A stretch of DNA of 64,000 nt from Candidatus Bathyarchaeia archaeon (GTDB taxonomy: Archaea > Thermoproteota > Bathyarchaeia > Bathyarchaeales > Bathycorpusculaceae): positions 1-64,000 of the forward strand of contig JAVZLM010000008.1 of NCBI GenBank assembly GCA_038883775.1. Reading direction: 5' to 3'. A program made the position numbers and the translations under genes. The stretch's first letter is position 1. Each line of letters opens with the position of its first letter. This document shows, one piece after another, positions 1 to 64,000 of the stretch. Under the pieces are notes generated by a model that made no database searches, was not told the DNA's origin, and saw nothing but the letters and a program-made list of their open reading frames with translations.

Positions 1-840
1 CTTCGCCCTGCCCAGGGCTAGATCGCCCGGTTTCTAGTTTTCACAGCTGTGACTTCGGGCCCTTTCAGACCCCGCACCTCGCTGGGCAAGAACCCAGTTG
101 TGTGCGTGTTGGTTTCCCTGCGCTTTCGGGCTTTTAAACCCTTAAGCTTGCCACAGCTGTGAACTCCCCGGCCCGTGTTTCTAGACGGAACGTGCAACCC
201 TGGTCCCCCTCCTTCGTACTGCCGCCTCGCAGCGGTTTCCTTTTGGAGGGATCTACCCTTCCGGGCTGCACACGTCTGTAACCGTCTGGTTTCAGGCTCT
301 TTTCACCCCCCTTCCGGGGTACTTTTCAGTTTTCCGTCACCGTACTAGTGCGCTATCGGTCTTGAGGCGTATTTAGTCTTAGAAGTTAGTGTCTCCTAAC
401 TTCCCGCACCGAAACCGGGGTGTGGTACTCTGGGTTTCCAGCCCAGCTCCTTCTGGTTTATGCTTACGGGGCTTTCACCCTCTTTGGCGGGCCTTTCCAG
501 GCCACTTCAGCTTCGCCAGTGAGGAGGAGGCTGGACCCTTAACCTTACATCTCCCATAAGTTTCCTTATGGGATTCGATTTGGACTCCTCCCTTTTCGCT
601 CGCTGCTACTGGGGGAATCCCATTTTGGTTTCTTTTCCTCCCCCTACTAAGATGCTTCAGTTCGGGGGGTTCCCGCTCCCTTTTGGGAGCACCACGATCC
701 CCGAAGGAACCGTGGTAGGAAGTCCCATTCAGGAATCCTCGGTTCTAAGGCTGCATGCGCTTACCCGGGGCTCTTTCGCGGCTTGCCACGCCCTTCTTCG
801 GCGCTCAAGCCGAGCCATTCCCCAGACGGCGTAGCGTGTC
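1..840 (-). rRNA. rrl: 23S rRNA, 5' portion (continues beyond window start; 5' end approximate)
   Basis: The reverse complement reads as archaeal LSU rRNA domain I/II (e.g. GGGGAATGGCTCGGCTTG, GAACTGAAGCATCTTAGTA, GTGACGGAAAACTGAAAAGTACCCC). It is GC-rich against an AT-rich background. Confidence 0.95.
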
Positions 841-1098
841 GGGCTTTTGGTGGTATCTGTTTGACGTTTTGGGTGAATCACTAAGGCCTGTGCATGGTTT
901 CATCAATGAGCTTTATAGGCTCATTTAACCCTTCGCTCCCAATCATGTTGATGGGGAGCTGCATCATTTTCCAGACAGCGTTTGCTATATGGCTAAAATA
1001 TTTCTGAAGCGGTTTTCGGGGATATAAGTATTGCGTATGTATGTAATAAGTGTTTTTGATTATGAATTTAAGAGATAGATGCTTAATTATTTATTTTT

Positions 1099-1539
1099 AT
1101 GGGAAGAGGCTTGCTTAAGACACATCGGCTTATGGCTTCTGGTGGAGTGATTTTTCGAAAAGTTAATGATGAGTTTGGAGTGGCATTATGTTTTAAAAGG
1201 AGAGAAAAAGTTTGGTGTTTGCCGAAAGGTTTGATTGAGAAGGACGAATCTGCTGAAGAAACTGCTTTAAGGGAGGTTAAAGAAGAAACTGGATTGAATG
1301 GCGAAATAGTCGCAAAGATTGGGGAAATTCATTATAGCTTCTTTAGAGGGCAACAATATTTCAAAACTGTTCATTTCTACCTTCTCAAATATGTTAGCGG
1401 TTTCCTAAGCGATCATAGTATTGAAGTGGAGGATGTTAGATGGTTCAAGCTTTCAGAGGCACTTAGAGTTCTAGCCTATGCTAAAGAGAAAAGAATTTTG
1501 AAAAAAGCTGAGAAAATGCTAAAAACAGCATCTCTTTAA
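1099..1539 (+). CDS. NUDIX hydrolase (Ap4A hydrolase-like)
   Basis: Nudix box GLIEKDESAEETALREVKEETGL. Confidence 0.9.
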   Translation: MGRGLLKTHRLMASGGVIFRKVNDEFGVALCFKRREKVWCLPKGLIEKDESAEETALREVKEETGLNGEIVAKIGEIHYSFFRGQQYFKTVHFYLLKYVSGFLSDHSIEVEDVRWFKLSEALRVLAYAKEKRILKKAEKMLKTASL

Positions 1540-1593
1540 TTTAGTTGGCTAATATTTTTATTTTTGTTGTTAAGTATTGCCTATTGCGCATGT

Positions 1594-1667
1594 GCCTCGG
1601 TAGCTCAGCCTGGTAGAGCAACGGCCTTGTAAGCCGTAGGTCGCGGGATCGATGCCCGCCCGAGGCT
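1594..1667 (+). tRNA. tRNA-Thr(TGT)
   Basis: Cloverleaf GCCTCGG...CCGAGGC; anticodon arm ACGGC-CT-TGT-AA-GCCGT; T-loop is ATCGATG. Confidence 0.93.
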
Positions 1668-1668
1668 T

Positions 1669-3102
1669 TCATAACATTTTTGCTAAATTGTCCAAGATAG
1701 CCACGTAGGATTTTTCAAGAGTTATTAATCCGCCTGTGGGGCCTCCTTCTCCTACGACTATGTACTCGTTTGGAGCGTGGGCTCTTGCGCCGTGGCCTAA
1801 TCCGCCCATGACGAATGGTAGGTTTAATGGTTCACGGTTGAACATGCAGAAGGGGGCGCTTCCAGCCATATGGGGCCATATTTCCGGTTCGTAGCCGAAT
1901 TCGCGGTAAGTTTTTAATATGGCTTGGGCTGCTGGTTCTTTTATGCTTGTTTTAGCCCAGCCGTAGCCTTCTTCAAGTTCTACAATTTTTATTTCTTTGA
2001 AACCGTGCTTGTCTAGGTGTTTCTTTATTTTTGGGATAACTTCTTCCACGGTCATGTTTGGAACAAGTCGCACATCAACTTTTGCCGTTATCTTGTATGG
2101 CAGAACTGTTTTTGTTCCAGGTCCAATGTAACCACCCAATATTCCGTCTATGTTTAGGGTTGGCGAGTAAAGATATTTTAGTAAAGCCTCTTTTCCATGA
2201 ACATCATTTATAAATCGTTTAACTTTCATTTCATCTTTGATTGCTTCTTCATCAAAGGTTTTTTCAAGTTTCTCTAAAAGCTCTAAATCCTCTTTGCTTG
2301 GAGGAATAACATTATCATAGAAGCCTTCAACCAGAACTTTGTTGCCATCCTTCGTTGTGAATGTGCTTAGGGCTTGTATCATGCGCCATGCTGGGCTGTC
2401 CACCCAAGCCTTGTTGCTGCCGTGAATGTCAAATTCTGTTGGTCCATAACCCCAAGTTTTTCCATCAAGTTCCAATTCGAAATAAACTATTCCCTTAACG
2501 CCCAAGGTCATTTGCACTTTGCCTTTTTGGTCTTGATCAGCTGTTGGGAAGAAAACGGCGTCAGCCTCCTTTAGCTTGTCTAAGTATTTGTTTATGAATT
2601 CTGGTAGGTGACGGCTTCCAAGTTCTTCTTCTCCTTCAGCCACAAAAATCATGTTTGTTGGAATTTTCTCGCCTGCGGCCTTTATAGATTCACAAGCGTT
2701 AACGAAAGCTCCAAGCTCGCCCTTGGTGTTTATGGCTCCCCTTGCCACAAGGCATTTGCCAAAAGGCTCCATCTCAATAACCCGTCCCTCTAAAGGAGGA
2801 ACGCTCCATCCTGGCTCGTCTACTGGTTGTGTATCATACATGAAGTAAACGATTATTGTTTTTTCTGCATCAGCGTCATAATATCCATATACCACGGGGT
2901 TGCCAGAAGTTTCAACAAGTCTTGTATCTTGACAGCCCAAATCCTTTAGATAGCGTTTAACAAGTTCTGCACATTCGCGGATGCCGCAGTTTTCAGCGGA
3001 TATGGAAGGTTGTCTAACGAGTTCTTGTAAACGGCTGAGATGTTCTTCGAAATGATTTTCGATGTATTTGAAAACTTTATCTCTATTCATTATGGTCACC
3101 AT
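1669..3102 (-). CDS. M20/M25/M40 family metallopeptidase
   Basis: YDTQP, ARGA, EGEEE-GS, AHAPNE motifs. Confidence 0.9.
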   Translation of the reverse strand: MVTIMNRDKVFKYIENHFEEHLSRLQELVRQPSISAENCGIRECAELVKRYLKDLGCQDTRLVETSGNPVVYGYYDADAEKTIIVYFMYDTQPVDEPGWSVPPLEGRVIEMEPFGKCLVARGAINTKGELGAFVNACESIKAAGEKIPTNMIFVAEGEEELGSRHLPEFINKYLDKLKEADAVFFPTADQDQKGKVQMTLGVKGIVYFELELDGKTWGYGPTEFDIHGSNKAWVDSPAWRMIQALSTFTTKDGNKVLVEGFYDNVIPPSKEDLELLEKLEKTFDEEAIKDEMKVKRFINDVHGKEALLKYLYSPTLNIDGILGGYIGPGTKTVLPYKITAKVDVRLVPNMTVEEVIPKIKKHLDKHGFKEIKIVELEEGYGWAKTSIKEPAAQAILKTYREFGYEPEIWPHMAGSAPFCMFNREPLNLPFVMGGLGHGARAHAPNEYIVVGEGGPTGGLITLEKSYVAILDNLAKML

Positions 3103-3214
3103 TTTAGTACTCTTTTATTGTGATTGAAAATTAATAATTTTCTAAAATGATCCATGCTTCTGGATAATTTATATATGCATAAAAACAATGTGAAATAAGA
3201 GAGGGAAAGCGTTC

Positions 3215-3913
3215 TTGCCCCTTGAGGATATCCTAATCTATGCAATAATTGTTTTAGGGGCACTTATTGCATGTTCAATAGTCATTTATGCCATGAGAAA
3301 AAAGGAAAAGAAAAAAGAAAAAGTTGGGGAGGAAGAAAAGTTAAAGGTTGACTTTGGAGGTTTACCATTTAAGATAACAAAAAGCGTATCGCCCGACGAG
3401 GCAGCAAGAGCAAAAGAAGAGCTTAGAATTCTTAGTTTGGAAAGAGAAATTTTAAGCGATGCCATTCGACGCCTTTACGAAGCCCATGCGGAAGGAAAAA
3501 TAACAGAGGAAGAAAGAGAAAGACTTGCCCAAACATACAAAGATAGGATGGTGACAGTGAAAGAAGCCATTTCAAAAGATGAGCATCTTGTGGCTTTACA
3601 TGAGCTCGAAGACATGCAAGAAGACTTGCTAAAACTTTTCAGCGAACGCTTCGACGAGTTAAGCGGAAAAATTGAGGAACTACGCTCAAAAGTTGAGGCT
3701 AAATCACTAAAAGAAATAACCATATCCACGCCAAAGGTGGAAGCAGTCACTAAACCAGAAGAAAAACCTGAGGGGGAAGAAAAAGCTAAGAGAAAGAGAA
3801 AACCAGCCGCCAAGCCAAGTCCAAGAACCGAAGCAGAGAAAAGAATAGAAGAAATAAGAGCTGAAGTAGAAAAAGTTTTGGAAAGGTTGGGACAGATGGA
3901 AATTGAAACCTAA
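3215..3913 (+). CDS. Membrane-anchored coiled-coil hypothetical protein
   Basis: N-terminal TM helix and E/K-rich heptads; overlaps the rpiA start. Confidence 0.7.
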   Translation: MPLEDILIYAIIVLGALIACSIVIYAMRKKEKKKEKVGEEEKLKVDFGGLPFKITKSVSPDEAARAKEELRILSLEREILSDAIRRLYEAHAEGKITEEERERLAQTYKDRMVTVKEAISKDEHLVALHELEDMQEDLLKLFSERFDELSGKIEELRSKVEAKSLKEITISTPKVEAVTKPEEKPEGEEKAKRKRKPAAKPSPRTEAEKRIEEIRAEVEKVLERLGQMEIET

Positions 3914-4631
3914 AAAAGAATTGGTTGAACAAGCAAAAAAGAGAGCTGCTTTAGAAGCGGTTAAACACGTTGAGGATGGCTTTGTTGTCGGCTTAGGAAG
4001 CGGAAGTACAGCAGCCTATGCCATTAAAGAAATAGGAGATAGAATAAAACGCGAAAAGCTTCGCGTTTTAGGTATTCCAACGTCATATCAAGCGTTCATG
4101 TTAGCGATCAAATGCGGTATTCCAATAACAACTTTAGAAGAACATCCAACAATAGATTTGACGATAGACGGGGCAGACCAGATAGATCAGAAACTAAACT
4201 TAATCAAGGGCATGGGCGGAGCCTTAACCCGCGAGAAAATTGTGGCTTTTGCTTCTAAAAAATTCATTGTGGTAGCTGACGAAAGCAAAAAAGTTAAGAT
4301 TTTAGGAGAAAACAACCATCCAGTGCCAATTGAAGTTTTGCCTTTTGCCGTGCCAGTCTTAATAAAGAAAATAAAAGAGCAAGGTGGAAAAATAAATTTA
4401 AGAGAAAGTGTAGGAAAAGTTGGACCATTGATAACCGACAATGGCAATTTCATTATAGACGCAGACTTGGGACTTATACGAGACCCTGAAAAGCTGGAAC
4501 ATAAATTAAAAAGACTCCCGGGGGTTATTGAAACTGGACTTTTTATTAAAATGGTTGATGTGGTCTATCTTGGAACCTCTACCATGGTGGAAAAGATAGA
4601 GAAGAAAAATGCTAAAGCTTATGTATCTTAG
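3903..4631 (+). CDS. rpiA: Ribose-5-phosphate isomerase A
   Basis: GLGSGST, DGADQ, KGMGGALTREK, TDNGN motifs. Confidence 0.97.
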   Translation: MKPKKELVEQAKKRAALEAVKHVEDGFVVGLGSGSTAAYAIKEIGDRIKREKLRVLGIPTSYQAFMLAIKCGIPITTLEEHPTIDLTIDGADQIDQKLNLIKGMGGALTREKIVAFASKKFIVVADESKKVKILGENNHPVPIEVLPFAVPVLIKKIKEQGGKINLRESVGKVGPLITDNGNFIIDADLGLIRDPEKLEHKLKRLPGVIETGLFIKMVDVVYLGTSTMVEKIEKKNAKAYVS

Positions 4632-4655
4632 GTCGCAAACTCTTCTTGAACATTC

Positions 4656-5027
4656 ATGAGCGAACAAAAATTAAAGAAGATTGATAAAAACAAGTTGCCT
4701 CTAATATACAGACTAATTTTAAAGGTGCCTGGGTCAGATTTTATCCAAAGCATTTCTTCTGGTATTTTTTGGAGTATAGTAGTACCAATATTTTTGTTGC
4801 TAGATTTTTTCTTGAACTTTTTTTTGCTCCTTCTCTTTCCCTTTCCAATAAATATACTTCTAACATTAATAATTCCAGTTGCAGTCTTGATGATATTTCT
4901 TAGAATTAATCTTGAAAGATTCATCGACTGGTGGAACTTTAACATCGGAGATTCCTTTGAATGGAATGTCGAAGAGTCCTTGAATGAGTATTTAGCTATA
5001 TTAAAGCAGAAAGAGAAAAAGAATTAA
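4656..5027 (+). CDS. Hypothetical membrane protein
   Basis: Two hydrophobic segments; co-oriented with rpiA. Confidence 0.6.
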   Translation: MSEQKLKKIDKNKLPLIYRLILKVPGSDFIQSISSGIFWSIVVPIFLLLDFFLNFFLLLLFPFPINILLTLIIPVAVLMIFLRINLERFIDWWNFNIGDSFEWNVEESLNEYLAILKQKEKKN

Positions 5028-5254
5028 ACTTAAACAAAAGTATCAAAACTGGGGATAGCCATTCGCATTTTAAATTAAAAGGTTTCGAGTATGTTCGGTT
5101 TTTGGGTAAATAATTGATAATTTTAAATTGATTCAGATATAATGTGTGAGATCGAGATGTACTTAAGACAGATTTTAAATAAGTATGCCAAAAGGATGAC
5201 TTAATGTTTTTTAGGAAGCGCATATGAAAATGTATCGGAGTAATCCGAAAAGTA

Positions 5255-5359
5255 GCCGGGGTAGCCTAGCCTGGAATGGGCGCCAGACTCATAATCTGGA
5301 GAGAAAAGGGACCAAACGCCCTAACCCAGAGGTCGCGGGCTCGAATCCCGCCCCCGGCA
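5255..5359 (+). tRNA. tRNA-Met(CAT), elongator type, with a 30-nt intron (5302-5331) at about position 45/46
   Basis: GCCGGGG...CCCCGGC acceptor and CCAGA-CT-CAT-AA-TCTGG arm. Removing 5302-5331 restores an AGGTC variable loop. Confidence 0.88.
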
Positions 5360-5399
5360 CTAAAGCAACTTTTTTAAGCCGTGACCCTTATTTTAGAGT

Positions 5400-6020
5400 A
5401 TGAAAATTTTGGGGATATGCGCTTCTCATAGAAAAAGTGGTGGTACTTATCGTTTGCTTGAAGAGGCGATGAAAGGGGCTAAGGAAGAAAATCAAACTGT
5501 TGATACGGAGATTATCGAATTGGCTGGATTAAAGATTAGTCCGTGCATAGCCACTTGCGCCTATGATGAAACAGCTGGTTGTGCCAAGCAACCTTTTGAG
5601 TGCAACTTGAAAGACGATCTTCAGCTGGTTTTTGAGGAGATAAAACAGGCAAACGGTATTTTGCTTGCTTCTCCTCGCTATTTTATTGTGCCTTCAAAGT
5701 TGCAAGCTTTAATTGAGAGGCTTTACTGTGTAACCTACTGAATTCGATGGAAAAATCCCTCAATGGTTTCTCCCCTAATAAACAAGCCTTTTGGCATTAT
5801 CACCACATCATCTTCAGACGCTTACAGTGCCATACCACTTCAAGAGCATTTGGAAGAGTTCTGCTTATGGCTCCAAATGACCCTCGTGACCATAAAAAAG
5901 TGGCCATTTAGAGGAGTGCATGGACAATTCCCAGTTTCAGAAGATAAACGGGCTCTCGAACTTGCAAGGCAGCTTGGTCGAGACATTGTAAAGGCAGCCG
6001 ACAAAGGAACATTAAGTTAA
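5400..6020 (+). pseudogene. Flavodoxin / iron-sulfur flavoprotein (NADPH-dependent FMN reductase family) interrupted by an in-frame TGA at 5739-5741
   Basis: ASHRKSGGT, Cys cluster, LASPRYF. ORFs 5400-5741 and 5763-6020 are in the same frame, separated by one TGA. Confidence 0.8.
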
Positions 6021-6059
6021 AGGATGAATACCATTGTAGACGCTAAAAAGCATAGTCTA

Positions 6060-6473
6060 TTATGTCGTTTTTGTTTTCAAATTTTTCCATGCAACTGCAA
6101 GAGGTGCTAGCAGCGTCCAGCCTATAAGGATTCCGATGAGGGCGTGAACTAATATGTTTTGGGCGAAGAGTATGTTGGTTGCAAATCCTATACAGAAAGA
6201 GGCTATGCCAAAATATGCTCCTTCTTTTCGTGAGTACCATAATAGGTATGTGGAAGCAAGCGATAAAATGGCGCTTATTAACATCAAGATTCCCCAAGGA
6301 GGAAGCTGGGCAGTCCATCTTATAATATGTCCATGAAAATATTCGCCAACAATTCCCTTCAGAATTGAAACGTTACTAGTAAAGGCTAACAACCATGAAG
6401 TGAACCCTAGGAAACTGATGACCGCATAAATTGAAAATTGCACTATGATAAGTTTATTTAAGGCATCTTTCAT
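6060..6473 (-). CDS. Hypothetical membrane protein
   Basis: About four hydrophobic helices. Confidence 0.6.
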   Translation of the reverse strand: MKDALNKLIIVQFSIYAVISFLGFTSWLLAFTSNVSILKGIVGEYFHGHIIRWTAQLPPWGILMLISAILSLASTYLLWYSRKEGAYFGIASFCIGFATNILFAQNILVHALIGILIGWTLLAPLAVAWKNLKTKTT

Positions 6474-6524
6474 GGAGACGTTTCTCCAAACGTTGGCTTC
6501 AGAATAATTAATCAGCGATTATGT

Positions 6525-7694
6525 TTAATTTTTGTCTTTCGGAAGGATTTCGATTGATGTTGTGGTTCTTGTTGATATTTCCAGCTGGTCTCCGAAGCCT
6601 CTTTTTACATAAGCGTTTTTTATTGTTATTTTATCACCTATTTTTAGGTTTGCGGCTGTTTCTGCGTGCTTTCGCCATGCTGAAACCCATATTGTTCCAG
6701 TTTCATCCTTCAACTCGAAAACTGCAAGTTTTACAACATTGCCTTCTGATGTTTTTACGTTTCTTAGCATGGGTTTTGTGGCAACTATTCCTTCAACGTT
6801 AACATTGTTTAAGCTTTCTTTCAAATCGGCTATTTGGAGAAAATCTGGTTTGGACTCTAATGCTTCAACATAAGTTCCAGTGCCAACGTGAATTTCTAAG
6901 CCTTCATTTGCCGCCTTCTTTACTTTAGCATTTACTATTTGCAATTTAATGCCTTTTCTAAGCTTTTTATCTAACTCGTCCACTTTTTCGTTCCAAACCA
7001 CAACTGGTAATTCGCCTGTGGCATCTGAAAGAACAAACCGCTGTACTTTTCCACTGCTTGAATCTTTTCTTTTGAAAGTGGCTACTGGAAAAACTTCTTT
7101 AACTGTGCCTATTAGATGTAAATTTTTGTTCGTATACGCTTTGGTTATTTCCTTAATTCTAATTGCGAATTTGCTTATGTCAGGAAAATCTTTCTCATTT
7201 ACATCTTGAGGGTTAATTTGAACATCACTTTTATCTCCAACGTGCAACTCAACTTTTCCATCTCGATTTTCTTTTGTGTAACCGTGAGAAAAACGTATTA
7301 TTTGTCCAGTCTTTAACGTTCCAGAATCTATAAGGCTGGTTTTATCATTCCACACAACAACTCGCAACATCCCACTTTTGTCAGCGATAAGCAGACTCGC
7401 AAATTTTCCGTCTTCAGCCTTAAAAGTTTTAGATGGGAAAACTGCAACAACCCGACCGACAATATTTATATCATTCAGACTTGGAATTAAGTTGCCTATT
7501 AAAAGTGTAGGCGCTAGAAACTCTTTGTGAGAGATTTCTATGCCAAGTTCGGTTGCAATCATTCGTAGAAGACTTTCGTCTGAAATGAAACTAGCCGTTT
7601 TTTCTCGCTCCCTCTCCAACCTTTCTATAAGCTCTTTCCTAGAAATTTCTGGACGCTTGGAAAGTATATGTTCAATTAGCTTTTCAATGGACAT
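6525..7694 (-). CDS. Replication protein A-like ssDNA-binding protein (3 OB folds)
   Basis: Three repeats of D-x-T/S-G-x-x-x-V-x-x-W OB motif after an N-terminal helical domain. Confidence 0.9.
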   Translation of the reverse strand: MSIEKLIEHILSKRPEISRKELIERLEREREKTASFISDESLLRMIATELGIEISHKEFLAPTLLIGNLIPSLNDINIVGRVVAVFPSKTFKAEDGKFASLLIADKSGMLRVVVWNDKTSLIDSGTLKTGQIIRFSHGYTKENRDGKVELHVGDKSDVQINPQDVNEKDFPDISKFAIRIKEITKAYTNKNLHLIGTVKEVFPVATFKRKDSSSGKVQRFVLSDATGELPVVVWNEKVDELDKKLRKGIKLQIVNAKVKKAANEGLEIHVGTGTYVEALESKPDFLQIADLKESLNNVNVEGIVATKPMLRNVKTSEGNVVKLAVFELKDETGTIWVSAWRKHAETAANLKIGDKITIKNAYVKRGFGDQLEISTRTTTSIEILPKDKN

Positions 7695-7771
7695 CTTCAG
7701 TCACAATGCTGTTGAACGATAAAAAATTGGATGTTATAAAGTTTATTAAATGCTCTTTCTCAGTCTTATAA

Positions 7772-8047
7772 TTGTGTAAGAGGATGAGTGCGCAAACAAT
7801 TTATAGCTTAGGCATAGCCTTAATCTTTGCTGGAATGCTCATTGTTTTATTAGCTTTTCTTCTACTTTTCTATTCTAGCACAAAGGAAACTGGAAAAATT
7901 AAGGGTGGCGGAGCCTTGATTATTGGACCTTTCCCAATAATTTTTGGAACAGACAAAGAATCAGTTAAAACGGTTTTAATTCTCTCCATAATTTTAATGG
8001 TGCTGCTTATAGCGGCAACGGTTATTTTATATCTATTGCTCAGGTGA
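7772..8047 (+). CDS. DUF131/TIGR00304 family membrane protein
   Basis: GGGALIIGPFPIIFGTD motif. Confidence 0.85.
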   Translation: MCKRMSAQTIYSLGIALIFAGMLIVLLAFLLLFYSSTKETGKIKGGGALIIGPFPIIFGTDKESVKTVLILSIILMVLLIAATVILYLLLR

Positions 8048-8048
8048 G

Positions 8049-8354
8049 ATGAGGATGGTTGAGAAGGAAAAAACTGCGGAAAGCCCAAGCACCGGACAAC
8101 AAAAATTCTTAATGTTATTCATTATAGGATTTTTTATAATCTTCTTAGGTATAATAATCTTGATTATCGCCTCACTGGTTTATAGTGAGAGTTCCGTAAA
8201 TTTTGGCGGTGTCATATTCCTATGGTTCATCCCAATAGTTTTTGGTTCGGGTCCAGAAGCGCATTGGATAGTTTTGTTTGCCATAATTCTTGCATTTTTA
8301 GGCGTAGCAATGTTTCTAATAATGCGCCGTGAAATTAAAAAGGTGAAGGATTAA
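8049..8354 (+). CDS. DUF131 family membrane protein (second copy)
   Basis: FGGVIFLWFIPIVFGSG motif. Confidence 0.75.
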   Translation: MRMVEKEKTAESPSTGQQKFLMLFIIGFFIIFLGIIILIIASLVYSESSVNFGGVIFLWFIPIVFGSGPEAHWIVLFAIILAFLGVAMFLIMRREIKKVKD

Positions 8355-8360
8355 GCTTTC

Positions 8361-8477
8361 TTAGCTTGCCTTTTCCTCTTTACCGTAAAAGGCGTAGAGA
8401 AAGATTAATACTAATGCAATGAAAGTTGCTGTCATGAGAATATATTTGAGCACTTCAAAGTAGGCTCCTATGTCCAT
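8361..8477 (-). CDS. Small single-TM protein (38 aa, not in ORF track)
   Basis: MDIGAYFEVLKYILMTATFIALVLIFLYAFYGKEEKAS; GGAGA Shine-Dalgarno upstream. Confidence 0.55.
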   Translation of the reverse strand: MDIGAYFEVLKYILMTATFIALVLIFLYAFYGKEEKAS

Positions 8478-8518
8478 GAAACATCTCCTTTTACCCTTTT
8501 ATTTAGAATCTAAATATT

Positions 8519-8929
8519 TTAATGTGTTGGTTTTTTCCACTCCTCCATAAGGGAATCATAAAGTTCATCATGCTCTTCTATGGTTTCATACCATCCTAAA
8601 ATGTTGGCCAATTTTTGGGCGAGAAGATGATAACATAAATGTATCTCCTTGTCTAAAACACGAAAATAAAAGTCATCACATGAACAAAATTCAGCTTCTG
8701 GCATTAATAGATAATCACGTTCTTTTCCCACAACAATCCAAACAGTTCTACCACTTGGTTTAAAATTATACTTTTTTACGCGTCCTTCTTTTAAAGCTTC
8801 GAAAGCTTTTGTAAATCTTTGACCAAAGATTTCGTAAAGTTTTGTTAGGTTTTTGCCTGTTAGTCTACCCTCTTTCTTAGCTTCTCTGCAGACTGCGTTT
8901 ATTATGTCAATTTCTGAATTTTCATCCAT
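8519..8929 (-). CDS. SWIM zinc finger protein
   Basis: CSCDDF...CYH motif. Confidence 0.85.
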   Translation of the reverse strand: MDENSEIDIINAVCREAKKEGRLTGKNLTKLYEIFGQRFTKAFEALKEGRVKKYNFKPSGRTVWIVVGKERDYLLMPEAEFCSCDDFYFRVLDKEIHLCYHLLAQKLANILGWYETIEEHDELYDSLMEEWKKPTH

Positions 8930-8973
8930 ATACGCACAAGCTGTTCACGAAATGAAAGTGGGATGATGGACTG

Positions 8974-9567
8974 TTAGTCTATGCTTATGGGTTCGCCCTT
9001 TGGTTTCTTTTCCTCTTTGATTTTTGGGAGGGTAATTTCTAAAACTCCATTTTTATATTGTGTTTTGGCTTCTTTCACTTTTACTTTGGCTGGCAATGTT
9101 ATCTCTTTATAATATTTGCGTTGGGGAGTATCAACAGAAATTGTTAAGGATTCCTCTGTCCCGTGAAGTTTTATATCATTTTTCTCCACGCCAGGCAGTT
9201 CCGCGACAATGTGAATTTCGCCATCAGTTTCGATAACATCCACAAGGGGTTCACGTTCTTCCTTAACTTGGGGTCCGAGGCGGCTTGGTTTGACGTTCCC
9301 AAACTCATGAATTTCAGGTTTTCCATCGGGGCCTATTTTTACGCTGTAACCATATACGAAGGGGCCCCATTCACGGACGGTTGTGCCGTCTGGAAGTTTT
9401 CTTTCCCTAACGTAGTCTTTTGGAACTCGAGACGTGAAGGTTTTGAATTCCTCCTCCATCATCTTCTCGATTTCACGGAACATCTTATCCATATCCTCAA
9501 AGAACCAGCTTCTGAAGAAGGGATAGCGTCTCCTTCTAAACCATTCTGGAAAATCTTCTGATGACAT
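8974..9567 (-). CDS. Small heat shock protein (Hsp20/alpha-crystallin)
   Basis: REPLVDV, AELPGV, YKNGVLEITLPK. Confidence 0.95.
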   Translation of the reverse strand: MSSEDFPEWFRRRRYPFFRSWFFEDMDKMFREIEKMMEEEFKTFTSRVPKDYVRERKLPDGTTVREWGPFVYGYSVKIGPDGKPEIHEFGNVKPSRLGPQVKEEREPLVDVIETDGEIHIVAELPGVEKNDIKLHGTEESLTISVDTPQRKYYKEITLPAKVKVKEAKTQYKNGVLEITLPKIKEEKKPKGEPISID

Positions 9568-9623
9568 AACTTTTCACCTTGTATGTGTGAATAATGTCAT
9601 ATCTATAAATTTTGTGCTAAAAT

Positions 9624-10457
9624 TTAGCTTAAAAGTTTAAGCTGGTTTAGGGTTCCAAGGTAGGTTCCATCTAAAAGGTAGGTTTCAGCATTTTCCATGT
9701 TTACCGCTTCTGAACGAAGAATTGGACCAACGACTCTTTCTTTACCAGTATCACCTTTGTTTAGCGGTTTTCCTCCTAAGAACTCGTTAAAGGAGGGCAT
9801 TATGAAAATGGTGGAGGTTTTGGGCTTAATCCTATAATGTTTAAATAATGTTTCTTCTGGATTCTGTTCAATTTTTATCTTATGCCTCTGCAATAAGATT
9901 TCAGTTAGCCTACTACCATTACAATTTGCTTTTATCCAAACTTGTTTTGTTATTCTAAACCCGGCGGGGTCTTGAAAGGCTACAACCGGATGGATGTGCC
10001 CCATTACTAACGTTTTACATTTCAGAAGGGTAGGTGATGGCCATCGATGCCCATGGAAAAAACCGACTTCGCCTAATGTTATGCCAGTTGCCGAGATAAC
10101 CTTTATGTTTTCTGGAAGTAAAGGTTCAAGGTTTCCGTCATGGTTGCCTCGGATTACCCATATTTCTTTTATCTGCCTTTTTAGTTCATTGAAGAATTCA
10201 GGTATGTCTTGCCATTCGCCCAGTTCTGCAGTTGCAACCGTATGTTTTACATCGCCCAAAATCAGCAGTTTTTCAGGTTTGTAGGCGGATATGAGGTCTT
10301 CCAGCTTTTTTAAAAGCCTCAAAGTCTGCGTTGGAACATGGATGCCTCTTTCCGAAAGTGCCATTTCCCAACCAATATGCAAGTCAACTATTACAAGAGT
10401 TATGCGCTGTCCCTCTTTAACCAGTAGAGCTGGTTGGTTTTGTATTAATCTTAACAA
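9624..10457 (-). CDS. Calcineurin-like metallophosphoesterase (COG1407-like)
   Basis: DLHIG, GDVKH, GNHD, HGH, GHIHP. Confidence 0.9.
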   Translation of the reverse strand: MLRLIQNQPALLVKEGQRITLVIVDLHIGWEMALSERGIHVPTQTLRLLKKLEDLISAYKPEKLLILGDVKHTVATAELGEWQDIPEFFNELKRQIKEIWVIRGNHDGNLEPLLPENIKVISATGITLGEVGFFHGHRWPSPTLLKCKTLVMGHIHPVVAFQDPAGFRITKQVWIKANCNGSRLTEILLQRHKIKIEQNPEETLFKHYRIKPKTSTIFIMPSFNEFLGGKPLNKGDTGKERVVGPILRSEAVNMENAETYLLDGTYLGTLNQLKLLS

Positions 10458-10458
10458 G

Positions 10459-11307
10459 TTATTCTTTTTCTCTCCTCAAAAAATTTAATATGATTTCATG
10501 AAGTTTTTGGTTCGCAGATGCTATGAAAGTCACTTTTTGTTTAGGGTCCAGCTTGATGTTTAATGGTTTTCCTTCGGGCGTTGTTATTTTTGCGCCCGCC
10601 TCTTTTATTATTAGCCATGCTGCCGCCACGTCTGTGGCACGAAGTTTTCCCCGTATGTCTAAAAAGGCGTCCGTGGTTCCATCGGCCACATAGCATAATT
10701 CTAAGGCGTTGGCTCCCAAATGGCGTATGTGCTTTGTTTTATTTATAATATTTGACAGTTTTGGAGCGATTTCTTTAACTCTGTATGTGTTTAAGTCTAT
10801 GCCTATCACAGCTTCTTCCAGCGAAGTATTTCTTGAAGGGGTTATTTTCTGGTTGTTGCGGTAAGCGCCATTTTCTTCTTGTGCAATATATGTTATATCA
10901 TGGGGTAAATCCGCCACAAGAGACGCGTGAACAGCGTCTAAAGCCGGTTTTGTGGAGACGGCAATGGATGTGGCGTAAAATGGTATACCTCTTTCAAGGT
11001 TTGTTGTACCATCTATGGGATCTGCGGTCACAAAATTTTCGTTGGGAGTTTTGCCATATTTTTTTACGCCCGATTCTTCGCTTATGAGCGTGAAGGAAAT
11101 GTTATGTCCTTTTAAGGTGTTTACTATAGCTTCTTCCGCTGCGAGGTCTATTTGCTTTATAGGGTCTCCGCCTGCACCTATGCCAAAGTTTGGTTGAGGC
11201 TGATTTAATGTTTTTAGGAGCGGAGCGATTTGTTTTTGTATGTTGCTTTTGCATTGAATAAGGATTTTTTGCCAATCGACTTGTTCTGCCATTAGGTTTT
11301 TCTCCAA
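10459..11307 (-). CDS. Inositol monophosphatase / FBPase family protein
   Basis: SEE, DPIDGT, DVAAA motifs. Confidence 0.9.
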   Translation of the reverse strand: MEKNLMAEQVDWQKILIQCKSNIQKQIAPLLKTLNQPQPNFGIGAGGDPIKQIDLAAEEAIVNTLKGHNISFTLISEESGVKKYGKTPNENFVTADPIDGTTNLERGIPFYATSIAVSTKPALDAVHASLVADLPHDITYIAQEENGAYRNNQKITPSRNTSLEEAVIGIDLNTYRVKEIAPKLSNIINKTKHIRHLGANALELCYVADGTTDAFLDIRGKLRATDVAAAWLIIKEAGAKITTPEGKPLNIKLDPKQKVTFIASANQKLHEIILNFLRREKE

Positions 11308-11485
11308 ATCCGTTATTTATAGTTTTATCGCTTATGATAAAAAGACTTTACTCTAAATGCTGCGGAACATTTAAACAAACGGACATGTCCGAAAATAGAC
11401 CTTTAGTCTAGTCTAAAAGTCCTCAATAGTATTTAAGCAACAACTAACTATCATAAACATCTTCCAGTCACTTAGAGGGTTAAAC

Positions 11486-11869
11486 TTGTCAACAAAACTT
11501 GAAAAACTGTTAAGTTTGTTAAGCGATAACGTATGGCATAACATGGAGGAAATAACGAAAACGCTGGAAATCCCATCTGAAAAGTTTCAGCAGATAATAA
11601 AGTTTTTGACAGAAGCGGACATGATACAGTATAATTCTGCAACAAATCAAGTAAAACTTAATCAAAACTGGAAAACCCTCATAATAAACCAGAAAGAACA
11701 TGACCAGCCACAACAAGAGACAACAGCCATTGGCACAATAATAATACCGCCACAAAAAAGTTTAGTAATTCAGTGCACAAGAATATCAAATTTAACGGAT
11801 AACAGCCTCGAATTGGAGGTTCGCATAGACAAAAGACTAAGCGAGATAGCCATAAACAAAATTAAATAG
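11486..11869 (+). CDS. Winged-helix DNA-binding protein
   Basis: L-S-D-N-V-W-H-N-M-E-E-I wHTH-like N-terminus; paralog at 12302-12577. Confidence 0.6.
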   Translation: MSTKLEKLLSLLSDNVWHNMEEITKTLEIPSEKFQQIIKFLTEADMIQYNSATNQVKLNQNWKTLIINQKEHDQPQQETTAIGTIIIPPQKSLVIQCTRISNLTDNSLELEVRIDKRLSEIAINKIK

Positions 11870-12131
11870 ACAAGAATTCATTAGCTTTTCGTAAAACCTT
11901 AAGAAGTTCGCGCCCTTTCTCAGTAGTTTTGTACAATATTATTCCTTCAGGATTCGCATTAACACGTTCGATTAAACCCGCATCCAACAATTCTTGAAGG
12001 TAAGAGTTAAACCGCATAAAATTCAAATTACACTGATACATAAGTCTAGTTTTATTGGCACCGCTCAAAGCTTCCTCGAGAAGGCTAATAATAACTTCTG
12101 TGCGACTTCTTCTATGCCTAGCCTTCTCCAT
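11862..12131 (-). CDS. Winged-helix transcriptional regulator (HTH_45/COG3432-like)
   Basis: RRSRTEVI...KTRLMYQCNLN...YKTTEKG. Confidence 0.85.
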   Translation of the reverse strand: MEKARHRRSRTEVIISLLEEALSGANKTRLMYQCNLNFMRFNSYLQELLDAGLIERVNANPEGIILYKTTEKGRELLKVLRKANEFLSI

Positions 12132-12301
12132 CCAATACCAACTCTGAATACGAATCCAACAATAAACAATTAATAGATAACAATTAAACCACTAATAAAG
12201 CTAACTCCAAACAATCTCCTAGAAAATTTTTCTGAAAGAAAATTTCAAAAGACGTTTAAGCACTAAAACATAAAGGTTTAAAATATTTCCTTTGGAGGAA
12301 G

Positions 12302-12577
12302 TTATCAACGACTTCTAAAATTGCGAAAGCTTTAGAATATCTTAAAGATGGAGAATGGCACACCATAGAGGAATTGATGGAAAAAATTAAGGTGAATAAG
12401 GACCAAATTCGGGAAATAATAAAATTTCTAAACGAATACAATTTCGTAATAATAAACCAAGCAGATAAAAAAGTAAAACTTGAAGAAATAATTCAAAAAT
12501 TTTTAACGCAAACCACTACTTCAAGAGAGCCACCAAATCCTTATAAGCCCTCAAAAAAGCCTTGCCCTTTTCGGTAA
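12302..12577 (+). CDS. Winged-helix protein, paralog of 11486-11869; homologous start position is TTA
   Basis: The frame opens upstream of the called start (LSTTSKIAKALEYLKDGEWHTIEELM); GGAGG at 12294-12298. Confidence 0.5.
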   Translation, partial: LSTTSKIAKALEYLKDGEWHTIEELMEKIKVNKDQIREIIKFLNEYNFVIINQADKKVKLEEIIQKFLTQTTTSREPPNPYKPSKKPCPFR

Positions 12578-12812
12578 TCTTGAAAAAACCTGGGTTGCCA
12601 TCAATATTTTCAGCAACCACACAAAGAAGCCCTCGGGTAATGAGAATTTCCAGGTAGTATTTTAATTGTTTGAAGCTCATGTTGCATCGATACATAAGAT
12701 ATGTTTTTCTTGTTCTCTCTTGGGATGCTTCTAAAAGGTCAGCAATTACGTCTAGTTGACAACGATGACCATTATTACTTCGCTTTTTACTTTGAACCAA
12801 CAAGTACCTCAA
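12516..12812 (-). CDS. Winged-helix transcriptional regulator (HTH_45/COG3432-like)
   Basis: KTYLMYRCNMS...FKITEKG; paralog of 11862-12131. Confidence 0.8.
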   Translation of the reverse strand: MRYLLVQSKKRSNNGHRCQLDVIADLLEASQERTRKTYLMYRCNMSFKQLKYYLEILITRGLLCVVAENIDGNPGFFKITEKGKAFLRAYKDLVALLK

Positions 12813-12940
12813 CTCGATTAGTGTTTGAGGTCCCCTTCTCCGAAAAATAAAACGTAAAACGTCAATTTAAACGTTCTGAAAAGGGGTATTAATGGTGAAA
12901 ATGTTAAAGGTGAAAAGAAAATGTTAGGAAGTTGAGTAGT

Positions 12941-13336
12941 TTAAAAAGTGTGGAGTTTTCTTAAAACTTTTTCACAGTCAGCATTTTTTTCCATGAAAAC
13001 GCTTATCCTATTTTCATCAATAACCAAAGAGAGCACTTTAACGTCTTTGCCTTCGACGTTTATGTTTTTGGCTTCGCCTAAATCGAAAAGTTCGCAAAGT
13101 TTCTCGCTTGCTTCTAGGGCTGAGGATGAAAGGATGGCGTAGTCAATTATTTTTGTTGGATCTTTGAGGTCTATGGCGGCTGATGTAGAGTTTCTGAGAA
13201 TATAGCCGATAACTCCATCGTAGGTTTTGATTTCTTCGAGGCTTGCCTTCAAATCTTTTTCGGAAGTTGTTTCTTCAACGGCTACTGGTTCGGTTATTGC
13301 AGCAGTTTCGGGAAAACCTTTTTTCTTTTTAACCAT
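12941..13336 (-). CDS. Roadblock/LC7-like domain protein
   Basis: LEEIKTYDGVIGYIL...LFDLGEAKNINVEG pattern. Confidence 0.65.
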   Translation of the reverse strand: MVKKKKGFPETAAITEPVAVEETTSEKDLKASLEEIKTYDGVIGYILRNSTSAAIDLKDPTKIIDYAILSSSALEASEKLCELFDLGEAKNINVEGKDVKVLSLVIDENRISVFMEKNADCEKVLRKLHTF

Positions 13337-13351
13337 AATGCAGCGCCTCCA

Positions 13352-14161
13352 TTATTGAATTATTGGTTTAGCCCTCACGAGTTCGCCTTTTTTAATTTCG
13401 AGGGCGAGTTGCACTTTTTCGGGCATTTGGATAACGCCTTTCCCCTCATATTTTGAATCTTTTATCGGCTTAACCTTACACCTTGCGGTTTTCCCATCAA
13501 AAGTTTCTATTTCAACTTCCTCAATTTTCTTATCTTCACAAAGTTTTTCCCACTGAGAGAGTATTTCGGTGTCAATGCGCACAGTGTCTGATGGGACAAG
13601 CAAGCCTCCGAGGTTTTCCACTATTAGCTGGTTTACTGGGGGTTCGGGAAAGAGGGGTTCAGGTTGTTCTATCGGAGGCTTTTCTATTTTCTTTGGTTCT
13701 TCCTCTTCTTTTGCTGGTTGTGGAAGCTTTTGGGTCATTGGGATTTCGGGTTCTATTTTTAGCGATGGAGTTGGAGTGTTTTGGAGGGGGGTAGGGCAGA
13801 TTTTCTCTAGCAACTTTAGAACTGTGGGAATTAAGACGCGGGTGACGGTGTTTACGTAGTTTATGTCCGCCTTTTTTGATGTAACTGCGGCGAAGTATAT
13901 GTCTTTTAGGCATGAAACGTTTACTCTGCCGTTATTTCCTTCTATGGTTATTCCTTCGACACCACCTATTTTGTCTGCCTTTTCCAAAATGCCGTCAAAG
14001 GCGTCTATAACCTGCATTATAGTTTTTTCATGTGTATTCTCGTCTGCGGCTAATATTTCGCCGTCTTGATTAAACATGAAAGTGTGAGTTACGTCTGGGC
14101 AGACATTTCGAATTTCATTTAGAGCGTTTTTTAGAGCAAAGCTGTAGACTTCATTATCCAT
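13352..14161 (-). CDS. Roadblock/LC7 domain + Pro-rich linker + putative double-psi beta-barrel (CDC48_N-like) domain
   Basis: N-terminus ALNEIRNVCPDVTHTFMFNQDGEILA; C-terminus GKGVIQMPEKVQLALEIKKGELVRAKP; start moved to MDNEV. Confidence 0.6.
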   Translation of the reverse strand: MDNEVYSFALKNALNEIRNVCPDVTHTFMFNQDGEILAADENTHEKTIMQVIDAFDGILEKADKIGGVEGITIEGNNGRVNVSCLKDIYFAAVTSKKADINYVNTVTRVLIPTVLKLLEKICPTPLQNTPTPSLKIEPEIPMTQKLPQPAKEEEEPKKIEKPPIEQPEPLFPEPPVNQLIVENLGGLLVPSDTVRIDTEILSQWEKLCEDKKIEEVEIETFDGKTARCKVKPIKDSKYEGKGVIQMPEKVQLALEIKKGELVRAKPIIQ

Positions 14162-14183
14162 GTTTTTCACTTCCTTAATGCCT

Positions 14184-14609
14184 TTAAGATAGTTTGAAGA
14201 GGATACGTTCAGGAACGCCGTCGTTTTCCACAACAAGATATTTTAAGCCTTCAGTGTCGCCAAGCTGGTCAAGCCATTTTAGGGCTTCTCTGGCTTTCTG
14301 CAAAACCAAAAGCCTTTCCTGGTGGCTGCGCACGACTTCTTCTATTGCTGTGAGTTCGTGGAATGGGTTGGCATCTAAAATTATACTTAAACTGCCTATG
14401 GTGATTTCGCCAAGGCTTTCGGTTGCAGCTTTCTTGCCAGCCAGTTTCATGACTACTTCTCGGATTTTTTTGGATTTTTCAGCCAAAGCCCTAATATCAT
14501 CTAAACGACGCAGGTATTCGCCTAAAGTGCTTTTTGTTTCTGAAATTTCTTTTTCAAGGGTTTCAGCTATTTCTTCTGCCGAAGCGTATTCCTTTATTTC
14601 TACCACCAT
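14184..14609 (-). CDS. Coiled-coil hypothetical protein
   Basis: Helical hairpin with heptads; GGAGGTG SD upstream. Confidence 0.7.
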   Translation of the reverse strand: MVVEIKEYASAEEIAETLEKEISETKSTLGEYLRRLDDIRALAEKSKKIREVVMKLAGKKAATESLGEITIGSLSIILDANPFHELTAIEEVVRSHQERLLVLQKAREALKWLDQLGDTEGLKYLVVENDGVPERILFKLS

Positions 14610-14701
14610 TATATTTTACACCTCCAAACATGGAAACAAAGGGAAATTAGAGAGAGGCTTAACCTCACCCTACCCCAACCTCAACACGAACAATGGGTGA
14701 A

Positions 14702-15139
14702 CTATTGCGGAGCGGTTGCTTGATACGAGCCAACTACTTGTCCGCTGCCATCGTAAAGGTCAATTTTATAGGGATTACCAGCAACCCAATCGTATTTTAT
14801 TCGCACCCATCCCGTGGCTCCAGAAGCATACGACCCTGAACTATGAGTTGAATCAAACGCAATATCCGACGCAGATACAGGTGAGTTATTAATTTTCACT
14901 GAAGCGATTGTAACCATGTTTGTTCCAGAATTCTTCAATGTACAATTGATATACTTAGATCCAGCAGTAGTGCCCTCAAATCGCACGTTTGTTATTGTGA
15001 TTGAGGATGAGCCCATGAATCCTATTGTTAGGGCGCCCATCCATGCTGCCACGGCTATGCTTACGGCGACTGTTACGGCGATGAGTATGATTGATGCAAC
15101 TACGGGGCTTAGGGCTTTCTTGTTCCTCAATATTTTCAT
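14702..15139 (-). CDS. Archaeal type IV pilin
   Basis: Class III signal peptide KKA|LSPVVASIILIAVTVAVSIAVAAW followed by a beta-rich domain. Confidence 0.9.
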   Translation of the reverse strand: MKILRNKKALSPVVASIILIAVTVAVSIAVAAWMGALTIGFMGSSSITITNVRFEGTTAGSKYINCTLKNSGTNMVTIASVKINNSPVSASDIAFDSTHSSGSYASGATGWVRIKYDWVAGNPYKIDLYDGSGQVVGSYQATAPQ

Positions 15140-15340
15140 TTCTTTTTTATCCCTCCTTTTGAGGTTGTTGTGTATGTTAGAGGAGACAGAGAATTTAAAT
15201 CTTACGACTTAATACACCATATTAATTATTTGTAAAACAAAACCACAAAAAACCCAAAAATCACAACTATAAAGACGTTTAAAAAACCATGTAAAACGAA
15301 ACTGTACAACAGCAACCGAACATTATTCTCAATAAACGCC

Positions 15341-15676
15341 TTAAGGACCCAACTTGTCAAAAAACTCCAAGAGAAGCTTTGCCACTTTTTCGCCAAACTC
15401 CGTTTTCACATAATACTTCTTCAAAGGGTCTATGCGCTCGCCCTTGGCCAAACCCAAATCCTCGATCTCAATCATCCTAGCCCTAAATGTTCCATCGCTC
15501 AAAGTCAAACCGTTAGAGCGCATAAACTCTTTGGCTTCCTTCCATTTTCCACGGTTCATGTAAAGCAATAAAATGCAGTCTATGGCGTGGTCCTTTTCAA
15601 GCATAGCCTTAACAGCCGACAGTTTCGGGTCTGTCAATATGCGCTTAATCTTCTCCTCATCTCCACTCTTAACCAT
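15341..15676 (-). CDS. Winged-helix hypothetical protein
   Basis: LSDGTFRARMIEIEDLGLA...YYVKTEFG. Confidence 0.65.
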   Translation of the reverse strand: MVKSGDEEKIKRILTDPKLSAVKAMLEKDHAIDCILLLYMNRGKWKEAKEFMRSNGLTLSDGTFRARMIEIEDLGLAKGERIDPLKKYYVKTEFGEKVAKLLLEFFDKLGP

Positions 15677-15845
15677 AGCACACTCAACCTTTGCTATTTC
15701 CTCTTTCTGATTATAGCTTAAACCCTTTAAAAGATTTAACCTATATTACGATTTATGACTTATTATAGACAATAAAAGTTAGTTTTAAGGGCTGCTATTT
15801 TCTTTTCCGATATATGCGAGCGCGTCAACGATAGAAAAAGGAGTG

Positions 15846-16772
15846 TCATCTCCAAGTTATATATTTTGATCTTGGATTAAGTACATCTTCCAACACTGAT
15901 GCGAGCAGGTTAAAGCCGAGGGCTAATAGTGTTATGCATAATCCAGGAGGGATAAACCACCACCATGCACCTGTTGAAAATGCCGTGCGTTGCTGTGCAA
16001 AGTATAACATCATTCCCCAGCTTTTTTGCGTTGGATCGCCGAGACCCAAGAAACTCAAAGCTGCTTCTAACAAGATGGCATCAACTATCCTAAGTATTGC
16101 ATTGGCATATATTAACGACGCAACATTTGGCAATATATAACGCATTATCGTGTAACCATCAGACGCGCCCAGCGCCTTAATGCTCTCCATAAACTCCTTG
16201 TTCTTAACTGAGATAGTTTGCGATCTTATCGTCCGAGCTCCAGCAGGCCATGTCAAAATTGAAATCGCCAATAAAACAGTCAATAAGCCAGGACCAAGAT
16301 TGGCTGCTAACAATATAACAAACGGCACAAAGGGTATTAGTAAGAAAATATCCATCAATCCCGTGAAAAAACTTCCAACCTTTTGATAATATCCTGAAAG
16401 TATACCGAACGCCGCTGCTATGAAAGTAGAGCATATTCCCGCTATTAAACTGATCAGAAGGGATATTCGAGTTCCATACAATAATTCACTAAAAACATCT
16501 TGCCCCAAATCATTCGTGCCTAGAATAAACTTTTCAGATGGGGGCGAAAATGGAGGCCCAACTAACTTATAAGGGTCATAAGGAGCAATATAAGGAGCTA
16601 ATATAGCTATTAACACGAAAGATGATGTTATAAACACACCGATTAAGCCTCTTTTTCTACGCAGCACCTCCTTAACTACTATTAAAGCGCTGTTTAACTT
16701 TCTTGAAATAAAAGTTTTCAGTTTACATTTACCTCCTTGTTCTTGGATCCAAAGCAAGTATGAAAACGTCAA
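15846..16772 (-). CDS. Peptide ABC transporter permease (OppC/DppC; true start probably further downstream)
   Basis: LGTNDLGQD, EAA-like motif, LSFLGLG. Confidence 0.93.
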   Translation of the reverse strand: MTFSYLLWIQEQGGKCKLKTFISRKLNSALIVVKEVLRRKRGLIGVFITSSFVLIAILAPYIAPYDPYKLVGPPFSPPSEKFILGTNDLGQDVFSELLYGTRISLLISLIAGICSTFIAAAFGILSGYYQKVGSFFTGLMDIFLLIPFVPFVILLAANLGPGLLTVLLAISILTWPAGARTIRSQTISVKNKEFMESIKALGASDGYTIMRYILPNVASLIYANAILRIVDAILLEAALSFLGLGDPTQKSWGMMLYFAQQRTAFSTGAWWWFIPPGLCITLLALGFNLLASVLEDVLNPRSKYITWR

Positions 16773-17706
16773 TAATGAACAAGGCGCAAAGCATGGTTAA
16801 AGTGAGCATAAGAAATGCACCCTGCAAAAGAGTATAATCCCGAGCGAAGACAGCTTCAAAAAGAAGCCGTCCCAATCCAGGATAGGAAAAAACCACTTCT
16901 ATAATCACGGCTCCACTTACAATGTATCCTATTTGAAGGGTGAACCATGTTAAAATGGGAATTATGGCGGCTCTAAACGCATGCTTGTATAAAAGTTTGA
17001 TTTTGCTTAAACCCTTTGCCCTTGCCGTAAGCATAAACTCTTCAGGAAGCACTTCTGAAAAACTTGCTTTAACTACTAAAATGTTTCCTGGAACATAATA
17101 AAGCGAAAGCGTAACTACGGGAAGCACCATATGCCACAATACGTCTACAAGCCTTACTAAAAGATCAGATTTTGGCAAACCTATAGTTATGGCTCCCGAT
17201 AACGGAAATACACGAAGATAATAACCGAATATTAAGAGTAAAATCATGCCCACCCAAAAGCTTGGGATGGTGCGGGAAATAAAGCAAAGATCTGTTATTA
17301 TAGATGCTTTTTTGGTTCCCTCATGCCATGAGATATATGGAGCTATTATCATGCCTATTAGCATGGATAAAACCGTAGCGGTTCCCATTAAAAGAATGGT
17401 CCATGGTAACCTCTCTAGGATAACCTTTATTACTGGTGAAGGGTAGTAGGAGTAAGATATTCCAAGTTCTCCTCTAAAAATGTTCACAATGAAAATAAAA
17501 AATTGTTCAATTAAAGGCTTATCAAGTCCAAAAGTTTTAATTAACGCTTCTCTTTCTTGCTGTGTTAGTCTGCCTTCCATTATCCACCTATAAGTAGGAT
17601 CACCAGGTATAGACCTCAAAATTACAAAAGTTACAGTTGTAATAAAAAGAAAAAGGAAGATTAAATAGGAAAATCGTTTGACTATATAGCCTATTACTGA
17701 TGTCAA
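16729..17706 (-). CDS. Peptide ABC transporter permease (OppB/DppB)
   Basis: PGDP, ARAKGL, IEVVFSYPGLG. Confidence 0.95.
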   Translation of the reverse strand: MTSVIGYIVKRFSYLIFLFLFITTVTFVILRSIPGDPTYRWIMEGRLTQQEREALIKTFGLDKPLIEQFFIFIVNIFRGELGISYSYYPSPVIKVILERLPWTILLMGTATVLSMLIGMIIAPYISWHEGTKKASIITDLCFISRTIPSFWVGMILLLIFGYYLRVFPLSGAITIGLPKSDLLVRLVDVLWHMVLPVVTLSLYYVPGNILVVKASFSEVLPEEFMLTARAKGLSKIKLLYKHAFRAAIIPILTWFTLQIGYIVSGAVIIEVVFSYPGLGRLLFEAVFARDYTLLQGAFLMLTLTMLCALFIIDVFILALDPRTRR

Positions 17707-19436
17707 CTGGTCCCTCTCGTAGCCTTCTTTTTGGCATATAAAATGTATGCGACGGCGCCTATGATTATAACTAAGATCACAATGACCGAACCTAAAATCA
17801 GTAGCGTATAGTCTGGTGGTTTAGTTTCTGTAGGGCCTCCAACAGCATGCAGTGATAAGTAGCAAAGTGTATTTCTTAAACCGTACCTTGGCACCGCTAT
17901 CCACCCTTCTATAGTGTCGGTTCGAACTGCATACACAAGGTCTTGGTACCAAAGAGGTATCCAAGGCAAATCAAGTGCGAGTACTTCTTGCATTTGTAAT
18001 AGATAGGGTCTCCTCTCTTCAGGTGTTGCGCTCATTCTTTGCTGTTCGGCTAATGTATCAAATTCGGTACTGTTGTAACCAGCCCAGTTTAAGCCCCAAT
18101 GTCCAATTCTGCTTGAATGGAAAGATTCGTAAATAAATGGGTCGGGGTCAAAGTATAGTCTCCACCCAAGGGGGAATAAATCAAAATCCCATCTGTTTAG
18201 AACCATATCCAGTATTGTGTTCGGTTCTCCCGGTATTACGTTAACATTTATGCCTACATCCTCTAACATGCCTGCTAGGAGTTCCGATAGCCTCGGCCAA
18301 ATGTCTACATTATACGTTGGCATGTCTAGAACTATCTCTGTTCCATTTGGATATTCCCTCATACCGTTGCCATTGGTATCGAGGAAGCCAATTTCGTCAA
18401 GAATTTGGTTTGCCTTTGTTACGTTGTATTCGTATTTTGTGACATTGGGATTATACCAGTATCTTAGTCCCGGCACAAGGAGTGAGTGGGCAACATCACC
18501 CATCCCAAGGATTATTGTTGACACTAAGAGATCCTTATCTATTGCATGCGCTACAGCCCTTCTAAACTCAACTAAATTTATCGGGTAGCGGCGAAGGTTA
18601 AGACTTAGATAGGTGAAGTATGTGCTTGGAGCTAACACGATTCTGATGTTTGGCTCCGTCATCAAATCTCTAACAGCTGGGCCAGGCGTAAGTTCAGCCA
18701 CGTCGAGTTCTCCAGTTTTAAGCGCCAAAATCTGGACGTCAGTTGACGGAATTATCTTTATTATAACTTTGTCTATTTTTGGGCTTCCCTTGAAATAGTT
18801 TGTATTTTTTTCCAGCATAATGTATTCGCCAGCTCTCCTCTCTACAAACTTGAAAGGACCTGAACCCACAGGGTTATCATTTGTGAAAGTTCCCGGATCT
18901 GAGACGGTTTCCCATATATGCTTTGGAACAACAAAGAATATGTCAGACATAATAAGTGGGATAGGGCTAAATGGTTGTTTTAAGGTAACGGCCACCGTGT
19001 AGGTATCGATTGCCTCTGCGGAATCTATGACTTCGCCAACTGAACCTAAATAGGGCAGCGTGTGATCTCTAACGAACTCAATTGAGTACTTAAAATCTTC
19101 TGCTGTTACTGGTTGGCCGTCATGCCATGTAGCGTTTCTAACAAGGTGAAAGACAAATTGCATGTCTTCCTCGTCATATTCGTAACTTTCAACAAGCCAA
19201 GGTATTAAAGTGCCATTTTGATCCACCTTAAATGGCGTATCATAAATCAGCTGCAAGGTATCCAGTTCGCTTATTACATGCCAATAGAAGGGGTTCAACG
19301 TGCTTAATTCAGCGTTCCACGCCATTCGCAACGTTACCTCTTGCTGCTGCGCACTAATACCCACCGAAGTAAACGCGTTTAGCAATAATAGCGTGCACAC
19401 AATCAAAGCCAAAATAGATAACTTATGTATCTGCAA
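17703..19436 (-). CDS. Peptide ABC transporter substrate-binding protein (family 5), C-terminal TM anchor
   Basis: WHDGQPVTAED, GSGPFK, RRAVAHAID; signal peptide and C-terminal TM. Confidence 0.95.
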   Translation of the reverse strand: MQIHKLSILALIVCTLLLLNAFTSVGISAQQQEVTLRMAWNAELSTLNPFYWHVISELDTLQLIYDTPFKVDQNGTLIPWLVESYEYDEEDMQFVFHLVRNATWHDGQPVTAEDFKYSIEFVRDHTLPYLGSVGEVIDSAEAIDTYTVAVTLKQPFSPIPLIMSDIFFVVPKHIWETVSDPGTFTNDNPVGSGPFKFVERRAGEYIMLEKNTNYFKGSPKIDKVIIKIIPSTDVQILALKTGELDVAELTPGPAVRDLMTEPNIRIVLAPSTYFTYLSLNLRRYPINLVEFRRAVAHAIDKDLLVSTIILGMGDVAHSLLVPGLRYWYNPNVTKYEYNVTKANQILDEIGFLDTNGNGMREYPNGTEIVLDMPTYNVDIWPRLSELLAGMLEDVGINVNVIPGEPNTILDMVLNRWDFDLFPLGWRLYFDPDPFIYESFHSSRIGHWGLNWAGYNSTEFDTLAEQQRMSATPEERRPYLLQMQEVLALDLPWIPLWYQDLVYAVRTDTIEGWIAVPRYGLRNTLCYLSLHAVGGPTETKPPDYTLLILGSVIVILVIIIGAVAYILYAKKKATRGTS

Positions 19437-19526
19437 AACCTTTACTCTCCTTTCACTTGTTGACGTTAGTAAAATGTCAGCTTTTATATAAAATTTTTCG
19501 TAAATTTTGACGTATAATGACTCTAC

Positions 19527-20519
19527 TTATGTTTGGAGTTCATGACATGCTACGAAGTGTTCATGTTTAACATTTAAGAGCAGAGGCTCAACCGTGGAGC
19601 ACACGTTCTTGGCAAGAGGACATCTCGTATGAAATCTACAGCCAGAAGGCGGATTAACCGAACTGGGAACATCCCCTTTTATTGTTATTTCTAAACGCTT
19701 TGAGGATGGATCCAGCAAGGGAGCAGCTGAAATTAACGCTTTAGTATAAGGATGTAATGGTTCATCAATTACTTTTTTAGCTGGTGCAATTTCGACTATT
19801 TTGCCTAAATACATGACAGCTATCCGCTCACAGATAAGTTGTGCAGAAGCTAAGTCATGAGTTATATAAAGAAAAGATGTTTTATTTTTCCTTATCAAGT
19901 GGAGTATTAAATCCAGAATGCTTCCTCTGATGGAGGCGTCTAACATTGATGTAGGTTCGTCTGCAACTACAAACTCTGGATTAAGTATAAAAGCTCTGGC
20001 TATGGCGACTCTTTGTCTTTGTCCTCCGCTCAACTCAAATGGATATTTATTAACAAAATCCTCAACGGGCGTTAATTTAACAGTTTCAAGAATCTCTGTT
20101 ACCCTGTTTTCAACATCTTCTTTCCCATCAAATATCTTTTGAACTTTTAAAGGTTCAGCGATCAGCGTGCCTATGCTCATTCTAGGATTCAAGGACTCAT
20201 AGGGATTTTGAAATATTATTTGTAATTTTTGCCGTAGGGGTCTTAACTCTTTTTCTGAAAGATGGGATATATGTTCACCCTTGAAGTATATATCTCCATC
20301 CGTAGGGTCAATTAATCTGATCAGCAATTTTCCAGTAGTTGTTTTTCCGCAACCGCTTTCCCCAACTAAACCAACAACTTCCCCTGCTCTCACTTCTAAG
20401 CTAACATCGTCTACAGCTTTTACAAACTTTTTTCCCCGAGTAAACGCTCCAAATAATCCCTTTTTAAGTGGAAACCATTTTTTTAGATTTGTTGCCTTTA
20501 TTATCACTTCACGTGCCAT
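19527..20519 (-). CDS. Peptide ABC transporter ATPase (OppF/DppF)
   Basis: GESGCGKT, LSGGQRQR, PSGCRFHTRC. Confidence 0.95.
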   Translation of the reverse strand: MAREVIIKATNLKKWFPLKKGLFGAFTRGKKFVKAVDDVSLEVRAGEVVGLVGESGCGKTTTGKLLIRLIDPTDGDIYFKGEHISHLSEKELRPLRQKLQIIFQNPYESLNPRMSIGTLIAEPLKVQKIFDGKEDVENRVTEILETVKLTPVEDFVNKYPFELSGGQRQRVAIARAFILNPEFVVADEPTSMLDASIRGSILDLILHLIRKNKTSFLYITHDLASAQLICERIAVMYLGKIVEIAPAKKVIDEPLHPYTKALISAAPLLDPSSKRLEITIKGDVPSSVNPPSGCRFHTRCPLAKNVCSTVEPLLLNVKHEHFVACHELQT

Positions 20520-20553
20520 TCATGTCCCTGCACATATTATTTTTTATCCTATT

Positions 20554-21504
20554 TCAGGAATAAAGATGACAGCTGACATAATGTTCACCGTCAAGTTTAA
20601 CGGTGTTTGGCTCTTCTCTCTTGCAAATCTCCATCAAGTATTTACACCTTGGATGAAATCTGCAACCGCTGGGGGGGCTTAGTAGGTTTGGGGGATATCC
20701 CTCAAGAAAAGTTATGGGTTTCTGAGTTTTAATTTCTGGAAATGCATTTATGAGCACTTGAGTGTAGGGATGTGCTGGTCTAATAAAAACTTCTGTAACC
20801 TTTCCATATTCAACAATTTTTCCTGCGTACATTATTGTCACTTCGTCGCAAGTTGAGGATATAGCTGATAAATCATGAGTTATTAATATCAGGGACATGT
20901 CCATTTTGGTTCTTAATTCGTCGATTAACTTTAACACTTGTGCCTTAGTTATGACATCTAATGCTGTTTGCGGTTCATCTGCTATTAGAAGGTCAGGATT
21001 GCAAGATACAGCCATAGCGATCAATGCACGTTGTCGCATGCCACCGCTGAGTTCATGAGGGAAGCTTTCCATCTTTGACTTTTCAAGGCCTACCATTTCT
21101 AGAAGCTTTGCTGTTCTTTCTAAGGCTTCATTTTTGCTTATATTACGTTCATGGGTCATTATTGCTTCAACGAGTTGATCTTTAATCTTAAAGAATGGAT
21201 GAAAGGCATTCATTGCACCTTGAAATATTAATGAAATTCTTTTCCATCTTATTTTGCGCATCTCGTCCTCAGGTAGTTTAACTACGTCGCGACCCATAAA
21301 CCGGATTTCTCCTTCCACTATTCTTCCATCCGACGGAAGCATCTTTAAAATCGATAATGCCAATGTACTTTTGCCACATCCGGACTCTCCAGCTATTCCT
21401 AAAGATTTTCCCTTATTCATTCCTATATTAACTCCATCCACAGCCCTTACTGGCCCTAGTGGCGTGGCATAATAAGTCTTAAGGTTTTTGATTTCGAGGA
21501 TCAT
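20554..21504 (-). CDS. Peptide ABC transporter ATPase (OppD/DppD)
   Basis: GESGCGKS, LSGGMRQR, PSGCRFHPRC. Confidence 0.95.
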   Translation of the reverse strand: MILEIKNLKTYYATPLGPVRAVDGVNIGMNKGKSLGIAGESGCGKSTLALSILKMLPSDGRIVEGEIRFMGRDVVKLPEDEMRKIRWKRISLIFQGAMNAFHPFFKIKDQLVEAIMTHERNISKNEALERTAKLLEMVGLEKSKMESFPHELSGGMRQRALIAMAVSCNPDLLIADEPQTALDVITKAQVLKLIDELRTKMDMSLILITHDLSAISSTCDEVTIMYAGKIVEYGKVTEVFIRPAHPYTQVLINAFPEIKTQKPITFLEGYPPNLLSPPSGCRFHPRCKYLMEICKREEPNTVKLDGEHYVSCHLYS

Positions 21505-21561
21505 GATTTACAACCTTCAATTTTTAACCTTTAAACTTTCAAAATATCAAAGACCTCCATT

Positions 21562-22329
21562 TTAATGTAAAATTTTTTCAGCGTTTCTCCCAAAAATTAG
21601 TTCCTTGTCTCTTTTACTTATATTTGCCATCTCAATTTTAACCATTTCAAATTTTATGTTCAAATACGGCCAATCTGATCCAAAAAGTATTCTTTCAGCC
21701 CCGATGGTTTCAACAGCATTCTCTATTTGAGAGGGACAAACTGCCCCAGAAGTTTCCAGATATAAGTTCTCGTGTTTCTTTGCTACTTTCACATTCTCGG
21801 GGTAGGAGCTGAAATGTCCTATTATTATCGTTGTATTTCGAACTTTTTCTGCCAACTTGCTAAATCTAACTGCGGAGTCGTAAGAACTGGAACCTGAATG
21901 AATGAGTATTGGAATGTTGAGATTTGCTGCATGCTGAATAACCTTTAATATCGCGTCGTGGTCGACTGTGAAAACCTCCATTATTGGATGAAGTTTTAAC
22001 CCGCGCAATCCTAAAGTAGACACTGATCTTTCTATTTCCTTTAGAGCCATTTTTCCTGTTCTTGGATCCACCCTGCAGAAACCTATGAGTCTTTCAGGAT
22101 ATTTCTTCACAGCCGCTGATATTTCGTCATTGGCTTTGGGATATTCGGTAGGCAATTGAGGGTTCGGAAAAATTACAGCTTTGTTTATTCCATTTTCATT
22201 CATAACTTTGATCAGTTCATCCTCGTTCCTCTCGATCATTGACTCATCTTTTATTCCGTACACCTCTAACGGTTTTATCCACCCTTTAATGGTTCTACCC
22301 AAATGAACGTGAAAATCAATGATGACCAC
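21562..22329 (-). CDS. Amidohydrolase (Amidohydro_2 family)
   Basis: DFHVH, GLKLHP, HSG, FGSDWP. Confidence 0.9.
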   Translation of the reverse strand: MVIIDFHVHLGRTIKGWIKPLEVYGIKDESMIERNEDELIKVMNENGINKAVIFPNPQLPTEYPKANDEISAAVKKYPERLIGFCRVDPRTGKMALKEIERSVSTLGLRGLKLHPIMEVFTVDHDAILKVIQHAANLNIPILIHSGSSSYDSAVRFSKLAEKVRNTTIIIGHFSSYPENVKVAKKHENLYLETSGAVCPSQIENAVETIGAERILFGSDWPYLNIKFEMVKIEMANISKRDKELIFGRNAEKILH

Positions 22330-22605
22330 ATCATTCCTCCAATTTTGGTTTACATAAATGGTTATTCAAGCGAATTTAAGCCTATCGGGAGCGCTAATAA
22401 ACGTTAAGCATTTCTGAAGTTAAGTAGCGTCTTATACGGACATGTTAACCACTAAAACCATCTTTTCTTTGCTAATCTTATTTGTTCTGACATCTATAAT
22501 GTTCATGAACCAAAAGTGAGAGAAAAATAAGCGAATGTGGAGTTATTGCTTAAAATTAATTAGTTTGTTTAATATTGTAGGATTGTAAATAATCTTGGTG
22601 AAAGC

Positions 22606-23082
22606 ATGAAAAAAGTTGTCCTATTGATGGGTTCGGAGAGGGATTTGGACTTTTGCCGTGAAATAACTAAATATCTAAAGGCTTTAGGCTTGGACTATGA
22701 GTTTCGTGTTGCTTCTGCGCATAAAACTCCTGTAAAGGTTTTAGAAATTTTAGGCGAGTATGAGAAGGAAAATGTTGTTTACATTACTGTTGCGGGTAAA
22801 GCCAATGCCTTAAGCGCTTTTGTTGACGCAAATACGGCGAAGCCTGTTATTGCTTGTCCGCCTTATTCGGAAAAGTTTGGAGGCGCAGACATATACTCTT
22901 CCCTTAGGGTTCCAAGCGGAATAGGCTGTGTGGTGACTATTGAGCCTGAGGGCGCAGCCATTGCAGCAGCAAAAATTTTCGCTTTAGAAGACAAGGATTT
23001 GGCAAAACGCTTAAGGGATTATCAGCAGCGGAAGAAGCGGGAAATTGAGAAGACCGACGAATCGGTTAAAAAGCTGAAATAG
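22606..23082 (+). CDS. purE: AIR carboxylase / N5-CAIR mutase
   Basis: MGSERD, SAHKTP, PVIACPP. Confidence 0.93.
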   Translation: MKKVVLLMGSERDLDFCREITKYLKALGLDYEFRVASAHKTPVKVLEILGEYEKENVVYITVAGKANALSAFVDANTAKPVIACPPYSEKFGGADIYSSLRVPSGIGCVVTIEPEGAAIAAAKIFALEDKDLAKRLRDYQQRKKREIEKTDESVKKLK

Positions 23083-23088
23083 TGTGCA

Positions 23089-24135
23089 ATGCCTATGGGA
23101 AGCGTTAAAGATTTAGAAATTATCAAAAAACCTACAAAAGCGAAAATGGGTGTTGGACGTTTTCACTTTTCAGACCGTTATTCTGTTTTTGATTGGGGGG
23201 AAATGCCAGACCACATTGAAGGGAAAGGCGCTGCGCTTTGCCTTATGGGGGCTTACTGTTTTGAAAGGCTTGAGGAGAAAGGTATTAAAACGCATTATAG
23301 GGGTTTGGTTGACAAAAATGGGCGGGTTTTAGGTTTTGACGAGTTAACGGAGCCTACGAATGTTATGGAATTTAACCTTGTCAACGTTTACAAGCCTAAA
23401 GCGTATGTGGAAAATGGCAAACTAAAATATGATTATAGCGTTTTCACGCCAAGGCTTAGGAATTTTTTGATTCCGCTTGAGATTATTTATCGTAATGGTT
23501 TGCCAGAAGGCTCATCAGTTTTTAAAAGGCTTGAAGCTGGCTTGGTTACGCTTGAAGAGTTAGGCTTAAACCATTATCCAAGGGCTGGCGAACGCCTTAC
23601 AAAACCAATCTTTGACGTGAGCACGAAATTGGAGCAGAGCGACCGTTACGTGAGTTTGAAAGAAGCGCAAAAAATTGCAGGTTTAACAGACAACGAACTG
23701 GAAGAGGTTAAAAGTGTGCTTTTAAAAGTTGATGAGACAATTACGGAAATAGCCTCAAAGGCTGGGTTAGTTAATGAGGATGGGAAGATTGAGTTGGCTT
23801 TTGACCCGCAAAGGCGGCTTATGGTTGTTGATGTTGTTGGCACATTAGACGAGTGCAGATTCACCTATGAAGGATTGCATGTTAGCAAGGAAATAGCCCG
23901 CATATACTATAGGCGAACAGAGTGGGCTAGGGAGGTGGAAGAAGCAAAGAAGAAAGGCGTAGAAGACTGGAAGAGCCTGGTGAAAACGGAACCGCCAAAA
24001 CTAGACCCAAAACTAAAAACAATAATAACTCAACTATACATGGCAACAACAAACGAAATAACTGGAAAAAGGATATTTAATGTTTCAAAATTTGCAGATA
24101 TTGTTAAAGAGTATAAAACATATTCAGTATGCTAA
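23089..24135 (+). CDS. purC: SAICAR synthetase (archaeal long form)
   Basis: MGSVKD, FSDRYSVFDWG, STKLE, DGKIE, GTLDECRF. Confidence 0.95.
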   Translation: MPMGSVKDLEIIKKPTKAKMGVGRFHFSDRYSVFDWGEMPDHIEGKGAALCLMGAYCFERLEEKGIKTHYRGLVDKNGRVLGFDELTEPTNVMEFNLVNVYKPKAYVENGKLKYDYSVFTPRLRNFLIPLEIIYRNGLPEGSSVFKRLEAGLVTLEELGLNHYPRAGERLTKPIFDVSTKLEQSDRYVSLKEAQKIAGLTDNELEEVKSVLLKVDETITEIASKAGLVNEDGKIELAFDPQRRLMVVDVVGTLDECRFTYEGLHVSKEIARIYYRRTEWAREVEEAKKKGVEDWKSLVKTEPPKLDPKLKTIITQLYMATTNEITGKRIFNVSKFADIVKEYKTYSVC

Positions 24136-24141
24136 TACATT

Positions 24142-24957
24142 TTAGAGAGTTGTAAAAGTTCGGAAATCCACAAAAGGCTCTGGCTTAACAATAACAGTTA
24201 TTCCTTCGGCTTTCCAAGGTTCGATGACGCTCTTGTATATTTCTTCTCTTAGATGTTTTGATAATCCTCCAATTGAATAGAATTCAAAGAATACATTCAT
24301 GGGTCTGATTCCTAACTCAATTAAGGGAGATATGGAAACTTTTTTGATTTTGTTCATTATGTATTTTGCTATTCTTGGAGAAAGCTTCTGCGCTGGATTA
24401 TCAAAAAAGACAGAAAAATAAAGAATATGTTTAAATTTTTTGGGTGGCGGTGTTGAAATACGGAGATAAGATGTGTAAGAATCTATGGGGATTTCAGTTA
24501 TGAAAGCTTTTTCCTTATTGAACCAATAATTGAAGGCATTTGCCTTTTCTCGGTAAAGTCTTAGTCTTCTATCGTCCCATCCCCATATTTTTTGGTTTTT
24601 CATAAACTCTAACATTTTCAGCGATATTCTACGGTTAACGAGGTAAATGCCACCGCTTAGTTTATTGCTGTTTTCATAGTTATACTTTAAAATCTTTTTT
24701 CTAAAATCTTTAACCCTTTCTTTGCCGATGCTTGACTCCCTTATTTCAAAGGCAACCAGTCCTTTAGGTGAATAACGAGGATTTGCCAGTCCAACTTTTG
24801 GTTTTTCAGGAGGAGATTCAGCAATACAGTCGATGTTATACTTTTCAATGTTGGTTTCTTGTATGTTATATCCAAGGGATTCAAGGAGATTCCATATTTT
24901 ATCCTCTGCTTCTTCTCCTATGCTTTTGGCCTTTTCGCCAATGAATGAGCCGCCCGA
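24142..24957 (-). CDS. Mrr-like PD-(D/E)XK restriction-endonuclease-fold protein; frame open for 114 codons upstream of the called start with no ATG/GTG/TTG
   Basis: The extension reads ...GEEAEDKIWNLLESLGYNI...IDCIAE...PRYSPKGLVAFEIR...GGIYLVN... and aligns by eye with 46029-46886. Confidence 0.65.
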   Translation of the reverse strand, partial: SGGSFIGEKAKSIGEEAEDKIWNLLESLGYNIQETNIEKYNIDCIAESPPEKPKVGLANPRYSPKGLVAFEIRESSIGKERVKDFRKKILKYNYENSNKLSGGIYLVNRRISLKMLEFMKNQKIWGWDDRRLRLYREKANAFNYWFNKEKAFITEIPIDSYTSYLRISTPPPKKFKHILYFSVFFDNPAQKLSPRIAKYIMNKIKKVSISPLIELGIRPMNVFFEFYSIGGLSKHLREEIYKSVIEPWKAEGITVIVKPEPFVDFRTFTTL

Positions 24958-25403
24958 TTATGCTGCAACATACTGAAAACTGCCACGGCTTCCCAATCTG
25001 CGAAGTGTCCCATTTTTTACTAAGTGAACAAGAATTGTTGCAACAGCGGCTTTAGTATAATAAAGGCCGTTAGTTTCCAAAGCAGTCATAATTTCACCTA
25101 AACTGCGAGGCTTTCGTCCCCAACCTGTTTTCACCATCAACCTTGTTAAAGCTTCTACAAGAGACGACGGTTTACCCAATGGTGGTGGATACTCTGTAGG
25201 AGGCGCTTCTTCAGTTTTCACTTCTTCCACGGATGGAATTTCGCTGACTACTTTCTGCAGTTCTTTGATAAAGTCGTAGAGCGGTTTTCCCATTAATGAC
25301 AAAACATTTGCATGTGTTCCTTCAAGTTCTATTTGAAATTCTCCTAAGCGAACTGATATTCTTGAGTGCTCACTTTTATCCTCTTTTTTGTCTCATTCGT
25401 CAA
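24958..25403 (-). CDS. Small beta N-domain + C-terminal winged helix protein; SD-preceded TTG start is out of frame at an A6 run
   Basis: The open frame includes RISVRLGEFQIELEG and WGRKPRSLGEI...L.HLVKNGTLRRLG...FQY; paralog of 47470 and 46896 ORFs. Confidence 0.65.
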
Positions 25404-25600
25404 CTTTTTAACCTCATAATTTATAGAATTATAATATCTTTATAAATCATTATATTGTTGTTCTTTTTTTGGTATTCTGTTAGGAATGCTTCTAAAAATT
25501 CTTTTACCATCTTCCTAAACTCTTTCAATTCTTTAGATATATCACCATACTTTTCAGCCATATCCTTAAAATTCTGTTTATATCCTCTCTAAACCCTTCA

Positions 25601-25831
25601 TTATACTTTCTCCAGCAGCTTCAAGAACTCTTCCTTCGTTAGTTTCGCATCCTTAATAATCTTCAAAAGCAGCCCAACACCAACCTTTTCACCAGCATGC
25701 ACTGGAATCACGGTTATTCTCCCATCGGAATGCTTCAAAACAACATGACTGCCACGTCTTCTAACAACCTTAAAACCTAAAAAATACAAAACCTTCATTA
25801 CTTTTCTAGCAGACAAAGGTTTTAAACTCAC
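25601..25831 (-). CDS. hicA: HicA family toxin
   Basis: GF-x-x-VRRRGSH, IPVH. Confidence 0.93.
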   Translation of the reverse strand: MSLKPLSARKVMKVLYFLGFKVVRRRGSHVVLKHSDGRITVIPVHAGEKVGVGLLLKIIKDAKLTKEEFLKLLEKV

Positions 25832-26049
25832 TTGACATGAACCTCGACAAACTGTAAACCAATAAGCTCAACGCCCTCACTTGGTTTACCCTCAGCTTCC
25901 AAGTAAGCTTCAATAGCCTCCTTAATCCTCACCATCAACTCGTCAAGCGTCTTGGCTTGAGTATGACAACCGGGCAATTCGGGAACCGAAGCCACATAAT
26001 ACCCATCCTCATCCCGCTCAACAACAACTGCAAATTTCAACCTAACCAT
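25828..26049 (-). CDS. hicB: HicB family antitoxin
   Basis: DEDGYYVASVPELPGCHTQAKT; 4-bp overlap with hicA. Confidence 0.93.
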   Translation of the reverse strand: MVRLKFAVVVERDEDGYYVASVPELPGCHTQAKTLDELMVRIKEAIEAYLEAEGKPSEGVELIGLQFVEVHVK

Positions 26050-26098
26050 CCCACAAAAAATATAGAAAAACTATTACTAAAAGTTTCCCAAGGCAAAC

Positions 26099-27532
26099 CT
26101 ATGTTACTAGTTCGTGTAGTTGGTTTGTTTTCCATGCACGTCTTATTTCTAGGGCTATGCGGTCTCCTGTGCTCATTCGCCGCTTATATTTGGCATTAGC
26201 ATATTGCGAGCCCAATCCCATGTGGACGTTTGTTCCTCCGCCATGCCTTAGGGCTACGTCTTGCGTAACTGGAATGTGCATGTATGGGTCGCGTTCTTCT
26301 GGCACATCATACAAGCCATAATCCGCGGCAGTTTTTGCTTCCACACCGCTTGTGAAGTCCAGCTTAACAGTGGGTTTGAGCTCGTATTTGCTGACGCGGT
26401 CCCAAGTGATTAGCGTTTGCAAGCACCATGCGCCTATTATGCCTGGAGGCTCGTGTTCTCTGCATGCTAGCAAAAAGCGGTCTGCGTAGCGGTGCACATC
26501 CTTCAGCAAGGATTCTCTTAGGCTTAGGATGGCATGCGCGGTAACCTCAAAGGAAGGCACTTTCCTTATTTTTTGTTGTACATCCGCTGGAAGCCTCTTA
26601 ACGCCGTCCAAAATTGTTTCTCTCCGCTCGTCTATGGATAGGAACTGGTTGGCTAGGCAGATTCTGGCTTCTTCTACGCTGACATTGTAAAGTTTCGCAA
26701 ACCACTCTTCAGCATCTCCCCAAGGGCTTTTTGCATCCAGAGGCGAAAAGAAAAAGTTAAAGTTTGCATGGGGACCTAAAACAATCTGTTCAACACGAGC
26801 CCTTTCCAACACTTCTCTGTTTAGGTTTCCAGCTGCCACTTCTCTGGCAACTTTTTCCTCCAAGTCTTGCGAGTCTGCGGCGAAAATGAATTCTCTCTCA
26901 AAAACCCTATGGGGGTGTTCAGCTTTTAGCAGCATTGGCTCATCAATGGGCTCCTTAAATCTTATGCCACCTTCATAAACTTCATAGTGATAAGCCTTTG
27001 GGTATGGGATTCCCGCTTGCTCTGCAAACCAGTAATAGTCCTTTTCTATTTCGCCTCTGTTTTCAATTTTTAAAAGCATCCTAGAACCCATTATGGGAAC
27101 CGCATATTCATTTTCTATTACGCTGCAGCGTTCGTCTCCGCCAACATAAACCGAAAAGGCTCTGTTGGTTATTTGGATGCACTCCAAATTGACAAGCTCA
27201 TCCACGTATTTCACTATGTCAGAATATTTATCAAGGATGAGGATGACGCTTTTCCAGTCATCATCCTTCCTTATGTCTTTAGGGTCGTTCACAACCCGTA
27301 AGTCTCTTCTAACCAAAATTGGCAGATTTTCCATAACTTCGTCTGGTTTGCCAACCATTGGGTTTTGTAGGTAAATTCTTGCTCTGCCGGGAGTCGTGTA
27401 TATTATGCTTCTTATGCCATAATTGCGTTGCCCCTGCCAAGCGTCTAAGGCTGAATGTGAACCCAAATTTAGTCCAATGGGCTCTTGATATCCTTTAACT
27501 ATCTCTTGCATTTCCTCTCTCTGAATAACCAT
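26099..27532 (-). CDS. purP: PurP-family FAICAR synthetase (ATP-grasp, DUF1246/DUF1297)
   Basis: GSHSALD, LRESLL, PGIIGAWCLQ, RHGGGTN, MSTGDRIALEI; near purE/purC. Confidence 0.85.
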   Translation of the reverse strand: MVIQREEMQEIVKGYQEPIGLNLGSHSALDAWQGQRNYGIRSIIYTTPGRARIYLQNPMVGKPDEVMENLPILVRRDLRVVNDPKDIRKDDDWKSVILILDKYSDIVKYVDELVNLECIQITNRAFSVYVGGDERCSVIENEYAVPIMGSRMLLKIENRGEIEKDYYWFAEQAGIPYPKAYHYEVYEGGIRFKEPIDEPMLLKAEHPHRVFEREFIFAADSQDLEEKVAREVAAGNLNREVLERARVEQIVLGPHANFNFFFSPLDAKSPWGDAEEWFAKLYNVSVEEARICLANQFLSIDERRETILDGVKRLPADVQQKIRKVPSFEVTAHAILSLRESLLKDVHRYADRFLLACREHEPPGIIGAWCLQTLITWDRVSKYELKPTVKLDFTSGVEAKTAADYGLYDVPEERDPYMHIPVTQDVALRHGGGTNVHMGLGSQYANAKYKRRMSTGDRIALEIRRAWKTNQLHELVT

Positions 27533-27877
27533 TTATGCTCACCATTTTGGTTAGGAAGTTGGAAAGCCAATGTTTTAAACCTTTTTACACGCAAGGATAA
27601 ATTGCCCATAGAATTTTCTTCTATTTTCTTTTTCCATGCATGGTTATAAAGGATAAAACAAATTTCTCATTTTGAGGAGAGGAGAGAAGGGAGAATTGGC
27701 TGAGGCTTGCGGTTGGCTCTTCGTGGACTCCATCCCCCTACTTTATGAAAAGAGAAGGGTTGCAAGGCAACTTCAAATCGAAACATGGCTTGACCTTTCC
27801 CAACTCGCAAAAGAGTTAGGAATTGAAAGGTTAAATGAAGCCAAACAAGAAAGGCGCCAAACAACCAATTACATAGT

Positions 27878-28639
27878 TTAGAGCCCGCAAGCCTCCAGCA
27901 CTCTTTCAAAATTTTCACGAGTCCTCTTCGCCTTATAGCATCTTAACGCTTCAATAATTGCCTTCTTATCCCTTTTGCCAATTTTTTCAGAAACTTTTTT
28001 GGCTATTAAACCGCTGATGAAGAGGAACTGGCAAATTGAAGTTACATTTGAAGGCTTTCGGTTTAGGCTTGCAGTTTCAAAATCTACAATAAAGGGCTTA
28101 GCCTCTCCATCAACTATAATGTGTTTTGGAGCGTGGCTGAGTTCGCCATGGTCTAAACCAGCGTTGTCTAAACGCCAACACTGTTCCAAAACATCATGCA
28201 AAACACGTTTTACCAACGCCTTTGCTCTGCGACTTTCAAGCCATTCTGGAAGCAGTTTGCCATCAACAAATTGCATTAAAAGAAAATTTTTGCTCACAGC
28301 CAAAAGCCTTGGTCCAACACTAATGGAGTTTGCCTTTCTGAGCATTTCCGCTTCCCGTAGCATTCCCGTGCGGTCTGCATCCACTCTGCGAATTTTTAAC
28401 GCTGCCCTTTCATGGTTTATGTGGGCTATGGTTACTATGCCAACACAGCCTTTACCTAAAATTGGCATGTTTAAAACCTCTTTTTCTCCGCCGAGCTCTA
28501 TGGCTTTGACGCCTAATTTCCGCAGTTCTTTTAGACGTTTTTCAAATTCCGTCTTTGTAGGTTTGGGATAACAAATTAACGCTGCATACTCTTCCTTTTC
28601 TAATTCTTGGATAAAAATTTTTTCAGTCTTCCCTTTCAA
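27878..28639 (-). CDS. RIO-like Ser/Thr protein kinase (COG2112-like)
   Basis: LGKGCVG, ALKIRR, DHGELS, IVDFE. Confidence 0.88.
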   Translation of the reverse strand: MKGKTEKIFIQELEKEEYAALICYPKPTKTEFEKRLKELRKLGVKAIELGGEKEVLNMPILGKGCVGIVTIAHINHERAALKIRRVDADRTGMLREAEMLRKANSISVGPRLLAVSKNFLLMQFVDGKLLPEWLESRRAKALVKRVLHDVLEQCWRLDNAGLDHGELSHAPKHIIVDGEAKPFIVDFETASLNRKPSNVTSICQFLFISGLIAKKVSEKIGKRDKKAIIEALRCYKAKRTRENFERVLEACGL

Positions 28640-28655
28640 TATTGGTCCTCAATTA

Positions 28656-29726
28656 TCAGATTACTCTTTTCACATACTCTAAGAAGACGGATGAATCGCT
28701 AAATGGCAGAGAGGGTTCTGTTACGCAGAAAAGATAGCAACCATATTTCCTTGCCAGTCCACAATGTCTATACTTTTCTCTTAACGCTTGCGCTTTGTCG
28801 GAATACCATATTTCCCTCAAATTTTGGTTTAAGGCGTTGCCCAAATAGTCCTTTGGCATGCCCAAGACGCACATGGAAGTCACATCTCCGTTGTAGGTTA
28901 TGCCCAGTTGCATAGAAAATGGATAACAAACATAGTCGGCTCTGTCTCGCATCAAATTTAAGAAAGCATCAGTATTCAGCACAGTCCTTCCAAAACCATT
29001 CCGCTTATAATAAAGGAGCATCTCTGCAACACGCCTAACAAAGCTCCAATCATTAATCCTTAACAAATCAGCATCTTCCTTTGTCATACTCCCTAATATT
29101 GACCCATTTGGGGTTGGCGTTTCAAAAACAGGCTCAAAAGAAACCGTAGTGTCAAGCGCCTTAGCCATGAGCATTAGCTTCCTAACATCTTCGAGGGAAT
29201 GCTGGGCTGTCAAAACACAGTTCATGTTAACTGCAATTCCATAATTCCGTGCTAAGCGTATTCCTTCAAAAATTTTTTCTAACAAGTTTGGCAGACCCCT
29301 AATTTTGTCATGGCGAACATCTGGAAAATCGACGCTTGTATTAATTGAATCAACAAATCTTTGAAGTTCATGAATTCTTTTTGGGAGAAGATAGCCATTT
29401 GTTAAGAGAAGGGTTGAAAAGCCAATTTTTTTGGCAAGCCTAAAAACTTCTGGAATATCCCTTCTTAAAAGGGGTTCTCCGCCCGTCACTGCCAAGAGAA
29501 CACAGCCCAAATCATAGCCCTCATCAAAAATCTTCTCAATCTTCTCTAAAGGCAAACCCAAAGAAGCATCTTTCACTCTCCAATAACCACAAAAACTACA
29601 TTTTGCATTACACCTTTGAGTAATCTCATAGCTAAGCAAGAGCGGTGTTGGATTTTTCAGGATAAAATTGTTAATGCAACATTTTAAAAAATTCTTTACG
29701 AGATAGCTTTTTATGGGGTATTTCAT
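28656..29726 (-). CDS. Radical SAM protein with C-terminal SPASM/Twitch-like Cys domain
   Basis: CNAKCSFC, TGGEP, C-terminal Cys residues. Confidence 0.92.
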   Translation of the reverse strand: MKYPIKSYLVKNFLKCCINNFILKNPTPLLLSYEITQRCNAKCSFCGYWRVKDASLGLPLEKIEKIFDEGYDLGCVLLAVTGGEPLLRRDIPEVFRLAKKIGFSTLLLTNGYLLPKRIHELQRFVDSINTSVDFPDVRHDKIRGLPNLLEKIFEGIRLARNYGIAVNMNCVLTAQHSLEDVRKLMLMAKALDTTVSFEPVFETPTPNGSILGSMTKEDADLLRINDWSFVRRVAEMLLYYKRNGFGRTVLNTDAFLNLMRDRADYVCYPFSMQLGITYNGDVTSMCVLGMPKDYLGNALNQNLREIWYSDKAQALREKYRHCGLARKYGCYLFCVTEPSLPFSDSSVFLEYVKRVI

Positions 29727-29729
29727 GGT

Positions 29730-31157
29730 TTAGCCATACCTTACTCCTTGAATGACTTCGTCAATGACGCTGTTGGCTCTTGGAAGGTTGACAAGTAAAA
29801 CTCCAAGCCTATAAGAGCTTTTAAGGGTTCGCAACACTTCCTTTAATAATTGTTTTGGGCGTAGATAGAATTCGCGGAAATGTTCATAAATCATTTGGCG
29901 AATTTCCTCGAAGGGAACCGTGTGCGGAGAAACGCTTGGAACATAAACGCTTGTTTCCCAACATTCTTCTTCATTTATCCACCCCTTAGCCACCAACTCA
30001 TTCCAAATTTCTGTTCCAGAAAAGGCTCCAAGAATGTTTAGGGATGGAACATCAATGTCAAGTTTCTGTGCAAATTTTAAAGTATTCAAAATTTCCTTAC
30101 GTGTCTCGTCTGGAGCGCCTACAATAAAGGAGCCGACAATTACATCTATTCCAGCCTTTCTTGCTTTGCGAACAGCCTCTTCAGATTGATGCGGGGTTAT
30201 CCCCTTCTTATAATAGTCCAAAATTCTTTGGTTTGCACTTTCTATCCCGAAATAAAGTGTGTTACAACCAGCCTTCACCATTTCCCTAAACATGTCATAA
30301 CTACTATTGTCAACCCTTGAATCGCAAATCCATCGAATATCTAACCCCTCCTTCTTCATTCTTTGACAAAGCTTCACCACTCTTTTTCTGTTTAGGGTGA
30401 AGTTGTCATCCACGAAAAGGATTTCCTCATACCCTTGACTTCTTAGGAGATGCAATTCTTCCATTATGTTTTCAACAGACCGGGGTCTCCAAACTCCTCT
30501 TGCAAATTTTCTGCATCCGCAAAAAGTGCAGCGGAAGGGGCAGCCGCGGGACGAGAGGACTGTTGTGAATTTTTTTGTTGCAACTTTCACTCCAAAAATT
30601 GTTGATGTGTATTCTGCATTCATTAATTTTCGGTCTGGAAAAGGGAGTTCATCAATATTTCTTATTAAAGGTCTGTCTGGGGTGGAAACAATTTTTCCGT
30701 TATGGCGGAAGGTTATTCCATCCACTTCTCTGAGGTCTCCGCTTTTTTCTAAGCATTTTGCTAAATCAAGGCATGCGTATTCGCCTTCTCCCCTAACAAT
30801 AATATCCACAGCCGGATACTTTCTGAGAATTCTTTCAGCGTTAAAAGTTGCATGATAGTTTCCCATAACAATTGTAATGTTTGGATTCTCCTTTTTGACA
30901 AGTTCAGCAATTTTTGGCGCTTCTTTCGCTGCACTGTGCAAGACGGAAAAACCTAAAATGTCAGGGTCTTCCCTCTTAATCCAGTCTACAGCTTTTTCGT
31001 GACTTAAGCCCAAGGCGCTTTGGTCAAGCATGGACACCTCAATGCCTTCTTTCATTAAAACTCCAGCAATATACAACATGCCCAACGGTGGCCACGCTTT
31101 CGTGCACATTTCCAAACCGCCCGGCGACTGACTGGGGTTTATGAATGAAAACTTCAT
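29730..31157 (-). CDS. Cobalamin-binding radical SAM protein
   Basis: PPLG, GNYHAT, RGEGE, SRGCPFRCTFC, DDNF. Confidence 0.93.
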   Translation of the reverse strand: MKFSFINPSQSPGGLEMCTKAWPPLGMLYIAGVLMKEGIEVSMLDQSALGLSHEKAVDWIKREDPDILGFSVLHSAAKEAPKIAELVKKENPNITIVMGNYHATFNAERILRKYPAVDIIVRGEGEYACLDLAKCLEKSGDLREVDGITFRHNGKIVSTPDRPLIRNIDELPFPDRKLMNAEYTSTIFGVKVATKKFTTVLSSRGCPFRCTFCGCRKFARGVWRPRSVENIMEELHLLRSQGYEEILFVDDNFTLNRKRVVKLCQRMKKEGLDIRWICDSRVDNSSYDMFREMVKAGCNTLYFGIESANQRILDYYKKGITPHQSEEAVRKARKAGIDVIVGSFIVGAPDETRKEILNTLKFAQKLDIDVPSLNILGAFSGTEIWNELVAKGWINEEECWETSVYVPSVSPHTVPFEEIRQMIYEHFREFYLRPKQLLKEVLRTLKSSYRLGVLLVNLPRANSVIDEVIQGVRYG

Positions 31158-31261
31158 TTCCCATCACATGGCACATCAATTATTTTAAACAGATAAAATA
31201 AGCTTTGCCCGAAAATGGCAAAGTTAATAGGAACACGCCTTCTTTTTCAAAGTGAAAGGAA

Positions 31262-33421
31262 ATGCGGAGATTCAAACAGACAAACGGAATTCTCAAGTTG
31301 ATGCACAAAAAAGAGGCTATACGTAACATAGGAGTAATTGCCCATATAGACCATGGAAAAACAACAATGACAGACTCCCTTCTGGCTGAAGCAGGATTGC
31401 TATCGCCGACCATGGTGGGTTTCAGAGTCCTAGACTATCTCGAAGAAGAACAAAAACGTGGAATAACTATCAAAACAGCAAATATCTCCTTACTTCACGA
31501 AATGCAAGGCAATTCCTACGTAATCAATTTGGTTGATACACCGGGTCATGTGGATTTCACTGGAAAAGTTGCAAGGGCATTGCGTGCAATAGACGGCGCA
31601 ATTGTTGTAGTTGATGCTGTGGAAGAGATTATGGCTCAAACAGAAACGGTTATCCGCCAAGCCATAGAAGAAAGAGTCAAGCCAGTTCTTTTCATAAATA
31701 AAGTTGACCGCCTAATTGAGGAGATTAAGCTTTCAGAAAAGGAAATTCAAAACAAATGCGCACGTATAATCAACGACTTCAACAATTTAATCGAAATTTA
31801 CGCGGAACCTCAATTTAGGAAGAAATGGAAGGTTAACCCAGAAAAAGAAAGCGTCGCCATAGGCTCAGCCCTCCACAAATGGGGCTTGACGGTGCCAATT
31901 GCCGACAAAAAAGGAATGAAATTCGCTGATTTGGTAGACGTTTATGAAAAGAAAAGGCATGAAGAATTGTCCCGTTTGATTCCTCTACACAATGCGATAT
32001 TAAACATGGTGGTTAAAAACATTCCAAACCCAGCTGAAGCCCAAAAGTATCGAATACCAAAGATTTGGAAAGGCATGATAGATTCGGAAATAGGTAGGGC
32101 AATGTTAAACTGCGACGAAAATGGACCAGCAACAATGTGCATAACAAATGTGCAATTCGACATAAATGAAGGACTAATTGCAACAGGAAGATTGTTTTCT
32201 GGCTCACTAAAAGAGGGAGACCATGTCTATTTGGTTAATGCGGGAAAAGAATGCACCGTTAAACAAGTTTCGATTTATATGGGTTCTTTTAGAGAAAAAG
32301 TTAACGAAATCACCGCCGGTAACATAACCGCCCTCTACAGTCTGGATTCGGCGAGGGCTGGAGAGACGCTTGTTGACGTAAAATGTAAGGGGGTTATGGT
32401 TCCTTTTGAGCGGACAAGATACATTTCAGAACCAGTGATGACAATAGCTGTTGAGCCTAAAAATCCAAAAGATTTGCCACGCCTAATCGAAGCTATGAAT
32501 AGGTTTTCCATAGAAGACCCAAACATCATCGCCACCATAGACAAGGAAACGGGACATTATTTGTTAAGTGGGATAGGCGAACTTCAATTAGAAATCGCCA
32601 TGAAACTCCTTACTGAATACAGCGGAGGAATAGAACTATCCTCGTCAACTCCAACAGTCACCTACAGAGAAAGCATCACAGCAAAAGGTGCAACCGTCAC
32701 CACGAAAACGCCAAACAAACAAAACAGTTTTCATGTTCAGGTGGAACCATTAGAAAAGGAAATTCTAGAATTAATCGAGAAAGGCGAATTTACAGAGGAA
32801 ATGGCTGAAAAATTTTATGCCTTAAACAAGTATGGGAACATGTTTGTGAACTTAACAAATAACATAAGCGTAGAAAAAGTAAAGGAAAGCATAATTTTGG
32901 GGTTCAACTGGGCATGCGGAAGAGGACCCCTCTGCGAGGAACCATTAAGAGGAGTTAAAGTCAATTTGGTTGATGCTGAAATTCGCGAAGACCCAAAATT
33001 GCATGAAACAGCCCAAGTCATGCGAGCCATAAGCCGCGCCATTTTAGGCTCAGTCTTAACAGCAAAACCCATCCTTCTCGAACCAATCTACAAAATTGAA
33101 GTTTCCGTTCCAACTCATTGGTTTGGCACGTGCTCAAACATCATAACCCGCAGACGCGGAAAAATACAGGCTACAGAAAACAGAGGAATCTTGACAATGA
33201 TTGAAGGATATATTCCAGTCGCAGAAACTTTTGGCTTATCCGCGGAGTTACGTTCAGCAACTTCTGGACGAGCCTTTTGGCAATGCACCTTCTCCCACTG
33301 GGAAAAAATCCCAGAAAATGTCGCTGCAGAAATTATAAAGCAAATTCGTGCAAGAAGAGGCTTGCCGCCAAAAATTCCAAAACCAGAAAAATTCATAAAC
33401 GAAATCCAAAACGCACATTAG
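31262..33421 (+). CDS. Elongation factor 2 paralog (aEF-2p) lacking the diphthamide HRG motif
   Basis: AHIDHGKTT, RGITI, DTPGH, NKVD, LRSATSGRA; domain IV loop reads EDPKLHETAQ. Confidence 0.9.
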   Translation: MRRFKQTNGILKLMHKKEAIRNIGVIAHIDHGKTTMTDSLLAEAGLLSPTMVGFRVLDYLEEEQKRGITIKTANISLLHEMQGNSYVINLVDTPGHVDFTGKVARALRAIDGAIVVVDAVEEIMAQTETVIRQAIEERVKPVLFINKVDRLIEEIKLSEKEIQNKCARIINDFNNLIEIYAEPQFRKKWKVNPEKESVAIGSALHKWGLTVPIADKKGMKFADLVDVYEKKRHEELSRLIPLHNAILNMVVKNIPNPAEAQKYRIPKIWKGMIDSEIGRAMLNCDENGPATMCITNVQFDINEGLIATGRLFSGSLKEGDHVYLVNAGKECTVKQVSIYMGSFREKVNEITAGNITALYSLDSARAGETLVDVKCKGVMVPFERTRYISEPVMTIAVEPKNPKDLPRLIEAMNRFSIEDPNIIATIDKETGHYLLSGIGELQLEIAMKLLTEYSGGIELSSSTPTVTYRESITAKGATVTTKTPNKQNSFHVQVEPLEKEILELIEKGEFTEEMAEKFYALNKYGNMFVNLTNNISVEKVKESIILGFNWACGRGPLCEEPLRGVKVNLVDAEIREDPKLHETAQVMRAISRAILGSVLTAKPILLEPIYKIEVSVPTHWFGTCSNIITRRRGKIQATENRGILTMIEGYIPVAETFGLSAELRSATSGRAFWQCTFSHWEKIPENVAAEIIKQIRARRGLPPKIPKPEKFINEIQNAH

Positions 33422-33447
33422 GCGTATAGTAAAAACGTGAAGTAAAC

Positions 33448-34320
33448 ATGAAAATTTGGTTGAACCCTTCATGCCTCTTCAATTTGGATGTGACACTTTG
33501 TTGTGGACAAGCCTTCAGATGGGATAAGCATAGTGGATGGTGGTATGGCGTAGTTGGAGGAAAGGTTCTGAAAATACGTCAGATTGACGACTTGTTGGAA
33601 TTTGAGAATGCTGATGCGGATTTTGTTAAAAACTATTTTGGGTTAAATGATAATTTGCCTCATATTCTTTCAGAAATAAGCAAAGACGAAAACATAAAAA
33701 AAGCAGTTAAAATGTTTAATGGTTTAAGGATTACTCGCCAAAATCCTTGGGAATGCCTAATCTCCTACATCTGCGCCACATACAAAAACATTTCAGCAAT
33801 AAAACAAATGCTATTTAACCTTTCCAAAAAATTCGGAGAAGAAATTCATTTTGAAGGACAAAAGTTCTATACATTTCCCACACCAGAAGGGCTGGCGAAA
33901 GCTGCAATCCAAGAATTAGCCAGTTGCGGACTCGGCTACAGAGTTAGGTATGTGGCTGAAACAGCTAAAGTGGTTTATGAAAACCATTTTGATTTGGAAA
34001 GTTTAAGAAATATGAGCTATGAAAAGGCAAGAAAAGAATTGTTAAAATTTAGTGGTATAGGCTTAAAGGTGGCAGATTGTGTTCTCCTATTCTCTTTGGG
34101 GAAGCTTGAAGCCTTTCCGGTGGATGTTTGGATAAAGCGTGCCATCCTCAAATATTATGCAAACCATTTTCCAAAAGAGTTTATATGGAAAATTTCTAGT
34201 AAAAAATCACTTAGCAATGCGGAATATGAGAAGTTAAATTTGTTTGGGAGAAAATATTTTGGAGAATATGCGGGGTACGCCCAAGAATACCTCTATCACT
34301 ATGAAAGAACAAGAGGCTAA
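33448..34320 (+). CDS. 8-oxoguanine DNA glycosylase (Ogg1-like HhH-GPD)
   Basis: TLCCGQAFRW, GLGYR, GIGLKVADC, FPVDVW, YAGYAQ. Confidence 0.92.
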   Translation: MKIWLNPSCLFNLDVTLCCGQAFRWDKHSGWWYGVVGGKVLKIRQIDDLLEFENADADFVKNYFGLNDNLPHILSEISKDENIKKAVKMFNGLRITRQNPWECLISYICATYKNISAIKQMLFNLSKKFGEEIHFEGQKFYTFPTPEGLAKAAIQELASCGLGYRVRYVAETAKVVYENHFDLESLRNMSYEKARKELLKFSGIGLKVADCVLLFSLGKLEAFPVDVWIKRAILKYYANHFPKEFIWKISSKKSLSNAEYEKLNLFGRKYFGEYAGYAQEYLYHYERTRG

Positions 34321-34676
34321 ATGAGGTTTTTCTTCTTTAAAATTTCAGCTGCTTGGTTCCCATTGGTTGTTGTGATTGATATGGCTTCAGAAACAAGCGG
34401 CATGAGATTTACGTAACTATGCTCTTTAATGTGGTTGACGATTTCATTAAGCTTGGCATTAACGTTTTGAAAGCCTTCAACTCCTGAAGCGTTTGCGGCA
34501 ATGTTAACTTCATGAATCAAAGCATTGAGATATGCCAGTAAAAGTTTCTCCGCTCCCGCTATCTCCTCATTTTTCATACTGCCTAAAACTTCCAAAAGGC
34601 TGGCGGTTATAATCAAATTTGACTTTATCTTTTCCGCATAGTGAAAAGCAATTATGGTTTTTTTAATTTCTGACAA
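34317..34676 (-). CDS. Hypothetical helical protein
   Basis: 119-aa ORF with native-like composition. Confidence 0.6.
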   Translation of the reverse strand: MSEIKKTIIAFHYAEKIKSNLIITASLLEVLGSMKNEEIAGAEKLLLAYLNALIHEVNIAANASGVEGFQNVNAKLNEIVNHIKEHSYVNLMPLVSEAISITTTNGNQAAEILKKKNLI

Positions 34677-34735
34677 GGCATTTTCTCTCGAACAAAAATA
34701 AGCCTATAACTGGATAAGCTTTTTGTCATTCAAGC

Positions 34736-35017
34736 CTATTCAGCAGAAGCTCTCCTTCGCCATTTTTCAATCCTTTTCGCGACTTCATCCTCAAGCTTTT
34801 TCCTAGAAATAAGGCGCCCCCGTACTATAACCTCATCGTCCAGGGCTATGCTTGGAGCGCCCACAATTTCAAGGGCTAAACCTTCCTTAAAACCCTCCTC
34901 AGTCGCCATATTTACTTCCCTAAAAGGAATACCAAACTTTTCCGCAACCTCTCGTGCAACAATTTTAGCTGTTGGACAAACAGGGCATGTGGGCAAAGTG
35001 AAAACCTTCAACTCCAT
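34736..35017 (-). CDS. Thioredoxin/glutaredoxin-like protein
   Basis: CPVC and cis-Pro GAP motif. Confidence 0.9.
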   Translation of the reverse strand: MELKVFTLPTCPVCPTAKIVAREVAEKFGIPFREVNMATEEGFKEGLALEIVGAPSIALDDEVIVRGRLISRKKLEDEVAKRIEKWRRRASAE

Positions 35018-35131
35018 TTGGCTCCTCTCTCCAAAACACGATTTTATAAGGGAACAACTTTTAAACCTTTCATAATTTTTGCTTTAAAGCGGAAAACGTT
35101 TAAATTAAATTAAAAATAGCATAATTAAAGG

Positions 35132-35206
35132 GGGCCCGTAGCTCAGCACGGTTAGAGCGACAGGCTCATAACCTGTTGGTCCCCGGTTCAAATCCGGGCG
35201 GGCCCA
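35132..35206 (+). tRNA. tRNA-Ile2(CAT) (probable; agmatidine-modified)
   Basis: GGGCCCG acceptor typical of archaeal Ile tRNAs; ACAGG-CT-CAT-AA-CCTGT. Confidence 0.85.
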
Positions 35207-35210
35207 TTGC

Positions 35211-35693
35211 TTATGCTTCTTTCAGCTTTTTAACAAGGCTAGCTGTTCTTTTTCCAAGTTCACGGCAGTTCTCGAGTTCTTTCTTATCGGGTGACTCCAC
35301 CGCTGCTGCACCATAATGTTTGTTGTTTGCTCTTCCTTGGACTATCATGCCGTGAACTAGCATGGCTTGGATTATTGAAATTAACGTGGTTTCTGCGCCT
35401 GTGGCTGTTCCACCCGAACTCGTGAAGGCGGCACCAACTTTTCCTTCGAGTTTTCCATGGATTCTAACAGACTCGTCGATTAGCGCCTTAAGCTTAGCGG
35501 ACATTTGCCCATAATACGTTGGCGAACCCATTATTATTCCATCAGCCATCAGCAAATCATCGAGGCTTGTCTGGTCAGCTTTCTTAACAACTACTTCAAT
35601 GCCTTCCACTTGTTTTGCTCCTTCAGCCACAGCCAACGCCATTTTTTCAGTATTGCCAGTTTTAGAATCATAAACCACAAGGACTTTTGCCAT
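35211..35693 (-). CDS. WrbA-like flavodoxin / NAD(P)H:quinone oxidoreductase
   Basis: YDSKTGNT, GSPTYYG, GKVGAAFTSSG; start moved to MAKVL. Confidence 0.9.
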   Translation of the reverse strand: MAKVLVVYDSKTGNTEKMALAVAEGAKQVEGIEVVVKKADQTSLDDLLMADGIIMGSPTYYGQMSAKLKALIDESVRIHGKLEGKVGAAFTSSGGTATGAETTLISIIQAMLVHGMIVQGRANNKHYGAAAVESPDKKELENCRELGKRTASLVKKLKEA

Positions 35694-36043
35694 TTCACTA
35701 TTCACTCTCAGAATGAATGCTATAACAATTTTGTATATTAGTTTTATGAGCAAGAAAGTGAATAGAAGATTTTTCCATAAGCTATAAGTGTTTAAATCGC
35801 ATTAAAACTTCATGAGGAGAATGGCGGAATCTTATAAAGGGAGAAAGGAGAGAAGGGAGAAAAACAGTCATTCTACCATTCTCCTCATACATCATTCTTC
35901 ATTATGCATACACATGTTGCTTTTAAACTTTTCTTTGAATTTCGGATTTAACCTCAAATAAGTGTACTTCAAAGGTTTATTTCCAACCGCATTTCGGTGG
36001 TTTAGTAAGCTTAATAACGCTTTTTCAATGACGAAAAACATTT

Positions 36044-36090
36044 TGGTGCGGTCGCCGGGATTTGAACCCGGGTCGTCAGCGTGGCAGGCT
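36044..36090 (+). repeat. att site copy (3' 47 nt of tRNA-Gly including CCA)
   Basis: TGGTGCGGTCGCCGGGATTTGAACCCGGGTCGTCAGCGTGGCAGGCT is identical to 38977-39023. Confidence 0.97.
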
Positions 36091-36894
36091 CATCCTACCA
36101 TTGATTACCATCAAGTTAAGGCAGGGTTCATTGATTATTTAGAGTCGCACAAGTTTAACAGGCGATATATTAAATGCATCTTAAGTTACCTCGATAAATA
36201 TGCAACAATAATCGCTGAACCGTCCGACATTCATAAAATGTTCTCAAAGTTAACTGTTGGGCAGCAGCATAATCTTAATCGTGGCATACGCAACTTACTC
36301 AATTTTATGCAGACGCAAGGTTATCCAGAGGATTACCTTAACTTGTTGCGTAAGAGCATACCGAAAGAGCATATCGGCGTAGACCTTAAAGTGCCCGAGG
36401 AATGCGACATTGTTAAATCACTTAAAATGTTAAATAAAATTGCTCCCAAATATTCTGCGCTCTATAACCTATTGCTGGACAGCGGATTAAGGTTAATTGA
36501 GGCAATCGAGACAATTAACAACTTTAAAAATGCAGAGGGTGTTAACGGATTTTATCGTATAACTGTTGGTATGTTCAGGAACACTAAACAGGCATATTAT
36601 GCATACCTTACGGACACAACTTATAATCAATTACTCAATTTGAGCGAATCAATAAATCCTCTCGCTGCATCGCATTATTACCTTAAATATGGACTTGTCG
36701 CACCCAAGTATCTGCGCAAGTTCGCCTTTGACAAAATGGTTCAACTTGAGATTCCTGAATCAGTTGCCGATTTTATCGAGGGCAGAGTGGCTAAACGCAT
36801 CGGCGCTAAACATTACATGGCGTTAAGGCGTCAGGCGGACAATTGGTATAGTCGGTATGCAGATTACCTTAATAGCCTACGCAGCCGACTTTAA
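36044..36894 (+). CDS. Integrase C-terminal fragment Int(C), SSV1-like tyrosine recombinase
   Basis: SGLRL, KYLRK, FIEGR, KHY catalytic motifs; begins within att (VRSPGFEPGSSAWQA). Confidence 0.92.
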
Positions 36895-37081
36895 CCCCTC
36901 TTTCTTTATTGAGGCTCCATAAAATCGCTAATCGAAAATCTCATCCGTGCAACATATATTAAATCGTAGGATGCGGGCAGAATGTTAATCATACTCTGCA
37001 AGGCGGAAAATTCTTGACGAAAATCAGAGCGCAACTGAGCTAGGCTGTCGATTGTTCTGCTGTGTCATACTCTTGCGGTGG

Positions 37082-37690
37082 CATAAATCTCGTTGATTTC
37101 GTTGAACAGGGTTAAAATCTTGTGTCTTGTGCACAACGATTTTAAAGACTCTCACCGCCTACTCCCCTTTCGGACACCTAGGTTAAAATTCGTGTGCACT
37201 GAACACAAGATTTTAACGCTGATTTAAAATTGCAACGAGATTTATGAGAACGCTCTCTGCATCGGGTAAATCTGCAATGCCTCTGTGGTTCTGAATTATT
37301 TTAAAATCTCATCAGCTCAACATATTGTAAAATTGAAAAATTGTAGCTCGTATAAGAAAGATCACCCTTTAACACCCTCTTATTTTTCGTCACTCAATAA
37401 GATTATTAAAGGTGAAGCGCAATTTTTCCTAGACGGGCTACAATTTTACAATTTTACATATTCAGGTTCCGCATCGGGTAAATCTGCAATGTTTCTACCT
37501 TTCAACCTTGGTAGGATATAGGGCACGTTAAGACGCACATTTTCACAGACCTATTCTCTCAAGGTAGAAAGGTTGAAACAATGTCTCTCCGTTTCATCAG
37601 TTACAGAATACCTATCAGAGTGAGTCGAGATTTACGCTATACCTATCCTCTAACGTGTGAAGCGAAGAGACATTGCAGCAATTGAACCCG
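37082..37690. repeat. Block of four long imperfect inverted repeats with a repeated 21-bp core (37259-37279, 37471-37491; inverted variant 37671-37690)
   Basis: IR arms 37082-37095/37233-37246, 37111-37125/37203-37217, 37326-37351/37433-37458, 37492-37510/37560-37578 and 37579-37588/37666-37675 (the first two pairs are nested in one hairpin). Confidence 0.88.
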
Positions 37691-38465
37691 TAACCGTAGT
37701 CCTGCAATGACCCTGCGTTTCTGCGCCATAATCAAGGAGCGATTTAGGTTTAGGTTTTATCAAGTTCGCTAATTCTTTAACCGGCTCTAATTGATTTAAC
37801 GGTTTAACCATACCATCATAGTTAGGAGTAATTTTCTCACCTTTATGACTAATTTTCCAACCATTCTCTCCTGCTAAAATTGTTTTAACTTTATCGAAGC
37901 CTCATATCTTACATTCGCCAATGTCAGCGTTTTTAACTTGTTCAGGGTTGGTTATCTCTTGTGGCACGTCGCTTCTAGCGTCAAAAATGTACCATCTTTC
38001 TTTGCCTTTATGATAAACTTTAGCAATGCAATTAAACCGTTTTATTTGCACTTGGACGAAATAGTCACTTTCCCTCTTATGTTTTGTATGTATTGGAAAC
38101 ACCGCATAAGTATGAAAAGGTCTCGCAGACCCAATCTCAAAAGTTAACCCATTGTCAAGTTTAAAGTCCCATGGTCGCCTATCTTTATCTTCTTCCCAGT
38201 AATTAGGTTTTCTTTGATTCCATTGATAATCTTTACCAGGTTTTAACTTCGCCTCTTTAAGAAACTGATTAAACGCTAATTCTGCCGCTACCCCTAACAT
38301 ATTCTCTATGGGTCCTTTATGAGGATAACCCCTTTTATCATATTCTTTAATAGCAATTGACACTTGCTCTTCAAGGAAATTCTTGTCGATGTTTTCGATG
38401 ATAATCTCCCCGTTTAATGGATGAGTTGAGTCTTTCACTCTTGCACGCCATATCTTTTGTATCAT
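37650..38465 (-). pseudogene. Putative PD-(D/E)XK nuclease-like protein with an in-frame TGA at 37902-37904
   Basis: LGVAAELAF...PWDF...FEIGS, then SDYFVQV...CKI*GF; the frame stays open for 83 more codons. Confidence 0.6.
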
Positions 38466-38632
38466 TGTTTAGTCGCCTCTATGATTAACCGTTCTCCATC
38501 AATGCGAATCTTAACAGAGTCACCGTCTTTGAATGGGAACGTCGAATCAATCACTAAATCCGCTGGGACATAAATTATGCCCGTTCTGCCCCGCATTGGC
38601 GTTTTGAACGTGCCGATAGCCTCTTTAACCAT
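38462..38632 (-). CDS. AbrB/MazE-type swapped-hairpin DNA-binding protein (56 aa, not in ORF track)
   Basis: MVKEAIGTFKTPMRGRTGIIYVPADLVIDSTFPFKDGDSVKIRIDGERLIIEATKQ; GGTGA SD; ATGA overlap with the nuclease gene. Confidence 0.8.
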   Translation of the reverse strand: MVKEAIGTFKTPMRGRTGIIYVPADLVIDSTFPFKDGDSVKIRIDGERLIIEATKQ

Positions 38633-38753
38633 TTTACCATCACCATTATACGTAAAGGCATAGCGATATTTAAAGATTACGAATATTTTACCCGATACTT
38701 TATTCGATAACTTTAAATATGGCGATGGCTACATTATAATCGAGGATGATAAA

Positions 38754-39023
38754 ATGTTAAGTAAGGTCGAATTAGATTACCTTAAATCGCCAGACGCATT
38801 TAACCCAGATTATCAGCGAATCTTACGTTATCGTATCCGCCATAAAGTTGAACGCCTCAAAGTTATAATGCCATTGTTGGAGGCTAACGGTTTCAGCGTT
38901 ATAAATAATTGTAACAGCGTTACGGAATCTTATAACGGTCAACGGAGCGTAAATCAGACTCTTTTCGATAAAAGAATGGTGCGGTCGCCGGGATTTGAAC
39001 CCGGGTCGTCAGCGTGGCAGGCT
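38754..39023 (+). CDS. Integrase N-terminal fragment Int(N)
   Basis: Ends in the same att-encoded peptide VRSPGFEPGSSAWQA, in the same frame as Int(C). Confidence 0.9.
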
Positions 39024-39054
39024 GATGTCCTAGACCAGGCTAGACTACGACCGC
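38977..39054 (-). tRNA. tRNA-Gly(GCC) with encoded CCA; integration target
   Basis: GCGGTCG...CGACCGC-A-CCA; TCAGC-CT-GCC-AC-GCTGA. Confidence 0.96.
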
Positions 39055-39287
39055 TTTGAGATGATTATAACGTTTTTCTTTATTTCTTTTTCTTAAAAAT
39101 GTAACATTACCAAGCGTAGTACAAGCTTGGTAGAAATCAGCCTTATGTTGACGATTTGAAATTAAAATCCTCTGTTATAGCTAACCAACTCAAGTAAGGA
39201 AGGTTTCATCTATTTTTAACGAAAAAATTAAAAGTGTGACGGATATTTTGCTCTTTCTAAACATCTCATGGAAGTGAAAGCAAACAA

Positions 39288-40544
39288 ATGGGATTAATTG
39301 ACCCTCTACCGGCACTTATTATCGCTTTCTCTTTTCTTGTTGTACTACTGTATAAACGTGTAAATCTTGCAATAACATTAAATTCTACAGCCTTGCTTTT
39401 AGCCTTACTTGCATTGGATTGGCAAAACATTCCCACAGTAATTTTTGAAACTACAAATTATTCAACTGTTGAGGGAATACAAACAATTTTTGTTGTACTT
39501 GCAACTTTTGGTATTACTTTGTTAAGTCAACTCTATAACGAAACAGGAGAAATTAAGCATCTCAGTGAAAGCTTAAGCAAAATTATTAAAAACTCAAAAA
39601 TAATTTCAAGCATGCTTCCAGCAATCATCGGTTTTCTTCCTGTTGCTGGCGGAGCATTAATGTCAGCGCCAATAGTTGATGCTGAAACAGAAAAATTGAG
39701 ACTAACACCGGAGAAGAAAACATATGTAAACTTGTGGTTTAGGCATACAATTTTTCCAGTTTACCCCATTAGTCAGCTGTTAATAACAACTGCCGCACTC
39801 ACTAGTGTACCCATGTTCCTGATAATCTTACATCAGATTCCAGTTGTTACCACCATGATAATTATTGGATACCTCATCGCTTTTTGGAAAGTTTCCAGTT
39901 TGAAGAGCCGAGAAAAAAGTGGAGAAAATGGGTTAAAATCAAACTTGCATGATTTTTTTGTTTCTTTTTCCCCGATTTTGGCAACGATAGTCATAGTTGT
40001 TGTATTAGGCTTAACGGGTTTTAATTTGTCTAAGCAGGGGGTTGACGTTCTTATAGCAACGTTTATTGGAATACTCCTTTTAATTTTTATTTCAAAAACA
40101 AATCTGGAAACTTTGACAAAAACTTTAAAAAATAGAGGAATTTATGGAATCACATTTGCAGTTTATGGAGCTTTTTTACTGAGAAACATTATTAAAGCTG
40201 GAGGAGTATCTGAAGTTTTTAAAACGTTGATTATGAACGGAAACGTTAACACAGTGGTGCTTTTAACCATTATTCCAAGTACCCTAGGGTTCCTCACAGG
40301 TTCCCCTTTGGCAGGAGTCTCAATAAGCGTCTCGATAATGGCAGGAGTCGTACAGTTTTTGCCTAAGGTTGCTTCACTTATTTACATGAGCGCTTATCTT
40401 GGGTATATTATATCTCCTACACATCTATGTTTCACGTTTACAGCAGAGTATTTTAAATGTCCACTTGGAAAAGCCTACAAATATGTGATTCCATCATCTT
40501 TAGCCACGTTTATGGTTACACTGCTAATCTACTTAATATTTTAG
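39288..40544 (+). CDS. DUF401 family membrane transporter
   Basis: LPVAGGALMSAP, NLWFRH, SPTHLC. Confidence 0.85.
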   Translation: MGLIDPLPALIIAFSFLVVLLYKRVNLAITLNSTALLLALLALDWQNIPTVIFETTNYSTVEGIQTIFVVLATFGITLLSQLYNETGEIKHLSESLSKIIKNSKIISSMLPAIIGFLPVAGGALMSAPIVDAETEKLRLTPEKKTYVNLWFRHTIFPVYPISQLLITTAALTSVPMFLIILHQIPVVTTMIIIGYLIAFWKVSSLKSREKSGENGLKSNLHDFFVSFSPILATIVIVVVLGLTGFNLSKQGVDVLIATFIGILLLIFISKTNLETLTKTLKNRGIYGITFAVYGAFLLRNIIKAGGVSEVFKTLIMNGNVNTVVLLTIIPSTLGFLTGSPLAGVSISVSIMAGVVQFLPKVASLIYMSAYLGYIISPTHLCFTFTAEYFKCPLGKAYKYVIPSSLATFMVTLLIYLIF

Positions 40545-40678
40545 ACAAATTTTCCATTCAACTTTCAAGTTAAAAACTGAAAATCGCAAGTGAACCATTG
40601 CTTCATACAAAACCTTTGGAACAGAAAGATAGATATTTCATAAAAATATAAGAAGCGAACGTTAATAGGTGATGAAGT

Positions 40679-42058
40679 TTGAGTGAAGCTCAATTTGAAA
40701 AACTTGAAAGCATAGTTGTTGACCTGATGCGACAAGCAAAGGTTCCTGGACTGAGTATATCAGTTGTTATTGATGGAAAACCAGCATATGCAAAAGGATT
40801 TGGCGCAAGAAACCTAGAAAAGAATTTACCCATGACTCCAGATACGCTTTGGGGAATAGCTTCAATTTCAAAGTCTTTCTGCGCTATGGCAGTAATGCAG
40901 CTTGTTGAAAATGGAAAAATAGACCTTAACGCTCCGGTGAGAAAATACATTAATTTTAAACTTGGTAAGAAAGGTAAACCTATAACAATTCACCATTTGC
41001 TTTGTCATTCTTCAGGCATACCTGAACTTGATGCCACAACAGCTGCAACGGTTAAAGAAGCGTTTATTCCCATGAGTAGCGAAGAAGACTTTCTGCGTTT
41101 TGTAAATAAGGCAAACACAGAGATTTTTAGTGATCCAGGTGAAATGTTCATGTATAACAATGATATGTACACTTGTCTTGGGCTTGTAGTGCAGAAGGTC
41201 GCAAAGATGAGATATGAAGATTACGTGAAAAAGAACATTTTGAAACCTCTTCAAATGAATAGATCAACATTCATAAAAGAAGAGTTCGAAAAAGACGACA
41301 ATATTATTACAGGCTATGTCCTTTCAAAAGATGGAAAATCCATGGAACTCAAGCCAATCAAGAATGATAGGCTAGATTACGCTTGTGGTGGCTTATACTC
41401 TTCAGTTCGCGAATTACAGAATTACATGATAATGTTAATGAATGGCGGGGAATTTAATGGACATCAACTTTTGGAGAAGTCATCGATTGAGAAAATGTGG
41501 ACGCCATACATAAAACCGCCAGCTGCGTATGCCCATGGTGATGGCGGTTACGGTTATGGATGGAGCATTGAAAAGGAATTCTTTGGCTATAAGCTTGTAC
41601 AACATGGCGGAAATATTCCAACGTCGGGAGGCTTCTTAGCCATGGTTCCAGAGAAAAAATTAGGGATTGCACTTGGACAGATTCCAAATCCTTCGATAAT
41701 TCATGAAGCAATCGTTCGAGGGCTTCTCGCAATACTTCTGGGAGAAGACATGGACAAGGCAGCTCCAATAATTGGGATACAAAAAAAGCTTGAACGTATA
41801 ATTGGGAAATACAAGACTTATGGAATGGTGCAGGGAGAAATTTCAATGGAAGATGGTATTCTCTACTTAACTCTCATTTTCGAAGGAGAAAGTAAACCAG
41901 TGAAACTTCCTCTCCTAATTAAAGACATCGAGAAACTTAAGTTCTCAATTCCAGCCTTGCTGCCTGAACATGAAATGGATGTCCAAATAATTACAGATGA
42001 AAAAACTGGAAAAGTTCACATGCAGATAGATCGATACTATTTTCACAAAATCGCCTAA
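40679..42058 (+). CDS. Serine hydrolase, beta-lactamase family
   Basis: SISK, YNN, HGG motifs. Confidence 0.92.
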   Translation: MSEAQFEKLESIVVDLMRQAKVPGLSISVVIDGKPAYAKGFGARNLEKNLPMTPDTLWGIASISKSFCAMAVMQLVENGKIDLNAPVRKYINFKLGKKGKPITIHHLLCHSSGIPELDATTAATVKEAFIPMSSEEDFLRFVNKANTEIFSDPGEMFMYNNDMYTCLGLVVQKVAKMRYEDYVKKNILKPLQMNRSTFIKEEFEKDDNIITGYVLSKDGKSMELKPIKNDRLDYACGGLYSSVRELQNYMIMLMNGGEFNGHQLLEKSSIEKMWTPYIKPPAAYAHGDGGYGYGWSIEKEFFGYKLVQHGGNIPTSGGFLAMVPEKKLGIALGQIPNPSIIHEAIVRGLLAILLGEDMDKAAPIIGIQKKLERIIGKYKTYGMVQGEISMEDGILYLTLIFEGESKPVKLPLLIKDIEKLKFSIPALLPEHEMDVQIITDEKTGKVHMQIDRYYFHKIA

Positions 42059-42160
42059 AACCATCCATCATTCAATAATAATTTAGAGAAAGCCTTGTTA
42101 AAGTAAAATAGCTATAAAAACGTGAATGAAATTTTATTGCCATACTCTTTTTTTACATTG

Positions 42161-43945
42161 TTAATCTGTGATTTTTTCCAATTCCGTTATGAAATGTTGG
42201 TATTGTTTCATGCCTATTTGCCAAAAGTCTCTGCTGCTGATGTTGAAGCCTGCGATTTTGCCTATTTCTATGGGGGATAGGCTGCTTCCAGCCGATAGGA
42301 TTTGTTTCATTTTCGGTATGAAGGCTTTGCCTTCTTGGAGATACTTTTGGTAGAGGGCGTAAACGAATAGTTGTGCGTAAACATATGGGTAGTTGTAGAA
42401 TCGGAAGTTAGCCATATAATAGTGCGGTGTTATGCTCCATTCTGAAAGCATCTCGTTGAACCATTCCACAGTGTCGCCGTAGGCTTTGTTTCGTGCGGCA
42501 ACCCAATATTTGCATATGGTTTCATGGTTTAGGTATTCGCCTCTTTTGATAACATTGTAAATTTGCTGTTCAAACCATGCGCGGGCGGTTACGCTAAAGA
42601 TTACTCTTCCTGCGCCGTCGAGAATTCTGCAGAGAATCGCTTTCTTTTCCATGTCTGTTTTTGCTTCGCTTAGTAGGAGGTCTGTGAGGAGTAGTTCGCC
42701 AAATATGGAGGCGGTTTCTGCCACAACCATGGGAATCCTCGTGTTCAAAATTGTTTGGTTTCGGAAACAATAGTAGTCGTGGGTTGCGTGGCCGAGTTCG
42801 TGGGCTAATGTGTAAACGTCGTTTAGTCTTCCGTTGAAGCTTTGGAGTACGAAGGCTGATTTTCCATTATACCATCCTGCGCAAAAGGCGCCGTGCTGTT
42901 TGCCAAATCTTGGTGTAGCATCAATGTGGTTTCTTGCGAACATGTCTTTAACAGCGAAAGCATATTCTTCGTCGAAATTGCTGTAAGCTTTAATAACTAA
43001 GTCCTTAGCCTTTTCAAAGTCGAATTTCATTTCTGGCGCATCTGGTAAAGGTGCAATGATGTCGTGGCAGCCAAGCTTGGGTAAGCCCATTATTTTTGCC
43101 TTAAGCCTAAGATAATGCTTGTATAAGCCAACATTTTCTTCAACAACTTTAAGCAAATTGTCTATGGTTTGTTGGTCCACGTCATTGGCTATTAGGCTGG
43201 CGTGCATGGGTGAATCGTATTTTCTCCATTCGCAGACGCTTAGCCAATCATTACAGATATTCCTAAAAGCTGAGGAGAAGATTTCTCCGTCTTTCCCGAC
43301 AAGGCTGAAGACTGATTTGTAGGCTGATTCGCGGGTGGCACGGTCTGGATGAGCGAATAAGCCGTAGGCTTGGCCGAATGGAAGTGTTTTCTTTTCGCCT
43401 TCCACCATAACCTCAAACATTCGTGTGTTTAGCCATTTGGCTTGTAGTTCTTCCCATGCGGAAACTCCGAACTGGTCTTTTTCGATTATTAGTTTTTCTT
43501 CTGTTTCTGAAAGTTGGTGTGGAACTTTGCGCTTTAGTCTTTCTAGGGCATGTTTATAATTTGCCAAGAGTGGGTCTGAGATTAATTCTGGTTTTTCGTA
43601 GACTAGTTTTCCAACTTCAAGCTCGAAGAAGGCTAATAGTTTGCCAAGTTTTGCTTCTAACTTCATGGCCTTGTCATGGAGCGCTTGGGTTTCTGGTAAT
43701 GTCATGTTGGCAGCAAACGCAAGTTCGCAGAATAGCGTGATTTCTCTAAGTTTTGCTTGATACGCTTCAAACTCTTGTAGGCATAGGAGCAGTTCTTTGG
43801 CTGTGAAATCCTTAATTTTTCCTCGGTATTTGTTTGCGAATTTTTCAGCCATATCCGTTAATTCGCTCATGGCTTTCTGCACTGAAGGGTCTGTAATGCT
43901 TGGAAAAATTTCGGACAAGTTCCAAACAACTTCACTTTTCATCAT
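42161..43945 (-). CDS. M3B oligoendopeptidase F
   Basis: GAFC, TLAHELGH, AETASIFGE, FYNYPY. Confidence 0.93.
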   Translation of the reverse strand: MMKSEVVWNLSEIFPSITDPSVQKAMSELTDMAEKFANKYRGKIKDFTAKELLLCLQEFEAYQAKLREITLFCELAFAANMTLPETQALHDKAMKLEAKLGKLLAFFELEVGKLVYEKPELISDPLLANYKHALERLKRKVPHQLSETEEKLIIEKDQFGVSAWEELQAKWLNTRMFEVMVEGEKKTLPFGQAYGLFAHPDRATRESAYKSVFSLVGKDGEIFSSAFRNICNDWLSVCEWRKYDSPMHASLIANDVDQQTIDNLLKVVEENVGLYKHYLRLKAKIMGLPKLGCHDIIAPLPDAPEMKFDFEKAKDLVIKAYSNFDEEYAFAVKDMFARNHIDATPRFGKQHGAFCAGWYNGKSAFVLQSFNGRLNDVYTLAHELGHATHDYYCFRNQTILNTRIPMVVAETASIFGELLLTDLLLSEAKTDMEKKAILCRILDGAGRVIFSVTARAWFEQQIYNVIKRGEYLNHETICKYWVAARNKAYGDTVEWFNEMLSEWSITPHYYMANFRFYNYPYVYAQLFVYALYQKYLQEGKAFIPKMKQILSAGSSLSPIEIGKIAGFNISSRDFWQIGMKQYQHFITELEKITD

Positions 43946-44030
43946 ATCTTAATCACATTCCAACAGCAGAATAACCCATTAAAGCAGCAACAAAATTTAA
44001 AGCTTAAGAGTAACAAAGCCTTTTAATGTG

Positions 44031-44092
44031 GATTTTAGGAAGTTTTCAACGGCTAAATTGGATACCCTCTCTAGATTTTTGTGCGGAGTTGT
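44031..44092 (+). repeat. Direct repeat copy 1 flanking the RelE TA module
   Basis: About 47 of 53 nt match 44607-44659. Confidence 0.85.
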
Positions 44093-44101
44093 TTGAGATG
44101 T

Positions 44102-44365
44102 TTATTCGTAGGCTTTTTCTCTTGGTCCTATGTAGTGGATTAGTATTGTTTTTTCATTCCAGAAAACTTGGTAAACTATTCGAAGGTTGCCTATTCTGAT
44201 TCTGTATGTGCTTTCGTAGCCTTGGAGTTTGCAGACATCAACTTTTTTGAATGGTATTGGGTCGTTTTTTAGAATTAAGATTATTGTTTCTATGTTTCTT
44301 TTTTGTTTTTGGTTTAGTTTTTCGAGTTTTCTGAGGGCTTTTCTCTTAATCTTTACGGCGAACAT
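44102..44365 (-). CDS. RelE/ParE family toxin
   Basis: KLQG...YRIRIGNLRIVY...IGPREKAY. Confidence 0.92.
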   Translation of the reverse strand: MFAVKIKRKALRKLEKLNQKQKRNIETIILILKNDPIPFKKVDVCKLQGYESTYRIRIGNLRIVYQVFWNEKTILIHYIGPREKAYE

Positions 44366-44546
44366 TAGTTTTGCCCAACGCCTTCATTAGTTCTTTCTCA
44401 TTAGCTACTTCGTCTTTCTCTTCTATGGCTTTTCTTTCTTCGGGTGTGGGTTGTTCGGTTGGTATTAGTTTTTCTACTAGTTCTTTGTAGAGAAGCCTTA
44501 GCTCTCGCAGTTCTTTTCTAATGTCTTTTAACACTTCGACGCTCAT
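44346..44546 (-). CDS. Putative antitoxin
   Basis: Small acidic ORF (PTPEERKAIEE) overlapping the relE start. Confidence 0.75.
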   Translation of the reverse strand: MSVEVLKDIRKELRELRLLYKELVEKLIPTEQPTPEERKAIEEKDEVANEKELMKALGKTNVRRKD

Positions 44547-44606
44547 AATTTCAAAGCCCCTAGTGTATGATTATTTAAAATCACACTTATAATTATTAAC
44601 ATTGTT

Positions 44607-44665
44607 GATTTTAGAAAAGTTTCAACTGCTAAATTGGATGCCCTCTCTAGGTTTTTGTGGGTTGT
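44607..44665 (+). repeat. Direct repeat copy 2 flanking the RelE TA module
   Basis: GATTTTAG...TTCAAC.GCTAAATTGGAT.CCCTCTCTAG.TTTTTGTG. Confidence 0.85.
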
Positions 44666-44730
44666 CACGCGGGGTTCTTTGAGCATTCTAATTTAATCAG
44701 TGTTTTAATCAAAAGTCTTATGGGTGTAAA

Positions 44731-45219
44731 ATGATGAAAAAAGAAAAGGGTGAAAGAATGAGCGAAGAAGGGTGGAGTCCTCCTAAATGGATGTATAGAG
44801 AAAGAAAGCCTCCAAATGATGATGCCTATTTTGAGAACATGACAAGAGTTATTTTTCTGGCTGGGTTGGGGTGGAGGATGATTGATGAGAAATGGTCTAA
44901 CTTTAAGAAGGCTTTTAGGGACTTCTCTGTGGATGAGGTTGCCGAGTTTGGCGATGATGACGTTAAGCGGCTTATGAGCGACGCTGGTATTGTAAGGAAT
45001 AGGGTAAAGATAACGGCAACTATTAGCAATGCAAGGCAATTTCAAAACATAAGAAAAGAGTATGGGTCATTCAAATCTTACTTGGATGGGCTTGATAAAT
45101 CAAATAATTATGCATTAGCCATTAAGGAGCTTGGCAAGAAATTTAAAAGACTTGGTCCTTCATCAGCAAGAATTTTCCTATTCAGCGTCGGAGAAAACAT
45201 AAGACACTCGGAAGAATAA
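44731..45219 (+). CDS. DNA-3-methyladenine glycosylase I (Tag)-like protein
   Basis: FLAGLGW, GIVRNRVKI...NAR, FKRLGP. Confidence 0.85.
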   Translation: MMKKEKGERMSEEGWSPPKWMYRERKPPNDDAYFENMTRVIFLAGLGWRMIDEKWSNFKKAFRDFSVDEVAEFGDDDVKRLMSDAGIVRNRVKITATISNARQFQNIRKEYGSFKSYLDGLDKSNNYALAIKELGKKFKRLGPSSARIFLFSVGENIRHSEE

Positions 45220-45224
45220 AGGAT

Positions 45225-46040
45225 ATGCCAAGGTATACAATTCCAGTTTGGGAAATGTGCATTCAAGCTTTAGAACAGTTAGGCGGTCGTAAAAAATATG
45301 TTCCTTTAAAAGATATCGTTGCTAAAGTGCATGAATTATGGCTTACACAGAACGTAAATGAGGAAACAATACGTTGTCAAGTTTTTAGACACTGTATCAA
45401 CTGTCATCCAACTCACGATGAGTTTCCAGATAAAGGTAAAATGTGGAGACAAAGAAAATTGTTTGTGACTGATGGAAAAGGAAACTATCGCTTTTATGAT
45501 GAAGGAAAAGATAGAAAAATTTACGTGGCATCTTTGAGAGAAGACGAAGAGGAAAGAATAGAGGTTCCATCTAAGTTTCTGGGAAATAGAAAAAAGGAAT
45601 CTAAGAGAGCAGCTCCACTCACTGATGTTTACATAAATGCTATACAAAAATTGCAAGTAATTGGAAATAAATTAGGATTCAAAACTGAAGATGGAGTGAG
45701 GATAGAAGGCGGTGAAGTTGACCATGTTTGGTTCATTGATTTTGGTGCCAACCTCCCTTACTTTGGATCTAAAATTCCCGTAGTTGGATTTGAGATTGAG
45801 ACAAGTTGGAGAACTCGAAAACATATTAAAGGTGATGTTTTCAATTTGTTAACAATTAATTCTGCATTTGGAATTATACTATTTCTTAGACAAGGTTTCC
45901 GCAGCGAATCTCAGTTCAAAGGAAATGTGAATGCTGCAAAAAGATATGTTCGAACTTTTGAAGGAAGAAAAAAGATTTTCGTATGGTCGGAGGAAGACTT
46001 AAGTGAACTTTGGGGACGAATTAATTTACTACGTAAATAA
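45225..46040 (+). CDS. N-terminal HTH + C-terminal PD-(D/E)XK nuclease-like protein
   Basis: N-terminus wHTH-like (LKDIV...NEETIR...GKGNYR); C-terminus GEVDHVW...VVGFEIETS. Confidence 0.6.
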   Translation: MPRYTIPVWEMCIQALEQLGGRKKYVPLKDIVAKVHELWLTQNVNEETIRCQVFRHCINCHPTHDEFPDKGKMWRQRKLFVTDGKGNYRFYDEGKDRKIYVASLREDEEERIEVPSKFLGNRKKESKRAAPLTDVYINAIQKLQVIGNKLGFKTEDGVRIEGGEVDHVWFIDFGANLPYFGSKIPVVGFEIETSWRTRKHIKGDVFNLLTINSAFGIILFLRQGFRSESQFKGNVNAAKRYVRTFEGRKKIFVWSEEDLSELWGRINLLRK

Positions 46041-46886
46041 AGTAGCCCAAGGCGCTGCACCATACTGAAAAACTATGGGTTCATCAGAAAAAAGCACTTT
46101 TGGATGAGAAGAAAAATCTTCAGAAAATTTGTTATACGTCTTTCGAATTAGATCTTCATTTGCTATACCTAAAACGTGAATACTAAATCGTGCATGCACA
46201 AAAAATCGAGTTGATTCAACAATTTGCTTAAGGGATCTTTCATAAACGTATTTAAGTATTGCCTCCATATGGTCAGAGCTTATAATAAGATCTTTAGAGT
46301 GGCTATCTATAAAAACAAAAAGGTTAGTCAAAACAGCGTTTTTTCTTTCAGATGATTCTATTTCTTTCAAATACGAACTATTATCCATTCCTTCAATTTT
46401 AATCTCTTCTACTTCATTTCTTTTAGCCAGTTTCTGAATCGCTTGAGCTTTTTTCGAATAAAAAATAAGCCTCCGTATATCCCAACAATATACGCCCCTT
46501 GACAAAAGTTTATCTATTTTATCTTCTGTCTGTGTATAATTTGTTACAATGACCATTCCGTCAAGTTCTCTAAGAATAGAATCTTTCGGATCTTTGGAAT
46601 TTTTTGCTAGTTGAACTTTTTCAATAAGTTCTGTAACATCTTTCTCTTTGAAGTCTCCTCTTTTTAAACTAAATGCTGTAGCACCATGTGGCGCAAAAAA
46701 TGGAGGCAAAAGTTTGCAATGATTCAAAGGTTTTTTAATGATAGGTTCACCATAAAATTTTGCTATGATATCTAACCCAGATTTTGTATCTCGCTTTCTG
46801 AGGACATTATAACCAAGCCTATCTAAGAGATCTGCAAATGAATCTTCCATGACTCTACTTATTTCGGGAGGAAAATGACCTGACAA
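46029..46886 (-). CDS. Mrr-like restriction-endonuclease-fold protein
   Basis: MEDSFADLLDRLGYNV...GLDIIAK...AFSLK...GMVIVTN...VYCWD. Confidence 0.7.
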   Translation of the reverse strand: MSGHFPPEISRVMEDSFADLLDRLGYNVLRKRDTKSGLDIIAKFYGEPIIKKPLNHCKLLPPFFAPHGATAFSLKRGDFKEKDVTELIEKVQLAKNSKDPKDSILRELDGMVIVTNYTQTEDKIDKLLSRGVYCWDIRRLIFYSKKAQAIQKLAKRNEVEEIKIEGMDNSSYLKEIESSERKNAVLTNLFVFIDSHSKDLIISSDHMEAILKYVYERSLKQIVESTRFFVHARFSIHVLGIANEDLIRKTYNKFSEDFSSHPKVLFSDEPIVFQYGAAPWATLFT

Positions 46887-46895
46887 GATGTTTTT

Positions 46896-47378
46896 TCACT
46901 CAGGAAGTTTGAAGTACGCCCATTTTCCTTCTTTTTGTATGCGACGAAGTACGCCTCGTTGCACGAGTCTAGTCAAATAAACGTTTACTGCTGGTACGCT
47001 ATCAGGAACAGCATTAACCTCAAGTGCCTTTACAACTTCAGCCACCGTACGTGGTGTCCGCCCCCAAGGAGTGCTAAATAGTGCCTCCAAGTTTTCCATC
47101 GTTCTTCTGGAAGGTTTAATCGCTGGTATATCAGCAGTAGGAATTCTAGCCACCTCTTCTGGAGAAAGAGCAGATTCAGGCTCAGCTGAAGGAATTTCTT
47201 CAACAAGTCCTAACTTCTCTGTGACCTTATCTGTAAATTCAGCAAGAGCATCTAGTTCTTTAGAAATAGCTGAGATTGTGCCTTTAGTAAAAATCTTAAA
47301 ACCTTTTCTTCGCACTATAAGTTTCACTGGGAGTTCTGATTTCTCGCTAAGATTTTGTTCTTTCTTCAATTTCATCAT
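46896..47378 (-). CDS. Small N-domain + C-terminal winged helix protein
   Basis: WGRTPRTVAEV...LTRLVQRGVLRRIQKEGKWAY. Confidence 0.7.
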   Translation of the reverse strand: MMKLKKEQNLSEKSELPVKLIVRRKGFKIFTKGTISAISKELDALAEFTDKVTEKLGLVEEIPSAEPESALSPEEVARIPTADIPAIKPSRRTMENLEALFSTPWGRTPRTVAEVVKALEVNAVPDSVPAVNVYLTRLVQRGVLRRIQKEGKWAYFKLPE

Positions 47379-47469
47379 CTCAAACAAGTTCAAATAATTA
47401 TATCCATTTTTAGACTTTAAAATTTTACCGCTGAGTCTAATTTTTGGGCATATGCTCAATATTTTGAAC

Positions 47470-47871
47470 TTAAGGCGGTGGTCTTTTCTGAGCATACTGA
47501 TACCTTCGTGGTTTTCCTTCTCTTGTTAAAATTCCATCTTTTACTAAATCGATTAGGGCGTGGGCTACTGCTGTTCTGTCGTAGTGGAAGCCTCTTTTTG
47601 CCATTTCGCTGTGGACTTCGCTTAAGCCCTTAGCCGTTGTGAACCAGCCTTCTTCCCATAGTTTTTGTATTATGCCTTTGCATGTTTCTGCGCGTGGTGG
47701 TGCTGCTGCTCTTTCGCTTATGATGGGCGATTCTTTCAGCTTTTCTGTTACTGTTGATAGTATGCGGTCTACTGTTGCCTGCAACTGGTCTTCTTGGCAT
47801 TCTATTTCGAATTCTATTTCGCCTATGCGCATTTTTACTCGGATTGGTGGTTTTGGCTGGTTTTGTGTCAA
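47470..47871 (-). CDS. Small beta N-domain + C-terminal winged helix protein
   Basis: IRVKMRIGEIEFEIEC; GWFTTAKGLSEV...LIDLVKDGILTREGKPRRYQY; TTG start with GGTGG SD. Confidence 0.75.
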   Translation of the reverse strand: MTQNQPKPPIRVKMRIGEIEFEIECQEDQLQATVDRILSTVTEKLKESPIISERAAAPPRAETCKGIIQKLWEEGWFTTAKGLSEVHSEMAKRGFHYDRTAVAHALIDLVKDGILTREGKPRRYQYAQKRPPP

Positions 47872-47961
47872 TTTCCCACCTTGTTGTTTATTGAATTGTG
47901 CATCTTGTTCATGCACAACATTTAAATACATCTTCCCCAAACAATTGGCTATTGGTGAATC

Positions 47962-49008
47962 TTGGTGAACACACAATACACTATAACAACAACACAGAAA
48001 TATAATTTTCCACAACCAACCACAGAAACAGCACTGCCGCAACGCCTAATACAATTAAGCCTCCACTCGCTAAAAAATGCGCAAAACAACAACATTCAAC
48101 AAAACCAACAAGGCATACACGCAACCCAATTTCTTCAGCCCATACCCCTAAAACCCAAACAAGAACCAACCATAATCGCAGCAGTAGACACTTCAAGCAT
48201 AAAAATAGGCGAAACAAGCACTGGCATCCTCATAGCCATAAGAGGCGCCAACGTATGGAAACAAAACCGCACTTACCGCTATATGCGCCTAGGACCCTTC
48301 ATCCTCCACATAACAGAAGAAAACAAAAAAGAAGTATACTGCGCATTGCAAAACGCACTAAACCCATCCAACGAAAACCATCTAAACTCGCCGAACATGC
48401 AGCAAATGCCAAACCGCCTCGCAAGCCTACTTGAAAGATGGCTACAAAAAATGCTCTCAAAAACTCTAAACAACAGCCTAATTCTCTTCGACGGCTCATT
48501 GACGAGTGGAACTCCAGACACGCCAACAAAAACCATGAAAGAAATCCTAGAAACAGCAAGAAAAAGAGAAAACACGGTTTTAGCCTTCTCAAAAATGACA
48601 AATTTGAGACTTAACGGGCACATAATAACCGAAATCTTGCCAACGCATAAGCCGCCCTACATGATTGAAGCCTTTGGTTTAAAGGCTAAGCCTCCAATAG
48701 TTTTGTTCGGCGACATCTACATTGCCAAACTATCCAAAGGAAACTGCGCCTTCAGACTGGACATTGACAAGGAAACGCCATTACCGCAGAGAATCGAGGC
48801 TGTTGAAAAGCTTTTGGGAAATGACCTTCTCACCCAAGGTTATCCAGAAACACTGCGTTTGGCGCATATCCTCTGCACATTCACAGCCAACGAAGTCCTA
48901 GCCATGCAGCACTTCATAACGCGAAAATGCGGCGTCAAAATCATAAACAGACCAGACATGCACAAGCTTCTATTCGGAGTTTTCGGAAAAGGAGAGGCAA
49001 ATTCATGA
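47962..49008 (+). CDS. nurA: NurA-family nuclease
   Basis: AAVDTS, ILFDGSL, AFSK, RLDI, GYPETLRLAH. Confidence 0.85.
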   Translation: MVNTQYTITTTQKYNFPQPTTETALPQRLIQLSLHSLKNAQNNNIQQNQQGIHATQFLQPIPLKPKQEPTIIAAVDTSSIKIGETSTGILIAIRGANVWKQNRTYRYMRLGPFILHITEENKKEVYCALQNALNPSNENHLNSPNMQQMPNRLASLLERWLQKMLSKTLNNSLILFDGSLTSGTPDTPTKTMKEILETARKRENTVLAFSKMTNLRLNGHIITEILPTHKPPYMIEAFGLKAKPPIVLFGDIYIAKLSKGNCAFRLDIDKETPLPQRIEAVEKLLGNDLLTQGYPETLRLAHILCTFTANEVLAMQHFITRKCGVKIINRPDMHKLLFGVFGKGEANS

Positions 49009-50459
49009 AGCTATACAAGAAAGAGGGCAACATAATCCAAATCTTAAGTTTCCCAAACGAAAACGTGGAGAAGGGCGATTACTTGCTTATTGAAGATGCT
49101 GATGCTGGAAAAGCCCTAATTGCACAGGTTATTGACGTGCAATTTGCGAATATTCCTGGAATCCTTGAAGAACTCTTGCGTGGCTTGCCAGACGGCGGAG
49201 AACTAATCCAAGGCGAAGACTTCGACCCATTAGAAATTGCGCCTCACATAACTTATATTCAAGACGCAAGCCTCCTCATCTGCAAAATAAGGGCTACAGT
49301 GGAGAATGAAGGTTTAAGCCCAAGCAGTTCATGGCTTCCTTCACGCTCGCAATCGGCAATAAAAAAACTGCCAATACCAATGCTGCTTAAACTGGCGAAA
49401 GTTGATGGAAAACTATCAATACAATTAGGCGCCACAAAAGATGCTTCACCCTTAACAATTGACGCCTCAGCCCTCGATGGAAGACTAAACATAATCACTG
49501 GAAAAAAGGAAACTGGTAAGTCGCATCTCTCAAAACTTTTAATTTCAAACCTTGTAGGATATAAAGCCACAGTTATCGTCTTCGACTTAAACGGCGAATA
49601 CCTAAGCCTCGGAATGACAGCAGACGGGAAAAGAAACGCCTATTACGATAAAATTCATGTTTTGACGCCGGCACAAAACTTTAAGGTAGCCCTAAAACAA
49701 CTAAACCTCCACGTATTACTAGACATTCTCATTCACGCACTTCACTTGCCTGGAACATCAGCCCGCGAGTTTAGACGCATATGGCAATCGCTGAAAGAAC
49801 GAGACATGCTAAACATGCATGAGTTGGGCGAGACTATACGAAATTGGCACTGCAATCAACATGTCAAAGACGCATTATTTTCACGCTATTATGCTTTGGT
49901 CAATTCTGGATTTTTCACAGACAACGTGGCAGAAGCAACCATACTAGAAGAATGCATATTTAAGGCGAAGGAACACGGCGGAGCAATAATAATAAACCTA
50001 AGAAACACTTCGATGATTGACCGCCAAATAGTCGTCGAATACTTATTGGGAAAACTTGTCGAACTCCTAACAAGCTGGAAATTGAAGGCTGTTTTCCTAT
50101 TCGCTGAAGAAGCGCATTTGTATTTGCGGGAAACGTATTGGGATGACATCGTAACGCGAATGCGCCACTTTGGCATATTTACAACTTTCATAACCAATCA
50201 GCCAGACACAATACGCGAAAACATTTACCGCCAAGCAGACAACATATTCCTCTTCAACTTCACAAACGAACACGACCTAGAAGTAGTTTCAAGGGCAGCC
50301 CGTGTGGATGCGGAAACAGTGAAATCCATAGCCAAAGACTTGCCGCCGCACTATTGCCTAGTTCTTGGAAAAGTTGTTAAGGATTTTCCAATGGTTGTGA
50401 AGGTCAAGGCTTTAGACATAAAAACAATGGGAGAAACCCGCCTATTCTTCAAAAATTAA
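49005..50459 (+). CDS. herA: HerA/FtsK-like ATPase (DUF87)
   Basis: Walker A GKKETGKS, FDLNGEY, Walker B FAEEAH, RMRHFG, TNQP; ATGA overlap with nurA. Confidence 0.85.
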   Translation: MKLYKKEGNIIQILSFPNENVEKGDYLLIEDADAGKALIAQVIDVQFANIPGILEELLRGLPDGGELIQGEDFDPLEIAPHITYIQDASLLICKIRATVENEGLSPSSSWLPSRSQSAIKKLPIPMLLKLAKVDGKLSIQLGATKDASPLTIDASALDGRLNIITGKKETGKSHLSKLLISNLVGYKATVIVFDLNGEYLSLGMTADGKRNAYYDKIHVLTPAQNFKVALKQLNLHVLLDILIHALHLPGTSAREFRRIWQSLKERDMLNMHELGETIRNWHCNQHVKDALFSRYYALVNSGFFTDNVAEATILEECIFKAKEHGGAIIINLRNTSMIDRQIVVEYLLGKLVELLTSWKLKAVFLFAEEAHLYLRETYWDDIVTRMRHFGIFTTFITNQPDTIRENIYRQADNIFLFNFTNEHDLEVVSRAARVDAETVKSIAKDLPPHYCLVLGKVVKDFPMVVKVKALDIKTMGETRLFFKN

Positions 50460-50503
50460 AATCTTCAAGGACAAACAAGGTATAGAATTTTTTGATTTAA
50501 AAA

Positions 50504-51400
50504 TTAAATTCTTGATGCTGCTATTCCTAATGCTGAGGCAAACAAAGATGCTGTAGTTACTGCTAATACATACATACCCGCATTCATATTATAGACAACA
50601 AATTGAAAGACCACAGTAACTGATGAGATGAAGGAAATTAAATAGAATATAGAAGTTATCCATACGAACTTCAAGGTGAGAATTTTCTCTCCCAAAAATG
50701 CTATAATTGGGCAATAGAAATAAAGAATGGTTTGAGATACACAGAGGATGTACAACAGAACCGCTATGCTCTCCAGACACTCTGTTCTCCCAAATACTTG
50801 TGCAATCAAAAATGATGACAATACTTGTGGAATCATTTGAATATGCACCAAAACCGATGTGGTAAGGGAAAACGATGGCTTTTTTGTGTGTAGAAGCTCT
50901 GATACTATGTGATCTAAATAACTCATCCAACAATAACTAAAAATGAAAGATACTGTTGATAATAAAGGGATCATAATATAAAAAATGATATGCTTACGTC
51001 GGGAGCAAAACGAAAAATAAAAATTATATCCCAATTTTCAACTTGTCTAAAGATTGGGTAAGTTACATAAGATATTGTTAGACTAATAATGCCAGAGACT
51101 ATAAATATCAGGATAATTGCCTTTTTCCTCTTATAAGACTGAATTATATCGTAGGAAATAGCTAATACTATCAAAAGGAAAACTAGATATGGTACAACAT
51201 TTTCCAGAAAAATATACCTTGTTATTGGTATCAGATTCAAAATATAGCCAATAATAAAGAAGACCATTAATATCGGAAGTCTCATTTGCTCGCTTTTCTT
51301 CTTTTACGTAATAGTGCGCCAAAAGCAAGATAATAATTAGAGTTACATACGACAGCATTGATTGAAACCGTTCAATAATAACCAATATTAAACCTTCCAT
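50504..51400 (-). pseudogene. Fragmented polytopic membrane protein (three overlapping hydrophobic ORFs)
   Basis: ORFs 51131-51400, 50971-51285 and 50504-51034 overlap in different frames; very AT-rich. Confidence 0.45.
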
Positions 51401-51560
51401 TCTTTGAAGAAATATGTTATCTTGTCGAATTTGAATATAACTTTCACTTATAACCCTATTTTCAGTTTAAAAGCAGACAAACATGACCTCCTTTGGAATT
51501 TCATTGTAGACTTTAATTTTTAACAATCCTTTTACAATCATTAACATGATGGAATCGGAA

Positions 51561-52031
51561 CTATTTTTGGAAATGCGAGTTAAGTTTCTCTAATTTTTTC
51601 TTGTTTCTTTGGATGAAGGCTCTGAAAGTTTTTGTTAAATCGTATTTTTCCACTTCGCATAATGGAACCCACCGTAATTCTTCAGCGTCGCTTGAGGCAT
51701 TTAGCTTTCCGCCTTTAAGCTTGACAAAATAGTCTATTATGACAAAATGATATTTTATTTCACCATTTTCATCTCTGACAACATTGTCAACAACATCTAT
51801 AAGCTCTGGTTCACAAACTTCCAAACCAGTTTCTTCTGCGACTTCCCTAACAACAGTTTGGCTAACACTTTCGCCAAGCTCCACCAAACCGCCGGGTATG
51901 CTCCATTTGCCACGTCCAGGTTCGCTCTTTCTTTTTTCAAGCAAAATTTTTCCATCTTTAATTATTACTGCGCCAACGCCTACAACGGGCTGTTTAGGAT
52001 AAAGCCTTTTGACCAAACCCCTAAACCTCAC
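51561..52031 (-). CDS. NUDIX hydrolase (ADP-ribose pyrophosphatase-like)
   Basis: WSIPGGLVELGE...REVAEETGL. Confidence 0.92.
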   Translation of the reverse strand: MRFRGLVKRLYPKQPVVGVGAVIIKDGKILLEKRKSEPGRGKWSIPGGLVELGESVSQTVVREVAEETGLEVCEPELIDVVDNVVRDENGEIKYHFVIIDYFVKLKGGKLNASSDAEELRWVPLCEVEKYDLTKTFRAFIQRNKKKLEKLNSHFQK

Positions 52032-52058
52032 TTGAGCTCATATCTTTAATTTTCTTGT

Positions 52059-53519
52059 TTATATTATTGGTTCAAAACGGCGCCAAAAAGTTTCAGATTC
52101 TTCGCCCACAACTGCTAAATCCTTATCCTTCTTAACAACCACGGCGAGTGCCACAGCAGCGACAAATAATGATGGAAGCCCAGAATATTGTGTAATATCC
52201 GAGAGGTTGACTGTCTGAGAAGATAGCTCAAAACTGTAGGTCAGGGGCTCGCTTTGCATCACGTATATTCTTCCAGAAATCCATTGGAGGCTCACTGCTC
52301 GTGTTGTTAGGTTTCCCACACCATATTTTAGAAAGCCTTCAACATCATATGTTCCTTTAAAGTAATCTATCGTTGTATTCACATAAACCACACTTGCCCA
52401 TTTTCCCACTTCAACTTTTACTGGTAGTTCCCGAGCCCAGTTGCTCAAATTTACCTCACTATCAGCGCTAAGAATGTTGTAAATTAGCCCAGCAGCGTAC
52501 AATCTATTCAGCAATATTCTTGTTTTATCTAAGGATATGCTGGCAATCTGTGATTCAATATCAGATAACTGAACGCCCAAGTAATCCATGTATGGTGTTC
52601 CTTCGCAAGTATACTGGACGGTTGCTGATTTAATGTTGCCCTGATTGGTTAACCCAACCGAAGCATAAGCAGCGCCAACCAACAATGAAGATAGGAGCAC
52701 TGCAACGATAGCTTTTGTAATTCTGCCTAGCCCCACAGTTTTTCGAGGTATAAATGTTAAGTATGGGGGTACGGCAATATTCAGCAGTAGTTTAAGTTGG
52801 CTTATTCTCTCTTTTTTGGCAAGCAATGGAAGCAATGCTATGCCTGCGATGAATCCTCCTGCATGGGCGAATACGGCTGTGCTTTCCGCTAACCGTGCAT
52901 ATCCATAAATTAGTTGGGTTGCGAACCAGAAGATTAGATAGTATGCCGCCTTCATTCTAAAAAACATGGGGAAAAGGAAGAAAAACCAGCCCATGACAAG
53001 AGATGTTCCAGGATAAAAGATTAGGTATGCGCCTAAGACTCCGCTTATGGCTCCAGAAGCGCCTATGGCTGGAATAATGTAGGCTGTGAATCCTCCTAGA
53101 AAACTGAAGGCTGTGTGAAATATGGACGCAACAATTCCAGAAATCAAATACAAGGCTAGATATTTTAATCCACTCAGAACATTTTCAACGGCTCTCCCGA
53201 AAAGGTATAGGAAGTACATGTTAAAGAGTATGTGGAAAAAGTCTGCATGAAGAAACATGGATGCAAATACTCTATACCACTGAGTTGGCATTGTAATTAG
53301 TGATGGAACGAAGCCGCCAGCGCTTACCCAGTAATCGCCTATTTCGAGGAAAACGTTAGCGTAGGATGTTATGGCGTATACTGCGATGTTAAGCGCTATG
53401 AGGATTAACGTAACTTTTGGTCTTTTATAGCGGGTTGCATCCCCCATGGGAATGCCGAGGCTTCGTTTCAGATTAACTGCCAAATCACTGTTACCTCTCT
53501 TATGGAATTGCATTTTCAC
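52059..53519 (-). CDS. Rhomboid intramembrane serine protease with long C-terminal extension
   Basis: SMFLH..FFHILFNM, GASGAISG, AHAGG. Confidence 0.9.
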   Translation of the reverse strand: MKMQFHKRGNSDLAVNLKRSLGIPMGDATRYKRPKVTLILIALNIAVYAITSYANVFLEIGDYWVSAGGFVPSLITMPTQWYRVFASMFLHADFFHILFNMYFLYLFGRAVENVLSGLKYLALYLISGIVASIFHTAFSFLGGFTAYIIPAIGASGAISGVLGAYLIFYPGTSLVMGWFFFLFPMFFRMKAAYYLIFWFATQLIYGYARLAESTAVFAHAGGFIAGIALLPLLAKKERISQLKLLLNIAVPPYLTFIPRKTVGLGRITKAIVAVLLSSLLVGAAYASVGLTNQGNIKSATVQYTCEGTPYMDYLGVQLSDIESQIASISLDKTRILLNRLYAAGLIYNILSADSEVNLSNWARELPVKVEVGKWASVVYVNTTIDYFKGTYDVEGFLKYGVGNLTTRAVSLQWISGRIYVMQSEPLTYSFELSSQTVNLSDITQYSGLPSLFVAAVALAVVVKKDKDLAVVGEESETFWRRFEPII

Positions 53520-54790
53520 TATTCATATCTTAAGGCTTCTACTGGTTTAAGCTTTGAAGCCCGCCAAGCCGGATAAAGCGCAAAAACTACGCTTACTATT
53601 ATTCCAAAAACTAGGGCTCCTAAGAAAACTGTCGGCGTCAAAACTGGATTTATAGATATTTGCATTGTTGCTGTGGTTGCTTGGTTTCCGCTTTGGATTC
53701 TTCCTCCAAAAATTCCAACTCTGGCAACTATGTTTGCTAATCCCCAACCTGAAGCTATTCCGATTGCGGAACCCAATAAGCCTATAATTATGGCTTCGCT
53801 TAAGAAAATCATTAACACAGTTTGGTTTTTCATGCCTAAAGCTTTAAGGATGCCAATTTCGCGGGTTCTCTCCATCAGGGAAACTATCATTATGTTCATT
53901 ATGCCCACTCCAGCAACCAAAAGCGATATTCCAGCAATGCCAGCCAAAAAGAAATCAACGTTTGAAAACACTGCGGAAATTATGTCAAGCACTGCGGTGG
54001 CAGAAGTAACAGAAACTTGATTATTAAATGCTGTTTTTATGGCTTCTGAAACGCTGTCAATTGTCGCTTTATAATCATCCTTTAACAAAACAATAATTGC
54101 ACTACACTCGTCTGTTTCAAAGAAGTTTTGGGCTTGAGAAATTGGAATGTAAATGCCAAGGTCCGAAGGTCCGCCGATATTGAAGCCTCCAATTTCTTTA
54201 AGAACCGCTGTTATTCGTCCAGTGTAAGTTTTGTTTTGAGGTGGGCTTGTGCCGCTTCGTTTTGTCCATGTTATCTCAATAGTGTCGCCAACATTAGCTA
54301 TTATTGTTCCATTTTGCCATGGGTCATGTATCCTTGCGCCTATCACAACCGAATCATTTTCTGAAACGATGCTTCCTTCCGCAGCAACAAAAGTGCTTTC
54401 GTAGATGATTTCATATTTTGCAAAATCTACGCCTATGATGTTAACTGTGAATGTTTTTCCACTTGCGTTTACGAAGCATATTTTCTGCATTATAGCCACT
54501 GCTGCGCTTACATTTTCGCCTATCTTTTCTATTGTTTGAGTGTCTGATACAAAAAGTGGAATACTTGCCTCTCCACCACCAAGTCCTCCCCTTGGCGAAA
54601 CGATGAGCGTTTTTGTTGCAAATCCCCTCTGAAGCTGCATTGTTATAGTGTCTTGTAAGCCTTGGCTGAAAGAGAGAAGCGCCACTATGGCTGCTATGCC
54701 AATTACCACGCCAAGCGTTGTCAAGGATGCGCGGAGTTTCCGCAGTTTTATTGCGCCAAAAGCATAAGACAAAACATCATTAACATTCAT
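53519..54790 (-). CDS. MacB/FtsX-type ABC permease
   Basis: LTTLGVVIG, ERTREIGILKALG, PAWRASKLKPVEALRYE. Confidence 0.93.
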   Translation of the reverse strand: MNVNDVLSYAFGAIKLRKLRASLTTLGVVIGIAAIVALLSFSQGLQDTITMQLQRGFATKTLIVSPRGGLGGGEASIPLFVSDTQTIEKIGENVSAAVAIMQKICFVNASGKTFTVNIIGVDFAKYEIIYESTFVAAEGSIVSENDSVVIGARIHDPWQNGTIIANVGDTIEITWTKRSGTSPPQNKTYTGRITAVLKEIGGFNIGGPSDLGIYIPISQAQNFFETDECSAIIVLLKDDYKATIDSVSEAIKTAFNNQVSVTSATAVLDIISAVFSNVDFFLAGIAGISLLVAGVGIMNIMIVSLMERTREIGILKALGMKNQTVLMIFLSEAIIIGLLGSAIGIASGWGLANIVARVGIFGGRIQSGNQATTATMQISINPVLTPTVFLGALVFGIIVSVVFALYPAWRASKLKPVEALRYE

Positions 54791-55473
54791 TAGTTCATCA
54801 CATCCTTAACTATTAAGCCATCAAGCATATGCACAGTTCTCTTCGCTTGCGAAGCTATACGCTGGTCATGCGTAACAATTATGGTTGTTATGCCCTTTTC
54901 CTCATTCAACCTTTTAACAAGCATTAATATTTCTCCAGCCGTTTTCGAATCTATGTTCCCAGTGGGTTCGTCCATTAAGAGAAATTTTGGATTGTTTACC
55001 AAGGCTCTGGCTATAGCTACACGCTGTTGTTCGCCTCCACTGAGTTCAGTAGGCTTGTGGTTCATTCTTTCCTTCAAACCAACAGTTTCGAGAAGCTCCT
55101 CAGCCCTTCTCCTTCTTTCAGCCTTGCCAAAACCGACAATAGCCATTGCCAATTCAACATTCTCTCTTGCGCTAAGCCTTGGAATTAAATTGAAAAATTG
55201 GAAAACAAAGCCTATTTTTCGCCTTAAATCTGCAAGTTGATTATCATTTAAGGTGGAAATGTCAACGCCTTCTATGAAGACTTTGCCCTCTGTGGGCTTG
55301 TCTAATGCGCCAATCATGTTAAGAAGCGTGGACTTACCGCTCCCAGAAGGGCCCAAAATGGCGAGGAAATCGCCTTCTTCCACTTTGAGGTTTACGCCTC
55401 TAAGGGCTTCAACTGGAACTTTGCCAAGCAAATAGGTTTTTCTTAAACTCAATGTTTCAACAATCGTCGCCAT
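54790..55473 (-). CDS. ABC ATPase (LolD/MacB-like)
   Basis: GPSGSGKS, LSGGEQQR, DEPTGN. Confidence 0.95.
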   Translation of the reverse strand: MATIVETLSLRKTYLLGKVPVEALRGVNLKVEEGDFLAILGPSGSGKSTLLNMIGALDKPTEGKVFIEGVDISTLNDNQLADLRRKIGFVFQFFNLIPRLSARENVELAMAIVGFGKAERRRRAEELLETVGLKERMNHKPTELSGGEQQRVAIARALVNNPKFLLMDEPTGNIDSKTAGEILMLVKRLNEEKGITTIIVTHDQRIASQAKRTVHMLDGLIVKDVMN

Positions 55474-55493
55474 GATTTTCTAACGTCTCCGTT

Positions 55494-56435
55494 TTACTTG
55501 GTTAGGTATCTCCAAGAGAGCACTATGCCGATTGTGGCTAAAACTGCAGCAAATATTGTTAGATAAGTGAAGTCCATTATTAGTGCTGATGTATCTAATG
55601 GAAGTATTGTTAACTGCCTAACCGCATCGGTTACATAAGATAGGGGATTAACACGGGCTATTGCTTGGATCCAATCCGGCATTAGAGAGATGGGAAAAAA
55701 GGTGTTGCTTGCAAACATTAACGGTATAGTGATTAAGCTTACAATTTGCATCGGCCTCTCCATTCTAGTTGACCGTAAAGAAAATGCAAGGAACACTGAT
55801 GAAAGTCCCACGCCGAGTAGGAAAATCGCAGCATAAACTCCAAAGATGTTAAGCAAAGTGAATGTTGAACTCAACTTTAACCCTAAAACGTATGCAAGTG
55901 CAAGAATTATCGTTGCTTGAAACATCGCCCTCAAGGTTGCATTAAGAACCTTTGAAAATATTATTGCTGCCCGCGATACTGGAGTGCTTAACACTTTATC
56001 CAAGAATCCTAAACGCCTATCCCAAACTATTGACATGCCACTGAACATGGTCGTAGTCATGACAATCATGGAAACCATTCCAACAGCCATATAGCTAAAG
56101 TAGTCTGCAACACCGAAAGTGTTCTGCATAATACTTGCCCCCATGTTGGCGAACATCTGCGAAAGCATTGTGCCGTTAAGAACAACATCACCGACTCCAG
56201 GCGGATAAAGAACAGCGCTGCTCGGAATAGGTATTTGCAAAGGCAAGTTTATGTTGTTAGCAGAGAACATGGCGTTTATGTTCATGGACTTGCCTAAAAG
56301 ACCCATCCATATTAATGGTTGAAGCACAAACATTATGAGCATAACTGGGTCTTTAAGCCACTTTTTAAGTTCCCGATAGGTTAAAGCCCACAAACCTCGA
56401 GTTAGGCTTGGATGGAATTCGTTTTTTCTGCTCAT
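55494..56435 (-). CDS. ABC-2 type permease
   Basis: DRRLGFL, FFP...MPDW...NPLSY. Confidence 0.92.
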   Translation of the reverse strand: MSRKNEFHPSLTRGLWALTYRELKKWLKDPVMLIMFVLQPLIWMGLLGKSMNINAMFSANNINLPLQIPIPSSAVLYPPGVGDVVLNGTMLSQMFANMGASIMQNTFGVADYFSYMAVGMVSMIVMTTTMFSGMSIVWDRRLGFLDKVLSTPVSRAAIIFSKVLNATLRAMFQATIILALAYVLGLKLSSTFTLLNIFGVYAAIFLLGVGLSSVFLAFSLRSTRMERPMQIVSLITIPLMFASNTFFPISLMPDWIQAIARVNPLSYVTDAVRQLTILPLDTSALIMDFTYLTIFAAVLATIGIVLSWRYLTK

Positions 56436-57436
56436 CTTGCTCTAGCCCTCCTAAGGGTTATTCTCTGCGTTCTAAAGGCTTCCTTTGATTCTTCCATGTC
56501 CCGCAATGCTCTGCCAGTATACTCCAAATAGACTTCGTTTAAAGTAGGCTCAGTAAGTGAAAGTCTTGTTACGGTGTAACCCTTTTTTCGCAGAGCCTCA
56601 ATTATTAGTGGAGCGGTTATTTCTCCAGATTCAGCCTTAATTCTGTATGCGCCGTTTTCGTTTTTTACTTCTTTAACGTGTTCTATGCTGCTGATGAGCT
56701 CACTTACATCTGCATTTTCCTTTATGCTTATGGTTATTATGTCGCCGCCTAGGCTTTCCTTAAGCTCGTGGGGTGATCCAGTTACAACTATTTTGCCGTG
56801 GTCTATTATGGCTATGCGGTCGCATAGGGCGTCCGCCTCCTCTAAATAATGTGTTGTCATAAAAAGCGTCATGCCATACTCCTTCTTCAAACGCCTAATA
56901 TAATCCCATGTTGCCGCTCTCGTTTGAACGTCCAAACCCAAAGTTGGCTCATCTAGGAAGAACACCCTTGGTCGATTAATTAATCCGCATGCAAGTTCAA
57001 GTCTTCGACGCATTCCGCCAGAATAGGTTTCAACCCTCTTATCTTTAAAATCTGTAAGTTCCACAAGCTCCAAAAGTTCAAGAGCACGTTTCTTTGAGAT
57101 TTCGCGGGGGATACCATACAAGTCTGCACACAAAATCACATTTTCAAAACCAGTCAAATCCTCATCTGCCGTGTACTCCTGAGGCACAACACCAATGACT
57201 TTTCTAACTTCACGCGCTTGCTTCACAATGTCATAGCCCAAGACAGACGCTGTGCCCTCTGTTGGCTTCAAAACAGTTATGAGCATGTTTATGGTTGTAG
57301 TTTTTCCAGCACCATTTGGACCCAAGAAACCGAAGATTTCGCCGTCTTTAACATTGAAATTTACATGGTCAACTGCTGTTAGGGTTTTGTTGAAAACTTT
57401 CGTTAACTCTTCAGCCTTAATTATGTCATCACTCAT
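56432..57436 (-). CDS. ABC ATPase (DrrA-like)
   Basis: GPNGAGKT, YSGGMRRR, DEPTLGLD. Confidence 0.95.
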   Translation of the reverse strand: MSDDIIKAEELTKVFNKTLTAVDHVNFNVKDGEIFGFLGPNGAGKTTTINMLITVLKPTEGTASVLGYDIVKQAREVRKVIGVVPQEYTADEDLTGFENVILCADLYGIPREISKKRALELLELVELTDFKDKRVETYSGGMRRRLELACGLINRPRVFFLDEPTLGLDVQTRAATWDYIRRLKKEYGMTLFMTTHYLEEADALCDRIAIIDHGKIVVTGSPHELKESLGGDIITISIKENADVSELISSIEHVKEVKNENGAYRIKAESGEITAPLIIEALRKKGYTVTRLSLTEPTLNEVYLEYTGRALRDMEESKEAFRTQRITLRRARAR

Positions 57437-58004
57437 TCCGATCAGCCTTCAGTTTCCTGTTTATTTCCTCAAGCTTATCAGCAGTCTCATTTAGAACCTT
57501 TACGGTCTCTTCAAAAACTTGCTCCGAAAACTTTTCTCCAACAGTAATTCCTAAACTGGCAAAAGCCTTAAGAAGCCTTCGAGAGGATTCTCGTAGCTCA
57601 TTAGCCTTTTCTGCTGGAAGCCCGCACCACATGACGCCGAAAAATGGCGGCGCCAAAAATTTAGCTTTGTCTCTTAGCTCGGCTCTAATCTTTCTTTGTT
57701 CTTCAAGAAGCTTTTTCCCCTTGTCAGTTAGCGTATAACGTTTTATTCCACTTTCCTCTGTTGGCACCTCTTTTACGTAGCCATTATCTTGCAACCATGC
57801 CAAAAGCGGATAGACAGAGCCTGGACTTGGTTTCCAAAGTTTGTTTGTCCTTTTTTCAATTTCGTTAATTATTTCCGAACCAGAAAGAGGCTTCTCATTT
57901 AGAAGCTCTAGCACTTGATAGCGAAGAAAACCTTTAGGAACCGCTGCCATATGCCTAATCCAATGCCTGAAGGGCGGTGGAGGTGGAGGGAAATTTTCAA
58001 ACAT
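57429..58004 (-). CDS. PadR family transcriptional regulator
   Basis: WKPSPGSVYPLL...YTLTDKG. Confidence 0.93.
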   Translation of the reverse strand: MFENFPPPPPPFRHWIRHMAAVPKGFLRYQVLELLNEKPLSGSEIINEIEKRTNKLWKPSPGSVYPLLAWLQDNGYVKEVPTEESGIKRYTLTDKGKKLLEEQRKIRAELRDKAKFLAPPFFGVMWCGLPAEKANELRESSRRLLKAFASLGITVGEKFSEQVFEETVKVLNETADKLEEINRKLKADRNE

Positions 58005-58005
58005 A

Positions 58006-58045
58006 ATATCACCATTGATATCAACATCGATATCAACACCGATAT
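58006..58045 (-). promoter_or_regulatory. Tandem 12-bp repeats between the TATA box and padR start (putative operator)
   Basis: ATATCACCATTG / ATATCAACATCG / ATATCAACACCG / ATAT; minus-strand CTTAAATA at 58043-58050. Confidence 0.6.
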
Positions 58046-58077
58046 TTAAGTATTACGCAGAAAAATGAAATAAACAT

Positions 58078-58752
58078 CTATTCAATCATAGTTCCAACAT
58101 GTTTGCCTTCAACAGCTAACAAAATATTGTCAGGTTTAAATCCATTAACAACCACAAGCTTAACCTTCATACGTTTAAGAATTTTTATGGCTTCTGGGTC
58201 GATTATTTGGTGGATTCCAGCCTTATGTTTATTTTCTGCAAAAATTTTTGGCAAATCTTTGAAACGTAAATGCTCAAGCTTAACGGCATCTGCATGTTTT
58301 TTAGGGTCTTTATCGTATACGCCTTCTTGGTCTGTGGCTTTAAAAAGTAAATCCGCCTTAAGCCTTTCAGCGAGTAAAGCGGCAACGGTGTCCGTAGTCA
58401 TGCCTGGTTTTAATCCGCCCATAATGGCGATTTTGCCTTCATACACACATTTTAATGCATCCTCGACAGTTAATGGCACATGCCCACAGCCTACTCTTCC
58501 AAGTTTTTTAACGAAAAGTTGGGCAAAAATTCGCGAAACAGAAATGGCGATTTCGTCTTGGGCTTTTTCGGCTAATCCTAAATTTTTTGCGATTTGAATG
58601 AATTCTCTTGCTAGGGCGCCGCCGCCAACAACAACAGCCACATCATGTCTCATCTTTTTTAGAGTTTTCAATAAATCTGCATATTCAGCAATTAAATTAT
58701 AGTTTATTGGTGAAGCAATAACTGAACCGCCTATGCGCAACACTATTCGCAT
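58078..58752 (-). CDS. pyrH: Uridylate kinase
   Basis: GGS, VVVGGG..AR, PGMTTD.VAA, GVYDKDPKK. Confidence 0.93.
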   Translation of the reverse strand: MRIVLRIGGSVIASPINYNLIAEYADLLKTLKKMRHDVAVVVGGGALAREFIQIAKNLGLAEKAQDEIAISVSRIFAQLFVKKLGRVGCGHVPLTVEDALKCVYEGKIAIMGGLKPGMTTDTVAALLAERLKADLLFKATDQEGVYDKDPKKHADAVKLEHLRFKDLPKIFAENKHKAGIHQIIDPEAIKILKRMKVKLVVVNGFKPDNILLAVEGKHVGTMIE

Positions 58753-58802
58753 TAAACCCGAACCTTCCAGAGCACTGTATGCAATTTTTAAGTTAAAACC
58801 TT

Positions 58803-59639
58803 TTAGAAAAACTTGTTTAATCCTTGCTGGGTTTTTCTTCCAGCTTGCATGGTTATGGTTTCCCCAAAATTAATTCGCATGCCATCAGAAGCAGCAACCG
58901 TTGGAACGCTAGTTTCTTCTTGGATGAGTTTTGCTTCGTTTGTTGGTCCCTTAAATATCATTTGCATTCCAAAATGGGTTAAAACTGCTTGTTCTGGATG
59001 CGCCTCTTTAATTATTTTTATGGCGTCGTTTGTTGTCATGTGTCCCTTCCATGGTTTTCCAGTTGGTCGCATGATGCATAATAGGAGGAGCCTTACACCT
59101 TCGTAGTATTTGCCTACTCCTTCAAAATATTCTGTGTCGCTTGTGTAGGCGAAATCTCCGAAATCTTCTGTTTCAAATCTGAAGCCAACGCTGTCTGGGT
59201 CTGTATGTCTAGCCTCAGTAACGGAAACGTTCACATTGCCAACTTGAAATTTCAAGTTTGGAACAGCCTCAATTTTTTGTTCGGGCATCTGCTGGTGATA
59301 CTTAGAAATAGAAGGTTCGCACAGAACATTGCCAACCAAAACGCTTTTGGCAGCAGCAAGCACTCCACGCTTTCGAGTCATTCCACGAGTCATGGCTTCA
59401 ATCAAAACTTCGGCATCAGTATAATGGTCTGGATGACCATGTGAAACGAATATGGCGTTAATTTTTTGCGGGTCCAACCCTTCATTAATTGAATGCACAA
59501 GAGCGCCGGGTCCAGGGTCCAAATGCAAGTTTAAGTTTTCGCCAATTATGCGGATGCCGGCGGTACGCCTCTTCTGTGTTATTGTTGCGAATCTTCCCCC
59601 GCCAGTTCCAAGGAGAACTATTTCAAACTTTGAGCTCAT
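58803..59639 (-). CDS. Metallo-beta-lactamase fold hydrolase
   Basis: LGTGGGR, SHGHPDH, YTSDT, THFG. Confidence 0.9.
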   Translation of the reverse strand: MSSKFEIVLLGTGGGRFATITQKRRTAGIRIIGENLNLHLDPGPGALVHSINEGLDPQKINAIFVSHGHPDHYTDAEVLIEAMTRGMTRKRGVLAAAKSVLVGNVLCEPSISKYHQQMPEQKIEAVPNLKFQVGNVNVSVTEARHTDPDSVGFRFETEDFGDFAYTSDTEYFEGVGKYYEGVRLLLLCIMRPTGKPWKGHMTTNDAIKIIKEAHPEQAVLTHFGMQMIFKGPTNEAKLIQEETSVPTVAASDGMRINFGETITMQAGRKTQQGLNKFF

Positions 59640-59682
59640 AAACCAAATTATAGTGGTTAAATGATTTTTACTTTGCGTAAAG

Positions 59683-60681
59683 TTAAATGTAAAGGGTTGC
59701 GTAGGCGAGTAGGTAAAGAATTATGAACAGCATTCCCGTTTTCTTGTCTAATTTCTCTTTTATTGCGAGAATTAAAAGAATTATTACGGAACCAAAAAGT
59801 GCATACAAACCCGTGGTTTCTGCAATTCTCCCAGAAACGCTAATTGGGAAAAATAAGGGTCCAATTCCAATGGAAAAGCCAGCGTCGACGATGCTGCTTC
59901 CTATAACGTCTCCTATGGCAATTTCGTACTGCTTCTTCCGGACAGCTGTCAAGTCAACAACAAGTTCTGGAAGTGATGTTCCAATGGCGACTAAAAAGAA
60001 GCTTATAAAATATTCTGGTATAAGCAGAACCGCTGACAAAGTGATAACCGACTCAATAACAATAAAGGAACCAACGGCGACTCCTATGAAACCAAGAAGG
60101 GCAAAAACTAAGTGATGGAATAATCCTTGACCAGAATGCGACGCAACTTCAGGCTTTTTCATGACATTTCTAACTATTAGCATTAGGATTGGCCAACTGG
60201 TAACTAGGAATATGGCGTTCATTCTTGAAATGTAACCCTTTTCCACCATTGATATTGCAACTATAAGTGCCAAAATCTCACAAGCGCCCATAACAGTTAT
60301 TTCCTGTCTTTTAACCTTGAAAGTGCTTCCAACTAAAGCGATAAGTCCTAACATTAAAGTCATTTGGGCTAGAACCGATCCGAAGGAATCTCCAACGTTT
60401 ATGTCGCCGTGACCTAAGGCGGATGAGAAAATTGAGTTTGCAATTTCTGGAAAATCCGTGCCCAAAGACACTATTATAAGCCCTATCATAAGGGGAGACA
60501 TGCCCAAAGCTGAGGCTATATTAACCGAATGTTCCACCGCTTTCTCAGCGGAAAAAGCCAAAAGAAAAATGCCAAAAATGAAGAGGACTGTTCCAATGGT
60601 TACGTCAAAAGCCAGCCACAAACCAACCAGAAGAAGCGGGACACCCAAAGTCAAAATGAAGAAGATAATCCAATTCTTCAA
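59683..60681 (-). CDS. Sodium/calcium exchanger family protein
   Basis: GTDFPE and GTSLPE alpha repeats. Confidence 0.9.
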   Translation of the reverse strand: MKNWIIFFILTLGVPLLLVGLWLAFDVTIGTVLFIFGIFLLAFSAEKAVEHSVNIASALGMSPLMIGLIIVSLGTDFPEIANSIFSSALGHGDINVGDSFGSVLAQMTLMLGLIALVGSTFKVKRQEITVMGACEILALIVAISMVEKGYISRMNAIFLVTSWPILMLIVRNVMKKPEVASHSGQGLFHHLVFALLGFIGVAVGSFIVIESVITLSAVLLIPEYFISFFLVAIGTSLPELVVDLTAVRKKQYEIAIGDVIGSSIVDAGFSIGIGPLFFPISVSGRIAETTGLYALFGSVIILLILAIKEKLDKKTGMLFIILYLLAYATLYI

Positions 60682-60840
60682 AGGGTTTCACCTGCTTTTT
60701 TCAATAATTAGCTTTCATCATTCTTAAAATTTCCCTTCCATTCTCCTTCAATTTCAAGGGGAAAATGCGTAATTTTCAGTTTTTACGAAGAGAAAACATT
60801 TTAATATTGCACAAAAAGGGAATAGCAAAGGTGAACTGGC

Positions 60841-61818
60841 TTGTTCGAGGGAATGCTGATTAACGCTTTGATTCTCCTTGTTTCGCTATTAATACTTGAT
60901 AAAGCCAGCGATTGGACTATTACTAATTCTGTTAGGGTTGCGGACATAACTGGTTTTGGAAAAACGACGGTAGGCTTTATACTGGTTGCTTTCGCCACAT
61001 CCCTACCAGAACTTTCAGTGTCAATTTTCGCAGCGATTGGACAAGAATCCATAGGTGTAGCCATAGGCAATGTTTTAGGCTCAAATATTGTAAACGTTTG
61101 CCTAATTCTTGGCTTGTGCTTTGTAATGGCGGCATTAAAAAACTCGAATTATACGGTACTCATTCCAGCCATGGCGAAAGAAGATGTGGGAAGCCTATAT
61201 TTTGGCTTATTCATAGCTTCAATAATCCCATTAACGCTGCTTTACATTGGCTATGCAAGTAGATTCATAGGAATAATCCTCATCGCAATTTTCATATTCT
61301 ACATTTATCAGCTTTCAAAAATACGTAGAATAAAAGAGGAAAGCAGTTTAGGAAGGGAAAAGGAAAAACTTGGCAAATACGCTTTTCTAACCTTTCTGGG
61401 CGCGGCCTTAGTGGTCGCCAGCTCATATTTTATTGTTGACTCAGCCTCCTACATTGCAGAGGGTATAGGCATTCCAAAGGTTGTTATTGGCGCTACCGTT
61501 GTAGCTTTTGGCACAAGCCTGCCAGAGTTGGCTACGAGCATTGATGCTACAAGAAAGGGACATTTAGACTTGGCTTTGGGAAATATTGTTGGAAGCTGTT
61601 TCATAAACATAACATGCATTTTGGGCGTAACATTAACAGCCTCAACATTGAGGGTTAATATGAACGCTTTCTCAGACCTTGTCATGTTTTCGCTTATAAC
61701 AAATCTTCTTTTATGGTATTTTCTTTCAAGCGAAAAAATCAGCTGGAGGGAAGGCGCAGTTTTGCTATTCATATATTTCATGTTCTTAACTATCAATTTT
61801 AGCGGCTACAAACTTTAA
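60841..61818 (+). CDS. Sodium/calcium exchanger family protein
   Basis: ATSLPE/GNVLGSN and GTSLPE/GNIVGS. Confidence 0.92.
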   Translation: MFEGMLINALILLVSLLILDKASDWTITNSVRVADITGFGKTTVGFILVAFATSLPELSVSIFAAIGQESIGVAIGNVLGSNIVNVCLILGLCFVMAALKNSNYTVLIPAMAKEDVGSLYFGLFIASIIPLTLLYIGYASRFIGIILIAIFIFYIYQLSKIRRIKEESSLGREKEKLGKYAFLTFLGAALVVASSYFIVDSASYIAEGIGIPKVVIGATVVAFGTSLPELATSIDATRKGHLDLALGNIVGSCFINITCILGVTLTASTLRVNMNAFSDLVMFSLITNLLLWYFLSSEKISWREGAVLLFIYFMFLTINFSGYKL

Positions 61819-61900
61819 AGAAACGTTTCACTTAGAACCTCAATTGTGCGCTGCAAACGAGAAAATGAAAGTTTTTAAACTTTCTTAAAATTATTTTCAG

Positions 61901-63067
61901 TTGTGTTTGGATGTGTTTGATTACGTTTTAATTCACTATGGTGAGTTGGGGCTTAAAGGGTTAAATAAACCAAGTTTCGAGAGGAAATTGGTTGAAAATA
62001 TAGTTAAAGCTCTTGATGGAGTGGAATATGAGAAGATAAGGAAAATTCAGGGAAGAATTCTCTTAGAGCTTTCGGAAAAATCTGACTTGGGAAAAATTGA
62101 GGAAGCCCTCAAGAAGGTTTTTGGAATATCGTGGTTCGCCTTTTGTTTCACCACAGAAGCCAAACTAGACGCTATAAAACAGCTGCTGAATAAAAATTTC
62201 ATAATTGAGGCTGGCACAAAATTGAAAGTTTCAGCAAAAAGGGCGGATAAGACATTACCTTTCACGTCTATGGATGTAAACCGTGAATTAGGAACTTATC
62301 TCATCAAAAAATTCAATGCGCAAATTTCCTTGAAAGAACCGCAAAAAGAGATATTTGTTGAACTTGCAGAAGGAAAAGCCTATGTTTTTGACAAGAAAAT
62401 TAGGGGGTTATACGGTTTACCCGTTGGTGTTTCGGGAAAAGTTTTACACTTGTTGTCTGGCGGGATAGATTCGCCAGTGGCTGCATGGCTTCTAATGAAG
62501 AGGGGCTGCCAAACAGATTTTCTACATTTCCACGCCTTCCAAAATTTTGACGAGAAAAAGTGCCAAAAAATTTTGAAATTAGCAAAGGTTTTAGCCCAAT
62601 ACAACCCAAACCCAACGGCGTTTTTTGTTCCATTTTATCCCTTCGAAGCCGAAGCCGTTGAAGCACCAGCCAAGTATAGGCTTGTCCTATTCAGAAGGTT
62701 TATGGTTAGAGTTGCAGAGGAAATAGCCAAAAAACATGAAATAAAGGCTTTAGGAAGCGGCGAGAATCTGGCGCAGGTTTCATCCCAAACCTTAGAGAAT
62801 ATGGCCGTAATAAGCCAAGCAACAACGCTTCCAATACTAAGACCGTTGTTGACATATGAGAAGAATGAAACGGTTAATTTAGCAAAACAAATTGGAACTT
62901 TCGAAATTTCCATTCAGCCATATAAGGACTGTTGCACCCTATTTTTAACAAAGCATCCAGCAACAAAAGCCAAACTAGAAATTGTGGAAGCCTTTGAAAA
63001 GAAAATGAACCTAAACGAAGCCATAAAAGAAAGCCTCGAAAAAACCGAAACTGTAGAAATAAAGTAG
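61901..63067 (+). CDS. thiI: tRNA 4-thiouridine synthase
   Basis: HYGELGLKG, THUMP domain, SGGIDSPVA, QVSSQTL, PYKDCC. Confidence 0.95.
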   Translation: MCLDVFDYVLIHYGELGLKGLNKPSFERKLVENIVKALDGVEYEKIRKIQGRILLELSEKSDLGKIEEALKKVFGISWFAFCFTTEAKLDAIKQLLNKNFIIEAGTKLKVSAKRADKTLPFTSMDVNRELGTYLIKKFNAQISLKEPQKEIFVELAEGKAYVFDKKIRGLYGLPVGVSGKVLHLLSGGIDSPVAAWLLMKRGCQTDFLHFHAFQNFDEKKCQKILKLAKVLAQYNPNPTAFFVPFYPFEAEAVEAPAKYRLVLFRRFMVRVAEEIAKKHEIKALGSGENLAQVSSQTLENMAVISQATTLPILRPLLTYEKNETVNLAKQIGTFEISIQPYKDCCTLFLTKHPATKAKLEIVEAFEKKMNLNEAIKESLEKTETVEIK

Positions 63068-63135
63068 GCTAAACCGAAAATCTAGAGAGGGAGGGTCACT
63101 ATTGGCTGATTTTCAAACCAAAAGTATGGAGAAAA

Positions 63136-63483
63136 TTAACGTTTCTTTCTCTTCGCCTTCTTCGTGTCATCAAATTTTCTCTTTTTCTTTCCAAAAAATT
63201 CTGGATACCGCTGCACATCCTCATGAATTGGTCTTGGAATATTAGTTCTTGGAAAATAAGCATCCATACGCCCTTCAGGAGGCACTAATGGATATTTTGG
63301 CTTTTCCTTTTTGTAAACAAAATGATAGAGAAAATAAAGGTATACAAGGAAACAGCCAAAAAAAGAAAGCGAGTAAAGAAACAATTTAGCCAAAAGAGAG
63401 AAGAAAATGAAGGGTGTGAATAGGCAGATTCCAAAAATAAGGAAAAACCAAAATTTAATTTTCCTCTTCAAAGCCTTCTCCAA
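63136..63483 (-). CDS. Hypothetical membrane protein
   Basis: Two TM helices and a basic tail. Confidence 0.55.
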   Translation of the reverse strand: MEKALKRKIKFWFFLIFGICLFTPFIFFSLLAKLFLYSLSFFGCFLVYLYFLYHFVYKKEKPKYPLVPPEGRMDAYFPRTNIPRPIHEDVQRYPEFFGKKKRKFDDTKKAKRKKR

Positions 63484-63567
63484 ACAATCTTCGCCAAACT
63501 AACTATTACGCTTTATGCTCTTTTCAGTTTGCCTTTAAATAACCAAATAAGAATATTTCTTTTAGCC

Positions 63568-64000
63568 ATGTCCTCTGCTGAAATCGCCGTTCAAGTGTTC
63601 CGCACACTAGAAAATGAAGACATTAGAATACTGCAAGTCATAGAAGCAGCAAAAAGCAAACATGAATTTGTTCCAAAAGAAATTATAGCAAAATATGCAA
63701 AATTCAGCCCAGAAGAAACAGAATTTCGCCTAAACCGCCTAAACAAATTAAAACTCGTATACAGAATGAAGGGCGCCTATGTGGGCTACACGCTAAATTA
63801 TGCGGGCTACGATTGTTTAGCAATAAACGCCCTCGTAAAAGCTGGAATAATCGAAGCCTTCGGAAAACCTTTAGGCGTAGGCAAAGAAGCGGACGTTTAC
63901 GACGCCCTAAACCCAAAAGGCGAAAGAATAGCCGTAAAATTCCATAGACTGGGCAGAATAAGCTTTCGCCAAACAATAAGAAAAAGAGGCTACATAACTG
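63568..64000 (+). CDS. rio2: RIO2 kinase, 5' part (truncated by window end)
   Basis: MSSAEIA...HEFVP...GYTLNYAGYD...LGVGKEADVY...VKFHRLGRISFR. Confidence 0.92.
   Translation, partial: MSSAEIAVQVFRTLENEDIRILQVIEAAKSKHEFVPKEIIAKYAKFSPEETEFRLNRLNKLKLVYRMKGAYVGYTLNYAGYDCLAINALVKAGIIEAFGKPLGVGKEADVYDALNPKGERIAVKFHRLGRISFRQTIRKRGYIT

Follow-up and report, generated by a model that had tools for sequence, protein, structure and literature searches.

The window, i.e. the whole stretch of 64,000 nt analysed here, belongs to a Bathyarchaeia hot-spring genome and carries an integrated element in a tRNA-Gly(GCC) gene (Table 1). From att to att the element spans 2,933 bp, and its ends are marked by a 50-nt direct repeat (49/50 identical between attL and 38977-39026). 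The integrase gene is divided between the two ends: ORFs 38754-39059 and 35962-36894 read the 50-bp repeat in one frame and yield the same peptide, the true coding part of the Int(C) ORF starting within att. With 101.9 bits against PF16795 (cut-off 27), Int(C) falls among the archaeal SSV-type integrases, and the element also has the other hallmarks of that type, namely att inside the int ORF, int split to the element ends and direct repeats that copy the tRNA. The preliminary description had placed the locus in a mobile element, and the att repeats, the split integrase and the tRNA-Gly bear this out. The same arrangement of att within int, division into Int(N) and Int(C), and a tRNA 3′ part as target is given for SSV-type ('suicidal') integrases in the relevant passages of PMC7253208. 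The likeness to such small tRNA-integrating elements concerns the carrier element and not the array, as those passages make no mention of hairpin arrays. Contigs of sequencing runs over the element showed neither an excised circle nor a single-stranded form; the sole joint near att has sides of 21 nt and is unconvincing as a circle junction. Two of the runs bear a metatranscriptomic label yet are probably of DNA, and their contigs cover parts of the element at low depth. The element holds three genes only and about 800 bp of non-coding DNA. Therefore, any cis functions must lie in this non-coding region, which consists of the hairpin array.

Table 1. Features of the integrated element and its hairpin array (positions in the window; a dot marks features without strand)
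Feature	Position	Strand	Remarks
Int(C), C-terminal part of split SSV-type integrase	35962..36894	+	Pfam PF16795 Phage_integr_3, E 4.4e-29
attL	36044..36093	.	copies tRNA-Gly 3′ part; left element boundary
Leader motif (CATACTCT ... GGCGGAAAA ...)	36990..37040	+	second copy at 37066
Hairpin A, 179-nt fold-back	37075..37253	.	arms 37075-37145/37183-37253, 71 nt, 75%
Core copy 1, invariant 21-mer	37259..37279	+	exact match
E-type hairpin 5′-arm remnant	37280..37293	+	cut off at 37293; matches hairpin E start in G004 and G195
Hairpin B, 133-nt fold-back	37326..37458	.	arms 37326-37369/37415-37458, 44 nt, 82%
Core copy 2	37471..37491	+	exact match; last 5 nt begin hairpin C stem
Hairpin C, ~97-nt C/D/E family	37487..37583	+	arms 37487-37518/37552-37583, 32 nt, 81%
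Hairpin D, ~97-nt C/D/E family	37579..37675	+	arms 37579-37615/37639-37675, 37 nt, 76%
Hjc-like PD-(D/E)xK nuclease gene	37650..38465	-	in-frame TGA 37902-37904
Partial inverted core copy	37671..37690	-	20-nt arms, 80% complementary to 37272-37291
Partial core and E-arm remnant	37702..37727	+	direct repeat, 82% to 37272-37293; 88% to G004 core+E
orf56, 56-aa AbrB/MazE-like protein (predicted DNA-binding)	38462..38632	-	PF04014, E 2.3e-4, below gathering score
Fifth inverted repeat	38659..38727	.	27-nt arms, 81%, 15-nt spacer
Int(N), N-terminal part of split integrase	38754..39059	+	ORF and translation; runs into tRNA gene
tRNA-Gly(GCC), integration target	38977..39054	-	ARAGORN; Rfam tRNA 67.3 bits; direct repeat
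attR	38977-39026		within tRNA-Gly(GCC)

Four long hairpins, A to D, lie in the array, and each was folded as single-stranded DNA and compared with 200 shuffles. Hairpin A reached -44.5 kcal/mol (z -10.75), hairpin B gave z -8.06 and -7.97 on the two strands, and hairpin C -5.99 and -6.35, in all cases with 0/200 shuffles; hairpin D folds weakly (z -2.15 with 7/200 shuffles, and -3.29 with 1/200). When the entire genome (1,693,884 bp) was screened for inverted repeats (arms of at least 18 nt without gaps, at least 78% complementary, spacer at most 100), 29 long ones were found, five of them inside the element, taken here as a 2,983-bp stretch; stricter settings left four, three of which fall within the element. 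The positions given earlier for the four hairpins are confirmed by the sequence, the inverted repeats and the shuffle folds. Short tandem units, which had been noted in the hairpin arms, are readable in the sequence, but Tandem Repeats Finder picks up none beyond the 8-nt units of hairpin B. The array is a single locus in its own genome, and BLAST against that genome gave no match longer than 22 nt, which rules out mimicry of the host origin and dispersed copies. At gathering level, Rfam has nothing within the array, the best sub-threshold match being a plant miRNA model (31.1 bits vs a threshold of 90.8).

Several simple classifications were discarded. C-D is not coding DNA, as all six frames contain stops and the substitutions lack codon periodicity (10:6:6). 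A MITE or fold-back transposon would come as many dispersed copies and not as one locus per genome. The array had been called unlike CRISPR, rightly so: there are just two copies of the 21-mer, 212 nt apart with hairpins between them, and a crude genome scan found no CRISPR array.

This 21-mer follows hairpins A and B after 12 nt, at 37259 and 37471, in agreement with the preliminary description. Three matches were found vs a shuffle mean of 0.01 (0/100 shuffles reached three), the third of which, at 43038 with 3 mismatches, is probably due to chance. The hairpins and the repeated 21-mer are far above chance. The same 21-mer is present in genome G004 and in the metagenome contig L014, so that it is identical in four copies from three elements despite diverged flanking hairpins, and it is the longest word common to at least three arrays. 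It follows hairpin B in two genomes and heads hairpins of the C, D and E type in 5/5 copies. Because of this comparison of sister arrays we assign it to the 5′ side of the latter: it is the 5′ leader of a C/D/E hairpin family, not the tail of A or B. A core tied to the 3′ side of A and B, as initially perceived, is what one sees in the window, but it does not hold in general among the sisters. Likewise, C and D had been described as bracketed by core copy 2 and an inverted core variant; the first part stands, while the inverted variant is only a partial match. The array bears clear scars of rearrangement, viz. an E arm that has been cut short, a 29-nt segment present twice and the duplicated core. 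Contigs of two other runs track the window to 37293 and then diverge, and natural variants differ at module borders. The remnant at 37702..37727 lies within the 3′ tail of the nuclease frame, a poorly conserved part that is read from the other strand.

Three other contigs (G004, G195 and L014) hold the same modules in another order, 0.1-1.3 kb downstream of an integrase from a different family, which in G004 has a weak PF00589 match below the cut-off. They bear out the view of the array as non-coding and modular, and the comparison of sister elements that had been suggested reveals the same modules in altered number, order and orientation. In 4/4 arrays, a leader octamer with a G-rich tail precedes the hairpins on the same strand. 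Homologues of hairpin A are found in G004 and G195, with near-palindromic arms and loops that cannot be aligned among genomes. The loop of hairpin B is inverted in G004 (40/53 identical as reverse complement vs 22/53 direct). Over 192 nt, C-D of the window and C-D of G004 share 88% identity, equal to the syntenic host DNA (88-91%), and the integrase and nuclease genes beside it are of different families in the two elements. Judged by these alignments, the array is conserved at the level of host coding DNA, and its modules have been exchanged between elements with unrelated integrases. The hairpin family is spread over two genera and one metagenome contig, beside different genes. An obligate link to either the integrase or the nuclease families was rejected: in the 1.5 kb that follow the genes of its closest homologues (65%, 60% and 37% identical), the G004-type integrase family shows no hairpin, and none lies near the nuclease homologue in G164, so that hairpins are not obligatory for either family.

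By sequence, hairpins C and D of the window and hairpin E, found elsewhere, are paralogues of one ~97-nt hairpin family. This family is new. A covariance model (R1) scores hairpin C with 90.3 bits on the plus strand vs 47.6 on the minus strand, and hairpin D with 92 vs 53.5. In the C/D/E alignment (A3), 12/28 pairs have changed on both sides, i.e. in a compensatory manner, and 86.2% of the cells are paired. Shuffles give 74.7% (0/500), and sliding the partners against each other gives 33-49%. The stems share the foot motif CAATG...CATTG, and loop motifs are conserved as well. Window C and G004 C differ at four positions within the hairpin, two of which form a compensatory pair; this conservation exceeds that of host coding DNA. 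It is important to consider that template switching between the arms of inverted repeats reportedly keeps them complementary and inverts the spacer without selection. Therefore, some of the apparent covariation may be neutral. The integrase strand, which is antisense to the nuclease gene, carries all C/D/E hairpins (8/8) and cores (5/5).

The nuclease gene is interrupted by an in-frame TGA at a site occupied by Cys in 4/4 full-length homologues (237-261 aa), and orf56 lies upstream of it and overlaps it. The AlphaFold model of the nuclease (pLDDT 85.4) was aligned with VIA-align to Hje 1ob8 (Z 9.1, rmsd 2.9, 104 aligned), I-Ssp6803I (Z 8.6), SSV1 D212 (Z 8.4) and three Hjc structures (Z 7.6-7.9), while Foldseek returned only E-values of at least 0.03. 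The model thus predicts a PD-(D/E)xK core fold of the Hjc/Hje type. In the catalytic D...(D/E)xK motif, D100 and E110 are invariant, and two residues past E110 there is Gly, not Lys. Sister elements have nuclease-like genes of their own: the array is located between an integrase and an endonuclease-like gene in 3/4 elements. The family in G004 and L014 has an invariant D...DxK motif, L014 also has an HNH-like ORF, and an ORF of G195 shows a weak homing-endonuclease match. Between the nuclease-like families of the window and of G004/L014, similarity is marginal (BLASTP E 0.016; hhalign probability 0.4% and 1.4%), and a PDB sequence search with the profile of the G004/L014 family found nothing.

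Modules were also sought outside these elements. The survey comprised 332 genomes of the family at the DNA level, samples of 151 genomes each from the family and the class with the covariance model, IMG/VR, GTDB and JGI metagenomes with exact words, and INPHARED and PLSDB with BLAST. No single module was found outside the sister arrays in any of these. Among the 332 family genomes, 24 had a match at E <= 0.01, and the hairpin modules occurred only in G000, G004 and G195. Thirteen of the other short matches were checked, the viewed contexts being a conserved protein-coding gene or another ORF; 11 further loci are matches of 22-36 nt at one or two per genome. The 21-mer had 0 matches in IMG/VR and, in the GTDB species genomes, occurred in the sister array only. 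A 19-mer hit 11 loci in JGI metagenomes, of which one is real (the sister array L014) and ten are chance matches in unrelated, mostly coding contexts; all 34 IMG/VR loci of a degenerate 18-mer are chance as well. The phage (INPHARED) and plasmid (PLSDB) collections gave no match to the array.

From these data, we tentatively propose that the array is a cis-acting hairpin origin or priming region of an integrative, plasmid-like element, a reading to which we give somewhat less than even odds. We infer that DNA is the acting molecule and that replication or priming is the function. The array would thus be laid out as a conserved short leader, the fold-back hairpins A and B, and the paralogous ~97-nt hairpins behind the 21-mer. 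Once the element excises, hairpins would form on single-stranded DNA, or possibly by extrusion, and might act as origin or strand-priming signals for replication proteins from the host or a helper. Sequence-specific recognition, or the start, could take place at the 21-mer and the invariant stem base, with the stems as the structural signal. Against this reading, no replication initiator is recognised in the element or its sisters: searches of their ORFs with Pfam, PHROGs, NCBIfam and PADLOC gave no HUH, Rep_trans, DUF7845, prim-pol or MCM.

Plasmids of the pRN type also have integrated forms. In pRN1 from Sulfolobus, according to passages of PMC4234260, the proposed origin is a stem-loop of 100 nt that follows the replication operon, its structural integrity matters rather than its sequence, and relatives have similar stem-loops. 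The array resembles pRN1 in that a small archaeal element has stem-loops of ~100 nt in the non-coding DNA behind its main operon. However, pRN1 combines one stem-loop with the primase-helicase orf904, whereas the arrays have four to six hairpins, a 21-nt leader and no recognisable Rep; no prim-pol or helicase was found in the element, and the gene upstream of the array is the integrase. A second parallel is the origin of SNJ2, for which passages of PMC13107129 report a hairpin located 3′ of rep, in an operon that includes the integrase and is restored by excision; the hairpin is essential, has an upstream inverted repeat, and tolerates compensatory but not disruptive stem mutations. SNJ2, a pleolipovirus with a Rep of the Rep-Arvir family, is as far as described there likewise a temperate archaeal element with a tyrosine integrase and a hairpin 3′ of the int operon. 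The differences are that SNJ2 has a ~20-nt hairpin together with a DUF7845 Rep, while here the hairpins are arrayed, 97-179 nt long, and Pfam detects no DUF7845.

Single-strand origins (sso) are imperfect palindromes, 100-200 nt long, that lie in non-coding DNA and serve as one-strand priming signals. Some plasmids of these bacterial systems carry two different ones side by side (ssoA/ssoU of pMV158), and ICEBs1 is said to be an integrative element with a single-strand origin. The array is alike in its long imperfect palindromes within non-coding DNA; yet a bacterial sso depends on a rolling-circle Rep together with a double-strand origin, neither of which was found in the element of the array. 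As for orientation, C/D/E keep to one strand. Hairpin B, on the other hand, faces opposite ways in two genomes, and a signal that depends strictly on the strand would not permit this.

The main rival is a function as RNA, which seems somewhat unlikely to us. The preliminary description had offered, as an alternative, a structured RNA read together with the nuclease gene; by their orientation, however, the C/D/E hairpins belong with the integrase strand. The array would then give rise to structured ncRNAs or to one long structured 3′ extension on the integrase strand, with the 21-mer as a candidate processing or protein-binding site, and would regulate the integrase or the converging nuclease, to the 3′ end of which it is antisense, or act as a decoy. 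The fixed strand of the C/D/E hairpins and cores and the conserved loop motifs suit RNA equally well, and the compensatory changes in the stems, the leader motif 5′ of the hairpins in all arrays, and the overlap of the core and E-arm remnants with the 3′ tail of the oppositely oriented nuclease frame are in line with it. On the integrase strand, hairpins A and D of G004 are 13-14 kcal/mol more stable as RNA and have 10 and 6 G.U pairs vs 1 and 1 on the other strand. Hairpins E and X of G004 and B of the window, in contrast, are more stable on the other strand, and the inversion of B between genomes does not fit either. Across the C/D/E alignment, the integrase strand has 16 cells of the G.U type, not clearly above the 9 of the A.C type, and we therefore see no RNA-specific pairing bias. 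Moreover, there is no Rfam family, the plant miRNA matches being far below threshold, and no consistent promoter or terminator was found.

A more specific proposal, rather doubtful in its full form, would treat C/D/E with the 21-nt leader as a new portable cis-module, a strand-fixed and structure-selected unit of ~97 nt that is exchanged and multiplied by unrelated integrative elements of hot-spring Bathyarchaeia. It would be a Rep-free single-strand initiation signal or a processed structured RNA, with the neighbouring Hjc-like or homing-type endonucleases acting on it.

The preliminary description had interpreted the array as a set of origin, transfer or packaging mimics, in which helper-specific hairpins are paired with the 21-mer as a shared nick site. 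We have come to regard this as improbable. The element is indeed too small for its own movement or replication and has no recognisable Rep, its modules have different sequences and recur in other arrangements among the sisters, and the 21-mer is invariant. But the core turned out to be the C/D/E leader and not the partner of every hairpin, and C, D and E form one set of paralogues and do not each mimic a helper of their own. The expected single modules in larger helpers, near a rep, relaxase or terminase gene, did not come to light: no other element in the survey has a lone module, and the ORFs of the window, G004, G195, L014 and G116 elements match no relaxase, Rep or terminase family. The cognate relaxase that an oriT calls for, in the element or in a helper sharing the nick site, is thereby missing from the elements compared. 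Since few viruses and plasmids of Bathyarchaeia are in the databases, a helper may be unsampled.

It appears similarly improbable that the hairpins are substrates of the elements' own DNA-processing enzymes, i.e. folded sites of a tyrosine recombinase (attC-like) or four-way or hairpin targets of Hjc-like or homing-type endonucleases, the cuts of which would drive module exchange. Integron attC sites are imperfect palindromes of ~60-140 nt with a conserved stem foot and variable, compensated middles, and attC/CALIN arrays stand in one orientation beside a tyrosine recombinase and vary in content between strains. In palindromes with a conserved foot, tandem arrangement in one orientation, a neighbouring recombinase and variable content the array is similar. 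Whole hairpin units, which abut directly, have been gained or lost at CAATG boundaries, and the integrase and endonuclease-like genes that flank the array (the Hjc/I-Ssp6803I-like fold in the window, the D...DxK family, the HNH-like ORF and the weak homing-endonuclease match in the sisters) would supply the enzymes. On the other hand, the array lacks cassette ORFs and an IntI-type integrase, PF16795 or a weak PF00589 match being found instead, and the attC foot motif differs from that of the array. Two unrelated integrase families would need to use 88%-identical hairpins. Their att sites lie elsewhere: that of the window integrase is the tRNA att within its own gene, and the G004 island edge is on the opposite side of int. 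The hairpins were rejected as att of the G004-type integrase, as host synteny resumes across int on that other side. Finally, the insertion or deletion of E is imprecise without a common crossover point, and homologues of both nuclease and integrase do without hairpins.

Least probable, with only a slight chance, is neutral fold-back debris, left by local duplication or template switching where convergent genes enclose a dispensable spacer, arm homogenisation maintaining complementarity; the scars, the broken nuclease gene, the inverted spacer of B and the variants at module borders would fit, but the 21-mer has stayed identical next to diverged hairpins, C differs from G004 C at four positions only, above host coding conservation, and the family has been maintained in two genera and on a metagenome contig, in differing gene neighbourhoods and with its orientation fixed (8/8).

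Bathyarchaeia are abundant and uncultured, and the replication and control of their plasmids and integrated elements are almost unknown. Here, a compact, bounded 2.9-kb element of three genes has, as its sole large non-coding region, conserved hairpins that appear to be under structural constraint together with an invariant 21-mer, and its cis-modules move between elements with unrelated integrases. The locus is a candidate for a minimal origin or a new RNA, and it might seed a vector for Bathyarchaeia.

Two further observations concern neighbouring repeats. The fifth inverted repeat of the element lies between the divergent orf56 and Int(N) and is a probable divergent promoter or operator. 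A related element in G116, with the same integrase and nuclease families as the window element, has three unrelated long hairpins; at a distance of ~390 bp from them, a 20-bp iteron is repeated 6.8 times, and iterons are a classical feature of origins.

The four long fold-backs (hairpins A to D) reported in the preliminary description were recovered where it had placed them, both by an inverted-repeat search and in the sequence itself, and the 21-mer repeated among them is exact at both positions; shuffled sequence holds 0.01 matches on average. When the 1,693,884-bp assembly was surveyed for inverted repeats (arms of at least 18 nt, at least 78% complementary, spacer at most 100), 29 were found, five of which lie inside a single 2,983-bp stretch; under stricter settings it is three of four. 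From this census it becomes clear that the cluster is genuine and very unusual for the window genome, in which the array is single-copy.

Features of the carrier element and of the hairpin arrays (z-scores: folding as ssDNA, 200 shuffles)
Feature	Position	Properties	Match, folding or module order
att direct repeat	36044-36093 and 38977-39026	50 nt, 49/50 identical	copy of tRNA-Gly(GCC) 3' part
tRNA-Gly(GCC)	38977-39054		
Int(C)	ORF 35962-36894	C-terminal part of SSV-type integrase	PF16795, E 4e-29
Int(N)	ORF 38754-39059	extends into tRNA gene	
56-aa gene (orf56)			AbrB/MazE-like, weak match
Nuclease gene	37902-38465, minus strand	overlaps 56-aa gene; frame goes on to 37650	
Hairpin A	arms 37075-37145 / 37183-37253	71 nt, 75% complementary	z -10.75
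Hairpin B	arms 37326-37369 / 37415-37458	44 nt, 82% complementary	z about -8, both strands
Hairpin C	arms 37487-37518 / 37552-37583	32 nt, 81% complementary	z about -6
Hairpin D	arms 37579-37615 / 37639-37675	37 nt, 76% complementary	z -2.15 and -3.29
21-mer (core)	starts 37259 and 37471	exact matches	
Fifth inverted repeat	38659-38727	27-nt arms, 15-nt spacer	gap between divergent orf56 and Int(N)
Window array	about 36895-37700		leader, A, core, E remnant, B, core, C, D
G004 sister array	L011 4700-5760, minus strand	same genus as window genome	leader, X, B, core, E, C, D, A
G195 sister array		genus other than window's	leader, weak hairpin, core-like, E, A
L014 sister array		metagenome contig	

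The carrier shows the hallmark of SSV-type integration, an att site within the integrase gene and, in the provirus, the division of that gene into two parts. Because of the 50-nt att repeats and the integrase gene split in two, we delimit the carrier as a 2,933 bp element; both integrase ORFs translate the att repeat as the same peptide. It is an ordinary kind of element with two genes besides that of the integrase, and the array is its only sizeable non-coding region, located between the converging integrase and nuclease genes. The window is archaeal, with a G+C content of about 40%, an LSU rRNA and tRNAs, and the sequencing runs containing its sequence are hot-spring metagenomes. The fifth inverted repeat carries TATA-like boxes in both arms and is probably a symmetric divergent promoter or operator.

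Homologues of the nuclease gene are 237-261 aa in length. An in-frame TGA (37902-37904) interrupts the window copy at a position taken by Cys in all four full-length homologues (context CKI*GFD versus the conserved ICGFD/ICGYD/IRGFD), and 83 further codons are open beyond it. The simplest reading is that the element is decaying and the gene has suffered a nonsense mutation; a site of recoding or selenocysteine insertion would have the same appearance. An AlphaFold model of the nuclease family (pLDDT 85.4) matches the archaeal Holliday-junction resolvases Hje (Z 9.1) and Hjc (Z 7.6-7.9) and, in addition, I-Ssp6803I (Z 8.6), a homing endonuclease, and D212 (Z 8.4), a nuclease of the fusellovirus SSV1; in Foldseek every E-value was weak, at least 0.03.

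Three sister arrays were found, in the genomes G004 and G195 and on L014. Beyond these, DNA searches of 61 relatives' genomes with the window array and of 332 family genomes with the G004 array yielded none, nor did a covariance model run over samples of 151 family and 151 class genomes; exact-word scans of IMG/VR gave no further array, and BLAST against phage and plasmid collections no match. Upstream of all three sisters lies an integrase of a family other than the window's, with a characteristic C-terminus common to them; its distance from the array is 1.3 kb in L014 and about 0.1 kb in the other two. On their other flank, G004 and L014 have a member of a gene family in which a D...DxK motif is invariant; this family's homology with the nuclease of the window is unproven. 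In place of such a gene G195 carries an ORF with a weak homing-endonuclease match, and L014 has an extra HNH-like ORF. Host synteny between G004 and the window genome returns only at L011 7169, beside the integrase start.

The modularity proposed earlier is borne out by the sister comparison, in which A, B, C, D and the core are re-ordered between the window, G004 and G195. Hairpin B has been inverted in place: its loop, compared between the window and G004, is 40/53 identical as reverse complement versus 22/53 in direct orientation. All four arrays have an octamer with a G-rich tail upstream of their hairpins. In other hot-spring runs, contigs track the window from 36908 to 37293, where the E remnant ends, and continue in unlike sequence, and another natural variant joins 36937 to 37040, omitting 102 nt (36938-37039); module content thus varies in natural populations.

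A third hairpin, E, present in all three sisters, is alignable with C and D over the full length, and the three are paralogues of one hairpin of about 97 nt. Both sides have changed in 12 of the 28 consensus pairs, and 86.2% of cells pair, compared with 74.7% in shuffles (0/500) and 33-49% with partners slid. The 21-mer, the longest word common to three or more arrays, is the 5' leader of this family, its last five bases opening the stem: G004 and L014 have it ahead of E, as does G195 with a degenerate copy, core 2 of the window precedes C, and core 1 precedes a 14-nt E-arm remnant. The core had been described as following hairpins A and B after 12 nt; this spacing holds after B (12-13 nt, window and G004) and is found after A in the window only. 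Between the window and G004, C-D shows 88% identity and syntenic host DNA 88-91%. C-D has stops in every frame and lacks codon periodicity, and hairpin C alone differs from its G004 counterpart at four positions within the hairpin, two of which form a compensatory pair.

The array is as conserved as coding DNA, is under structural constraint, occurs only in mobile elements and has passed between elements whose integrases are unrelated; these are properties of a cis-acting module. No part of it is named in RNA and protein family libraries, and the texts retrieved in our literature search describe no hairpin array in Bathyarchaeia or SSV-type integrated elements. We regard the hairpin family and its invariant leader as new, with a putative, unproven role, and rate the array as a candidate cis region, rich in hairpins, of a small replicon of archaea. 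It is unlikely to be a genuinely new portable module, whether a processed RNA or a signal for single-strand initiation independent of Rep.

We tentatively favour a DNA-level origin or priming region, a real possibility though short of probable, since the array is the only place for such signals in a three-gene element, and since G.U cells of C/D/E do not clearly exceed A.C cells on the integrase strand (16 versus 9). A further reason is a related, sister-type 7-kb element of G116 at tRNA-Glu (L059, G116:C34), which has the window's integrase and nuclease families and pairs three long hairpins of unrelated sequence with 6.8 copies of a 20-bp iteron about 390 bp away (4497-4632 and 3611-4109). 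Two archaeal precedents also speak for it: a 100-nt stem-loop is the proposed origin of pRN1 (PMC4234260), and SNJ2 has a hairpin origin downstream of an int-containing replication operon (PMC13107129). Hairpin formation would imply a single-stranded stage, as extrusion from duplex DNA is unlikely with spacers of this length. Against an origin, family searches of the element and sister ORFs found no Rep of any known family, contigs of the sequencing runs gave no evidence of circles or ssDNA, and no hairpins lie close to one of the nuclease homologues or to the closest homologues of the integrase. The flipped hairpin B also counts against it, as does template switching, which reportedly can keep the arms of an inverted repeat complementary and invert spacers without selection (PMC8604942).

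A structured RNA array on the integrase strand, somewhat less plausible, would account for the conserved loops, the strong G.U asymmetry that A and D show in G004 and the fixed strand, which holds all eight C/D/E hairpins (seven strong, one weak) and all five cores; it lacks promoter, terminator or Rfam support. The multi-helper mimicry of the preliminary description, a shared nick-site core combined with helper-specific inverted repeats, did not survive its own test and is improbable: its modules were found in no other element, in databases with sparse coverage of this group. Enzyme substrates, either recombination sites of an attC-like kind or targets for the Hjc-like/homing-type nucleases next to the array, are suggested by the flanking genes and by whole units being gained or lost, yet two unrelated integrases are involved and the att sites are located elsewhere, making this equally improbable. 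Both the invariant 21-mer and the conserved hairpin C contradict neutral debris, the least probable reading.

Several further loci were noted. L059 of G116 contains the same short palindrome (AAGGAAGCA-type) twice (3745-3775 and 8422-8473). L058 (G164:C3, 3692-6475) is a tRNA-Val-linked remnant without hairpins, with an Int(N)-like ORF and a nuclease homologue and no Int(C) among the listed ORFs of 80 aa or more; it directly adjoins genes for a Thoeris ThsB-like TIR protein and an 8xMP membrane protein. A lone long hairpin (L116, G299:C1, 1280-1420; 32-nt arms, 78%, 77-nt spacer), undetected by the C/D/E covariance model R1, lies about 80 bp downstream of another G004-type integrase. The G004 island with the sister array (L011, G004:C2) also has, at 1754-3518, genes for an MjaI-type restriction endonuclease and a NucS/PDDEXK-like protein. 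In the window, 5255-5359 is a 105-nt tRNA according to Rfam (53.9 bits), absent from the ARAGORN output, and is probably an intron-containing tRNA gene.
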